Of a stretch of 42,841 bases of DNA, positions 1 to 42,841 are shown one piece after another. Made by a program: the position numbers and the translations under genes. The notes below the pieces were generated by a model. It made no database searches. It was not told the origin of the DNA and was given only the letters and a program-made list of their open reading frames with translations. Source of the stretch: a virus (lineage: Duplodnaviria > Heunggongvirae > Uroviricota > Caudoviricetes); the IMG/VR virus record IMGVR_UViG_3300030019_000001; one strand, given 5' to 3'. The first letter of the stretch is position 1. Every line of letters starts with the position of its first letter.

Positions 1-391
1 TAACAAGTTTATCAAATGCAGAATAATTCACTTTACCAGTAAGTTGAATATAACCCCTTCCGCAATATTTATAACCATCACCAGATGCTTCATCTCCATT
101 ACCCATTCTATTTGCATATGCTCTACTCGCGATTTTATCTGGTTTTCTAGCATATGATTCATTCAACGTACCAGGAAAATATTTAGGAAATGTTGACTTT
201 AATGCAGCAGCAGAATAATTCAAATTTTCTTTCACTGCTGAAAAATTCATACTCTCATGAGCACACTGAGATAAAAAATGACACAATCTAAGTGATGTTG
301 TTATATTAAATTTTGTTGCAGTTTCAGGTATTTGTGCCAACACTACATCTGGAACGTGTCCTTTCAATTTATTAATAATGTTTTGGTCCAT
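1..391 (-). CDS. Glycoside hydrolase family 19-like lysozyme/chitinase (N-terminal ~130 aa; the C-terminus lies upstream of the window start)
   Basis: Reverse-complement translation from the ATG at about 391 gives MDQNIINKLKGHVPDVVLAQ...LCHFLSQCAHESMNF...YANRMGNGDEASGDGYKYCGRGYIQLTGKVNY. This reproduces the GH19 catalytic-core motifs (AHES, YANRMGNG, GDGxxYxGRGxIQLTG). It is not in the ORF track because it is truncated by the window edge. Confidence 0.75.
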   Translation of the reverse strand, partial: MDQNIINKLKGHVPDVVLAQIPETATKFNITTSLRLCHFLSQCAHESMNFSAVKENLNYSAAALKSTFPKYFPGTLNESYARKPDKIASRAYANRMGNGDEASGDGYKYCGRGYIQLTGKVNYSAFDKLV

Positions 392-482
392 AATTTATTT
401 ATTATTTTTTATATATAATGTATATATTATTTTTTTATTACATAAAATAGTTGTATATTTGCAAAATATAAAAACTGAAGTC

Positions 483-737
483 ATGAAAAGATTAAATAAA
501 TTCAATGAGAATTTATTATTAAAAAAATACGTATATAAATACGATGATTATTACTTTTATATTGATGATGTTATTGGCGAAATGTTAGTATTGGACATAG
601 AATATGCTAGAACATTTTCAGAAAAAGAAATAAAATACTACGATATGGATAAAACTATCAATGAATATGATATGATATTGAATCAAGAAGATGAAGAAAT
701 AGAAATCACACACACATTTGAAAAAATAGAATTATAA
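483..737 (+). CDS. Hypothetical small acidic protein (85 aa from the ATG at 483). The track ORF 378-737 starts inside AT-rich promoter-like DNA that overlaps the divergent lysozyme start.
   Basis: Open frame; MKRLNKFNENLL... start; ATGA overlap region with the next gene. Confidence 0.4.
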   Translation: MKRLNKFNENLLLKKYVYKYDDYYFYIDDVIGEMLVLDIEYARTFSEKEIKYYDMDKTINEYDMILNQEDEEIEITHTFEKIEL

Positions 738-740
738 TTA

Positions 741-1391
741 ATGATAACAAATTTTAAAAATTTTAATATGAATGAATCTCTATCAAATTTTGATTTGAGC
801 AAATTGGTAACAATAATAGCAATCAATAAAGATCCAGAAGGTAACTGGATTTATAAGACAGACAACAGGATAGAATATATTCTACCAAAAGAACAAGCAG
901 GTAAATTGACATTGATAGATGACAAATTTGCAAACTTTGTAAACTCAGGACACCCAATAACTAAATATTTTGAAACGACTGATGGTAATATCATATCATA
1001 TGTTGCAAATTTCGCAGTTGATGCAGTGGCTTTAAGAGAGGGTAGAGTTTATCTGATAGAAAGGCAAGACGGTAGGGGTTGGGCTTTACCAGGAGGCTTT
1101 ATTGATGCAGGAGAAACACCACAGCAAGCCGTTCTCAGAGAACTAAATGAAGAAACAAAGGCAAAGAGTGATGATATAAAAAACATTGAACCTTTACCTA
1201 TGATTAGAACTAATGATCCTAGGGAAATAAACTTTTTTACATTTCCATTTGTCATTCACATAAAAAACACATCTGAACTATCATTTGATGATGATGCAAA
1301 AAGTGGAAAGTGGATGTTATTAAATAGGGCATCAAAATCACAATTAGCATTCACTCATCACAATGACATTCTAAAAAAAGTATCATTCTAA
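741..1391 (+). CDS. NUDIX hydrolase (possible mRNA-decapping or nucleotide pyrophosphatase type)
   Basis: Nudix box GGFIDAGETPQQAVLRELNEETKA (GX5EX7REUXEEXGU) preceded by REGRVYLIERQDGRGWALPGG. The N-terminus MITNFKNFNMNE carries the recurrent N-terminal motif. Confidence 0.8.
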   Translation: MITNFKNFNMNESLSNFDLSKLVTIIAINKDPEGNWIYKTDNRIEYILPKEQAGKLTLIDDKFANFVNSGHPITKYFETTDGNIISYVANFAVDAVALREGRVYLIERQDGRGWALPGGFIDAGETPQQAVLRELNEETKAKSDDIKNIEPLPMIRTNDPREINFFTFPFVIHIKNTSELSFDDDAKSGKWMLLNRASKSQLAFTHHNDILKKVSF

Positions 1392-1393
1392 TC

Positions 1394-1729
1394 ATGAAAA
1401 AAGTTTATAAATTTGAAGAATATTATAATTACACAAATGATAAAGCTCCAACTTATAACATAGGAGATTATATTCTTGTTTCTAAACAATTAACGAAAAA
1501 AACATACCTAAAAGGCAAATTTATAATTGAAGAAATCGAGTATATAGACTATCTTGATGAATATCAATATGTTGCTTGGGATGGAGTAAAATCGCCAACA
1601 AATATTGGTCAAATTGCAATAATAAGTGGAAAAAGATGTGTATTAGATAAAGACATTAAAAGAAAACTCACACCAGCAGAAATTGAAGAATTTGAGGTTA
1701 GAAAAAATACAAAAAAATACAATATCTAA
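1394..1729 (+). CDS. Small protein, terminal-cassette family A (MKKVYKFEEYY... IGDYILV ... KNTKKYNI-stop)
   Basis: N-terminal MK..K.FE motif, K(V/I)GDY(V/I) motif, C-terminal KKYNI. Paralogous to 28082-28429 and 28426-28767. Confidence 0.6.
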   Translation: MKKVYKFEEYYNYTNDKAPTYNIGDYILVSKQLTKKTYLKGKFIIEEIEYIDYLDEYQYVAWDGVKSPTNIGQIAIISGKRCVLDKDIKRKLTPAEIEEFEVRKNTKKYNI

Positions 1730-1740
1730 TTAGATATTGT
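1719..1740. terminator. Perfect 22-nt palindrome ACAATATCTAATTAGATATTGT spanning the stop of 1394-1729 and lying just before the stop of the convergent gene 1747-2223
   Basis: Read directly from the sequence; it sits between convergent stops. Confidence 0.5.
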
Positions 1741-1746
1741 ATTTTT

Positions 1747-2223
1747 TTATAAATTAAATTTTAAAGTATCTTTATAAAAATTAAAATGCTCCACATTCAC
1801 ATCAGAAATAATTTTGTTTATATCATTCTGTTTAATAACAGTTGAAAAACTATAATACTCGCCATAATCTTCTTTTGATGACATAAGATGTCTTAAAAAT
1901 AATAGAGCAGTGTTCCATTTATCTTTATGATATGTTTTTACTGATTTACCCCAATGAAAATCTATTTTAATATCAGTATTGTTGGTTATAGTAAAAAGAA
2001 TATAAAAAATAACATCAAATTCTGAAGTAGGATAACTAAATCTATTAATAGTTATCATATATTCATAATCAGGAGGAGAATTAGTCGAATAAAACAAGTT
2101 ACTATCAGCACTCTTCAAAAATTCAACAATTTTATCACCTAACTTAATTACTTTATAGTGAGTATCAAGGTGAGATAAAAATTCTTCAGTGTAGACTACA
2201 TGTTCTTCATATTTTCGAATCAT
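1747..2223 (-). CDS. Hypothetical protein with C-terminal ...KFNL (terminal-cassette group B)
   Basis: 158-aa ORF; C-terminus DTLKFNL-stop; start MIRKYEEH overlaps the stop of the upstream paralog via TGATTTATGA. Confidence 0.5.
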   Translation of the reverse strand: MIRKYEEHVVYTEEFLSHLDTHYKVIKLGDKIVEFLKSADSNLFYSTNSPPDYEYMITINRFSYPTSEFDVIFYILFTITNNTDIKIDFHWGKSVKTYHKDKWNTALLFLRHLMSSKEDYGEYYSFSTVIKQNDINKIISDVNVEHFNFYKDTLKFNL

Positions 2224-2226
2224 AAA

Positions 2227-2703
2227 TCAAATATTGAATTTTTTTGTATTATTTGAAAAATCATACTCCTTGATTGATAATTTTGTTATTAAATATGGGA
2301 TATCATCAATATCAACTGAACCACAAAAAGTATAATATTGTCCAGTTATATCATATGGTAAAAGTATATTTTTAATAAACAATAAGAATTTTTCACATCT
2401 TATCATATCTGTTATACTATTACCACTTTTAACTTCTATAGTAACATATGGATCATAAATAGAATATGAATCATATTCAACTAATTCAGATTCACAATTT
2501 TTAATCTCAAATGTAATGTAAAAAATTTTACTAAATGTATAATTGTCTTTATAAAAAATCAACTGATATTTATCATCTGAAAACCATTTTGATTCACAAT
2601 TAATATGCTCACCTTTCATTATATGTAAAAAAGTTCTAAGTATAGTTTTTGCTAATTTTTCTATATTATTATTTAAATTATACCTATTATAACTATCTAT
2701 CAT
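2227..2703 (-). CDS. Hypothetical protein with C-terminal ...KKFNI (terminal-cassette group B)
   Basis: 158-aa ORF of the same length as its neighbour; C-terminus NNTKKFNI-stop. Confidence 0.5.
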   Translation of the reverse strand: MIDSYNRYNLNNNIEKLAKTILRTFLHIMKGEHINCESKWFSDDKYQLIFYKDNYTFSKIFYITFEIKNCESELVEYDSYSIYDPYVTIEVKSGNSITDMIRCEKFLLFIKNILLPYDITGQYYTFCGSVDIDDIPYLITKLSIKEYDFSNNTKKFNI

Positions 2704-3500
2704 TTCAATTTATTTATTTTATCCTGAGATTTTTTGATTGAAATTTCAGCAGACTTTATTCTATCTTGTTTCCAATTTATATTTCTTTTTTTCCAATTAT
2801 CAATTCTACTATCAACATATTCTTTATTTCCTTTTTCCCAACTTTCTTTTGTGTTGTTCTGTTTAGCATAAGAATCAGAACTCAATGTTTCCCAAGTAGT
2901 CAATAAATGCCTACCATATTCTTCTTTAGATAATAAAATAAATATTTCTTCATCAGTCAATTTAATTGATTCTGAAATTTCTTTTTCACAAGAAGAAATT
3001 ATTGTTTTGTCATATTCTATATCCTTTTGAAGTTTTTCAATTTTATTTAATTTCTTAATTTTTTCTGAATAAAGAGAAGTCAGTTCAGAATTGTTAGTTT
3101 GAGGTAAAGTAGTTTTTGTGATATATCTATAATGAGCTTTTTGAATATTATAACCACCTGCAATTATAACTTCAGTAGAGAAATCATGAAGAATACCATC
3201 TCTTTTTATTTCTGAAATAATCTCCAAATTTCCTTTGTTGGAATATCTAGTTCTCAAATTAACAAGTTTATCTGTGGGTTTAGTATATTTTTCAATTGAT
3301 TTAACCAAATCAAATATTAAATATAGTAGAGTATTTTCTTTTTGAAATTCTGTGAAATACCTACCAGTTTCTTCAAAAAAACTTTCTTCGTATTTAATCA
3401 GTAAATCCTCCAATGTTGGTTCTATTATAGTAATGATCTTTTCAATTAGCTCATTTTTATGATTCATAACCGAAAAACTATTATAATTTAGAATGCTCAT
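2700..3500 (-). CDS. Hypothetical protein (266 aa, K/E-rich, predicted coiled-coil segments)
   Basis: Long ORF with an ATG start; overlaps its neighbour by 4 nt. Confidence 0.5.
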   Translation of the reverse strand: MSILNYNSFSVMNHKNELIEKIITIIEPTLEDLLIKYEESFFEETGRYFTEFQKENTLLYLIFDLVKSIEKYTKPTDKLVNLRTRYSNKGNLEIISEIKRDGILHDFSTEVIIAGGYNIQKAHYRYITKTTLPQTNNSELTSLYSEKIKKLNKIEKLQKDIEYDKTIISSCEKEISESIKLTDEEIFILLSKEEYGRHLLTTWETLSSDSYAKQNNTKESWEKGNKEYVDSRIDNWKKRNINWKQDRIKSAEISIKKSQDKINKLK

Positions 3501-3585
3501 GATAATATTTTTTAATTATTAATTATATACAAAGATAATACTTAATCATGTGATAATCAAAAATGTTTTTATATTTTAAGAATTT

Positions 3586-4818
3586 TTAATCAATGTTACT
3601 ATTAATATACAAAGTCTCAACGTTTTTCAATTTTTTAGTTGACGTGGAGTCATCTTTATTATCATATATCACATCATTTTTCAATGAATTATCAACTTTT
3701 TTAGACTCATTATATAATTTTTCCATCACTAATTTATTATTTACTATAACATTATCTTCAAATAATTTTTCATTATTTAATTTATTATTTACTATAACAT
3801 TATCATCAAACAATTGTTCATTATTTAATTTGTTATCTGAAACTGCATTTTTATATAAATCTTCATTGGTTAATTTATTATTTACTATAAAATTATCATC
3901 AAATAATTTTTCATTGTTTAATTTGTTGCTCACTAAAACTTTACCGTCAAATAATTGTTCATTGATTAATTTGTTATCTGAACCTATATTTTTATATAAA
4001 TCTTCATTAGTTAATTTATTATCTAAAATTGTATTTTTATATAAATCTGCATTAGTTAATTTGTTGGTAGAATCTATATTTTTATATAAATCTGCATTAG
4101 TTAATTTGTTGGTAGAATCTATATTTTTATATAAATCTTCATTAGTTAAATTGTTGGTAGAATCTATATTTTTATACAAATCTGCATCAGTTAAATTGTT
4201 GGTAGAATCTATATTTTTATACAAATCTTCATTCACTAATTTGTTATCTGAACCTATATTTTTATACAAATCTTCATTCACTAATTTGTTATCTGAACCT
4301 ATATTTTTATATAAATCAGCATTTATTAATTTATTATCTGAACCTATATTTTTATATAAATCTTCATTTGTTAATTTGTTGACTGAATCTATATTTTTAT
4401 ACAAATCACTATTAGTTAATGAATTATCTATTTTATTATTATTGTATAATATTTCATTTTTTGGAGTTTTAATTATATCTATATTATTAAATAGTGATTT
4501 ATTACCTGGTGTTTTAATCACTGATACATTATTAAATACAATTTCTTTATTTGGTGTTTTATTCCTTTCTACAATCAATTCAGATTTTCCAGTCACATCA
4601 TCATTTACACCAAATTTATACATGGATTTATTTGGAGTATTGGTTCTTCCTGTGACAATCTCAGAATAACCTGTAACATCACCCAAATTTTTTATTCTGG
4701 TTATTTTTGAAACTGGTTGAGTATATACAGTTTCTTTATTCGGTGTTAATCCTAATAGTCCATGATTATTAACAATAATTTTATCAATTACATTATCATT
4801 TTTACTTTTTTTACCCAT
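3586..4818 (-). CDS. Tandem-repeat protein with about 20 copies of a 15-aa unit (consensus L-T-N-E-D-L-Y-K-N-I-D-S-T-N-K) plus degenerate N- and C-terminal repeats
   Basis: Translation shows NEDLYKNIGSDNKLV / NADLYKNIDSTNKLT repeated. The DNA has 45-nt tandem repeats. Confidence 0.7.
   Translation of the reverse strand: MGKKSKNDNVIDKIIVNNHGLLGLTPNKETVYTQPVSKITRIKNLGDVTGYSEIVTGRTNTPNKSMYKFGVNDDVTGKSELIVERNKTPNKEIVFNNVSVIKTPGNKSLFNNIDIIKTPKNEILYNNNKIDNSLTNSDLYKNIDSVNKLTNEDLYKNIGSDNKLINADLYKNIGSDNKLVNEDLYKNIGSDNKLVNEDLYKNIDSTNNLTDADLYKNIDSTNNLTNEDLYKNIDSTNKLTNADLYKNIDSTNKLTNADLYKNTILDNKLTNEDLYKNIGSDNKLINEQLFDGKVLVSNKLNNEKLFDDNFIVNNKLTNEDLYKNAVSDNKLNNEQLFDDNVIVNNKLNNEKLFEDNVIVNNKLVMEKLYNESKKVDNSLKNDVIYDNKDDSTSTKKLKNVETLYINSNID
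3633..4470. repeat. Coding 45-bp tandem repeat array (about 18-20 copies, most perfect around 3990-4400)
   Basis: Repeated ...tctatatttttatataaatct(g/t)cattagttaatttgttggtagaa... units are visible in the sequence. This produces the spurious antisense ORF 3593-4669. Confidence 0.8.
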
Positions 4819-5263
4819 TTCCGTTTAATTTTCTTTTCTTAATCATTTCTTCAATATATTGATCTGTAGGTAATTTAATATTTGGATCTATTTTTTTAAT
4901 AGTTTTATCAGAATTATCTTTAATACCTTCTTTTTCATTAATCTCTTTTACTATAGAAGCTAAATAATTTTCTGGACTCATTCTAGAATCATCATCAGTA
5001 TATATCATAGAATAAATAGTATCATCATTAAATATATAAAATTCTTTTGATGATAAAGTAAAATCTTGATAAAATATTAATTTTCCTATTGAACCATATG
5101 TCATAACTTGTGTACCTGTCATTTCCAAATATTTATTCATGAATGGATCTTTAATTCTAACAGTTTCTTGCTTCAAATCAATAAAATTAACACCCAAATC
5201 CATTTTAAATATTGGAATCTTTCTAAATATATTCAACATTTGTGTGTTTGATACTATTGTCAT
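4811..5263 (-). CDS. Hypothetical protein (150 aa)
   Basis: ORF with an ATG; 8-nt overlap with the downstream gene. Confidence 0.45.
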   Translation of the reverse strand: MTIVSNTQMLNIFRKIPIFKMDLGVNFIDLKQETVRIKDPFMNKYLEMTGTQVMTYGSIGKLIFYQDFTLSSKEFYIFNDDTIYSMIYTDDDSRMSPENYLASIVKEINEKEGIKDNSDKTIKKIDPNIKLPTDQYIEEMIKKRKLNGNG

Positions 5264-5814
5264 TGTGTATAAACATTATCTTTTAAATCATTTTGATCTG
5301 TTCCCTTATCATCTGATTTGTCTTTCAATTGACCTAATTTATCAATAATAAAATCTTCTTTTATATCTTCAACATCAACTTCTTCTACCAATTCACCCTT
5401 TTCTTCCATTTCATCATTGAATTGGTGAATTTTAAGCAATATTTTATTTATTTCTAATGCTTTACCTTCAGCTGGAGTTTCAACAGGAGCAGCTCCTTGT
5501 TCTTGTGATTGAGAATTATCAGAACCTTTCATCTCATCAAGTCTAACCATAAATATAACTCTATATCTAAAAAACGAATCCTCTTCTTCAGAATCTTTAT
5601 CTTTAGTTTCTTCAATAGGTTCAGAAAAATTAAAAATTAAAAATTTTTCCATTGGATTAGAATTTGAAATATCTATTTGTCCATCTAATGAGCAACCTTG
5701 AGCAGCTAATGAACCTTCATTAAACCATCTTTCAATTTGAGATTTCAATTCTTTAAAAAACACTGTTATTTTATAATCAGCAGATTCTACATATTCTTCA
5801 AAAAGTTTTTTCAT
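5260..5814 (-). CDS. Hypothetical acidic protein (184 aa, D/E-rich C-terminal half; N-terminus MKKLFEEYVES)
   Basis: ORF with an ATG; it carries the MK..FE-type N-terminus. Confidence 0.5.
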   Translation of the reverse strand: MKKLFEEYVESADYKITVFFKELKSQIERWFNEGSLAAQGCSLDGQIDISNSNPMEKFLIFNFSEPIEETKDKDSEEEDSFFRYRVIFMVRLDEMKGSDNSQSQEQGAAPVETPAEGKALEINKILLKIHQFNDEMEEKGELVEEVDVEDIKEDFIIDKLGQLKDKSDDKGTDQNDLKDNVYTQ

Positions 5815-5897
5815 TTATAATTATTATTATTTTAAAGTATATATAAAAAACACATCATAGAAAATAGTATAATTAAAAATTAATATATAATAGTCAT

Positions 5898-6221
5898 ATG
5901 AAACACATCAAATCATTTGAAGAAAAAATAAATAAAATATCAATAGATGAATTAAAAAATCATGGAATATCAAAAGATTCACCATTTTTGATTAGTGATA
6001 ATGAAAAATTACCAAAAGATACTAAATTTAAAATTGGAGATCATGTTAAAATAAATACAAATAACAATGAATATATCTACAAAATAGAATATTATTGTAT
6101 TGAAACTAAAAAATATACTTGCTTCATAACAATAGACACATTTTCAAGACAATGGATATATGAAGATGAATTAGAATTGGTTCCAGATTATGAAATATCA
6201 TCAAAAAAATTCAACATATGA
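5898..6221 (+). CDS. Small protein, terminal-cassette family A (MKHIKSFEE ... KIGDHVKI ... SSKKFNI)
   Basis: N- and C-terminal cassette; the stop TGA overlaps the next ATG (AACATATGAAA). Confidence 0.6.
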   Translation: MKHIKSFEEKINKISIDELKNHGISKDSPFLISDNEKLPKDTKFKIGDHVKINTNNNEYIYKIEYYCIETKKYTCFITIDTFSRQWIYEDELELVPDYEISSKKFNI

Positions 6222-6586
6222 AATATATTAAGAAATATGAGAACATAGATGAACATGTTAATGCAGAAGGTAAATTTTGGGAAATAAATACAGATGAACC
6301 ATATTTTGAAATCTCATTAAATAAACTTGGTTTTGATGAAGAGTTAAAGGAAAAAATATATGGAATGAATAACTCCTACATAAAAAATAGTGGATTAGTT
6401 TATATTTATATTATTAAAACAAATTTATCATACTTAGGCACATCAGTAACATGGAGTCATGTTACTGATTTCATAAAAGATACTGCAATAGAAAACGGTA
6501 ACAAATATATGGGAAAAGTTGAAATAACCGAAGATGATATTAAAAAATGGAATCTAATTAAAAAGACACAAAAATTCAACTTATGA
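6218..6586 (+). CDS. Small protein, terminal-cassette family A (MKYIKKYEN ... KKTQKFNL)
   Basis: Same cassette; ATGA overlap on both sides. Confidence 0.6.
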   Translation: MKYIKKYENIDEHVNAEGKFWEINTDEPYFEISLNKLGFDEELKEKIYGMNNSYIKNSGLVYIYIIKTNLSYLGTSVTWSHVTDFIKDTAIENGNKYMGKVEITEDDIKKWNLIKKTQKFNL

Positions 6587-7215
6587 AATACTTAAAAACA
6601 TATGAAGAAGGAATATCATCAGGTAATGCATCTGGAAAGGCAGGAGTAGGTTCGATTCCGTTTGGTAGAGGATATATGCAATCTGGTGGTAATAATGGAG
6701 CCAGTGGCATTGTATTCACTGCTGTTGGAGAACCATCATTCACCACATATAAAAGTATGAAGCATTCAAAAAAAGAATTAAAAGAGAAAAGAAGAAGACT
6801 TAGAATGTTCAAGAAATTCAGAAATGAAGGATTCATATCAGAAAAAATAGATGATTCTGGTTGGAATTGGGGAATAGTAAACAATGATAAAAATATTGGA
6901 AAATATATTATAATGAAAGATTCTGAAGAGTATTCATTCGCTTCAACCAAAGGAATAAGAAAAGAATTAGATACATTTGTTCAGAATAATACCGGAGAAA
7001 TAGTTTTATCAAGAAAATCAGCAGTTGGAATTTCTTATTTGATAAAATATGAAAATATACCAGACAATTTGAAAGAGCAATTTAAATCTTGCAATTTTTT
7101 AAATGATGAAGAAAATATATATTTACCTATAATAAAAAGACATAACAAAATTGAATTTATAGGTTCAAAAGAAGAATGTGAAATTAAAATATCAACAAAA
7201 AAATACAATATATAA
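6583..7215 (+). CDS. Terminal-cassette family A protein (210 aa; MKYLKTYEE ... Gly-rich GNASGKAGVGSIPFG ... ISTKKYNI)
   Basis: Cassette termini; shares the Gly-rich G..G.GSIPG segment with 7218-7610. Confidence 0.6.
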   Translation: MKYLKTYEEGISSGNASGKAGVGSIPFGRGYMQSGGNNGASGIVFTAVGEPSFTTYKSMKHSKKELKEKRRRLRMFKKFRNEGFISEKIDDSGWNWGIVNNDKNIGKYIIMKDSEEYSFASTKGIRKELDTFVQNNTGEIVLSRKSAVGISYLIKYENIPDNLKEQFKSCNFLNDEENIYLPIIKRHNKIEFIGSKEECEIKISTKKYNI

Positions 7216-7217
7216 AT

Positions 7218-7610
7218 ATGAAAAAATTTGAAGAATTTATGAAAGAAGATGCGTGTGCCACTCTCGGTAACACAGGAGGTATGGGCGCTATTGTAGCTGC
7301 TCAACCAGGAAGTATTCCTGGAACTCAAGGTACCACTGGCTCTGGTGATATTAGTCAAACTCTTGCCACATATTCTAAACCTGCTATAAATATGAAAAGA
7401 CATAAGAAAAACAAGAAAAATAAACTAAGAAAAGTAGAATCATTTGATGGTTTCATGAAGGAAGAAAATGAGATAATAGATAATTTCACAGCAAGATATT
7501 ACGACAATTATGATGACGAAGAAGAACCAAGTTATGAAGTAAATTTACAAGACATAGAAGAAAACAATATCAAAAAAATTCAAATGTACGAAAAAGATGA
7601 AAATAAATAA
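7218..7610 (+). CDS. Family A-related protein (MKKFEEFMKE ... GNTGGMGAIVAAQPGSIPGTQG ...) lacking the KFN(I/L) end
   Basis: Paralogous N-terminal half with 6583-7215. The C-terminus KDENK overlaps the next ORF by 14 nt, so this may be a frameshifted or fused family member. Confidence 0.45.
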   Translation: MKKFEEFMKEDACATLGNTGGMGAIVAAQPGSIPGTQGTTGSGDISQTLATYSKPAINMKRHKKNKKNKLRKVESFDGFMKEENEIIDNFTARYYDNYDDEEEPSYEVNLQDIEENNIKKIQMYEKDENK

Positions 7611-7893
7611 ATTTAACCAACTAAATGAATCAGATGAAATATCATACAATAAATCATTAGGATATGATAACTCAATGTTTGATAGTCTATCTGAATTGTA
7701 TAAATTATGGACAGACGCTGAAGGCTTATCTCATTTTTCAGCGGATGAATACGGATCAGAAGATTTGACAGATAAACAAATAGATTATTTAGAAAATTTT
7801 AATGATTTTTTGGAATTAACTCAAGACTTTGAACAAGATTATCATGAAAATGGTTATGCTTTAATTAAAAAAACAAAAAAATTTAACTTATAA
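7597..7893 (+). CDS. Small acidic protein ending ...KKTKKFNL (family A C-terminal cassette); the N-terminus MKINKFNQLNE contains an internal KFN remnant
   Basis: ORF; C-terminal cassette. Confidence 0.5.
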   Translation: MKINKFNQLNESDEISYNKSLGYDNSMFDSLSELYKLWTDAEGLSHFSADEYGSEDLTDKQIDYLENFNDFLELTQDFEQDYHENGYALIKKTKKFNL

Positions 7894-7999
7894 AATATGG
7901 ATAGCATAAGATCAAAATATCAGAAATATGGTGTTAAAAATTATTAAAGTGATAAAATACGCATCAAGTTTTTATATCACCGTAAATTAATATCAATTT

Positions 8000-8887
8000 T
8001 TATTTTTTATTCATATGAAAACAAATCTCGTTTAACCAACCACTTTTATATGATTTAGAATACGCACTAATAGATTTCATATAAAATTCAGATCTAGTCT
8101 TATATTTTAATGCTTCTATTTGACATAATTCTTTTGTCCAATAACCATTTGGTTTTACTAATGGTGTCATATGCAAACATATTTCTTTTAACCATTTATT
8201 TTTTAATGAAATTGTATATGCTGATGCTGATTGTTTTTTAAATTCAACTTTTGTATTAAATTTATTTGCTTCTATTTGACATAATTCTTTTGTCCAATAT
8301 TTTTTACCACCTGTTCCTCCTGTTTTACACTTATTTAAAATTTTCCAATCATTATTTTTATATTTATTAACATAATCCTCTTCTAATATTTTTGATAAAT
8401 AAACATCAATATATTCACTTAATTTTTTAAATTTATAATTATTATTTTTTTGTATATGTTCATAAACTGAGCCTTTTCTTAAATGTTCATTAAATCGTCT
8501 ATCTAAATCACAAGTCAATCCAATATATGCATAGTTATCAGAAAATTCATAAACATAAATACATCTTTTATATAAATCACCCATACACTTCATATGTGAG
8601 CATATTTCATCTATCCATCCATATATTAATGATTTACCATAAATATAACTTGAATTTTTCCTAAATTCATTTCTACTATTAAACTTCAAAGATTCTTTTT
8701 GACAAAAATCTTTTGTCCAGATATATGATTTATTTTTTCTCATATGAGCACAAACATCAAATATCCAATTATTTCTAATTGAGATTCCATATACTTGTTT
8801 ACATTTTATCCTAAATTCTTTTTTAGTTTTATATTTTAATGCTTCTTCAGTGCATTTTTCAATAGTCCATATTTTTTTATCTATCAT
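8000..8887 (-). CDS. GIY-YIG family endonuclease (homing-endonuclease-like) with two N-terminal and two C-terminal ~43-aa W.(K/E).C..E(A/S)LK(Y/F)..R.EF.......Y.....W..EIC.HM repeats
   Basis: Core CIYVYEFSDNYAYIGLTCDLDRRFNEHL (GIY...YIG...R...E). Repeats WTIEKCTEEALKYKTKKEF..., WTKDFCQKESLKFNSRNEF..., WTKELCQIEANKFNTKVEF..., WTKELCQIEALKYKTRSEF... Confidence 0.8.
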   Translation of the reverse strand: MIDKKIWTIEKCTEEALKYKTKKEFRIKCKQVYGISIRNNWIFDVCAHMRKNKSYIWTKDFCQKESLKFNSRNEFRKNSSYIYGKSLIYGWIDEICSHMKCMGDLYKRCIYVYEFSDNYAYIGLTCDLDRRFNEHLRKGSVYEHIQKNNNYKFKKLSEYIDVYLSKILEEDYVNKYKNNDWKILNKCKTGGTGGKKYWTKELCQIEANKFNTKVEFKKQSASAYTISLKNKWLKEICLHMTPLVKPNGYWTKELCQIEALKYKTRSEFYMKSISAYSKSYKSGWLNEICFHMNKK

Positions 8888-8983
8888 ATAAGTTATTTTT
8901 AAGTATATATTAAAAACTAATTATCATAAACTAAATAAAATAAAAATAATTAATTTTATATATAATAAAAATAATTAATTTTA

Positions 8984-9532
8984 ATGAAACACATCAAATC
9001 TATACATGAACATGGAATTAGAGATGAATACACAAAAATTGGTATTAAAAAATATTATACTGATAATAAAGAAACATATATTAATCCGCATGAAGATAAT
9101 ATCAAATTAGTATTGAATTGGTGTTTAAAAAAAATTAATATAACAAACTTTATTGATTTGTCATGTGGCAATGGAGAAATAACCAAATATTTATCTAAAA
9201 ATGGAATAATTGATGCAATTGGCACAGATCCATATTTTAATAATATTTATACAAAAAAAACAGGAAATGAATGTTTAAAACTTTCATTCGAGGATATAGC
9301 AATACATGGATTAAATTTACACAAACAAACAATTATCTGTTCGTATGCACTTCATCTATGCACCAACTCATATTTTAATCAGTTGATGTATAATTTATCA
9401 TTAAACTGTAAATATTTCATTTTAATATCACCAAGTAAATACCCAATCATCACAGAAGATTATTTTGAATTTATTGATGGAATAATTATCAATAGAACAC
9501 ATTGTAAAATATATAAAAGTAAAAATAATTAA
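8984..9532 (+). CDS. Putative class-I SAM-dependent methyltransferase-like protein
   Basis: Motif I-like IDLSCGNGEITKYL, then IIDAIGTDP and IICSYALH. N-terminus MKHIKSIHE. Identification rests on the motifs only. Confidence 0.4.
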   Translation: MKHIKSIHEHGIRDEYTKIGIKKYYTDNKETYINPHEDNIKLVLNWCLKKINITNFIDLSCGNGEITKYLSKNGIIDAIGTDPYFNNIYTKKTGNECLKLSFEDIAIHGLNLHKQTIICSYALHLCTNSYFNQLMYNLSLNCKYFILISPSKYPIITEDYFEFIDGIIINRTHCKIYKSKNN

Positions 9533-9601
9533 ACAATAACATTTTTTCTAAACAATTATAATAAAAATTCATATAATATTATAAAATAAAAATATAATAT
9601 A

Positions 9602-10594
9602 ATGGACTATAATAAGGATTATTATAAAGATCTAGGATTAAATAAAGATTCATCTGATGAAGAAATCAAAAAGAAATATCGAAAATTAGCATTAAAACAC
9701 CATCCAGATAAAAATCAAGGTGACAAAAATAGTGAGGAAAAATTCAAAATCATATCAGAAGCATATGAAGTATTATCTGACGATACAAAAAAGCAAGAAT
9801 ATGACACAAGAAGTCCTAATGGTAAATCATATTCATCATTCAATTCAAGTTTTTTTGGTGGTGGGCAAGACATATTCTCTCATTTCTTTGGTGAAAATAG
9901 TCCATTTGGTAATTTTTTTAGATCAGAAGAATTCACTGAGCAATTAGATATCAGTATAAATGTCAATATAGATTTTAAGCAAATATACAAAAATGATAAA
10001 ATTACAATAAAATATAAGAAATTTATAAATTGTGATGAATGCGATGGCACAGGATTTGATAAATCTGGAGAATCATATGATTGTGTTGTATGTGATGGTA
10101 CAGGAATAAATAACAACAGAGATTGTGAATATTGTCAAGGAACTGGAAAAATACACAGCGGAAAATGTAAAAAATGTAATGGAGAAAAAGTAATCATAAA
10201 AGAAACAGAACTACTTTTACAAAATATTTCAGAAATTAGGGGATCAAACAGAAATGTTCAATATGGTTATGGTAGTCAATCAAAATACTACAAAGATAAA
10301 GTAGGTAGCCTAATTTTAAATATAAACAGTATAAATAACAGTAAATGTAACATTATAAATAATTATGATTTGATATCAACATTAGACATACACTTTCAAG
10401 ATGCTATTGATGGAAACAAAATAAATTATACACACGTTGATGATTCAAAATTAGAAATAAAATTACCAAATAAAACTAAAAATAACGACACAATAAAAAT
10501 AAAAGAAAAAGGTTTATTGAAGCAGGATGGTAAACGTGCAGATTTATATTTAAAAATAAATATAATCATAGACTATGATAAATTAAATATATAA
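9602..10594 (+). CDS. dnaJ: DnaJ/Hsp40 type-I co-chaperone (J domain, G/F region, four CxxCxGxG zinc-finger repeats, C-terminal domain)
   Basis: [33 protein letters not shown] (HPD), a FGG/FF-rich linker, then [32 protein letters not shown]. Confidence 0.85.
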
Positions 10595-10613
10595 ATAAAA
10601 ACAATTACATAAT

Positions 10614-10898
10614 ATGAAAAGAAATGATTTTGAAGTAGCAGCGGGCTTATTATATAGAATTAATAATACAGAAAAAACAATTTTTGAATTACAGGCAATC
10701 AACAAATGCAATGAATTTAAAATAATAGGAATAAATTCAATCAATGGTTTCAGAGTTGGAGATGTTGAACTAAACACAGGTGATATATCAACTGAAGTTT
10801 TCTCTCAAGATATTCTTGAATATTTCATAAATACTTTAAATTTGGAACTAAACGAATTAAGAGAAAATTTTGATAAGTTATTTTCAAACGAAGAATAA
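10614..10898 (+). CDS. Hypothetical protein (94 aa)
   Basis: ORF with an ATG; it ends immediately before the large inverted repeat. Confidence 0.45.
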   Translation: MKRNDFEVAAGLLYRINNTEKTIFELQAINKCNEFKIIGINSINGFRVGDVELNTGDISTEVFSQDILEYFINTLNLELNELRENFDKLFSNEE

Positions 10899-10903
10899 TA
10901 TTT

Positions 10904-10956
10904 AATATAAGCCATATGACTTATATTAACACAATATAAGTCATATGGCTTATATT
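10904..10956. terminator. Perfect inverted repeat with 24-nt arms AATATAAGCCATATGACTTATATT / AATATAAGTCATATGGCTTATATT around an AACAC loop, exactly between the convergent stops at about 10898 and about 10960
   Basis: Read directly; each arm is itself a near-palindrome centred on CATATG, and AACAC...GTGTT flank the second arm. It is likely a bidirectional 3'-end or terminator hairpin. Confidence 0.65.
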
Positions 10957-10959
10957 GTG

Positions 10960-11448
10960 TTAATTTTCTTTTTCATTATCAAATATTTCTTGTAATTTAA
11001 GTTTACGTACAATTCTTTTAGAATCAGATAATATTTCATCTTTTGATTTATAACAAATAATATTATTCAAATCAACATATAATCTATCACAGCATATTGA
11101 ATGTCTACGATATGAACGATTATCATAAGGTATATAATCATCATAATACATTGGTTTACATATTATATAATTAAGATCAAATTTAAGTAAATATCGATAT
11201 TTAGGTTTGATTTTTGTTATTATTTCAGAATAAATATCATTCCAATCTTCACCTATTTTAGAATTTATAAATTCTTCTAAAGGTTTAAAATTATAATTGT
11301 GATATCTATTGTAATATATGCAATTTATTGATTGATGAGTAGGCAAATCTGAAAACAAATCAATATTATTATTACGTCTTGTTTTTGTGTATTGTTTATC
11401 TATACTTGTATTTCTACATTTTCTATATAAAAATTTATCTTTAAGCAT
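10960..11448 (-). CDS. Hypothetical protein (162 aa, Cys/Tyr-rich)
   Basis: ORF with an ATG. Confidence 0.45.
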   Translation of the reverse strand: MLKDKFLYRKCRNTSIDKQYTKTRRNNNIDLFSDLPTHQSINCIYYNRYHNYNFKPLEEFINSKIGEDWNDIYSEIITKIKPKYRYLLKFDLNYIICKPMYYDDYIPYDNRSYRRHSICCDRLYVDLNNIICYKSKDEILSDSKRIVRKLKLQEIFDNEKEN

Positions 11449-11462
11449 AAATAGTCAAATTT

Positions 11463-11909
11463 TTATGACGCCTTAATAATATCTCTATATTTTGCGGCGT
11501 TTTCATAATCTTCTACTTTCACGCAATTCAACATTTTTTCATTGAGAATACCTTGTTGTATACCACGTATTTCAGGAACATCATATTTATAGTTTTCAAT
11601 AAAATCTTGAAATATATTAAAATATTTTTCAGTTTCACGAATAACATCATCCTTATTTAGATTAGCTACGTTAAACATATCTATCATATCAGCGTGTTCA
11701 CTGACTTTTTTCATTTTATTATATACATCATAAGCATCAATCATTAGTTCATCAATATGAAGATATTCAACATCAACAAAATCATTAGTAACATAATCAG
11801 ATTTTTCAAGCAACTGCTGATGATTAAATTTCCTATGTTCAAACAATAAAAATGTTTGTACCCAAAAAATAAGAGTTCTAACGTCATTCACATTAATCTT
11901 TGTTTTCAT
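11463..11909 (-). CDS. Hypothetical protein with a C-terminal UVR-like motif (VEDYENAAKYRDIIKAS)
   Basis: The C-terminus matches the UVR-domain consensus (E.YE.AA..RD.I) seen in UvrB/UvrC and the ClpC middle domain. Confidence 0.45.
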   Translation of the reverse strand: MKTKINVNDVRTLIFWVQTFLLFEHRKFNHQQLLEKSDYVTNDFVDVEYLHIDELMIDAYDVYNKMKKVSEHADMIDMFNVANLNKDDVIRETEKYFNIFQDFIENYKYDVPEIRGIQQGILNEKMLNCVKVEDYENAAKYRDIIKAS

Positions 11910-11924
11910 AATTTTTAAAAATTT

Positions 11925-12338
11925 TTAAATTGTTATTATTTTTTCAAATGTTTTTGATATTTCTTTTTCAATAATTTCATCAATTATAATTAATTCTTTA
12001 AAAGACAAATTATTAAGAATATTATTCAAATTATATGAATTTAATGAAGTTATTTTATCTGTTAGTTCATTAACGAATGGAATCTTTTTCAATCTTTTAA
12101 GTTTATCAACTCTTTCTTTTTTTATATCTGGGTCTGGAATTAATTTACCAGCTTTATATAAATCTATCAATTCTTTACTTTCTCTTAATCCTAATTTAGA
12201 ATAATCTCTCATCATTTTAACAGACAGAATATAATTAGTATTTAATAAACAATACTCAAATTCAGATTTATGTTCAAATAAAATTTTTGAACCTAATATC
12301 AAAGACTCATCACTCAGAAAAGCATTACAATTAATCAT
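11925..12338 (-). CDS. Hypothetical protein (137 aa) containing a KLGLRESKELIDL segment
   Basis: ORF; the motif resembles the L7/L12-CTD and ClpS-fold signature GLGLKEAKDLV. Weak evidence. Confidence 0.4.
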   Translation of the reverse strand: MINCNAFLSDESLILGSKILFEHKSEFEYCLLNTNYILSVKMMRDYSKLGLRESKELIDLYKAGKLIPDPDIKKERVDKLKRLKKIPFVNELTDKITSLNSYNLNNILNNLSFKELIIIDEIIEKEISKTFEKIITI

Positions 12339-12410
12339 ATATTATATTTTAATAATTGTATATATCTATTTACTTCACAAAGATAATACATTATTTTCAA
12401 ATATCAAAAA

Positions 12411-12722
12411 TTAATTGAATATTTTTTTCAATTTCTTTTTTCTTAGCATTTTTATACCGCCAATAACTTCTACATTATTAAACTTAAATTCTTCATTCTC
12501 ATTTTTTTTAGAAATATATAATGTACTATACATAACCAGCAAAAAATATTTCTCTTTAAAAAGTGGATGATCTTTTTTTATCTTATTTTTCATTTGAAAA
12601 ATTTTCAATTGAAATAAATAAGTAATAAAAGCTTCACTTTTCAACGATAATTCTATAGGACTTTTATTTTTTATATGAAAATCAACATCCTTAATGAAAT
12701 CATATAATTGATAGTTAGACAT
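12411..12722 (-). CDS. Hypothetical protein (103 aa)
   Basis: ORF with an ATG. Confidence 0.4.
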   Translation of the reverse strand: MSNYQLYDFIKDVDFHIKNKSPIELSLKSEAFITYLFQLKIFQMKNKIKKDHPLFKEKYFLLVMYSTLYISKKNENEEFKFNNVEVIGGIKMLRKKKLKKIFN

Positions 12723-12729
12723 AAATTTT

Positions 12730-13923
12730 TTATTCTGAATAAATATTAGGATAAGATGTCAAATAATACAAATTTGATTTTTGCTTAATTAATATATCAT
12801 CTGAAGGTTGATAACCTAATTCACCATTATTAAATACCACATTATTAAATATACCACAAAAAAATAATCCATTATTTATTATTCCACCTGTCCAAAAACC
12901 GTTCCACCAAGCACCATTATTAAATACTCCGTCTGTCCATATACCCTCAAGCCAGGCTCCATTATTAAAATCACCGTTTAAATGAGTACCACCATACCAA
13001 GTACCATTATTCCAAGTGCCACCAGACCATATCGTTCTATTATGATTATCTGATATTGACGTTAATCCTGATTGAACATTCAATCCTGAATGAAATTCAC
13101 CGTTATAAAATGTTCCATCATGCCAAATAACAGATGGAAAATCCAATTCTGTTGTTCCTGACACAGGCCAAGATCCAAATCTACTTAGTATATTTGGATC
13201 TGTTTGATTAAATTCTCCTTTCCACCAATGGCAAGAAGATGATGATGAAGTACCCAATGATTGAACAACATTTGGATTACCAATAAAATCACCACCATTA
13301 AATTTACCTCCCCACCACTCACAACCTTGAAATGTACCATTTAAAAATGTACCATTAAGCCATTCACTATTATAAAAAATTCCATTTTTAAATATACTAT
13401 CTGTATCATAATAGCTCAGCCAAACAGAATTACGAAAAACTCCATTATGAAAAACTCCTGATTCCCACCTTGTGTCATAATAAATAATTTCACTGTTTAA
13501 CATTTGAAACCAATCTTCCTTTAGAATATCAGAACCAAAATAACCATTAAAAAATTCTCCTCTTCTCCAAATACCTCTTCTAAATTGTGAATATATTGGA
13601 TTATTTTTCTCTATAATTCTAATATTTCTTTGTAATAATTGATTTGTATCAAAACGATATGAATAAAATTTACCATTCTTCCACTCACCATCTTCCCATA
13701 TACCAGAATACCATGTACCATCTTCCCATTCACCTGCTTTCCAAGTACCAGAATACCAAACCAATCCATAGTCATCTTGACCTATTATTGCATTTTCAAT
13801 AATTGCATTCAATAACCAAATATATTTTCTTTTAATAATATCTGGTGTTAAACCATCAATCATAACACAATTTAATAATGCATCAGAATAATTGGTTATA
13901 TTATAAATATTTGTTGTTGCCAT
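12730..13923 (-). CDS. Trp/Gly-rich repeat protein (MORN-like G.W..G.F.NG units repeated more than 15 times)
   Basis: WYSGTWKAGEWEDGTWYSGIWEDGEWKNGKFY ... GVFHNGVFRNSVW ... NGTFLNGTFQGCEWWGGKFNGGDF ... GGTWNNGTWYGGTHLNGDFNNGAWLEGIWTDGVFNNGAWWNGFWTGG. Confidence 0.6.
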   Translation of the reverse strand: MATTNIYNITNYSDALLNCVMIDGLTPDIIKRKYIWLLNAIIENAIIGQDDYGLVWYSGTWKAGEWEDGTWYSGIWEDGEWKNGKFYSYRFDTNQLLQRNIRIIEKNNPIYSQFRRGIWRRGEFFNGYFGSDILKEDWFQMLNSEIIYYDTRWESGVFHNGVFRNSVWLSYYDTDSIFKNGIFYNSEWLNGTFLNGTFQGCEWWGGKFNGGDFIGNPNVVQSLGTSSSSSCHWWKGEFNQTDPNILSRFGSWPVSGTTELDFPSVIWHDGTFYNGEFHSGLNVQSGLTSISDNHNRTIWSGGTWNNGTWYGGTHLNGDFNNGAWLEGIWTDGVFNNGAWWNGFWTGGIINNGLFFCGIFNNVVFNNGELGYQPSDDILIKQKSNLYYLTSYPNIYSE

Positions 13924-14011
13924 ATGAACCTATATATAAAAAAAGTTCATTTAAAATAAAACATATATTAAAATAATAACTAAATAATAAAAATTAAATT
14001 AGAATATAAAC

Positions 14012-14362
14012 ATGAAAAAAACATTATTTATTGATATTGATGGTACATTATTTAAGCACAAAGGAAATTTATCAAATATACTTTTTGAAGAATCAGAGAT
14101 ATTACCAGGAGTAATAGACAAATTAAATAAATGGAACGCAGATGGACATAAAATAATATTAACAACAGGTAGAACAGAATCAATGAGAAAAAGAACTGAA
14201 GAACAATTACAAAAAAATGGAATTTTCTATGATCAATTAATAATGGGACTAACAAGAGGAGAAAGAGTAATAATCAACGACTTAAAACCAAATAATAATA
14301 TGAACACAGCAACTGCAATTGAAATACCTAGAAATGTTGGATTAATAAATGTTAATATTTGA
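14012..14362 (+). CDS. HAD-superfamily phosphatase-like protein, short (116 aa)
   Basis: DxDGT motif I (LFIDIDGTLF) and motif II-like ILTTGR. The protein is shorter than typical HAD enzymes and may be truncated. Confidence 0.5.
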   Translation: MKKTLFIDIDGTLFKHKGNLSNILFEESEILPGVIDKLNKWNADGHKIILTTGRTESMRKRTEEQLQKNGIFYDQLIMGLTRGERVIINDLKPNNNMNTATAIEIPRNVGLINVNI

Positions 14363-14433
14363 TTAATATTTTATTTATATCATTGTAATTAAAATAATTT
14401 ATATTATATTTGCAACAAAAAAATTAATAAATC

Positions 14434-14718
14434 ATGAAAATTTTTAGTATATTCAAGAAGAAAACAGAAGAATCCAAACCAACGACAAAGAAAAAATTCA
14501 TACTTGATGATACATCAAATGTTAAAAAATTCAATTATTGGTTTTGTCATGAATATGAAGGATACGATGGCAGAAAAGGTGCTATAGGAATATTCAAAAG
14601 ACTTGATAAACTATCACCAAATATGATAGAAGATTGGTTTAATCATTTGAATGTAGATTATGAATTCACAGATATATCCAGAATGATAGATTTAATTAGA
14701 TTGAATTGGAGAAATTAA
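14434..14718 (+). CDS. Hypothetical protein (94 aa)
   Basis: ORF with an ATG; followed by a hairpin. Confidence 0.4.
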   Translation: MKIFSIFKKKTEESKPTTKKKFILDDTSNVKKFNYWFCHEYEGYDGRKGAIGIFKRLDKLSPNMIEDWFNHLNVDYEFTDISRMIDLIRLNWRN

Positions 14719-14721
14719 AAT

Positions 14722-14749
14722 AAAACCAAAACAATTAAGTTTTGGTTTT
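14722..14749. terminator. Perfect 11-bp-stem hairpin AAAACCAAAAC-aattaa-GTTTTGGTTTT followed by a T-run, between the convergent stops (about 14718 and about 14756)
   Basis: Read directly. Confidence 0.6.
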
Positions 14750-14755
14750 TTATTC

Positions 14756-15337
14756 TTATACACGAAACCACACACCTTCACTATAATCTACAATATCAAG
14801 TTTATCATATTGATTCAAAACCACAGTTGAATTAGAACCATTCAAAATATCAGAATTATACAAATTTACATTAACCACTGAGCCAACACAAACGATTTTA
14901 ATATTTCTATTAGTTCCAGTTGCTGATGGTAAATAATAATTTAGTGTACTTGAACCAGAAAAAAAGATAATATTACTATCTGTTGTTGTTCCTGTATAAT
15001 CAGTATAAATAGTTTGAAATCCAATTTGAATATTTTTAGTATACAATGTATCATTTGAAGAATCAAAATATAATGTATCATCTGTCAAAAAATCATTTGT
15101 CAAACCAGAATCTTCAATGAAATATAATTGTTTTATTGTATTTTCTCCAACTCTCATCCACACATTTTCATCCACTTCATTAAGAAAAAATTCACCAATA
15201 TAAATATCTGTTGTTCTCCATGCTGGTAATAATGTATGATCATCATGTGATGATCCTAATGCTGGAATTGTAGGAACATCTCCTGGAACAGTATTTCTTT
15301 TTATTATAACTCTACTATATTTTTCAACTTTAGACAT
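14756..15337 (-). CDS. Hypothetical protein (about 193 aa from the ATG; the track ORF extends to a TTG at 15343), Thr/Asn/Ser-rich
   Basis: ORF; the likely ATG is at about 15337. Confidence 0.5.
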   Translation of the reverse strand: MSKVEKYSRVIIKRNTVPGDVPTIPALGSSHDDHTLLPAWRTTDIYIGEFFLNEVDENVWMRVGENTIKQLYFIEDSGLTNDFLTDDTLYFDSSNDTLYTKNIQIGFQTIYTDYTGTTTDSNIIFFSGSSTLNYYLPSATGTNRNIKIVCVGSVVNVNLYNSDILNGSNSTVVLNQYDKLDIVDYSEGVWFRV

Positions 15338-15386
15338 GAACAAATTATTATTTTTATTATATATTATTTTATTAGACTAAAAATAC

Positions 15387-17540
15387 TCACAGAGAAGAAT
15401 CTTTACCACCATCAATCAAAGTATAAAGTAATGGAGGGTTATTTGGTCCAGGTAAAATCACATCTACACCAGAATCATTAACATCACCTAAATAACTACC
15501 ATTCAATCCATTCAATGAATCATCAACACCGCCGTTTAGTAAATTCCAAAAATTTTCCGTTGTATTACCAGATAAAATTGTTAAAGGAACTGGCAATCTT
15601 GATTTTCTATCAGCTCCAATATAAACCAATTCAATTGTTGAAAAATACAAAAGAGGATCAGAATTTTTATCGATATTAGTTCCCAAATTAAATAATTTAA
15701 GAATAAATTCATTATTCTCATTTTCATATAATATTCCAGTTGCATAATTTCTAAAAAAATCATCTAGTACTAATATTTCTGCGTAAGATCTACATATATA
15801 CTTTCTAACATTATCATTTTTTTGAATATACCAATCATATGATTCATTAATATAAACTTGATATAGAATATCTGAGATATTTAACAAACCATCTATATTT
15901 TGAATATAAATTATATCAGTAGCAGGGAAAAAAGGAAAAGAAGAAGGTTTTTCAATTATCATTTCAGTATCATAAACACTATAAATTAAAGATTTTCCAG
16001 TAATTGTATTTCCTGAAACATTAACATATGTATATTCTTTAAAATTATTCAATAATCCTCCTTGAGTGTATATAATTCTAATTCTATCATTATCAGTATA
16101 TTGACATGTAAAACCAGTAAGTAAAAACTGATTGTACAATGAATAATCATATGTAAAACCACTAGGCTCAAGTCTATTTAAGTTATCAAACAATTTATAT
16201 CCAATATATTGATTATGAGTATTAAATGTATAACCTATCCAATTTTCATTATCATTTAATGATATTGTTAATCCATCATAATCGAAATATCTATCATAAT
16301 CGCACATTTTTGCAGTAAAAACTACATTCAAATAATTAATGTCATAACTACCTATTTTAATATCATAATAATCAGAATAAGGAGTATTTGATGATAATTT
16401 ATCAAGAGCGTCATCCCAGCTTATTCCTATATTAAGATTCTCAACAGAAAATGCTTTATTTTTTAAGTCATTTATAACTCTATTTGGAATTGTTTCTTCT
16501 AAAATTAAACATCCATATCTGATATCTTTAACAAAAGTATTTAATGTTAAAACATTCACAGAATTTGAATCTATAGTATAACCACTATAAATATTTAATT
16601 TAATATAATCTCCTATAATACAATCAAAATTTTGTGAATAAGGAACTGAAGTAAATCCTTTAACTACATTATTACTAATTTGACTGGTAATACCAGTAAA
16701 TTCAGAATTAATAGTTAAACCTGATCTAATAATATATGAATCATGATGATAATCTATTCTAACAATCTCAGAAGATAAGTACAAACTATTAACATCAAAT
16801 TCAATTTCAATATATTTTTCAGCATTTGTATTTAACTGTTTTCTTGCAATATCATAATCCGTAAAAAAAATTTTAGATGTGCTTGATGAATCTGAATATG
16901 AACGCTCTAGATCATATTTCACCAAATTTTTAAGAATAAAAGATTTTCCTTCAATAAAATATTTAGCTTCTCCTGTTATTGGAAAATTGTAACCAACATT
17001 CAGCAAAAAAAATTGTTTATCAGAATTATTACCTAGTTTTACACTACAGCTAAATTTATCAGATTTTTCTCTTGTGTTCAAAACATTATAATTTATTAAA
17101 AAATTCTTATTCGAAACTATGTAAATATCATTTTCAGACTCACTTCCAGATTTTTGGTCTTTCAACAAAATCAACTGGCCTGGTTTAATATTAACTCCAT
17201 TTATTTGTGTCCATTGTTTAGATATATCAATATGAGTATCTGCTGCAACATCAACAAATATTATATTTTTAAGAACTCTATCAATTACATCATATTCATT
17301 ATACATATTAACAATTGAATAACCATCTCCTGTTAATAAATTTTCTTTATTATAAATATCTTCTAAACTATTAATATATGTATATGTAACTCCAGTTAAA
17401 TATTTATTAAATCTAAAATAAATATCACCTACTGCAATAAATTTTTCTTCATCATATTTCACTGAACGAGTTTGTTGAACAAATGTTCCATCATCCTGTT
17501 TAATCCAATCAAATTTTCTAGATTTTCTATTTTTTTGCAT
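15387..17540 (-). CDS. Large hypothetical protein (717 aa), Asn/Tyr/Ser-rich, possibly structural
   Basis: Long ORF with an ATG; no recognisable catalytic motif. Confidence 0.55.
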   Translation of the reverse strand: MQKNRKSRKFDWIKQDDGTFVQQTRSVKYDEEKFIAVGDIYFRFNKYLTGVTYTYINSLEDIYNKENLLTGDGYSIVNMYNEYDVIDRVLKNIIFVDVAADTHIDISKQWTQINGVNIKPGQLILLKDQKSGSESENDIYIVSNKNFLINYNVLNTREKSDKFSCSVKLGNNSDKQFFLLNVGYNFPITGEAKYFIEGKSFILKNLVKYDLERSYSDSSSTSKIFFTDYDIARKQLNTNAEKYIEIEFDVNSLYLSSEIVRIDYHHDSYIIRSGLTINSEFTGITSQISNNVVKGFTSVPYSQNFDCIIGDYIKLNIYSGYTIDSNSVNVLTLNTFVKDIRYGCLILEETIPNRVINDLKNKAFSVENLNIGISWDDALDKLSSNTPYSDYYDIKIGSYDINYLNVVFTAKMCDYDRYFDYDGLTISLNDNENWIGYTFNTHNQYIGYKLFDNLNRLEPSGFTYDYSLYNQFLLTGFTCQYTDNDRIRIIYTQGGLLNNFKEYTYVNVSGNTITGKSLIYSVYDTEMIIEKPSSFPFFPATDIIYIQNIDGLLNISDILYQVYINESYDWYIQKNDNVRKYICRSYAEILVLDDFFRNYATGILYENENNEFILKLFNLGTNIDKNSDPLLYFSTIELVYIGADRKSRLPVPLTILSGNTTENFWNLLNGGVDDSLNGLNGSYLGDVNDSGVDVILPGPNNPPLLYTLIDGGKDSSL

Positions 17541-17614
17541 CTATAAACTTTATTTCTTTTGTTGTATATATTAAAAATAAATTATATATTTACAATCTAA
17601 TAAAAATACATCAT

Positions 17615-17863
17615 ATGAAAAATATTAACAAAGGAGATATTGTAACTCAAGATGCAACTTTTTACAAATTTTGGAAATGTCAAAAATTTAAAAGAGAAGT
17701 AATTAGTATTGAAGGAGATATAGCGCGCCTTAAAGATTCAATTACAATTATATTTTACGATGGAACAATATCAGATAAAAATTTCATCAATTTAGATTAT
17801 ATAAAAGTAGATGTATCAGAAACAAGAAAACAAAAATTATTAAAAATAAATGACAGAATTTGA
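17615..17863 (+). CDS. Small hypothetical protein (82 aa; MKNINKGDIVT...)
   Basis: ORF; GD(I/Y)V motif like family A. Confidence 0.4.
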   Translation: MKNINKGDIVTQDATFYKFWKCQKFKREVISIEGDIARLKDSITIIFYDGTISDKNFINLDYIKVDVSETRKQKLLKINDRI

Positions 17864-28081: not shown

Positions 28082-28429
28082 ATGAAATATTTAAAAAATT
28101 TTGAAAATGAATTAACCACTGAATATAAAGTAGGTGATTATGTATCAATTAACTATGATACAAAATCTAACACATTAACAAAGTTGAAGGATTTTGTGAA
28201 TAATTCGATAGGAAAAATAATGTTTATTGATGATAAAAGTATGATTATTCAATATGTTAATATTCCAGATAAAATAAAACATTTTTTTTCTGATAAAAAT
28301 GTTGGAAAAGATAAAATAAAAAATTCTGTATTTTTTTGGAATAAAAATAATACAATAAAAAGATTAGCAACAGATGATGAGATAATAGAATATGAAGCAA
28401 TTAAAAATACAAACAAATTTAACATATGA
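28082..28429 (+). CDS. Small protein, terminal-cassette family A (MKYLKNFENELTTEYKVGDYVSI ... KNTNKFNI)
   Basis: Cassette termini; close paralog of 28426-28767. Confidence 0.6.
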   Translation: MKYLKNFENELTTEYKVGDYVSINYDTKSNTLTKLKDFVNNSIGKIMFIDDKSMIIQYVNIPDKIKHFFSDKNVGKDKIKNSVFFWNKNNTIKRLATDDEIIEYEAIKNTNKFNI

Positions 28430-28767
28430 AGCACTTAAGATTATTTGAAAGCCAACTAAAGCCTAAATATAAAGTAGGAGATTATGTTCATTTAGATATG
28501 GAGCCAGATTTTACTTATGATGATTGCTTAGGACAAATACTTAAAATAGATAAAAACGGATTCATAAACGAACCTGAAGAAACAGATTCAAATAAAAAAC
28601 ATGATAATTATATTAACACATTAAATCTTTACCCATATAAAGTTAAAATATTGGATGGTAAATTCGATGCTGAAGAAGGCTTAATAGATAGATATATGAA
28701 AAAAGATGAAATAGAATATTTTGAGTATTTATTAAAGAATAAAGATACTAAAAAATTTAACATATGA
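28426..28767 (+). CDS. Small protein, terminal-cassette family A (MKHLRLFESQLKPKYKVGDYVHL ... KDTKKFNI)
   Basis: Cassette termini; ATGA overlaps on both sides. Confidence 0.6.
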   Translation: MKHLRLFESQLKPKYKVGDYVHLDMEPDFTYDDCLGQILKIDKNGFINEPEETDSNKKHDNYINTLNLYPYKVKILDGKFDAEEGLIDRYMKKDEIEYFEYLLKNKDTKKFNI

Positions 28768-29021
28768 GCAAATTAATAAATGATATACATAAAATGTTGG
28801 GTTATCTTAAAATAATACAACAATATAATTATTTTTCACAATTAGGAAATGAAGATGATATCGACTATTTAAAAGATAAAGTTGATAATTTATATTATAT
28901 AGATGACACAGATAAACTTATAAAAGATTTTGAATGGTGTGCAGATATGGTAAATCAACTTTATGATCAAGTTGATTCAGAATTTAAAAAGAGAATGTTA
29001 ATCGAAGAACAACTATACTAA
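28764..29021 (+). CDS. Small acidic protein (85 aa; MSKLINDIHK...)
   Basis: ORF starting at the AACATATGA junction; its stop is inside the hairpin. Confidence 0.45.
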   Translation: MSKLINDIHKMLGYLKIIQQYNYFSQLGNEDDIDYLKDKVDNLYYIDDTDKLIKDFEWCADMVNQLYDQVDSEFKKRMLIEEQLY

Positions 29022-29047
29022 AAAAGTCAGATTTAATCTGACTTTTT
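29021..29047. terminator. Perfect 12-bp-stem hairpin AAAAAGTCAGAT-tta-ATCTGACTTTTT bridging the two convergent stop codons (29019-29021 and 29050-29052)
   Basis: Read directly; A-tract and T-tract symmetric arms. Confidence 0.65.
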
Positions 29048-29049
29048 AT

Positions 29050-29523
29050 TCATCTACCATATCTTTCACCAGGATATTTCTTATCTATTTCTTTAAACAT
29101 ATCATAAGAACGTTTAAATAATTCAAATTTATTTTCTATGAAATCGTCTACATCTTCTTTTGTTGAACTAACAATATCAAAATGATTTTTAATAGATTGT
29201 GGAAGATTGTTCATGTAATTCCTTATCTGATCTGTACTATAGTTAGGAAATTTAGGATTATAATCATTTACTGCTCCAATTAAAGCATTAACAGTATATT
29301 GATCATTGTAGTTTTTCAATAAATCACCCATTAGATTTATTTTTCTTTCTTCATTTTTTTCTCTTTCCACAGTATAAGCGTTTGATGTTATTCCTTTTAC
29401 GCTTGGATTTTTTTCAAATTCTTCATCAGAAATCTTTTTTTTGTGATTACCACCAATATCACCACCCTGAGGAAATTCAATTTTTTCTTTTACATATTCG
29501 CCAAAATCTACTAATTTTTTCAT
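29050..29523 (-). CDS. Hypothetical protein (157 aa; N-terminus MKKLVDFGEYVKE)
   Basis: ORF with an ATG. Confidence 0.45.
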   Translation of the reverse strand: MKKLVDFGEYVKEKIEFPQGGDIGGNHKKKISDEEFEKNPSVKGITSNAYTVEREKNEERKINLMGDLLKNYNDQYTVNALIGAVNDYNPKFPNYSTDQIRNYMNNLPQSIKNHFDIVSSTKEDVDDFIENKFELFKRSYDMFKEIDKKYPGERYGR

Positions 29524-29542
29524 TATTATTTATGTTTTTTTT

Positions 29543-29887
29543 TTATATATTAAATTTATTTGTAGTGAATAAAAAATTCAACTCATCAAAAGTTTTTATC
29601 ATCCAATTATTTCTATTAGCCCATTGGTGATCATTGTATTTGTGTATTACAATATCTAATCTATCGTTGGCTAATTCAATTGTAGTAAAACTTTCAATGT
29701 TGGTATTTTTCTTTTTAAGGATATCTATATTACTTGAATCAATTTTGTCAGTAAGAACAAATTCTTCAATTCCAAGAATTATTTTATATAATATAAAATA
29801 ATCTCCTTCATCTGGTTTGAATAAAACTAAGAAATATTTTTCTTTTTCTTTTTTTCTTTTAAATATATTAAATTTTTCAATTATCAT
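29543..29887 (-). CDS. Terminal-cassette group B protein (about 115 aa from ATG MIIEKFNIFKRKKEK...; ends FTTNKFNI). The track ORF extends to a TTG at 29932, through a duplicated copy of the start region.
   Basis: C-terminal KFNI; the N-terminus lies inside a 52-bp tandem duplication. Confidence 0.5.
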   Translation of the reverse strand: MIIEKFNIFKRKKEKEKYFLVLFKPDEGDYFILYKIILGIEEFVLTDKIDSSNIDILKKKNTNIESFTTIELANDRLDIVIHKYNDHQWANRNNWMIKTFDELNFLFTTNKFNI

Positions 29888-29950
29888 AATTATATATTTT
29901 CTTTTTTCTTTTAAATATATTAAATTTTTCAATTATCATAATTATATATT
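29856..29950. repeat. Two direct copies of a 52-bp unit (ttttcttttaaatatattaaatttttcaattatcataattatatatt) duplicating the 5' end and start codon of gene 29543-29887
   Basis: Copy 1 is at about 29856-29898 and copy 2 at about 29908-29950. Each contains the reverse-complement ATGATAATTGAAAAATTTAATATATTTAAAAG. Confidence 0.8.
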
Positions 29951-30373
29951 AAATTTTCTTGTTGATATTATCCATGATGGAGTATAATTTACAGCATTTA
30001 AAAATAAATAGTATGAAAAAATGAAATATGAACTTTTCCAAACCAGTGATGTTTTATTTGTATATTCTTCTATTTCATAATATAATTTTGGTGTTTCTTC
30101 TATTTTCGTTATCACAGAATCTAATGTATATTTTTTTACTTCTCTTTGTATTTTTTTATTTGTTTTTTTATTATCTGTTTTCCAAATATATGGATATTTA
30201 TACATAAATATTAATAGTGCGAATTCATCATAACAAGAATATGGTATACCTCTATATGTGAAACTATCAGTTATATTTTCTTCATATTTCTTTTTATATA
30301 TTTCTTCATAATTATTTAGAAATTTTTCAGTATCAGAACTAATTTTTATAGAGGAATTTATTTTTGAGTTCAT
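29942..30373 (-). CDS. Hypothetical protein (143 aa) ending ISTRKFNI (terminal cassette)
   Basis: ORF with an ATG; C-terminal KFNI immediately followed by the duplicated start region of the next gene. Confidence 0.5.
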   Translation of the reverse strand: MNSKINSSIKISSDTEKFLNNYEEIYKKKYEENITDSFTYRGIPYSCYDEFALLIFMYKYPYIWKTDNKKTNKKIQREVKKYTLDSVITKIEETPKLYYEIEEYTNKTSLVWKSSYFIFSYYLFLNAVNYTPSWIISTRKFNI

Positions 30374-30455
30374 ATATTATTTTTATTTATAATTATATTT
30401 CGCAAAGATACAAAAAAAATATAACCTTTACTAATAATTATCATCTTTTATATTA

Positions 30456-30893
30456 TTATAAGTTGAATTTATTTGAGATTCTTGTTAAATTCATTTCATT
30501 GATTACTTTTTTCTGTTTTTCTGTAATATTACCATAAATAGTAAATGATGATTTATTGTCAACATGGTAAATATAATTATCATTTGTAGTTAATATTAAT
30601 GATAATAGAACAAATATTCTTTTCTTGTGTTGTAAAGTGCCTTGATATCCAGTCGTACACTCTGTTATGGTGTTGATTCTACCTTTAACTATTTGAGGTA
30701 CATCTATAAAAATATTTTTTTCTTTATCATAACAATTCTTACAATTAAATTCAACTAATGTATCAACTATCAACAAATTACTAAGAAATTTTTTAATTTT
30801 CGTGTAACTACCAGAATAGTAATTTAACAAATCATTTAGTATGAATGTTGTTTCGGTTTCTGTATTTTCAAATATTTTGAAATTTATAATCAT
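30456..30893 (-). CDS. Terminal-cassette group B protein (MIINFKIFENTE ... EFNCKNCYDKEKN ... TIYGNITEKQKKVINEMNLTRISNKFNL)
   Basis: Clear paralog of 31308-31727 (same N-terminus, CxxC, TIYGNI and C-terminus). Confidence 0.6.
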   Translation of the reverse strand: MIINFKIFENTETETTFILNDLLNYYSGSYTKIKKFLSNLLIVDTLVEFNCKNCYDKEKNIFIDVPQIVKGRINTITECTTGYQGTLQHKKRIFVLLSLILTTNDNYIYHVDNKSSFTIYGNITEKQKKVINEMNLTRISNKFNL

Positions 30894-30894
30894 A

Positions 30895-31311
30895 TTAATT
30901 AATTTTTTTCCTTAAATAATTAAAAACAATTTCAAAAAATATCAGTTTAATTGAAAATGCCAACATAACAAACCAAATAGATGTATTCAATGTGATTATA
31001 ACAGATGCAAGAATCATAGTTATTTCAGATATAAACCAAAATAAATGCCATGCATCAGTAAACACAACAAAAATAGTAGTACTTCCTATGAATTTTTCTC
31101 CATTTAATGGATTGGCATTTTTATATTTATTGAGAGACCCCAATCCTTGTTCCCAAAATTTTGGATTTAATTTATATTTTAAATATAATCTTGACTTGTA
31201 AAATAAATTAGGAGAAGATGATATATCAGTTATAGATTTAGATATACCAGATATTAATAATAAAAAAAGTATTATTAAAATGTTTAAAATTGCTGAAGTA
31301 GTTAGTATCAT
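30895..31311 (-). CDS. Predicted multi-pass membrane protein (138 aa) embedded between two group B paralogs
   Basis: Hydrophobic segments MILTTSAILNILIILFLLLISGI and ITMILASVIITLNTSIWFVMLAFSIKLIFF; its start overlaps the KFNI-TGA of the upstream gene. Confidence 0.5.
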   Translation of the reverse strand: MILTTSAILNILIILFLLLISGISKSITDISSSPNLFYKSRLYLKYKLNPKFWEQGLGSLNKYKNANPLNGEKFIGSTTIFVVFTDAWHLFWFISEITMILASVIITLNTSIWFVMLAFSIKLIFFEIVFNYLRKKIN

Positions 31312-31727
31312 ATGTTAAATTTATTTGCTTGTCTTTTTATATTAATATCATTTATTATTTTTTTTATATCACCAGGAATATTTCCATAAATTGTCATCTG
31401 AGAATTTGTGTCTACTATATGACTAAATTTTATTCTTTTCAATCTCAATGTTAAGTATATATGTTTAAGATCATAATTAAATCCATAACTTCTACCGTTT
31501 ATAATTCCTTTATGATGTTTATTTGAATGTATAAAATTTGTAACACCATTTATATCATCTGTACATTTATTACAATTAAATTCAACAATGTTATTGTTGA
31601 AATTAAATAATTTGAAAATGAAATTTCGTATTGAATCTTCATGACTATCAAAGTAATCTACAATATCATCCAATACCAATGTGACTTTATCATCTGAGTT
31701 CTCGAATAATTTGAATTCTGTTATCAT
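31308..31727 (-). CDS. Terminal-cassette group B protein (MITEFKLFENSDD ... EFNCNKCTDDING ... TIYGNIPGDIKKIINDINIKRQANKFNI)
   Basis: Paralog of 30456-30893. Confidence 0.6.
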   Translation of the reverse strand: MITEFKLFENSDDKVTLVLDDIVDYFDSHEDSIRNFIFKLFNFNNNIVEFNCNKCTDDINGVTNFIHSNKHHKGIINGRSYGFNYDLKHIYLTLRLKRIKFSHIVDTNSQMTIYGNIPGDIKKIINDINIKRQANKFNI

Positions 31728-31741
31728 GCTGATATATATAA

Positions 31742-32920
31742 TTATTTGAATTTGTTTTTTAATACTTGATATTGAGATTTAACAGAATAATAAGACCTAT
31801 TTAATTTTTTAGCACAACATTTTATTCCTATATGATAATTTTCAATTAAAAAAATAATATCATCTTCTGGCCATGAATTTTTTCTTTTTTTTGCTATCAT
31901 ATGAGAGCATATATCTTTATACCATTCATTTTTAATTGCAGATGCTGCTGCACTACTATTGTTTTTTAGAAAATCATCTTTATAAATATATTTTGATGCC
32001 TCGTATTTACATTTTTCATATGTCCAAAATTTAGCAGATCCTCCTAATGTACTTTTTTTGTTAGTATTTAATAATTTCCAATTATTATTTTTGTATTCAT
32101 TCATATAATATTCTTCCAATTTCTGTGCTTCTGATTTATTAATATAGTCAGTTAATTGTATCAATTTATATTTATTGCTTGCTTTTTGTAAATGTTTGTA
32201 AATTGGACCTTTTTTAATATGCTCCTGCTCTCTAATTTTTATATTATATGTCAATCCAATATATGCACAATTATCATCAAATTCAAAAGCATAAATACAT
32301 CTAAATTCTTTACTACCAATTTTTATCATATGTGAACAGATATCATTAGATATATTATTTACATTTGAAAAATTATAAGCACCTCTATATTTTTTTTGAA
32401 AATCATTTCTACTATTACACTTTAATGCTTCTTCTTTGCATTTATCATAATTCCAATAATTATTAACATAAGTCATATGATTACAAATTTTTTCTATCCA
32501 TTTTTTTGAAATAGATATTCTATATGCACTAGCATCATTTTTTCTAAAATCAGTTCTGGTTAAATATTTTAATGCTACTTCTTGACATTTTTCTATTGTC
32601 CAGTAATTATTAGGTTTATGACTTAAATTCATATGAGAACAAATACTATTTAGCCAATTATTTTTTAATGACTTATTATATGCAGTTGCTTCATTTTTTT
32701 GAAAATCTGATATAGAATTATAATTTAATGCTGCTTCTTGACATTTATTGTGTGTCCAATGTCCTGGAGTATTAATTTTATATTTCATATGTGAACAAAC
32801 AATATTTAAATATTTATTTTTTACACAAGCATTATATGCTAAATTATCTAATTTTTTAAAATCACTTCTATATTCATATTTTAATGCTGCTTTTTGACAT
32901 ATTTCTAATGTCCATTTCAT
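31742..32920 (-). CDS. GIY-YIG family endonuclease (homing-endonuclease-like) with four N-terminal and one C-terminal ~43-aa W..E.C..(A/E)AL.Y..R.DF.K...AY.....W...IC.HM repeats and a C-terminal helix-turn-helix-like tail
   Basis: Core FRCIYAFEFDDNCAYIGLTYNIKIREQEHIKKG. Repeats WTLEICQKAALKYEYRSDF..., WTHNKCQEAALNYNSISDF..., WTIEKCQEVALKYLTRTDF..., WNYDKCKEEALKCNSRNDF..., WTYEKCKYEASKYIYKDDF.... Tail NSWPEDDIIFLIENYHIGIKCCAKKLNRSYYSVKSQY. Confidence 0.8.
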   Translation of the reverse strand: MKWTLEICQKAALKYEYRSDFKKLDNLAYNACVKNKYLNIVCSHMKYKINTPGHWTHNKCQEAALNYNSISDFQKNEATAYNKSLKNNWLNSICSHMNLSHKPNNYWTIEKCQEVALKYLTRTDFRKNDASAYRISISKKWIEKICNHMTYVNNYWNYDKCKEEALKCNSRNDFQKKYRGAYNFSNVNNISNDICSHMIKIGSKEFRCIYAFEFDDNCAYIGLTYNIKIREQEHIKKGPIYKHLQKASNKYKLIQLTDYINKSEAQKLEEYYMNEYKNNNWKLLNTNKKSTLGGSAKFWTYEKCKYEASKYIYKDDFLKNNSSAAASAIKNEWYKDICSHMIAKKRKNSWPEDDIIFLIENYHIGIKCCAKKLNRSYYSVKSQYQVLKNKFK

Positions 32921-33089
32921 AGTTTTTATTGTTTATTTTTTAATAATTTATTATATATTATAAAACAATTAATGTTTTTGATCATATAAAATAAAGTTAA
33001 ACTATAAATATTTTGATTTATGAAATAAATTCATTATATTTGTAAAAATATAAACTTAAAAATAAAATAAAATAATATTAGATAAATAT

Positions 33090-36000
33090 ATGAAAATTGC
33101 TCACTTAGCTGATGTTCACATTAGAAACCTTGAAAGACATGAAGAATATAATGATATTTTTCAAAAAATAATAAAAAAATTACGCAAAATTACACCAGAT
33201 AGAATTGTTATTGTTGGTGATTTATTTGAAAGTTATATTGAAATTTCAAATGAAGCTGAAATTATAGCTGGAAATTTCTTAAATGAATTATCAAAAATTG
33301 CTAAAGTTATAATAGTTCGTGGTAATCATGATATTCGTAAGAAAAATTTAAATAGAATCGACAGCATAGAAACTGTAGTTAAACTAATGAATAATCCAAA
33401 TGTTACTTATTATGATAAAACTGGATTTTATGATGATAAGCAAGATAACAATTTTGTTTGGGTTGTTTATGAACACTCAGATAAAGACAACGATCCATGG
33501 AAAAATATTAAAAAATATGATGGTAAAATATATATTGGGTTATTTCATGACCCAGTTTTAAATGTAACATCAAATACTGGTAAAGTTTTTAATGATGCAA
33601 ACAAGTACAAAAATATGAATTATTTTAATAATAATGATTTTGTGCTAATAGGTGATATCCACAAGCGTCAGTATTTAAGAAATGATAAATCTGCTGCATA
33701 TTGTGGCTCAACTATACAACAATCATATGGTGAAACAATTGAAAATCATGGTTTTTTATTATGGGATATAAAATCACCATCAGATTTTGATGTCACTGAA
33801 TATGATATTGACAATGAACACACTTTCATAAATCTTTATATTGATGAATCATCAGATTATGACAATTTAAATTTGTCTGCTGATAAAATTGGAACAGATA
33901 CTGAAATTAAAGTTCATTGGAAAGAATATTCATCAATTATAAATACTGTTAATGAAAAGAAAATAAGAGATTATATTAAAAATAAATTTAGCACAACTAA
34001 AGTTATTTTTGAAAAAGTTTATTTATACACAGATATATTATCATCAAAAATGCTATCAGAATCAATTGATTTGACTGATACTGAAACACAGAAAGAAATA
34101 TTTAATGAATATTTAGAAGAGCAAAAATACAAAAAAGATGATATTGAATCTATTCTTAAAATTGATGATATAATAAATAGTAGAGTTCAATTGGTAGAAT
34201 GCTTAAAAAATACTGAATGGAGTATTGATAAATTCTGGTTTAGTAATTTTAAATCTTATGGAGATGATAATGTTATAGATTGGGCTGATATTAATGGAAT
34301 TGTACAAATTCATGGAGAAAATCAGGAAGGTAAAACAACTATTTTAGATGCACTTACTTATATTCTTTATGGTAAGACTACGACAACATTAAGTCCTGAA
34401 AAATTTGGAGATTCAAGATATATAAATAACAAAAGAGATTTAGATTATGTTAATGGTGGTGCAATTATTAATTCAAATGGTAATAAATTCGTTATTCAGA
34501 GAAAGACAGAAAGAGTTTGGAATAAGAATCACACGGCATTAACAAGCTGTCCTACATCATTGGATTTTTATAAAAGCGAGAATATTTGTGAAGAAAATAA
34601 ATTAACAGATGAAATTAAAGCTAAGACTCAAAAAGAATTGGACTCTATTTTAGGAGATTTGAAAGATTTTATTAGATTGTCATTCACTAATGCTGATAAT
34701 TTAAATGATTTATTATCAGAAAATAGAAGTGTATTTATGGATAACATCATCAGAGATGCTGGTTATGATATTTTTGAAATTAAATTGAATGAATTTAAAG
34801 AATATAAAAAAGAATTAGTAGAAGAAAAATTAATAGTAAATATTCAAGATTCTGAATCTCGTGTGAAAGAATTGAATACTGAAATTATTGATATTAAAGA
34901 TATTATTGATACTAATAATTCTGATATTGAGAAGCATGAAAAAGAATTATCTGATTATAATACAGATAGAGATAATTTAAATAAAAAATTAAATAATATT
35001 GATTTATCAATGTTAACTTTTAATGAAGATTTAAATTTGAATACCATCAACAATTATGAATCTAAAATTGAAGAATCTAAAATTCAAAGCACAATTTTAG
35101 ATAGAGACATTGATAAATTACCTACTGAATTCGATTCATCTAAACTTGATGAATATAAAATTAAATTGAAGCAAACGAACTTGAAAATTTCTGAACGAAA
35201 AGATGAAATTTCAAATTTGAAAACTTCATTATTAGAATCTGATAATAAAATAGATAAAGTTAATATTAAAATTGATGAATTAAAACAATCTGAAATTAGA
35301 AAAATATCATCAAAAATAAATGCAAATGATTTACAAATTGAAGTTATTAAAAATAATAAATCTAATATCATAAAGGATGAAATAAAAAAAATAACATCAG
35401 AAATTCAAGAATTAGAATTAAATTTAAAAGAATTATCATCTAATATAAAATTATTACAAAAAGATGGAGTTAACGCTAAAAATTCAAATGAGGAATTAGA
35501 TAAAGAAATAGAAACATTCAAAAATTCAAAATCTTGTCCTAGCTGTGGTAGAGATTATGATAAAAATGATCCAAAATATTCAGAACACTTAGCTCATTTA
35601 GAAGATAAAATTAAAAGTCTTGAAATTAAAAAAGAACCAAATTCTTTGATAATTAAAGATTGTATATTAAAGTATAAAGATTTAAAAAATGAATCTATTG
35701 AATGTAATACAAATATTCTTAATTTGGAAGACATGAAAAAAAGGTTAATTCAAGGAGAATACCCTGATGATATATTATCTAAATTGAAAGAAATTGGTAG
35801 CAGTAAGAAGTTGACTCAAGACAATTTAGATTTAAATAAATTAATAGAAAAAATTGAGAATAACATATTTGATGAATCTGAAACATTAAATGAAAATATT
35901 GAGAAAGGGAAAGAACTAATAAAAAACATAGAAAAAGGCAAATTAGATACATCAATTGTAATAAAAAATATTGAGTCTGAATTGAAAAATTTTAATGTTG

Positions 36001-36845
36001 AAGGTATAGATGATGATATTTCAATTGAGGAAACTAAGAAAGATAATTTTGAGTTAAGAAACAGAAAAATGTCAAATAGAGATAATATTATTTTATCAAT
36101 CGAAAATTTTAATTTTAAAATAAAAGAACTAAAATTAGAAATAGAAAAATATCAAGAATATAAAGTTAAAATAGATGAAAATAAAATTATTCAATTATCA
36201 ATAGATGATGTGGATAATAATATTAAAGTCGTTAAAGAACAAATAAAAAATTTATCACAAATAAATATAGAAATGGAAAAAAATATTATACTCAAAGAAA
36301 ATGATATTTTTATAATTTCAACTAAGATAAAAAAATATTTAAAACAAAAGAAAAAAGATGAGTTATTAAAGGAGTATCAAAAATGTATTAGTCGTGATGG
36401 ATTACCTACTTTTTTATTGAAAAAGTCTATTCATTTAATTAATAAAGAATTGAATGAATTATTAATAAATGTTAATTTTACATTATTTTTTGATGATAAT
36501 TTAAATTTAAGGCTTAGTGCAGATGATAGGCTAGATTCCAGTCAAAATGCAATTGAAAGTTCTGGAAAAGAAAGAACATTTTGTGCTCTTGCATTGAAGA
36601 TAGCATTACGACAAATAAATGTCAAATCAAAATCTACGTTTATTGTATTGGATGAAATTATGGGTAAATTAATTGATGGTAAAAAAACAAAATCTGTTCA
36701 GCAATTTTTAGAATTTATTGATGAGTTGAAAAATAAAGTAAATAAAATTGTAATTATTGAACAGGTGCATAGTATAAATTTTGATGCATCAATTGAAGTT
36801 GATAAAGACGAAGAATTAGTTTCTCACTTAGAATTAGTTTATTAA
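33090..36845 (+). CDS. Single-chain Mre11/SbcD nuclease fused to a Rad50/SbcC ABC-ATPase with a coiled coil and CxxC zinc hook (1251 aa)
   Basis: Phosphoesterase motifs HLADVH, VGDLFE, RGNHD, GLFHD, IGDIHKRQ in the first ~230 aa. Walker A GENQEGKTTILDALTYILYGKT. Long K/E/N-rich coiled coil with zinc hook SKSCPSCGRDY. Signature-like SSGKERTFCALAL, Walker B FIVLDEIMG, H-loop VIIIEQVHS. Confidence 0.8.
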   Translation: MKIAHLADVHIRNLERHEEYNDIFQKIIKKLRKITPDRIVIVGDLFESYIEISNEAEIIAGNFLNELSKIAKVIIVRGNHDIRKKNLNRIDSIETVVKLMNNPNVTYYDKTGFYDDKQDNNFVWVVYEHSDKDNDPWKNIKKYDGKIYIGLFHDPVLNVTSNTGKVFNDANKYKNMNYFNNNDFVLIGDIHKRQYLRNDKSAAYCGSTIQQSYGETIENHGFLLWDIKSPSDFDVTEYDIDNEHTFINLYIDESSDYDNLNLSADKIGTDTEIKVHWKEYSSIINTVNEKKIRDYIKNKFSTTKVIFEKVYLYTDILSSKMLSESIDLTDTETQKEIFNEYLEEQKYKKDDIESILKIDDIINSRVQLVECLKNTEWSIDKFWFSNFKSYGDDNVIDWADINGIVQIHGENQEGKTTILDALTYILYGKTTTTLSPEKFGDSRYINNKRDLDYVNGGAIINSNGNKFVIQRKTERVWNKNHTALTSCPTSLDFYKSENICEENKLTDEIKAKTQKELDSILGDLKDFIRLSFTNADNLNDLLSENRSVFMDNIIRDAGYDIFEIKLNEFKEYKKELVEEKLIVNIQDSESRVKELNTEIIDIKDIIDTNNSDIEKHEKELSDYNTDRDNLNKKLNNIDLSMLTFNEDLNLNTINNYESKIEESKIQSTILDRDIDKLPTEFDSSKLDEYKIKLKQTNLKISERKDEISNLKTSLLESDNKIDKVNIKIDELKQSEIRKISSKINANDLQIEVIKNNKSNIIKDEIKKITSEIQELELNLKELSSNIKLLQKDGVNAKNSNEELDKEIETFKNSKSCPSCGRDYDKNDPKYSEHLAHLEDKIKSLEIKKEPNSLIIKDCILKYKDLKNESIECNTNILNLEDMKKRLIQGEYPDDILSKLKEIGSSKKLTQDNLDLNKLIEKIENNIFDESETLNENIEKGKELIKNIEKGKLDTSIVIKNIESELKNFNVEGIDDDISIEETKKDNFELRNRKMSNRDNIILSIENFNFKIKELKLEIEKYQEYKVKIDENKIIQLSIDDVDNNIKVVKEQIKNLSQINIEMEKNIILKENDIFIISTKIKKYLKQKKKDELLKEYQKCISRDGLPTFLLKKSIHLINKELNELLINVNFTLFFDDNLNLRLSADDRLDSSQNAIESSGKERTFCALALKIALRQINVKSKSTFIVLDEIMGKLIDGKKTKSVQQFLEFIDELKNKVNKIVIIEQVHSINFDASIEVDKDEELVSHLELVY

Positions 36846-36849
36846 AAAC

Positions 36850-36883
36850 AAAAAAAGAGTAGATTTTTATCTGCTCTTTTTTT
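36850..36883. terminator. Hairpin AAAAAAAGAGTAGAT-tttt-ATCTGCTCTTTTTTT (15-bp stem with one G:U pair) between the convergent stops at 36843-36845 and 36885-36887
   Basis: Read directly; it looks like a classic intrinsic terminator with a trailing T-run and is also symmetric. Confidence 0.65.
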
Positions 36884-36884
36884 A

Positions 36885-37286
36885 TTAAACTATTTCAATT
36901 GTGATTTTGATTCCTTTTTTTTGTGCTGCTATCATATTGTCACATACTTTATTCATCCAAAATCTAGAATTTGTAACTTCTCCTTTAACTTTATTTTCTC
37001 CTACAATTACACAACCTGATGTAGATGTTTCATTTATTCCATTATGAATACGAATACCATCAAATCCTGGTACATCTATTAATAAAGGTAGTAATCTTTT
37101 GAATCTATTTGACATGTTTACAATTACTTTATATTTTCCAATTGGAATTGCAGTTTTGTCTTTTATTTTAATATTTCTAACAACATCTTCAATAGTGTCA
37201 CAAATATATATACCGTTTTCATATAGTTTACCTATTGTATATTTATCATTGTGAAATATTCTACATAATTTATATTCTAAATTCAT
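36885..37286 (-). CDS. Hypothetical protein (133 aa) with a His/Cys motif IRIHNGINETSTSGCVIVG reminiscent of L,D-transpeptidase-like (YkuD-fold) cysteine hydrolases
   Basis: ORF with an ATG; identification rests on a weak motif only. Confidence 0.45.
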   Translation of the reverse strand: MNLEYKLCRIFHNDKYTIGKLYENGIYICDTIEDVVRNIKIKDKTAIPIGKYKVIVNMSNRFKRLLPLLIDVPGFDGIRIHNGINETSTSGCVIVGENKVKGEVTNSRFWMNKVCDNMIAAQKKGIKITIEIV

Positions 37287-37301
37287 ATTTACTTATTTTT
37301 T

Positions 37302-37628
37302 TTAGTCAACGTAATCAAAAACATAATCCTCATCAACATAAGTAGTACTATTATTTTTTTTGGTATACCCTCCACTATTATAGCTACTTCTAAAATGATT
37401 ATTCATGTTATTTTCAGTCATATAATATAGTCTAAATTTTTCATTTAATTCCCATATTTTTTGTTCTTGAATTCTTTGCTTTTCAAGTTTATGATATTTT
37501 TCGTTCTCAATTTCCTTATACATATCATCAAGATTCATCATAATAATATTTTTTATTTTTCTTTTGTTTATATATAAATATTTTTTTATTTTTATTGAAT
37601 ATATTATAATATTAACATTTAATAACAT
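37302..37628 (-). CDS. Hypothetical protein (108 aa)
   Basis: ORF with an ATG. Confidence 0.4.
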   Translation of the reverse strand: MLLNVNIIIYSIKIKKYLYINKRKIKNIIMMNLDDMYKEIENEKYHKLEKQRIQEQKIWELNEKFRLYYMTENNMNNHFRSSYNSGGYTKKNNSTTYVDEDYVFDYVD

Positions 37629-37711
37629 TTTTAAAAATTATATATAAAATGGATAGTTTTTATTTTTTGTTCCTAATATACCATTACTTTGATAATGTAT
37701 ATCAATCATTA

Positions 37712-39352
37712 TTATAAATGGATTAGTTGTTGTACCCCTGTTATAGTAGGTATACTATTTACATTTAATGCAATTTCAATAATTCCATCAATTTCTAATA
37801 ATGATGTATTTAAATGAGTTGAATCTCCACCTATATTACTTAATTTGATTTCATCTATAAAATGTCCCCATCTTGGACGATCTGTTGTTCCTGTTACAGA
37901 AATTGTTTGTGGTATAGTCAATTCAGAATTGAATGTTTGTCCTGATTGGTTATAACCTTTACTGTAATTTACATAATAGTTTAATGCAAATGTTCCTGAA
38001 ATTGCTGTACCATTATGACTCCAATGTGTGTGTAAATATATATCAGAGTTTGGTAAATAATCATGTGGCATATGATATGTAATATTATCTATCTTATCAT
38101 TAACTTGAAATGTATAATTAAGTATATTAGTTCCTCTTAACGGTGATAATGAAGGAGCAGTAGATCCACCAACCCTTGGTATTATCTGACCGATTAAATC
38201 TTTATATCCAAATGTCGGTGTTGTATTGTCTATCATTATACCTGTTCCTGACAACTTTGGTAATATTAAATTACCATTTAAATTTAATAATGAATTATGA
38301 TATGTTAATCCACTTTCAACATTTACATTTGGAGATGATACATTTAATGTAAGTAGTCCATAATTCGTTGTACCATTTAATGATACTGTTCCTGAACTTC
38401 CTGATGTTCCATTGGTTCCTGAACTTCCTGATGTTCCATTGGTTCCTGAACTTCCTGACGTTCCATTCGTTCCTGATGTTCCATTTGTGCCTGAACTTCC
38501 TGATGTTCCATTTGTTCCTGACGTTCCATTTGTTCCTGACGTTCCATTCGTTCCTGATGTTCCATTTGTGCCTGAACTTCCTGATGTTCCATTTGTTCCT
38601 GATGTTCCATTTGTTCCTGACGTTCCATTTGTTCCTGACGTTCCATTCGTTCCTGATGTTCCATCTGTTCCTGAACTTCCTGATGTTCCATTCGTTCCTG
38701 ATGTTCCATCTATTCCTGATGTTCCATCTATTCCTGATGTTCCATCTATTCCTGATGTTCCATCTATTCCTGATGTTCCATCTGTTCCTGAACTTCCCGA
38801 TGTTCCATCTGTTCCTGAAATTCCTGATGTTCCATCTATTCCTGATGTTCCATCTATTCCTGAAGGACCAGGAGCACCATTTAATGATACATTCCAAAAA
38901 TTATATGTTCCGCTACCAATAGATGAAGTAATATTTGAAAATATTTCACCTGTTATTTTATTATATGATAATATATAATTTATCATTAAATTTGATGAGT
39001 CATGTGTTATTATAATATCTTGTCCTGTAGATAATGATAAATTAGGCTCAACAAAAAATGATATTGTACCTCCTGTTGATATTTCTAATGTATTATTCGA
39101 AAATGTAGTATATTTATCTCCACTTAATCCATTTGTTCCTGAACTTCCATTTGTTCCTGAACTTCCATTTGTACCTGATGTTCCATCTGTTCCTGATGTT
39201 CCATCTGTTCCTGAACTTCCATTTGTTCCTGAACTTCCATTTGTTCCTGATGTGTGAGAAATGCCAGATAGAGATTCTAAATATGAAAAATTACCGTCCA
39301 TTTCGGTTATAGTTAATCTTTCTCCTTTTTGTTGTCTTAAAATTAAACTCAT
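37712..39352 (-). CDS. Collagen-like triple-helix repeat protein (two G-X-Y blocks, about 45 and about 150 residues, of GT(S/N/D)G(S/T)SGT type) with a C-terminal globular domain of about 230 aa
   Basis: GTNGSSGTDGTSGTDGTSGTNGSSGTNG... and GPSGIDGTSGIDGTSGISGTDGTSGSSGTDG... runs. Repeats at the DNA level generate four spurious overlapping ORFs. Confidence 0.8.
   Translation of the reverse strand: MSLILRQQKGERLTITEMDGNFSYLESLSGISHTSGTNGSSGTNGSSGTDGTSGTDGTSGTNGSSGTNGSSGTNGLSGDKYTTFSNNTLEISTGGTISFFVEPNLSLSTGQDIIITHDSSNLMINYILSYNKITGEIFSNITSSIGSGTYNFWNVSLNGAPGPSGIDGTSGIDGTSGISGTDGTSGSSGTDGTSGIDGTSGIDGTSGIDGTSGIDGTSGTNGTSGSSGTDGTSGTNGTSGTNGTSGTNGTSGTNGTSGSSGTNGTSGTNGTSGTNGTSGTNGTSGSSGTNGTSGTNGTSGSSGTNGTSGSSGTNGTSGSSGTVSLNGTTNYGLLTLNVSSPNVNVESGLTYHNSLLNLNGNLILPKLSGTGIMIDNTTPTFGYKDLIGQIIPRVGGSTAPSLSPLRGTNILNYTFQVNDKIDNITYHMPHDYLPNSDIYLHTHWSHNGTAISGTFALNYYVNYSKGYNQSGQTFNSELTIPQTISVTGTTDRPRWGHFIDEIKLSNIGGDSTHLNTSLLEIDGIIEIALNVNSIPTITGVQQLIHL
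38400..38880. repeat. Coding 9/18-bp (G-X-Y) tandem repeats of the collagen-like gene (the major block; a minor block is at about 39121-39255)
   Basis: ggaacatca/ggaacgtca/ggaacatcagg units repeated. Confidence 0.8.
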
Positions 39353-39355
39353 ATT

Positions 39356-39395
39356 TTTTTAATGTTTTTTAATGTTTTTTAACTTTTTTATTAAT
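39356..39395. repeat. Three to four tandem copies of a 10-bp unit (TTTTTTAATG) immediately upstream of the collagen-like gene start
   Basis: atttttttaatgttttttaatgttttttaactttttta read directly. Confidence 0.6.
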
Positions 39396-39672
39396 GTTAT
39401 TTTATTTTTAAATTAAAAATATAATAGAAACAATCACTAAAATATAATATTTTTTTTGATTGTGGTGTTTTTATGATATATAATTTGTTGATTTTTCATT
39501 TAATGACAAATTACACTGATTTAAATGAGTTTTTATTCTATTATAGATAAAAAACGTTTTCCACATAATATATATAATTTTTCATAAATATATTTGAATC
39601 AGTAATAGCAATAAACTTTTTAAAAAATAAATAGTATAATTAGTTATGATTAAATAAAAATAATACGATTGA

Positions 39673-39894
39673 ATGGGTTTTATAAGAACTATTAAAGGAG
39701 ATGATGGTAAACCATATATTTCATTAGAAGATTTAATTGGAGAAGTTGAAGAGGCTAGTAATTTTAGTATTGAATACAAGAATGAGGGTAAGAAAAAAAT
39801 AGATTTCGTTGAAATTATATTATCCACTTTACATAACATGGAAAAGGAATATTACGAAAAATGTTTATTTAGAAGAAATGATGATAAATTATGA
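39673..39894 (+). CDS. Hypothetical small protein (73 aa)
   Basis: ORF with an ATG in a long AT-rich intergenic region. Confidence 0.35.
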   Translation: MGFIRTIKGDDGKPYISLEDLIGEVEEASNFSIEYKNEGKKKIDFVEIILSTLHNMEKEYYEKCLFRRNDDKL

Positions 39895-40102
39895 CAGGAC
39901 AAGCAGTAAATATAACTATGAGTGATTCATATTGTGATATATTTAGTATAAATTTTACTTATAATCAGACAATTGAATATATTATTGAAATAATATCATA
40001 AAATGTTTTGTTATTAGGAAAAAATGTTGTAAATTTGCACTATCAATTACAATAGATAATTAAATAAACTATATAGTAAAGTATATACATATATAATAAG
40101 TT

Positions 40103-40396
40103 ATGGAGAAAATAAAAACAAAATCATTGGAAGACATTTTATCAGAAAATGGTATTTCTAGTAATACTGAAGAAGAGTATAAATTAATATTGTGGAATGA
40201 TGATGTGAATTCATTCGAATGGGTAATAACTTGTCTAATGGCATATTTAAAATTTTCATTTGAAAGAGGTCAAGCATCAGCTTATAATGTTCATCTTATA
40301 GGTAAAGATATTATTAAAACTGGCTCAAAAGAATCATTGGAGCCTTACAAAAAATTATTAGAAGAGAAAGGATTATCTCTCACAATAGAACAATAA
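40103..40396 (+). CDS. clpS: ClpS-like ATP-dependent Clp protease adaptor (N-degron recognition)
   Basis: YKLILWNDDVNSFEWVITCLMAYLKFSFERGQASAYNVHLIGKDIIKTGSKESLEPYKKLLEEKGLSL aligns with the ClpS core [24 protein letters not shown]...A.QLML.VH..GKA. Confidence 0.8.
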   Translation: MEKIKTKSLEDILSENGISSNTEEEYKLILWNDDVNSFEWVITCLMAYLKFSFERGQASAYNVHLIGKDIIKTGSKESLEPYKKLLEEKGLSLTIEQ

Positions 40397-40397
40397 A

Positions 40398-40676
40398 ATG
40401 AAAAAAAATACAATAGATTATATTTTGTATATTTATACTACTTTTATATTAAAAAATAAAAGTGGTGATATTTATAAAAAATGGGCAATTCCATTTATGA
40501 CATTATTAGAATGGACATATAATTTGTACATTTTTATTTTCGCTTTAATATTATACTTACCATTTTTATTGATTTCAATGACTATTGGCGAAAAATTGAA
40601 AATTAAGAAATTTCAATTAATGAGAGAAATTGTCAAATATAATAACATAACAAATAACAATAATAAAATTAATTAA
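40398..40676 (+). CDS. Small predicted membrane protein (92 aa) between clpS and clpC
   Basis: Hydrophobic helices [13 protein letters not shown] and [22 protein letters not shown]. Confidence 0.4.
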
Positions 40677-40680
40677 GCCT

Positions 40681-42841
40681 ATGAATTACTCGAAAGAAGT
40701 AGAAGAAGTTATTAAACTAAGTAAGGGAATTGCAATTATTATTCAATCTAACACAATCAGGCCTGAGCATTTATTCTTAGCAATGATAGATGAGGAATAT
40801 TCTGAAGCATCTAATATAATGAGAGATTTAAATCTCAATATTAATGCTATCAAATCAACAATTCGTGATTGGTCTAAAGATTTACAAAAACAGAATGGTT
40901 TGAATTCTCTTAGAAAGAATGCTTCTATTCCATTAGAATTAGAAACTGAAAAAATTCTAAAAGAATCTGTGGTTTTTGCCAAATCAATGGACTCAGATGA
41001 AGTTTGTATTGAGCATGTTTTTTATGCAATATTGGATAATAATAATAACCTTGTTTCAGATTTATTTAATAAATCACCTGAAATTTTAAGAAGTTTAAAA
41101 AACAAATTAAAAAATGAAGAAGATGAACTTAATATTAATGATGAATTAGAAAATAGTAACATGGACGAAGAACAAGAACAAGAAGTAAAAGGAAAGAGCA
41201 AATCAAAAACTAAATTGATTGATCAATTTGGTACAAATCTGACCAATCTTGCAAAAGAAGGTAAACTTGATCCAGTAGTAGGACGTGCAGATGAAATTAA
41301 AAGAATCTCACAGATTTTATCAAGACGTAAGAAAAACAATCCTGTTTTGGTAGGAGAACCTGGAGTAGGAAAATCTGCTATTGTAGAAGGATTGGCTCAG
41401 TTAATCGTAGATGGACTTGTTCCTGAAAATTTACAGGATAAGAAAATTATTACTCTTGATATGGGTTCTTTAGTAGCAGGAACTAAATATCGTGGTGAAT
41501 TTGAACAAAGATTAAGAGGTATTGTCAAAGAAATGGAAGAAAATCCTGACATTATTCTTTTTATTGATGAAATTCATACTATTATAGGTGCTGGCTCAGC
41601 CCAAGGTTCACTCGATGCTTCCAATATGTTGAAACCAGGATTAGCAAGAGGTACATTTAGATGTATTGGTGCTACTACACTTGAAGAATATCGTAAGTAT
41701 GTAGAAAAAGATGCTGCATTAGAACGTAGATTTCAGAAAGTTGTTGTTGAGGCAACCAGTAAGTCAGAAACTTTAGAAATTCTGAAAAATATAAAAAAAC
41801 AATATGAAGATCATCACAAAGTTACATATACTGATGATGCATTAGAAGCTTGTGTTAATTTGTCTGGTAAATATATATCAGAAAAATTCTTTCCAGATAA
41901 GGCAATTGATGTTCTTGATGAGGCTGGCGCTATGGTTCACGTTAATGGTACAAGTGCTATTCCTGTAAAAATTGTTGAACTCAGCAAAAAAATAAAAATA
42001 TCTATTGTGGAAAAACTTGATTGTATTTCAAATCAGAAATATGAAATTGCTGCTGAACATAGAGATAATGAAAAACAATGGAAATCTGAACTTGAAACTG
42101 AAAAAGAAACATGGAGTCAATCACATTCTGATAATCGTCCTTTGGTAACACAACAGGATATAGCTGAAGTTGTTGCTCTTATAACAAAAATACCTGTAGA
42201 TAATGTTTCTGTTGATGAAAACAATAAGCTTAAATATATGGCTAATAAAGTTAAAACTATTGTTATTGGACAAGATGAAGCAGTTGACAAAATAGTTCAA
42301 TCAGTTAAGAGATCAAGAGTTGGTATAAATAGTCATGATAAACCAGTTGGCACATTTATTTTCTCAGGACCTACTGGAGTAGGTAAAACATATCTTGCTA
42401 AAATTATGGCAAAGGAGTTATTTGGTTCTGAAGATGCTATGATTAGAATTGATATGAGTGAATTTATGGAAAAATTCTCAGTATCTAGATTAGTAGGAGC
42501 ACCTCCTGGATATGTTGGATATGAAGATGGTGGTAAATTAACTGAAGCAGTTAGACGTAAGCCTTATTCTATTATTCTTCTTGATGAAATTGAAAAAGCT
42601 CACCCTGATGTTCAAAATATCCTTCTTCAAGTGTTGGATGATGGTGTATTGACAGATAGTAATGGACGTAAAGTCGATTTTAAAAATACTATTATTGTTA
42701 TGACAACAAATGCTGGTTCACGAAAATTGAAAGATTTTGGTACTGGTATTGGATTTGGACTTAATAAAAATAATCAAGACTCTAAAAATTCAGTTCTTAA
42801 AAAAGAATTAGAAAAAGTTTTTAGTCCTGAATTTTTAAATC
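40681..42841 (+). CDS. clpC: ClpC/ClpA-class Hsp100 unfoldase, partial (at least 720 aa; the 3' end is beyond the window): Clp N-domain repeats, AAA+ D1, a short middle domain with a UVR-like motif, and AAA+ D2 with an IGF ClpP-docking loop
   Basis: [15 protein letters not shown] (Walker A, D1), [15 protein letters not shown] (Walker B), [15 protein letters not shown] (UVR-like), [14 protein letters not shown] (Walker A, D2), [26 protein letters not shown], and GTGIGFGL. It is not in the ORF track because it runs off the window. Confidence 0.9.

Follow-up and report, generated by a model that had tools for sequence, protein, structure and literature searches.

A probable free-standing homing endonuclease gene, with a GIY-YIG nuclease set within an array of 43-residue repeats, beside a phage Mre11-Rad50 gene

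The gene at positions 31742..32920, on the minus strand of the viral DNA analysed here (42,841 nt, referred to below as the window), is likely, as judged by sequence comparison, to be a free-standing homing endonuclease gene of a large AT-rich phage, lying in the divergent spacer upstream of a gene for an Mre11-Rad50 fusion protein. It is a known kind of element with an unusual architecture. The gene forms a stand-alone ORF between a gene designated o139 and the Mre11-Rad50 gene, outside any intron or intein; searches of the window for Rfam RNAs and tRNAs identified none, and an intron is therefore absent.

According to the ORF list the gene encodes 392 amino acids (aa), with the stop codon at 31742-31744. 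The product is basic (pI 9.4) and was modelled by AlphaFold2 with a mean pLDDT of 92.9. Four copies of a 43-aa repeat with a period of about 52 aa precede the nuclease core, at aa 3-45 (32786..32914), 55-97 (32630..32758), 107-149 (32474..32602) and 156-198 (32327..32455). The core occupies aa 206-286 (32063..32305) and is followed by a fifth repeat at aa 299-341 (31898..32026) and a C-terminal tail at aa 348-392 (31745..31879), all on the minus strand. The best ungapped 43-aa match of the protein to itself has 24 identities, compared with a mean of 11.0 (sd 0.9, maximum 14) in 200 shuffles. A 295-aa paralog on the minus strand at 8000..8887, recognised by its Pfam match and repeat positions, has a 2+2 arrangement of repeats around the nuclease and no tail. 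Both proteins match phrog_20046 (E 4.3e-60 for the 392-aa protein and 1.4e-59 for the paralog), a family that carries no functional annotation, and neither matched NCBIfam. A sequence search of the PDB with the whole 392-aa protein returned nothing meaningful, and the full model found no Foldseek match in the PDB at an E below 1. The initial annotation, made from the sequence letters, had proposed a GIY-YIG gene with five 43-aa repeats (four before the nuclease core and one after), the same architecture in another copy number and order at 8000-8887, and a helix-turn-helix (HTH)-like C-terminal segment; each of these elements was recovered. The public gene call P0001 (348 aa), which represents this protein, begins only at M45 and so leaves out repeat 1. 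Since repeat 1 is 84% identical to the first repeat of the ortholog in the related genome L005, M1 at 32920 appears to be the likelier start.

The Pfam GIY-YIG model (PF01541) aligned with aa 208-279 over model positions 3-75 of 78, scoring 28.5 bits (cut-off 22.6). The core as delimited by this match, by residue conservation and by predicted strands includes CIY210, AYIG219-222, R230, H234, E269 and N285; Y210, Y220, G222, R230, E269 and N285 are invariant in an alignment of 64 homologs. Strands at 206-214, 218-224 and 251-255, together with flanking helices, are predicted with pLDDT above 90. Judged by its residues the domain is catalytically intact, with I-TevI-like spacing. Foldseek comparison of the model with the GIY-YIG domain of UvrC gave only a TM of 0.51, with a probability of 0.57 and an E of 2. 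In the proteins of this family the nuclease may lie anywhere between a near-N-terminal and a C-terminal position, and a Pfam search of the 392-aa protein gave no match to NUMOD domains.

The region from aa 342 to 392 carries the motif W.EDD..FL...Y..G..C.AK.LNRS..SV and is predicted as three helices (352-364, 366-373 and 377-391) with pLDDT above 90. In the AlphaFold2 model these helices form a bundle that can be superimposed on Myb/SANT domains, so that the structural comparison leaves the earlier idea of an HTH-like tail standing and shows a predicted Myb/SANT-like fold. Relative to known Myb/SANT domains (the c-Myb repeats, Cdc5/Cef1, RADIALIS and the SANT-like domain of CASP8AP2), the second and third conserved tryptophans are replaced in the window tail by Cys and Tyr, the residues at the aromatic positions being W348, C367 and Y382. 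At the sequence level the window tail had no Pfam Myb match, only 2-4 of 17 homologous tails matched Pfam Myb families, below threshold and at an E of 0.005 or worse, and alignment of the tail with Myb by hhalign was in register with a probability of only 31% and an E of 5e-4. A PDB sequence search with the tail profile yielded nothing meaningful.

Evidence of mobility comes from the insertion site. On the left, a 14-nt junction (31728..31741), defined by alignment with the empty site of the relative L004, separates the nuclease stop codon from the start codon of o139 (31308..31727, minus strand). On the right, the divergent intergenic region (32921..33089), also placed by DNA alignment with L004, leads to the Mre11-Rad50 (SbcD-SbcC) fusion gene (33090..36845, plus strand; 1251 aa; Pfam Metallophos, AAA_29 and SMC_N; PHROG SbcD/SbcC), the conserved anchor of the site and a candidate target region. 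Of the intergenic region, only the roughly 60 nt adjoining the ATG of Mre11-Rad50 can be aligned with the spacer at the empty site in L004. The nuclease gene is absent from the four closest relatives (L004, L007, L008 and L009), whose Mre11-Rad50 genes are 85% identical to that of the window in amino acids and 85-87% in DNA. In these nuclease-less genomes o139 (70% identity by tblastn at L004 7421-7840) abuts the Mre11-Rad50 spacer, 160 bp lie between o139 and the Mre11-Rad50 ATG, and the junctions are clean; the site is likewise empty in L010. Intact copies were found at this site in seven genomes of greater distance, the occupied sites being those of L005, L001/L002, L003, L024/L025, L027/L028 and L031, with 2+1, 3+1 or 4+1 repeats and with or without the tail; the gene adjoins the Mre11-Rad50 gene in L001, L003, L005, L024, L027 and L031. 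In L006 the site is decayed and holds a 204-aa ORF of repeats without a nuclease. The gene is therefore sporadic rather than conserved in synteny everywhere, and the finding of empty, occupied and decayed states at one site supports the initial annotation's view of it as a selfish endonuclease gene.

In the relatives that carry it the gene is faithful to this one site, and the same position and divergent orientation beside Mre11-Rad50 in at least seven diverged genomes could also be explained by a resident accessory nuclease, inherited vertically, co-regulated with Mre11-Rad50 from the divergent promoter and partnering with it, and lost in the clade of L004. Such an enzyme might degrade the DNA of the host or of competitors, or introduce breaks from which recombination-dependent replication begins. 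Consistent with this explanation, the GC content of the gene equals that of the genome, and between the nearer genomes the nuclease has diverged roughly in step with its neighbour (70 vs 68% and 58 vs 63% identity). No co-conversion tract was seen in the window's Mre11-Rad50 gene, which is about 87% identical to that of L004 uniformly up to the cassette, a weak test given that the true donor is unsampled. Against residence, the gene is dispensable in the closest relatives, where the site is cleanly empty, a nuclease-less remnant occurs in L006, and repeat number and the presence of the tail differ between supposed orthologs. Nuclease identity between genomes is 56-70% in all pairs, while that of Mre11-Rad50 ranges from 38 to 68%, the lowest values being 38-43% overall and 45-53% in the globular domains; where the neighbour drops to 39%, the nuclease is still 57-61% identical. 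Since nuclease identity stays at 56-70% while that of the neighbour falls to 38%, these comparisons suggest horizontal movement of the nuclease gene into one site. The two identities correlate over 15 pairs, drawn from few taxa, with a Pearson r of 0.48. Furthermore, of 78 family loci in IMG/VR only 5 have an Mre11-Rad50-like gene nearby, and the second, different copy elsewhere in the window, the paralog at 8000..8887, is absent at its site from every relative sampled. A resident nuclease is thus unlikely, if still worth weighing. The family, which counts some 380 loci in IMG/VR, is multicopy in phage genomes, with up to 6 places matched per record (Rhizobium and Vibrio phages) and two copies in several IMG/VR contigs, and in one Rhizobium phage a member lies between dCMP deaminase and a helicase gene.

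For the preferred homing endonuclease, we infer that the repeats and tail would bind a long DNA site, with every repeat module making separate contacts by way of its second and third helices, which are variable. The one GIY-YIG active site, so positioned, would nick first one strand and then the other close to the empty site in a co-infecting relative. Repair by recombination with the genome that carries the nuclease, perhaps aided by the neighbouring Mre11-Rad50 enzyme, would then copy a cassette of about 1.3 kb into the empty site. No immunity polymorphism was seen at the 5′ end of the Mre11-Rad50 gene, the first 90 nt of which are nearly identical in carriers and non-carriers; if these 90 nt contain the target, the carrier has no obvious protection.

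I-TevI acts as a repressor of its own promoter, and similarly a decaying or domesticated homing endonuclease might now act mainly by binding DNA, repressing the shared divergent promoter with a nuclease that is weak or irrelevant. The position of the gene directly at the divergent promoter region, its many putative DNA-binding modules and the occurrence of repeat-only relatives both at the same site (L006) and elsewhere would fit such a repressor. Nevertheless, every GIY-YIG catalytic residue is preserved here and unvarying among the homologs, the ORF has its full length, its product is basic, and no operator-like repeated DNA motif was identified, so that the chance of domestication seems very slim. 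A scan for sigma-70 promoters and terminators was uninformative in this AT-rich DNA (22% GC).

About 9,600 protein clusters, of phage and bacterial origin, contain the 43-aa repeat, in arrays of 3-18 copies at a fixed period of 52 aa. Its consensus is W..E.C...F...AY...W....C.HM in the 392-aa protein and W..E.C..EA.KY...R..F......AY..A..NGW...IC.HM in the family. No family match was found in the copies of Pfam, NCBIfam and the PDB that were searched: when 100 individual repeats were scanned against Pfam, no family recurred consistently (DUF7667 appeared below threshold, for 2 of the 100), and a PDB sequence search with the repeat profile returned nothing meaningful. A few homologs carry the precomputed Pfam accession PF26058, which lies outside the Pfam copy searched. 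Repeat-bearing proteins in the GenBank phage records matched by our search are all labelled hypothetical, and a description of the repeat was not found in the literature searched; it therefore seems undescribed, though that search does not prove the absence of any description. Alignment by hhalign showed no relation of the repeat to the tail (probability 0.7%) or to Myb repeats (1%).

Within the 392-aa protein the repeats are only 42-56% identical to each other. Between the window and L005, identity of corresponding repeats was 84, 67, 72, 49 and 79%, compared with 40-58% off the diagonal, and it is in helices 2-3 that the variable positions are grouped (20-24 and 28-31). A small residue code of the TALE type was rejected, as 459 combinations were present at positions 28, 29, 31 and 32 among 571 repeats. 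The repeat is probably a modular DNA-binding unit, since it is fused not only to GIY-YIG domains but also to the restriction enzyme-type nuclease domain REase_MTES_1575 (PD-(D/E)XK-type) and to SF2 helicases (ResIII/DEAD/Helicase_C); and because repeat-only proteins exist, it does not need a nuclease. More tentatively, the unit could be a previously undescribed DNA-binding repeat whose arrays determine how long the DNA site is and which sequence it has, and are joined to GIY-YIG nucleases at any array position, to PD-(D/E)XK-type REase domains or to SF2 helicases, or are used alone, a generalisation that we regard as possible rather than probable. Were the repeat such a unit, it would account for target finding by a large class of nucleases and add a new type to the small set of DNA-reading repeat arrays; supposing that helices 2-3 of every unit read a short step of DNA, the array would offer a natural scaffold of a new type for recognising long DNA sites in a re-targetable way.

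The repeats might instead bind protein, RNA or metal, or serve only as a scaffold, leaving targeting to the tail and the nuclease domain. Neither a sequence match nor a significant fold match to a known DNA-binding domain was found, the repeat-plus-tail fragment giving no Foldseek match in the PDB at an E below 1, and the conservation of C6, C40 and H42 could mean metal binding. The paralogs and some orthologs lack the tail, which can therefore not be counted on in every protein. However, about 11% of copies have V, I or L instead of C6, a pattern that suggests a residue of the core and not one that binds metal, and the top Foldseek matches of the fragment, though non-significant, are to proteins with HTHs in tandem, over 85-116 aligned columns. 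In many members of the family no other domain is a candidate for DNA binding. All of the fusion partners are DNA enzymes, and 3-18 copies at a fixed 52-aa period match known DNA-tracking arrays. A role for the repeats other than in DNA binding is accordingly judged quite improbable.

Like TALE and zinc-finger arrays and tandem Myb repeats, the putative DNA-binding repeat is a unit of fixed period and variable copy number that is fused to nucleases, and as in other nucleic-acid-reading arrays it varies mainly at a small number of positions in the helices. Its period is the same as that of Myb repeats, with no detectable sequence similarity, and unlike those of TALE proteins its copies are not near-identical. 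As in I-TevI and I-BmoI, the catalytic Tyr, Tyr, Gly, Arg, His, Glu and Asn are present with similar spacing, a helix-turn-helix lies at the C-terminus, and the protein is probably a monomer with one active site tethered to putative DNA-binding modules. It differs from both in not being intron-encoded (by the Rfam search), in having an internal nuclease where theirs is N-terminal, in having no zinc-finger linker and a Myb/SANT-like HTH, and in carrying putative DNA-binding modules on both sides of the nuclease. The Seg family (SegA-SegG) comprises free-standing GIY-YIG phage genes with an N-terminal nuclease and C-terminal NUMOD-type modules (PMC2988022). In common with T4-type SegA-SegG and cyanophage F-CphI, the present gene is free-standing in an intergenic spacer between conserved genes, is sporadic in related phages, and combines a GIY-YIG domain with modular, here putative, DNA-binding parts; by analogy, its spread would be expected to proceed by double-strand break repair in mixed infections. 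Unlike the Seg proteins, its product gives no NUMOD match and has its nuclease inside an array of a different, 43-aa repeat; with the core at aa 206-286 of 392 and four repeats before it, the protein does not fall into the Seg or I-TevI architecture class.

A 297-aa HNH-like ORF (26290..27183, plus strand) matches PHROG 559 (HNH endonuclease; E 2.4e-6) and contains an LDH...N...N motif; a Pfam search with it gave no match. It is probably the HNH endonuclease counted by the initial annotation, which had called the window rich in selfish endonucleases. In L004 about 10 bp stand in its place (blastn gap, window 26284-27170), and the absence of both this ORF and the paralog at 8000..8887 from the closest relatives fits that description. 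The three putative selfish endonuclease genes in 43 kb mark points of difference, and probably of DNA exchange, between related phage genomes. A collagen-like protein, DnaJ, the Mre11-Rad50 fusion and low GC were among the features that first suggested a giant eukaryotic virus, an assignment dropped in favour of a large phage because the relatives, which lie on IMG/VR contigs reaching 235 kb, carry Phage_lysozyme, IS605 TnpB, IF3 and RHH genes.

The ORF at 31742..32920 (minus strand) encodes 392 aa in the ORF list of the window, and residues 208-279 of the product match Pfam GIY-YIG with 28.5 bits (curated cut-off, 22.6). A regular-expression scan followed by a small HMM located five copies of a 43-aa unit with the pattern W-T-x-E-x-C...F...A-Y...W-L-x-x-I-C-x-H-M, four before the GIY-YIG core (aa 3-45, 55-97, 107-149 and 156-198) and one after it (aa 299-341), bearing out the arrangement proposed in the initial annotation. 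The best ungapped 43-aa self-match of the protein has 24 identities, compared with 11.0 ± 0.9 (maximum 14) in 200 shuffles. A basic tail of 51 aa (pI 9.8) lies C-terminal to repeat 5. The public gene call for this protein (P0001) begins at Met45 and leaves out repeat 1; the start at 32920 is preferred, because the ortholog of the related locus L005 matches this repeat at 84% identity. The paralog at 8000..8887 (minus strand, 295 aa) shares the architecture, as had been claimed, with another copy number and order (2+2 repeats around GIY-YIG rather than 4+1) and no tail; about 40% of residues are identical between the two proteins in the family alignment.

Residues Y210, Y220, G222, R230, E269 and N285 are invariant in an alignment of 64 sequences, and are the counterparts of Y6, Y17, G19, R27, E75 and N90 of I-TevI; H234 is that of I-TevI H31. 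In an AlphaFold2 model (mean pLDDT 92.9) the GIY-YIG core shows its anticipated three strands and helices, and a Foldseek search with this model matched the UvrC GIY-YIG domain only weakly. With its active site intact, the protein looks catalytically competent, a prediction from alignment and model.

To the right of the nuclease gene, 33090..36845 (+) encodes a Mre11/SbcD-type phosphoesterase joined to a Rad50/SbcC-type ATPase in one 1251-aa protein (MR), conserved among these phages with 38-85% identity. Loci around relatives of MR were fetched and then searched with the window proteins. The four closest genomes (L004, L007, L008 and L009; MR 85% identical in amino acids, 85-87% in DNA) have an empty site; in L004 the ortholog of the left flank gene o139 (31308..31727, minus strand) ends at 7840 and MR starts at 8001. 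DNA alignment places the left cassette junction inside the 14 nt separating the nuclease stop codon from the o139 start codon, and on the right side homology with L004 begins again some 60 nt before the MR start codon, so that the cassette spans about 1.3 kb. More distant genomes carry the nuclease gene at the same site, in divergent orientation to MR: it encodes 392 aa with 4+1 repeats and the tail, 69% identical, in L005 (MR identity 68%), 391 aa in L001/L002 (62%), 344 aa with 3+1 repeats and the tail in L003 (57%), and, with 2+1 repeats and without the tail, 252 aa in L024/L025 (39%) and 248 aa in L027/L028 (39%); in L031 (40%) its best segment is 49% identical. In L006 (MR 59%) the site holds a 204-aa ORF (553..1167, minus strand) made of four 43-aa repeats only, without nuclease or tail, which looks like a decayed endonuclease copy; it is either this or a stand-alone DNA-binding protein. 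The search with window proteins found nothing at the site in L010 (MR 40%). Synteny is not universal in this presence/absence comparison, the site being empty in the four closest genomes and occupied or decayed in others, and the range from intact through shortened and decayed to empty at one site matches the prediction from a homing-endonuclease life cycle.

The nuclease proteins of six genomes are 56-70% identical pairwise over 246 shared columns, and their MR proteins 38-68%. When L024 and L027 are compared with the window, the nuclease is 57-61% identical and MR 39% overall (45-53% in its globular domains). At the deepest splits the nuclease is therefore too similar, suggesting that the gene moved between lineages into one site. 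This evidence is only suggestive, given the few taxa, the lack of a visible co-conversion tract (the window MR is uniformly about 87% identical to L004 up to the cassette), and the first 90 nt of MR, nearly alike in nuclease-carrying and nuclease-lacking genomes. On the o139 side, DNA identity to L004 is lower (o139 78%, o145 68%, o143 84%) than in MR (87%), placing the cassette at a boundary of divergence. Of the 382 IMG/VR stretches that encode relatives of the nuclease, 78 loci were fetched, and just 5 of these had an MR-like gene nearby; the family has many insertion sites and the sub-lineage of the window is tied to one. That position beside MR would fit a vertically inherited accessory nuclease cooperating with Mre11-Rad50, a reading that we consider unlikely beside the empty sites and the similarity across deep splits.

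Each 43-aa unit is predicted in the AlphaFold2 model to form four short helices and a closing one-residue beta bridge. In 122 proteins with 834 copies between them, conservation falls on W1, C6, A10, K12, Y13, F19, A26, Y27, W35, C40, H42 and M43, and variation is highest at positions 20-24 and 28-31, in helices 2 and 3 flanking a Ser/Gly turn; the modal spacing is 52 aa. Repeats within the nuclease protein are 42-56% identical to each other, and repeats 1-5 are 84, 67, 72, 49 and 79% identical to the orthologous L005 repeats, indicating that each array position keeps its own identity. Neither the local Pfam copy nor NCBIfam has a model for the repeat, the PDB gave no relative of it, and profile comparison showed no similarity of the repeat to the tail or Myb. 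The literature searched contained no description of it; the Pfam accession PF26058, precomputed for a few homologs, may already cover it. In PHROGs the whole family is phrog_20046, of 'unknown function'. A repeat profile searched against 1.84 billion cluster representatives matched 9,609 proteins at E<=1e-3 and 7,277 at E<=1e-10, with up to 18 repeats per protein, some matches being too short for anything besides repeats. Vibrio schizoT4-like phages, Rhizobium phages (matched at up to six places per genome, one of these phages having a copy between dCMP deaminase and a helicase), BcepSauron and megaphage contigs all have family members, and Shewanella and Vibrio carry them as isolated chromosomal genes. 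GIY-YIG may stand almost anywhere within the array; in the homologs P0109 and P0170 it is replaced by REase_MTES_1575 nuclease domains, and in P0159, P0240 and P0244 the repeat is joined to SF2 helicase domains (ResIII/DEAD/Helicase_C). All fusion partners act on DNA, which makes a modular DNA-binding unit the simplest reading of the repeat. It is improbable, in the light of these partners, that the repeats do not bind DNA, a possibility that concerns their role only and overlaps the other readings. A TALE-like small residue code was rejected, 459 residue combinations occurring among 571 repeats.

The tail, restricted to the closest relatives of the nuclease gene, contains the motif that had been read as HTH-like. 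A separate model (pLDDT 91) of the fifth repeat together with the tail has helices at 352-364, 366-373 and 377-391 (full-protein numbering), and the structures listed in comparison are Cef1/Cdc5 Myb (7.1; 64, 8.2 Å), the GcrA DNA-binding domain (6.9; 45, 2.7 Å), WER R2R3-Myb (6.6; 62, 9.3 Å), a small-terminase HTH (6.4; 43, 1.1 Å), the CASP8AP2 SANT-like domain (6.3; 46, 1.5 Å), RADIALIS (6.0; 46, 1.7 Å) and c-Myb R1 (5.8; 46, 2.4 Å). Foldseek with repeat 5 plus tail gave nothing significant, its best single-domain matches being homeodomains and one Myb-like domain (TM about 0.55-0.63). The sequence evidence is weaker than the structural: 4 of 17 homologous tails matched Pfam Myb_DNA-binding, with E values no lower than 0.005, and hhalign against a small, manually compiled Myb-repeat alignment gave a probability of 31%, the W, G and L-N-R-S/T positions lining up. 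We conclude that the tail, as modelled, is a three-helix domain of HTH type, probably a Myb/SANT-like one. A chiefly regulatory DNA-binding protein would suit the many putative DNA-binding modules and a repeat-only ORF like that of L006; with the invariant active site also in view, this appears very improbable. The likelihoods attached to the three alternatives are not meant to add up to a whole.

The scheme considered most likely is that, in a cassette-lacking genome, the repeats and tail would bind a long DNA site within the o139/MR spacer or close to it, the single GIY-YIG active site would make a break, and the cassette would be copied by repair from the carrier genome. The gene would then behave as a free-standing GIY-YIG homing endonuclease, like the Seg proteins of T4-type phages, and work similarly to I-TevI and I-BmoI. 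Those proteins have an N-terminal nuclease followed by a C-terminal NUMOD, zinc-finger or HTH, unlike the present one. The gene is ordinary in behaviour, and its interest lies instead in the repeat array.

None of the sampled relatives has the paralog at its site: 47 bp separate o98 from the methyltransferase-like o182 in L014-L016, and in L013 o182 directly follows o130. The HNH-like ORF at 26290..27183 (+), of 297 aa, matches PHROG 559 (E 2.4e-6), has an LDH...N...N motif and is likely a third mobile endonuclease cassette; L004 has about 10 bp in its place. With these sites empty in relatives, all three candidate endonuclease genes are indels relative to the nearest relative, which fits the description of the window as rich in selfish endonucleases. 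Of the tally of two GIY-YIG genes and an HNH gene, both GIY-YIG members are confirmed, and the HNH member is probably the ORF with the PHROG 559 match, which has no Pfam hit.

The window (GC 22-29%) encodes DnaJ, a collagen-repeat protein, a NUDIX protein and the 1251-aa MR fusion, and most remaining ORFs have no family match. Most large ORFs match no Pfam or PHROG family, among them those of 410 aa, 1417 aa (19911..24164) and 717 aa (15387..17540). No tRNAs or Rfam families were found in the window, and it is therefore taken to contain no group I intron. Its relatives, viral contigs in IMG/VR, reach 235 kb and carry phage lysozyme, IS605 TnpB, IF3 and RHH genes; from these genes and lengths, the window is taken to be part of a large phage genome.

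Several smaller features were observed. A 56-aa gene overlaps the MR start in L006, L027 and L028, the latter two copies giving weak RHH hits. In L003, an IS605-type TnpB occurs as two ORFs (HTH_OrfB_IS605/OrfB_IS605 and Cas12f1-like_TNB; 3448..4729) about 1.5 kb from the MR 3′ end, a further mobile element in that neighbourhood. The genes o139 and o145 are paralogous (MITEFKIFE...ANKFNI; about 32-36% identical); between them lies o138 (30895..31311, minus strand), encoding a hydrophobic protein of 138 aa; the L004 clade lacks an equivalent of it, and there o145 adjoins o139. Directly downstream of MR, 36846..~39650 comprises two small ORFs along with a collagen-triple-helix-repeat protein of 546 aa (37712..39352); it has no positional counterpart in L004, with which homology returns about 2.8 kb further along the window. 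The 410-aa ORF (3586..4818, minus strand) overlaps almost completely with a 358-aa ORF on the opposite strand (3593..4669, plus strand).

Follow-up and report, generated by a model that had tools for sequence, protein, structure and literature searches.

A single-chain Mre11-Rad50 (SbcD-SbcC) protein encoded by a huge bacteriophage

Organization of the gene

The stretch of DNA analysed here (hereafter, the window; 42,841 nt, IMG/VR record IMGVR_UViG_3300030019_000001) carries an open reading frame of 1251 codons, running from ATG to TAA with zero in-frame stops (Table 1). In 50 shuffles of the window, the longest stop-free run was 135 codons; hence, an ORF of this length is not a chance event. 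Its neighbours are a GIY-YIG gene and a DUF5675 gene. The sequence-only reading of this DNA had proposed that the ORF encodes Mre11 followed by Rad50 without interruption. This is borne out both by the absence of stops and by the agreement of Pfam, PDB, profile, and Foldseek searches: the Mre11/SbcD nuclease and its Rad50/SbcC ATPase partner are one protein, a genuine fusion.

Table 1. Features of the fused gene and its product, with positions in the window
Feature	Residues	Position	Strand	Basis or remark
Whole gene, single-chain Mre11/SbcD-Rad50/SbcC	1-1251	33090-36845	+	1251 aa plus stop; no internal stop, domains, full-length homologs
Mre11/SbcD nuclease core	1-227	33090-33770	+	Pfam Metallophos, motif conservation, Foldseek to SbcD and Mre11
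Motif I	D8-V-H10	33111-33119	+	
Motif II	G43-D-L-F-E47	33216-33230	+	
Motif III	G78-N-H-D81	33321-33332	+	
Motif IV	H153	33546-33548	+	
Motif V	G188-D-I-H191	33651-33662	+	First His replaced by Asp
Beta-rich capping domain of the Mre11 part	233-312	33786-34025	+	AF2 secondary structure of P0055, mapped to the window
Flexible tether, capping domain to helix-loop-helix	312-330	34023-34079	+	Sole segment with pLDDT <50 (P0055 313-320)
Helix-loop-helix, presumed Rad50-binding domain	331-344 and 349-365	34080-34184	+	Two model helices
Fusion joint, ~10-residue linker from helix-loop-helix to first Rad50 strand	366-375	34185-34214	+	Model secondary structure
Rad50 N-terminal ATPase lobe	376-575	34215-34814	+	Pfam SMC_N/AAA_29, PDB Rad50 and SMC heads
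Walker A	G409ENQEGKT416	34314-34337	+	
Q-loop	T513-Q514	34626-34631	+	
Antiparallel coiled coil	585-1099	34842-36386	+	Long helices in model
Zinc hook	C816-P-S-C819	35535-35546	+	Inside the coiled coil
Rad50 C-terminal ATPase lobe	1105-1251	36402-36842	+	PDB Rad50 3aux alignment
Signature	S1158-G-K-E1161	36561-36572	+	
Walker B	F1184IVLDE1189	36639-36656	+	
H-loop position, Gln	Q1225	36762-36764	+	Alignment blocks
Hairpin between convergent genes, A-run and T-run flanks (AAAAAAAGAGTAGAT-TTTTT-ATCTGCTCTTTTTTT)		36852-36884	.	Read by eye, weak annotation

The nuclease and ATPase parts

The N-terminal part matches Pfam Metallophos over residues 1-192 (E 2e-11) and has the metal-ligand motifs I-V of Mre11/SbcD (DxH, GDxx(D/H), GNH(D/E), H, and GHxH), deviating conservatively in two places: motif II ends in E47, and D189 stands where motif V normally has its first His. 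Among 27 sequences, D8, G43-D44, G78-N79-H80, H153, and H191 are invariant, and H10, D81, and D189 are conserved in at least 90%. To place the remaining domains, we used an AF2 model of P0055, a 1183-aa homolog with 61% identity standing in for the 1251-aa window protein (pLDDT 82, pTM only 0.47). The nuclease fold followed by a capping domain was thus observed in this 61%-identical homolog, not in the window protein itself. Between the capping domain and residue 331, the model lacks regular secondary structure. After this flexible segment come two helices at the place expected of the helix-loop-helix (HLH), the position being that of the T. maritima Mre11 HLH (PMC3175470). The HLH of the window protein would presumably bind Rad50.

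In the Rad50 part, Pfam SMC_N/AAA_29 match residues 379-440. The Walker A, Q-loop, signature, and Walker B motifs are split over the N- and C-terminal lobes, as in Rad50/SbcC ABC ATPases, the invariant residues being G409, N411, G414, K415, T513, and Q514 in the former and S1158, G1159, D1188, and E1189 in the latter. The lobes are separated by a coiled coil of ~510 residues, whose arms of ~231 and ~280 residues flank a CxxC zinc hook; both cysteines (C816 and C819) are kept in every one of 27 sequences, that of phage PAU among them.

Of the motifs listed in the sequence-only reading, the phosphoesterase motifs, Walker A, CxxC hook, signature, and Walker B are all present in the single ORF, but the H-loop is not in its canonical form. 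The window protein reads I-V-I-I-E-Q1225-V-H against the family consensus IIIEH, so that Gln occupies the position held by the switch His in at least 90% of the family. The nearby H1227 sits at a site that is variable among family members. The Gln is shared with P0002 (85% identity); P0003 (73%) has His. We regard Q1225 as a lineage-specific substitution in a clear family member, and as no ground for exclusion. Since, in addition, the signature reads SGKE, not SGGE, and no D-loop Asp is evident in the window protein, its ATP turnover may differ from that of canonical Rad50.

A PDB search with the single sequence matched SbcD (7dog) and Rad50 (3aux). The family profile retrieved Rad50 3aux (6e-17), SbcD 7dog (4e-14), and E. 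coli SbcC 6s6v_C (5e-12), as well as the Rad50 zinc-hook structures 6zff_A (1.1e-7) and 1l8d_A (7.5e-7). Foldseek with the P0055 model gave as top matches Rad50 of the Chaetomium MRN complex (7zr1 C/D), full-length E. coli SbcD 6s6v_A/B (TM 0.65-0.66 over ~410 columns), T. maritima Mre11 3tho_B (0.63), and SbcC 7yzp_C; SbcD 7dog_A (0.68) and 4m0v_A (0.65) and Mre11 3thn (0.68) were matched as well.

Could the protein instead be an SMC-like nuclease with another role, either in host-genome degradation, to which T4 gp46/47 also contributes, or in defence or counter-defence, akin to the Lamassu, Pbe, or Dnd ABC ATPases? The PADLOC matches that suggest this (PbeC, LmuB, and DndD, E 1e-7 to 3e-3) are much weaker than those to Rad50, SbcC, and SbcD; the stronger of them begin at the generic P-loop and N-lobe (~380), and the weaker LmuB ones lie in the coiled coil. 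None of the PADLOC matches to anti-phage SMC-like ATPases is full-length, the best one (E 1.1e-07) aligning residues 381-663 to ~280 of 651 profile positions. Foldseek also returns Lamassu and Wadjet SMC-like chains, but its top matches, like the zinc-hook CxxC and the combination of an Mre11-type nuclease, a capping domain, and an HLH, are specific to Mre11-Rad50. Partner genes of the Lamassu, Pbe, or Dnd systems are not adjacent. Even with the non-canonical Q1225 hinting at altered ATPase kinetics, we consider such a role quite unlikely.

Phage origin of the window

Three large window proteins are each matched best by a huge-phage genome, two of them at 37-38% identity along at least 96% of the query and the third at 32% along 82%. 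For the two besides the fused protein, the best matches are in LR756501 and LR756503, genomes of the Mahaphage clade, whose predicted hosts are Bacteroidetes (PMC7162821). Phages of 635-642 kb are among the weaker matches to one or both of these two proteins, and matches in Prevotella (Lak) and Tenacibaculum/Chryseobacterium jumbo phages were obtained with the 1417-aa window protein only. These similarities assign the window to the genome of a huge phage, a member of the "Mahaphage" group with Bacteroidota as the predicted host.

The same matches bear on whether the gene might belong to a Mimivirus-like eukaryotic giant virus, as a direct ortholog of R555 in a nucleocytovirus genome. This candidate was suggested by the low GC content of the window (22-29%), its collagen-like repeats, the source contig of up to 711 kb, and the fact that the published fusion prototype is Mimivirus R555; in addition, a giant-virus MAG has a fused homolog with 29% identity across the junction. 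We dropped it, as the three large proteins match huge phages best, and find it very improbable. PHROG matches in the window comprise a RuvC-like resolvase, a polynucleotide kinase, and a collagen-like tail fibre, whereas no nucleocytovirus hallmark was seen in at least 45 ORFs. Moreover, the genes are tightly packed and often overlap, and the hairpin downstream of the fused gene resembles a bacterial intrinsic terminator.

This hairpin looks like a bidirectional intrinsic terminator; a terminator consensus scan of the window called none, this one included. A scan of the window for tRNAs found none, and a sigma-70 promoter scan was uninformative in such AT-rich DNA (54 sites vs. 48.9 expected). 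Bulk Pfam and PHROG scans of the 44 other ORFs gave no capsid or terminase hallmark. A single weak "portal" PHROG match (6.7e-9) was noted among these ORFs.

Fused relatives

In E. coli SbcCD, T4 gp46/gp47, and eukaryotic MR, the nuclease and the ATPase are separate subunits, and the statement of the sequence-only reading to this effect for bacteria, T4, and eukaryotes agrees with established knowledge. T4 gp47/gp46 and E. coli SbcD/SbcC have the same two catalytic modules and fold as the window protein (Foldseek 6s6v, 7yzp, and 6s85), but as two polypeptides from adjacent genes rather than one chain.

The novelty implied for the fusion did not hold up. In 2011, Yoshida, Claverie and Ogata described Mre11/Rad50 fusions from plasmids, a Bacillus phage, and Mimivirus (R555), together with abundant environmental R555 homologs already suspected then to be probably phage-derived (PMC3175470). 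PHROGs has a fusion family (phrog_35725, matched with E 9e-42). The fused form prevails among the closest relatives of this nuclease: a search with the nuclease module by itself gave lengths of at least 900 aa for 111 of the 150 best cluster representatives. Homologs of full length (1220-1250 aa) and unchanged layout number more than 100, at 38-85% identity, and the same architecture recurs in a giant-virus MAG and in viral contigs ranging from 17 to 597 kb. The single-chain form is therefore real but ordinary: it is the usual one in a large family of big phages, and routine in this virus group.

In the 735-kb phage LR756501, the ortholog is likewise fused: it has 1202 aa, is 38% identical over the full length, carries the same motifs, and falls into the same length class; other genes are similar too (Al-Shayeb et al., 2020, PMC7162821). 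It differs in its shorter coiled coil and canonical H-loop His, and the record is unannotated. Four large cultured phages have fused proteins of the same architecture: Sphingomonas PAU (gp288), Tenacibaculum PTm1 (ORF-075), Microcystis Mel-JY01 (WWT39521), and Listeria LMTA-57 (gp101). These are only 22-30% identical to the window protein, and their Rad50 N-lobe begins at ~380-434. PAU gp288 aligns with it end to end, CxxC hook included, but, unlike it, has a canonical motif V (GHIH) and His in the H-loop; the PTm1 homolog is matched by Pfam Rad50_zn_hook. The database names of these proteins ("metallo-phosphoesterase" or "recombination exonuclease") hide the fusion.

Like the window protein, Mimivirus R555 is encoded by one ORF with an Mre11-like N-terminus followed by a Rad50-like C-terminus. 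Both have a long coiled coil and an inter-module region of the size of a capping domain, an HLH, and a short linker together, and in both the first His of the GHxH motif V is Asp (Asp242 of R555, PMC3175470; GDIH in the window). R555 is longer (1351 vs. 1251 aa) and, as described in PMC3175470, has GDxxH as motif II where the window protein has GDLFE. Moreover, R555 is a nucleocytovirus protein and the window protein is that of a phage. The nearest giant-virus copy that we compared, locus L045 of GVMAG-M-3300024336-7 (29% identity over query residues 3-427, E 9e-33), extends homology to fused giant-virus members across the junction; it stays open in a single frame for at least 1106 codons and has GDIVH, GNHD, GDIH, and a Walker A. 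In contrast, tblastn against 72,556 plasmids gave no match, which means that the plasmid fusions of PMC3175470 are not close relatives and fits the non-monophyly of fusions reported there.

The family also settles whether adjacent sbcD-like and sbcC-like genes were merged in sequencing or assembly by a frameshift or a lost stop. Split pairs are what bacteria and T4 normally have, and in Staphylococcus K-like phages tblastn matched the nuclease part only (residues 1-226/275), in features named "recombination exonuclease A" or "SbcD-like subunit", which hints at a nuclease gene of its own; yet the chance of such an artefact here is negligible, as the identical 1251-aa protein occurs on 10 contigs of up to 711 kb from different assemblies, the frame is continuous in over 100 homologs with identities as low as 38%, in cultured phages with finished genomes, and in a curated 735-kb genome, and the junction is conserved and essentially gap-free in the family alignment (mean identity 51% in region 226-376 vs. 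36-39% for the coiled coil).

Fusion joint and proposed mechanism

The domain boundary had been placed at about 33780-34250 by the sequence-only reading. That region holds the Mre11 capping domain and the HLH, and the joint proper is the short segment behind them. Its length of ~10 residues agrees with the linker of 9-12 residues that Yoshida et al. predicted for R555-type fusions from a 28 Å gap in 3QG5 (PMC3175470). A further suggestion, that the fusion constrains the geometry of the complex, receives no support from the P0055 model: as the joint follows the HLH of Mre11 by only ~10 residues and the upstream flexible tether is kept, the geometry should be little constrained. For the same reason, the HLH anchoring the chain ahead of the joint, the nuclease can presumably still swing between resting and cutting positions.

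Taken together, the ORF very probably encodes a true Mre11-Rad50 (SbcD-SbcC) enzyme in one chain, and its source is a huge bacteriophage. Along the chain, the nuclease core, capping domain, flexible tether, and presumed Rad50-binding HLH are followed by the joint, N-lobe, coiled coil with hook, and C-lobe. Two chains would make the equivalent of M2R2, with the nuclease domains dimerising, the two ATPase heads engaging on ATP, and the coiled coils joined via the zinc hook. The enzyme would recognise DNA ends and hairpins, then cut or resect them, and would feed recombination-dependent replication and repair of a very large phage genome, as shown for T4 gp46/gp47. End processing of this kind is the presumed role in common with the split systems (PMC3175470, PMC7824862); SbcC/SbcD homologs are near-universal core recombination genes of jumbo phages (PMC7824862), and the coiled coil of T4 gp46 is much shorter (PMC3175470). 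Fusion would fix the stoichiometry at 1:1 in place of co-translating two subunits. The window covers 42.8 kb of the genome, and a second, split SbcCD may be encoded elsewhere in it.

As a discovery, the fusion carries little weight, having been published in 2011 and being widespread in large phages. Its practical value lies in the annotation of huge phages, which could be corrected where a complete single-chain Mre11-Rad50 is masked by names such as "metallo-phosphoesterase" or "AAA domain containing protein" or is left unnamed. In the searchable literature, we found no experimental or biochemical work on any fused Mre11-Rad50; a single-chain MR enzyme of ~1200 aa with fixed stoichiometry could suit structural and single-molecule studies.

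A more far-reaching reading, which we hold to be doubtful, is that the fusion was primarily a phage invention (from Herelleviridae to jumbo phages to Mahaphages), the default form in these phages and passed on to giant viruses, and that Q1225, which replaces the switch His in the sub-lineage of the window, could give a slow-hydrolysing, long-lived ATP-clamped form suited to a genome of ~0.7 Mb. The first part was already suggested in 2011, and the second draws on one substitution in two sequences. The natural H-loop His-to-Gln variant and its 73%-identical, His-bearing relative offer a ready-made comparison.

Identity of the fused gene

The gene at 33090..36845 on the plus strand is a real and ordinary member of an already described family of Mre11–Rad50 fusions, carried by a huge phage of the Mahaphage type. 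It is a single ORF of 1251 codons from ATG to TAA with no internal stops. The G+C content of the window DNA is 22–29%; as the longest stop-free run in 50 shuffles of the window was 135 codons, an ORF of this length is not a chance feature. In the protein, Pfam detects a calcineurin-like phosphoesterase (residues 1–192, E 2e-11) and SMC_N/AAA_29 (residues 379–440), the top NCBIfam match is SbcD, and, of the solved structures, SbcD 7dog and Rad50 3aux are nearest in sequence. A 27-member family profile matched Rad50 3aux at 6e-17, SbcD 7dog at 4e-14, E. coli SbcC at 5e-12, and two structures of the Rad50 zinc hook alone (6zff and 1l8d) at ∼1e-7. The open frame and these matches bear out the sequence-only reading, which had placed both Mre11 and Rad50 in this ORF.

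Most of the motifs listed in that reading also hold: the catalytic motifs, Walker A, the CxxC hook, the signature and Walker B lie in the one ORF and are invariant or nearly invariant in the family alignment, as is Q514 (see the table). The H-loop, however, has Gln in place of His (IVIIEQ1225VH, window 36762–36764; family consensus IIIEH), a position at which 90% or more of the family members keep His. The Gln is common to the window protein and an 85%-identical homolog (P0002); the His is kept in a 73%-identical homolog (P0003), in the ortholog of a 735-kb phage, and in gp288 of phage PAU. Motif V departs from the list in detail, with Asp where the first His is expected, as has also been reported for Mimivirus R555 (PMC3175470). 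Judged from the residues, Q1225, the SGKE signature, and no obvious D-loop Asp suggest that the ATPase kinetics may be altered.

Distribution of the fusion

Contrary to what the sequence-only reading implied, the arrangement is not novel. In 2011, Yoshida, Claverie and Ogata (Virol J, PMC3175470) described R555 as an Mre11/Rad50 fusion and listed twelve others, from Bacillus phage 0305phi8-36, from plasmids of Clostridium and Deferribacter, and from several eukaryotes. They found environmental R555 homologs in abundance, with enrichment in viral fractions and links to primases and other phage genes (PMC3175470); in agreement with this, primase genes adjoin the fused gene in Microcystis phage Mel-JY01 and Listeria phage LMTA-57. 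More generally, Iyer et al. 2021 (PMC7824862) count SbcC/SbcD homologs among the core recombination genes that nearly all jumbo phages have. The fused protein has its own PHROGs family, phrog_35725 (1376 positions, E 9e-42). Our literature search turned up no experiments on a fused protein.

Finished genomes of cultured phages encode the fused gene, mostly under uninformative names: 'metallo-phosphoesterase' in Sphingomonas PAU (gp288, 1301 aa) and Tenacibaculum PTm1 (ORF-075, 1318 aa), 'AAA domain containing protein' in Mel-JY01 (WWT39521, 1066 aa), and 'recombination exonuclease' in LMTA-57 (gp101, 1009 aa). The PAU protein aligns with the window protein from end to end, including the hook. 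In PAU, Mel-JY01, and LMTA-57, Pfam finds an N-terminal Metallophos domain and an SMC/AAA_23 head from residue 385–430. In PTm1, the Pfam matches are limited to the AAA_23/SMC_N head, which starts at ∼432, and the Rad50 zinc hook; the nuclease part is assigned from a tblastn match that begins at query residue 1 and from the annotation.

When a representative library of 1.84 billion proteins was queried with the nuclease module and linker only (aa 1–376), 533 cluster representatives were retrieved at E <= 1e-30. Among the best 150 of these, 111 are at least 900 aa long, and at least 87 of the 111 have Walker A at position 350–520. The other 39 vary in length and seem to be fragments, not free-standing SbcD proteins, since several enter the Rad50 N-lobe and then end. 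A profile-driven scan of IMG/VR recovered the fusion at full length on viral contigs of 17–597 kb, as well as a copy in the giant-virus MAG GVMAG-M-3300024336-7, open across the junction for at least 1106 codons and carrying GDxxH and GDIH motifs, as described for R555. The survey of fused versus split arrangements proposed in the earlier reading thus shows, from the long representatives and the IMG/VR copies, that the fused form predominates in the nearest relatives of the window nuclease.

Some family members from outside the window appear to contain inteins. In P0079 (1552 aa), the nuclease domain is interrupted by an Intein_splicing and LAGLIDADG insertion, and P0159 and P0160 break off just past the Walker A 'GK' into 'C(V/L)...T-E-I', a typical intein start.

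Genome of origin

A fused ortholog of 1202 aa, with 38% identity over the whole length, is found in LR756501, an 'uncultured phage' of 735,411 bp. Two other large window proteins have their top matches in LR756501/LR756503: one of 1417 aa (37% identity, 96% of the query), followed by 635–642-kb phages, Prevotella (Lak) phages, and Tenacibaculum/Chryseobacterium jumbo phages, and one of 717 aa (32% identity, 82% of the query), whose sole further match is a weak one to the 636-kb phage LR756504. The 634-, 636-, 642-, and 735-kb genomes and the Lak phages belong to the 'Mahaphage' clade, with Bacteroidetes as predicted hosts (Al-Shayeb et al., PMC7162821). The remaining gene content, comprising a collagen-like tail-fibre protein, a RuvC-like resolvase, polynucleotide kinase, NUDIX, GIY-YIG endonucleases, DnaJ, ClpS, and a ClpA/C-like ATPase, fits a phage. 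A Mimivirus-like virus, suspected first, was dropped because of the huge-phage matches of the three large proteins and the phage-type gene content. For the gene itself, a giant-virus origin is likewise disfavoured by these top matches and the phage-like neighbours, and no nucleocytovirus hallmark was seen in the window. The evidence therefore identifies the window DNA as that of a Mahaphage-type huge phage.

The 1417-aa ORF starts with GTG and has no Pfam or PHROG match. Its C-terminal part is conserved in the 635–642-kb phages, and shorter segments in Prevotella (Lak) and Bacteroidota jumbo phages; it looks like a clade marker with no assigned function.

Anatomy of the junction

The structure was modelled for a 1183-aa homolog, P0055 (61% identity to the window protein), from a 46-sequence alignment (mean pLDDT 82, pTM 0.47), and its elements were mapped onto the window protein.

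Features of the fused protein and of the surrounding window (model: P0055 model mapped to the window protein; alignment: motif in the family alignment)
Feature	Residues (aa)	Window position (strand)	Basis or remark
Nuclease core	1–227		model
Motif DVH	8–10		alignment
Motif GDLFE	43–47		alignment; GD part invariant or nearly so
Motif GNHD	78–81		alignment
H153	153		alignment
Motif V, GDIH	188–191		alignment
Beta-rich capping domain	233–312		model
Only very-low-confidence segment	312–330		model
Helix-loop-helix, helix 1	331–344		model
Helix-loop-helix, helix 2	349–365		model
Linker	366–375		model
Rad50 N-lobe	from 376		model
Walker A, GENQEGKT	409–416		alignment
Q514	514		alignment
Coiled-coil arms around hook			model; about 231 and 280 residues
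Zinc hook, CPSC	816–819		alignment
Rad50 C-lobe	from 1105		model
Signature, SGKE	1158–1161		alignment
Walker B, FIVLDE	1184–1189		alignment
GIY-YIG endonuclease-like gene		8000–8887 (-)	
DnaJ gene		9602–10594 (+)	J domain, zinc-finger, C-terminal domain
1417-aa ORF		19911–24164 (+)	
GIY-YIG endonuclease-like gene		31742–32920 (-)	directly upstream of fused gene
Hairpin		36852–36884	8-bp stem (one G-T pair), 5-nt loop, A7 and T7 flanks
DUF5675 gene		36885–37286 (-)	E 2.6e-27
Collagen-like gene		37712–39352 (-)	546 aa
ClpS homolog		40103–40396 (+)	
ClpA/C-like ORF		40681–42841 (+)	at least 720 aa, runs off window end

By Foldseek, ∼410 N-terminal columns of the model align to full-length E. coli SbcD (6s6v_A/B, TM 0.65–0.66) and to T. 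maritima Mre11 (3tho_B, TM 0.63), and the rest aligns to Rad50 and SbcC chains, with Chaetomium MRN Rad50 as the top match. The covalent joint is therefore placed beyond the element that already holds Mre11 to Rad50 where the two are separate subunits. The linker has the length predicted for fusions in 2011 (9–12 residues, PMC3175470), and the order Mre11 then Rad50 suits the T. maritima complex, since the Mre11 C-terminus lies ∼28 Å from the Rad50 N-terminus there (PMC3175470). As the joint follows the helix-loop-helix anchor and the model keeps a flexible tether from nuclease to anchor, the fusion probably does not constrain the geometry of the complex, contrary to what had been expected. 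Two chains would assemble into an equivalent of M2R2 (two Mre11 and two Rad50), with the nuclease dimer still free to shift from a resting to a cutting position and back; such a fusion would fix stoichiometry, not geometry. By analogy with T4 gp46/gp47 (discussed in PMC3175470), the protein may process DNA ends and secondary structures and so feed the recombination-dependent replication, and the repair, of a very large genome.

The PADLOC matches of the protein could indicate a defence-type SMC-like nuclease instead, but they are weak and partial and begin at the P-loop region or sit in the coiled coil, whereas the zinc hook, the Mre11 capping and helix-loop-helix anatomy, and the fold matches are specific to Mre11–Rad50. 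A frameshift or other assembly artefact is excluded for practical purposes, as the identical protein is recorded on 10 contigs from different assemblies (four of them 0.2–1 Mb, the longest 711,471 bp), more than 100 homologs of 1220–1250 aa align end to end at 38–85% identity, and the segment from the nuclease core to the Rad50 N-lobe (aa 226–376) has few indels and a mean identity of 51%, compared with 36–39% in the coiled coil.

Neighbouring genes

The 170 bp upstream of the fused gene are nearly pure A/T, and a Shine-Dalgarno-like purine run is absent from 33040–33089, before the ATG. Shine-Dalgarno use is rare in Bacteroidota, and the missing run would fit a host of that type. The hairpin between the fused gene and its convergent neighbour was not called by a consensus terminator scan; by its sequence it looks like a putative bidirectional intrinsic terminator. 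That neighbour, a DUF5675 gene with no assigned function, adjoins the fused gene in two other assemblies with the identical protein too.

The upstream GIY-YIG gene lies on the strand opposite to the fused gene, and its translation shows a ∼48-aa module ending 'ICSHM' four times at the N-terminus and once at the C-terminus; in Mel-JY01, too, a GIY-YIG gene is found close to the fusion. The collagen-like protein (G-T/S-x triplet) matches phage tail-fibre PHROGs, and its gene contains 9/18/99-bp tandem arrays. Its counterpart in another assembly with the identical fused protein (L009) has only 483 aa, which suggests repeat-length polymorphism or assembly collapse. The ClpS gene, matched by Pfam ClpS and assigned in L009 as well, is closely followed by an ORF whose translation, read by eye, looks like a ClpA/C-type AAA+ unfoldase; together with the full-length DnaJ, they make a protein-quality-control set.

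What the first reader, a model, noticed from the sequence alone, without database searches (positions are those of the whole stretch)
40103..42841. clpS - membrane ORF - clpC(IGF loop) module in a virus-like, Shine-Dalgarno-free context
A bona fide ClpS adaptor is followed by a small membrane ORF and a ClpC/ClpA-class unfoldase. The unfoldase has an N-domain, two AAA+ modules, a UVR-like middle-domain motif and the IGF tripeptide that docks ClpP. Adjacent clpS and clpA/C is the bacterial or plastid arrangement. Here, however, the flanking genes include a collagen-like protein, GIY-YIG endonucleases and an A22-like resolvase, no SD sequences are present, and the DNA is very AT-rich. Together with DnaJ (9602) and a UVR-domain protein (11463), this suggests an element-encoded proteostasis and N-degron targeting module. 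No ClpP is visible in the window. A link between ClpS/ClpC and the conserved protein termini described above is pure speculation.
Basis: partly seen in the sequence, partly recalled or inferred. Interest (0 to 1): 0.75.

Follow-up and report, generated by a model that had tools for sequence, protein, structure and literature searches.

The report
Huge-phage ClpS–ClpC protein-degradation operon
A very large bacteriophage that probably infects Bacteroidota carries its own operon for a ClpS substrate adaptor, a small membrane protein and a ClpC unfolding motor; phage-borne Clp machinery is already known, and this is a new arrangement of it.

Summary
clpS (40103-40396), a 92-aa single-pass membrane ORF (40398-40676) and a ClpC-type double-ring AAA+ unfoldase (40681 to the window end; 842 aa in full) form one tightly packed operon. 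ClpC has an N-domain, intact Walker and pore-loop motifs, a UVR-like M-motif and a GIGFG ClpP-docking loop.

The element is not a eukaryotic giant virus. Its large ORFs match only the 634-735 kb 'Mahaphage' genomes, Lak phages and jumbo phages of Bacteroidota. Missing Shine-Dalgarno sites, TTTG-N19-TAnnTTTG promoters and a Bacteroidota-like ClpC all point to a Bacteroidota host.

The trio is syntenic in at least eight lineages of this phage clade, on contigs up to 711 kb. ClpS keeps the N-degron alpha-amino-binding residues but has invariant pocket changes (M40F, M62A, T38N). Two clade members encode a bona fide ClpP about 50 kb downstream; for this phage ClpP is unresolved.

The most likely function is a phage-run ClpS-ClpC(-ClpP) N-degron protease that remodels the proteome of the infected cell. 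Clp sets in jumbo phages are already published (Atu_ph07; Iyer et al. 2021). The operon, the ClpC type and the clade-specific membrane ORF make this a new variant of moderate interest.

The parts
40007..40037 (+). Bacteroidota-type promoter-like motif TTTG-N19-TAAATTTG, 66 nt upstream of clpS
   Evidence: One search found 5 matches in the window. Four of them lie 30-66 nt upstream of co-oriented gene starts, with a positional P of about 3e-5. That TTTG...TAnnTTTG is the Bacteroidota sigma-A consensus comes from my own knowledge, not from a tool.
40103..40396 (+). clpS, N-recognin adaptor (97 aa): a 24-residue N-terminal extension followed by the ClpS core
   Evidence: Pfam PF02617, E 2e-15. 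Matches PDB ClpS chains 9ayn and 1mbu. N34, D35 and H66 (E. coli numbering) are invariant in 51 homologues and D36 is kept in 46 of 51. M40F, M62A and T38N are invariant or nearly so.
40398..40676 (+). Clade-specific small membrane protein (92 aa). It starts 1 nt after the clpS stop and ends 4 nt before the clpC start.
   Evidence: No Pfam or NCBIfam family. Transmembrane segment at about residues 42-64. The AF2 model has helices 2-18 and 24-91, mean pLDDT 75. Orthologues sit in the same position in L001, L012, L166, L168, L169 and L263. Only about 7 clusters exist among 1.84 billion representative proteins.
40681..42841 (+). clpC-type class I Hsp100 unfoldase, first 720 of 842 codons (cut by the window end)
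   Evidence: Pfam Clp_N, AAA, AAA_lid_9 and AAA_2. Aligns in one stretch (residues 3-811) to B. subtilis ClpC 3j3s, E 4e-215. P0001 is 100% identical.
40681..41130 (+). ClpC N-domain (about aa 1-150), the expected docking site for ClpS
   Evidence: Pfam Clp_N covers aa 24-61. The alignment to ClpC structures starts at residue 3. The domain is retained in 21 clade members at 45% mean identity. Docking of ClpS is inferred, not shown.
42034..42078 (+). UVR-like motif of the short M-domain ([15 protein letters not shown]), the ClpC hallmark
   Evidence: Pfam UVR (PF02151) is precomputed on several clade homologues.
42745..42759 (+). GIGFG, the ClpP-docking (I/V/M)GF loop of D2
   Evidence: The motif G-x-G-[IVM]-G-F is present in 20 of 21 clade members. 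It is absent from the ClpB-type outgroups.

Best explanation
The window is part of a huge (Mahaphage-type) bacteriophage that most likely infects Bacteroidota. clpS, the small membrane ORF and clpC form one operon transcribed from a host-type promoter.

Proposed mechanism:
1. The phage ClpC assembles into a double-ring hexamer.
2. Its N-domains bind the phage ClpS.
3. ClpS captures proteins by their N-terminal residue and hands them to the ClpC pore.
4. ClpC threads them through its IGF loops into a ClpP peptidase. That ClpP is encoded by the phage in at least some clade members; otherwise it would be the host's.

The result is a phage-controlled N-degron protease that reshapes the proteome of the infected cell. 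Possible substrates are host proteins, or cleavage products of phage and host proteins. The small membrane protein is a clade-specific third component, perhaps a membrane tether or a regulator.

Shown here: gene identities, motif integrity, operon conservation, phage identity, and ClpP on the same contig in two relatives. Inferred: ClpS-ClpC binding, ClpP docking, the substrates, the timing, and the role of the membrane ORF.
For: Phage identity:
- The 1417-aa ORF matches the 735-kb phage LR756501 over 96% of its length. It also matches the 634-642 kb phages, Lak phages and jumbo phages of Tenacibaculum, Chryseobacterium and Flavobacterium.
- The 717-aa ORF hits only those huge phages.
- Close relatives are IMG/VR viral contigs.
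- Contigs reach 711 kb.

Bacteroidota host:
- An SD-like core precedes only 1 of 53 genes.
- Promoter motifs are positioned upstream of gene starts.
- The best GTDB ClpC hits are Bacteroidia and Flavobacteriales.
- The loop context SRxLKDFGTG[IMV]GF is shared with Bacteroidia.
- In the NJ tree the phage clade has 100% support and sits inside a Bacteroidota-plus-phage group with 71% support.
- ClpP of relatives is 70-72% identical to Bacteroidota ClpP.

Functional unit:
- The gaps between the three genes are 1 nt and 4 nt.
- clpS lies immediately upstream of clpC in all eight distinct lineages examined.
- 18 ClpS/ClpC pairs share the same longest-contig length.
- ClpS and ClpC identities fall together across lineages.

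Competence:
- Walker, pore-loop and IGF motifs are intact.
- The ClpS alpha-amino-binding residues are invariant.

ClpP:
- The 121,682-bp contig carries clpS-sORF-clpC at 33-36 kb and clpP at 89 kb.
- The 501,337-bp contig carries clpC at 461 kb and clpP at 415 kb, on the same strand.
Against: - No ClpP was found for this phage itself. It is absent from the window and the 10 kb downstream.
- No clpP locus on the 64-235 kb contigs of the relatives with 84-92% ClpC identity appeared in two top-80 scans. This sub-lineage may therefore rely on host ClpP, or on none.
- The ClpS pocket lining differs from characterised ClpS proteins (M40F, M62A, T38N), so N-degron specificity is unknown.
- No N-degron-generating enzyme was identified in the window.
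- Nothing here shows expression or physical interaction.
- No capsid, portal or terminase gene was identified in the window itself.
Confidence: 0.6

Rival explanations
1. ClpC works without ClpP, as a stand-alone unfoldase or disaggregase that helps fold, assemble or translocate virion proteins together with the phage DnaJ. ClpS only modulates which proteins it engages.
For: - No ClpP was found for this phage or its closest relatives.
- A full-length DnaJ lies in the same window, and a DnaJ is also near the module in L263.
- Iyer et al. propose assembly or translocase roles for phage ClpA and ClpX (PMC7824862).
- Attai et al. propose stress-survival roles (PMC6102473).
Against: - The (I/V/M)GF loop is conserved in 20 of 21 clade members. 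Its only known role is ClpP docking; that point is from my own knowledge. The ClpB-type outgroups lack it.
- ClpP is on the same contig in two clade members.
- ClpS is, as far as known, a degradation adaptor.
Confidence: 0.15
2. The phage ClpS targets the host Clp machinery. It would redirect or inhibit host ClpA/ClpC-ClpP rather than serve the phage ClpC, and the adjacency would reflect co-expression only.
For: - Iyer et al. suggest that phage ClpS brings targets to the host ClpAP.
- LR745206 and LR756502 carry a ClpS; the only Clp ATPase found in each lies far from it and matches only from residue ~170, and the LR756502 one, read in full, has no Clp_N domain. ClpS there would need a host partner.
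Against: In this clade clpS is always immediately upstream of an N-domain-bearing clpC (8 of 8 lineages). The two proteins diverge in step. This is the pattern expected of interacting partners.
Confidence: 0.12
3. The contig is a piece of a cellular genome, either an AT-rich reduced bacterium or a plastid, in which clpS-clpC is ordinary housekeeping.
For: - Contigs of 500-711 kb overlap the size range of reduced bacterial genomes.
- One relative sits in an NCBI MAG assembly (GCA_964520455.1).
- Relatives carry NusG, S1, NAPRTase and release-factor fragments.
Against: - There are no tRNA, rRNA or Rfam hits in 42.8 kb.
- Most ORFs have no family.
- The large ORFs match only curated huge-phage genomes.
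- Relatives are IMG/VR viral contigs, including the 501-kb one.
- None of the 80 bacterial ClpC loci has clpS within 5 kb.
Confidence: 0.03
4. The element is a eukaryote-infecting giant virus (Nucleocytoviricota) that acquired an organelle-like Clp module.
For: The genome is AT-rich and carries a collagen-repeat protein, GIY-YIG endonucleases, DnaJ, NUDIX and a RuvC-type resolvase. All of these also occur in mimivirus-like genomes.
Against: - No NCLDV hallmark was found, and there is no Pfam Pox_A22 hit.
- Homology is to Mahaphage, Lak and Bacteroidota jumbo phages.
- Bacterial-type NusG and S1 lie in the syntenic neighbourhoods.
- The promoters are Bacteroidota-type.
- ClpC and ClpP have Bacteroidota affinity.
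Confidence: 0.02

Closest known systems
Clp gene set of Agrobacterium jumbo phage Atu_ph07 (Attai et al. 2018, PMC6102473)
   Same: It is a cultured 490-kb phage that encodes ClpS, ClpA, ClpP, ClpX, ClpB and DnaJ. So a phage carrying the adaptor, unfoldase, peptidase and a J-protein is already documented.
   Different: - In Atu_ph07 the genes are dispersed (gp292 ClpA, gp676 ClpP, gp708 ClpS). Here clpS and clpC form one operon.
- The Atu_ph07 unfoldase is annotated as ClpA and the host is a proteobacterium. Here the unfoldase is ClpC-type, with a UVR-like M-motif and Bacteroidota affinity.
- Atu_ph07 is not described as having a small membrane ORF between the two genes.
- None of the functions has been tested experimentally in either phage.
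Survey of jumbo-phage ClpS, ClpA, ClpX and ClpP (Iyer, Anantharaman, Krishnan, Burroughs, Aravind 2021, PMC7824862)
   Same: The survey states that several jumbo phages encode ClpS, which likely delivers targets for degradation. It also states that some encode ClpP, ClpA or ClpX.
   Different: The survey assumes that ClpS feeds the host ClpAP. Here ClpS is strictly linked to a phage ClpC that has an N-domain. The clade is known only from metagenomes, and tblastn with this ClpS finds no cultured phage in INPHARED.
Published Mahaphage genomes LR756502, LR745206 and LR756504 (Al-Shayeb et al. 2020, PMC7162821)
   Same: They belong to the same broad group of huge phages of Bacteroidota. All three encode a ClpS (34-42% identical). 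LR756502 and LR745206 have a ClpC-like ATPase 57-58% identical over the AAA core. LR756502 and LR756504 have ClpP in two places each.
   Different: - In LR756502 the ATPase is 707 aa and has no Clp_N domain.
- In LR745206 and LR756502 clpS is more than 200 kb from the ATPase.
- In LR745206 clpS lies beside a terminase-like ORF.
- The main text of that paper does not mention Clp.
Bacterial ClpS-ClpA/ClpC-ClpP N-degron pathway (E. coli ClpAPS; actinobacterial and cyanobacterial or plastid ClpS-ClpC)
   Same: - The same three protein families are involved.
- ClpS keeps N34, D35, D36 and H66 and has an N-terminal extension.
- ClpC has an N-domain, pore loops and an IGF loop.
   Different: - The pocket lining differs: M40F, M62A and T38N.
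- A membrane ORF is inserted between clpS and clpC.
- The module is carried by a virus.
- None of the 80 bacterial ClpC loci sampled has clpS within 5 kb, so the operon was probably not captured whole from a ClpC-type locus.
ClpC of B. subtilis and S. aureus, and ClpC1 of M. tuberculosis (PDB 3j3s, 6em8, 8a8u)
   Same: These are the best solved-structure matches. They align end to end in one stretch (E 1e-206 to 1e-215), with the same N-D1-M-D2 layout.
   Different: Identity is only about 43-44% to firmicute and actinobacterial ClpC loci. The Firmicute adaptors MecA and McsB were not looked for. The UVR-motif protein at 11463-11909 lacks the zinc-finger cysteines expected of McsA (the McsA comparison is from my own knowledge).

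Membership tests
ClpS (Pfam PF02617) | Sequence match to the family model above the curated threshold | tested here: met
   56.7 bits against a gathering score of 23, covering 75 of 80 profile positions. The NCBIfam ClpS equivalog models match only below their strict cut-offs. PDB ClpS chains are the only solved-structure hits.
ClpS (Pfam PF02617) | Residues that bind the substrate alpha-amino group (E. coli N34, D35/D36, H66) | tested here: met
   N32, D33, D34 and H64 in the window protein. N, D35 and H are invariant in 51 homologues, and D36 is kept in 46 of 51. The residue roles are from my own knowledge of the E. coli and C. crescentus ClpS structures.
ClpS (Pfam PF02617) | Hydrophobic pocket lining as in characterised ClpS proteins (M40 gatekeeper, M62, T38). 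This sets specificity and does not define the family. | tested here: not met
   F38, A60 and N36 replace M40, M62 and T38. The changes are invariant or nearly so in the clade. Specificity cannot be transferred from E. coli.
ClpS (Pfam PF02617) | Flexible N-terminal extension ahead of the core, needed for hand-off to the unfoldase | tested here: met
   24 residues precede the core (alignment). Unusually, part of the extension is conserved at 90% or more (K..L..IL...GI).
ClpS (Pfam PF02617) | Binding to the N-domain of a ClpA/ClpC partner | not testable with these tools
   Only indirect evidence is available: strict adjacency and co-divergence with an N-domain-bearing ClpC. The positions aligned with E. 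coli E79 and E82 are acidic in most homologues.
ClpC-type class I Hsp100 unfoldase | N-domain plus two AAA+ modules with intact Walker A/B motifs and pore loops | tested here: met
   Pfam Clp_N, AAA, AAA_lid_9 and AAA_2. Motif positions are given.
ClpC-type class I Hsp100 unfoldase | Short M-domain with a UVR-like motif (ClpC, as opposed to ClpA with none or ClpB with a long one) | tested here: met
   Aligns in a single stretch to B. subtilis ClpC, residues 3-811, whereas ClpB and ClpA chains match in pieces. The motif [15 protein letters not shown] is at aa 452-466. Pfam UVR is recorded on clade homologues.
ClpC-type class I Hsp100 unfoldase | (I/V/L/M)GF loop for ClpP docking | tested here: met
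   GIGFG at aa 689-693. Present in 20 of 21 clade members and absent from the ClpB-type outgroups.
ClpC-type class I Hsp100 unfoldase | A ClpP partner available in the same genome | tested here: inconclusive
   ClpP is on the same contig in two clade members. It was not found for this phage or its 84-92% relatives. The full 711-kb contig could not be retrieved.
Huge 'Mahaphage'-type phages of Bacteroidota | Shared genes with curated huge-phage genomes | tested here: met
   The 1417-aa ORF is 37% identical over 96% of its length to LR756501 (735 kb). It also matches LR756504, LR745206, LR756502, Lak phages and Bacteroidota jumbo phages. The 717-aa ORF matches the same set.
Huge 'Mahaphage'-type phages of Bacteroidota | Genome larger than 200 kb | tested here: met
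   The database lists a longest contig of 711,471 bp carrying proteins identical to the window's ClpC and ClpS. Relatives lie on contigs of 501 and 531 kb. Completeness is unknown.
Huge 'Mahaphage'-type phages of Bacteroidota | Virion hallmark genes (terminase, portal, major capsid) | tested here: inconclusive
   None was recognised among the ten largest window ORFs scanned against PHROGs or the ORFs scanned against Pfam. The collagen protein matches tail-fibre families only through its repeats.
Nucleocytoviricota (giant viruses of eukaryotes) | NCLDV hallmark genes, including a poxvirus A22-type resolvase | tested here: not met
   The resolvase-like ORF has no Pfam family and only a PHROG RuvC-like match. 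No NCLDV-specific family was hit in any scan.

The most novel reading that the evidence does not exclude
The conserved small membrane protein between clpS and clpC is a true third subunit. It would anchor or gate a phage-private ClpS-ClpC protease at the cell membrane. The remodelled ClpS pocket (M40F, M62A, T38N) would read a non-canonical N-terminal signal created by a phage peptidase; an M16 peptidase lies a few genes upstream in most relatives. The phage would then run an orthogonal, spatially restricted degradation code that the host Clp system does not see.
Probability: 0.12. Interest if true: 0.6.

Novelty: new variant of a known kind. Interest (0 to 1): 0.35.

Why it matters
Huge phages carry many 'cellular' functions, and how they take control of host protein turnover is largely unstudied.

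This clade offers a compact, conserved, probably self-sufficient N-degron system: adaptor, unfoldase and, in some members, peptidase. Its ClpS pocket is altered and it has an unknown membrane partner. Such a system could show how a virus reprogrammes bacterial proteolysis. It could also supply an orthogonal degradation tag system, or new N-terminal amino-acid binders for biotechnology.

The finding is incremental rather than surprising. Phage-borne ClpS, ClpA and ClpP have been annotated since 2018.

Tried and rejected
- Giant virus of eukaryotes: rejected on homology, promoters and phylogeny.
- Plastid, cyanobacterial or Firmicutes donor for ClpC: rejected. Those sequences fall outside the Bacteroidota-plus-phage group.
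- Capture of a ready-made bacterial clpS-clpC operon: not supported. No ClpS lies within 5 kb of any of 80 bacterial ClpC loci.
- McsA-like role for the UVR-motif protein at 11463-11909: rejected. It has no zinc-finger cysteines.
- Finding clpP of this very phage failed by several routes:
  - HMM search of the window and flanks.
  - Two profile scans of IMG/VR, each limited to the best 80 of about 555 loci.
  - Retrieval of the large contigs, where only short contigs came with DNA.
  - Genes flanking clpP are not conserved between the two relatives that have it, so they gave no handle.
- Donor lineage of ClpS: undetermined. The word-indexed search returned only phage-clade members.
- Sigma-70 and terminator consensus scans of the module: no more matches than in shuffled sequence.
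- GC content of the ClpP loci did not identify fragments of the same phage.
Full report
**1. Observation**

- clpS is at 40103-40396 and encodes 97 aa. It matches Pfam ClpS well above threshold (56.7 bits against 23).
- One base after its stop, a 92-aa ORF (40398-40676) begins. It has no Pfam or NCBIfam family. It has one strongly hydrophobic segment at about residues 42-64.
- Four bases after that ORF's stop, a Clp/Hsp100 gene starts at 40681 and runs off the window end after 720 codons. An identical 842-aa protein, P0001, exists in public metagenomes.

The unfoldase has a Clp_N domain and two AAA+ modules, with intact Walker A/B motifs and KYRG and GYVG pore loops. It also has a UVR-like motif ([15 protein letters not shown], aa 452-466) and a GIGFG loop (aa 689-693) at the position of the ClpP-docking loop. 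Its best solved relatives are B. subtilis and S. aureus ClpC and M. tuberculosis ClpC1, each aligned in one stretch from residue 3 to about 811. It is therefore ClpC-type, not ClpA or ClpB.

The context claims also hold.

- GC is 24%.
- Only 1 of 53 genes has an SD-like core upstream, and the upstream regions are 60% A.
- The collagen-repeat protein, the two GIY-YIG proteins, DnaJ and the UVR-motif protein are all present.
- The 'A22-like resolvase' is supported only as a RuvC-like resolvase (PHROG 159).
- The window has no ClpP, no tRNA and no Rfam family.

**2. What the element is**

Most ORFs have no family. The informative ones point to a huge bacteriophage, not to a giant virus of eukaryotes.

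- The 1417-aa ORF (19911-24164) aligns over 96% of its length with the 735-kb 'uncultured phage' LR756501. It aligns more partially with the 634-642 kb genomes, with the Prevotella Lak phages, and with jumbo phages of Tenacibaculum, Chryseobacterium and Flavobacterium.
- The 717-aa ORF hits only the same huge phages.
- These GenBank records are the 'Mahaphage' genomes of Al-Shayeb et al. [quoted passage not shown]
- Close relatives of the module (84-92% ClpC identity) are IMG/VR viral contigs of 64-235 kb.
- The database lists a 711,471-bp contig carrying the identical ClpC and ClpS.

Several lines support a Bacteroidota host.

- Shine-Dalgarno sites are absent. That this is typical of the phylum is from my own knowledge.
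- TTTG-N19-TAnnTTTG motifs are present. That this is the Bacteroidota sigma-A promoter consensus is also from my own knowledge. Four of five matches lie 30-66 nt upstream of co-oriented starts, including one 66 nt upstream of clpS (positional P about 3e-5).
- The ClpC and ClpP relationships described below point the same way.

**3. Conservation of the module**

clpS lies directly upstream of clpC in every lineage of the clade for which flanks were obtained.

| Locus | ClpC identity to the window | Notes |
|---|---|---|
| the phage itself | 100% | several samples |
| L001-L004 | 92% | |
| L012 | 84% | |
| L168 | 69% | 531-kb contig |
| L169 | 66% | 501-kb contig |
| L166 | 65% | ClpC carries an intein |
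| L263 | 63% | |
| L170 | 59% | no small ORF called |

The small ORF is present in all but the most distant lineage. It has a conserved pattern, MKKfI..YiLYIY..fI...DIYKKWa.Pf...(TM)...P.....M. A search of 1.84 billion representative proteins finds only about seven clusters of it, so it is specific to this clade. An AF2 model (pLDDT 75) gives a short N-terminal helix and one long helix that contains the hydrophobic segment.

The wider neighbourhood is also syntenic. The order is a fused SbcCD, a 73-aa ORF, then (in relatives) an M16 peptidase, nicotinamidase and NAPRTase, then clpS, the small ORF, clpC, DUF1599, and further on S1, NusG and radical SAM.

Eighteen ClpS/ClpC cluster pairs share the same longest-contig length. 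ClpS and ClpC identities decline together across lineages. None of the 80 bacterial ClpC loci, and none of the other IMG/VR loci, has a ClpS within the flanks. The operon therefore looks like a feature of the phage clade rather than a captured bacterial operon.

**4. The proteins in detail**

ClpS. The 51 homologues are all from this clade. The residues aligned with E. coli N34, D35 and H66 are invariant, and D36 is kept in 46 of 51. M40 is always F, M62 is A in 50 of 51, and T38 is N in 50 of 51. The first four residues bind the substrate alpha-amino group and the others line the side-chain pocket; these roles are from my own knowledge. N-terminal recognition is thus probably retained but with unknown specificity. 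The same F/A/N pattern is visible in the distant ClpS of LR745206.

ClpC. The G-x-G-[IVM]-G-F loop is kept in 20 of 21 clade members. The AAA modules are 75-78% identical on average and the N-domain 45%.

Phylogeny of ClpC. In a neighbour-joining tree of the AAA core the clade is monophyletic (100% bootstrap). It lies inside a group made of Bacteroidota ClpC and other phage Clp ATPases (71%). It lies apart from the cyanobacterial, firmicute and actinobacterial ClpC sequences. The loop context SRxLKDFGTG[IMV]GF is shared with Bacteroidia. The best GTDB hits are Bacteroidia and Flavobacteriales at 47-54% identity.

**5. ClpP**

A bona fide ClpP, with the Ser-His-Asp motifs, is encoded by LR756502, by LR756504 and by all Lak phages. 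About 555 IMG/VR loci also carry one.

Two members of the clpS-clpC clade carry it on the same contig.

- JGI 3300022555 Ga0212088_10000228 (121,682 bp) has clpC at 33.6-36.1 kb and clpP at 89.3 kb.
- JGI 3300044712 Ga0453684_0000059 (501,337 bp) has clpC at 461 kb and clpP at 415 kb.

In both, clpP lies about 46-53 kb downstream of clpC on the same strand. These ClpPs are 70-72% identical to Bacteroidota ClpP.

For the phage of this window and its 84-92% relatives no clpP was found. The scans return only the best 80 loci, and the 711-kb contig could not be retrieved. The point is therefore open.

**6. Mechanism**

The best-supported reading is a phage-run N-degron protease. ClpS binds the N-domain of the phage ClpC, selects proteins by their N-terminus and passes them to the ClpC pore. 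ClpC feeds them into ClpP through its IGF loops. That ClpP may be the phage's own or the host's, which is highly similar.

- Shown: gene identity, motif integrity, operon structure and conservation, phage and host assignment, and ClpP on the same contig in two relatives.
- Inferred: the physical interactions, the substrates, the timing and the role of the membrane ORF.

Rivals:
- ClpP-independent chaperone work together with the phage DnaJ.
- ClpS acting on the host Clp machinery.
- A cellular origin of the contig.
- A giant virus of eukaryotes.

The conserved IGF loop and the strict clpS-clpC linkage argue against the first two. Homology, the lack of tRNA/rRNA genes and the promoters argue against the last two.

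**7. Comparison with what is known**

Phage-borne Clp sets are documented.

- Atu_ph07 encodes ClpX, ClpA, ClpB, ClpP, ClpS and DnaJ, dispersed in its 490-kb genome (PMC6102473).
- Iyer et al. note ClpS, ClpP, ClpA and ClpX in jumbo phages and propose that ClpS feeds the host ClpAP (PMC7824862).
- The published Mahaphage genomes carry ClpS, and ClpP or a Clp ATPase, at separate places in the genome. The one ATPase read in full (LR756502) has no N-domain.
- Neither the main text of Al-Shayeb et al. nor a 2026 jumbo-phage review mentions Clp.

The following points are new:
- The operon itself.
- A full-length ClpC-type partner next to ClpS.
- The clade-specific membrane ORF between the two genes.
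- The invariant pocket substitutions in ClpS.
- The breadth of the clade: 93 listed ClpC clusters (at 90% identity) that are 56-100% identical to the window's ClpC.

No GenBank phage record holds this arrangement.

**8. Verdict**

The module is a new variant of a known kind and of moderate interest (0.35). The 'virus-like, SD-free' oddity disappears once the element is recognised as a phage of Bacteroidota. What remains is a well-defined and testable system.

Noticed in passing
L166 10001-13567 (P0041); also P0025, P0034, P0047, P0050, P0054, P0056, P0059, P0061, P0067, P0079: Many clade ClpC genes carry a 338-aa intein. It starts with Cys, ends in His-Asn followed by Thr, and has Hom_end/Hint Pfam hits. 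In P0041, the one aligned, it sits inside the D2 Walker A motif (GPTGVGK|T). The window's ClpC has no intein.
   Followed up: partly
window 36885-39352: The block of DUF5675, a 108-aa ORF and the collagen-repeat protein is an insertion relative to the closest relative. In L001 the SbcCD gene is followed directly by the 73-aa ORF. The collagen gene also varies in length between samples: 546 aa here, 483 aa in L351.
   Followed up: partly
window 3530-3561(-), 12378-12408(-), 33012-33042(+), 40007-40037(+): TTTG-N18-21-TAnnTTTG motifs lie 30-66 nt upstream of co-oriented gene starts. They are candidate host-type promoters that mark operon starts.
   Followed up: partly
window 6202-6221, 6567-6586, 28410-28429, 31308-31327 and similar junctions: Several genes that overlap by ATGA share a near-identical junction sequence, AAAAA(T/A)TT(C/T)AAC(A/T)T-ATG. 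As a result the upstream proteins end in similar residues.
   Followed up: no
L008-L011, L015, L018, L021-L080, L206, L258, L262; L268 3896-6019: A large family of 650-710-aa Clp ATPases without an N-domain is widespread on IMG/VR huge-phage contigs. Most of the sampled members keep a (V/I/M/L)GF loop. Some lie within 3 kb of clpP (L206, L258, L262).
   Followed up: partly
window 11463-11909 (-): A 148-aa protein whose only recognisable feature is a C-terminal UVR motif (Pfam E 1.6e-6). The motif resembles the one in the ClpC M-domain. The protein has no zinc-finger cysteines. Any link to ClpC is speculative.
   Followed up: partly
window 8000-8887 (-) and 31742-32920 (-): The two GIY-YIG proteins look like paralogues: both match the same ORF of L012, at 45% and 69% identity. 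This fits mobile homing endonucleases.
   Followed up: no
L166, L168, L169, L170, L263 (3-5 genes upstream of clpS): Relatives carry nicotinamidase (isochorismatase family) and NAPRTase, and all but L169 an M16 peptidase, between SbcCD and clpS. The window lacks them at this position. The NAD-salvage genes fit published jumbo-phage NAD+ systems (PMC11662467, seen).
   Followed up: no
L266 1193-1870: Two short ORFs near clpP on the 501-kb contig hit the release-factor families PCRF and RF-1. This may relate to stop-codon reassignment, as in Lak phages. The window itself reads cleanly with the standard code (90% coding).
   Followed up: no
L263 21751-22425: A homologue of the anti-CBASS protein family Acb3 (PF25187) lies about 9 kb downstream of clpC in one relative.
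   Followed up: no
window 40115-40156 (ClpS residues 5-18): The N-terminal extension of ClpS, usually variable and disordered, has positions conserved at 90% or more across the clade (K..L..IL...GI). This hints at a specific contact.
   Followed up: no
whole element: A 711,471-bp contig carries the identical ClpC and ClpS. If it is a complete genome it would be among the largest phage genomes known, just below the 735-kb record. It could not be retrieved here.
   Followed up: partly
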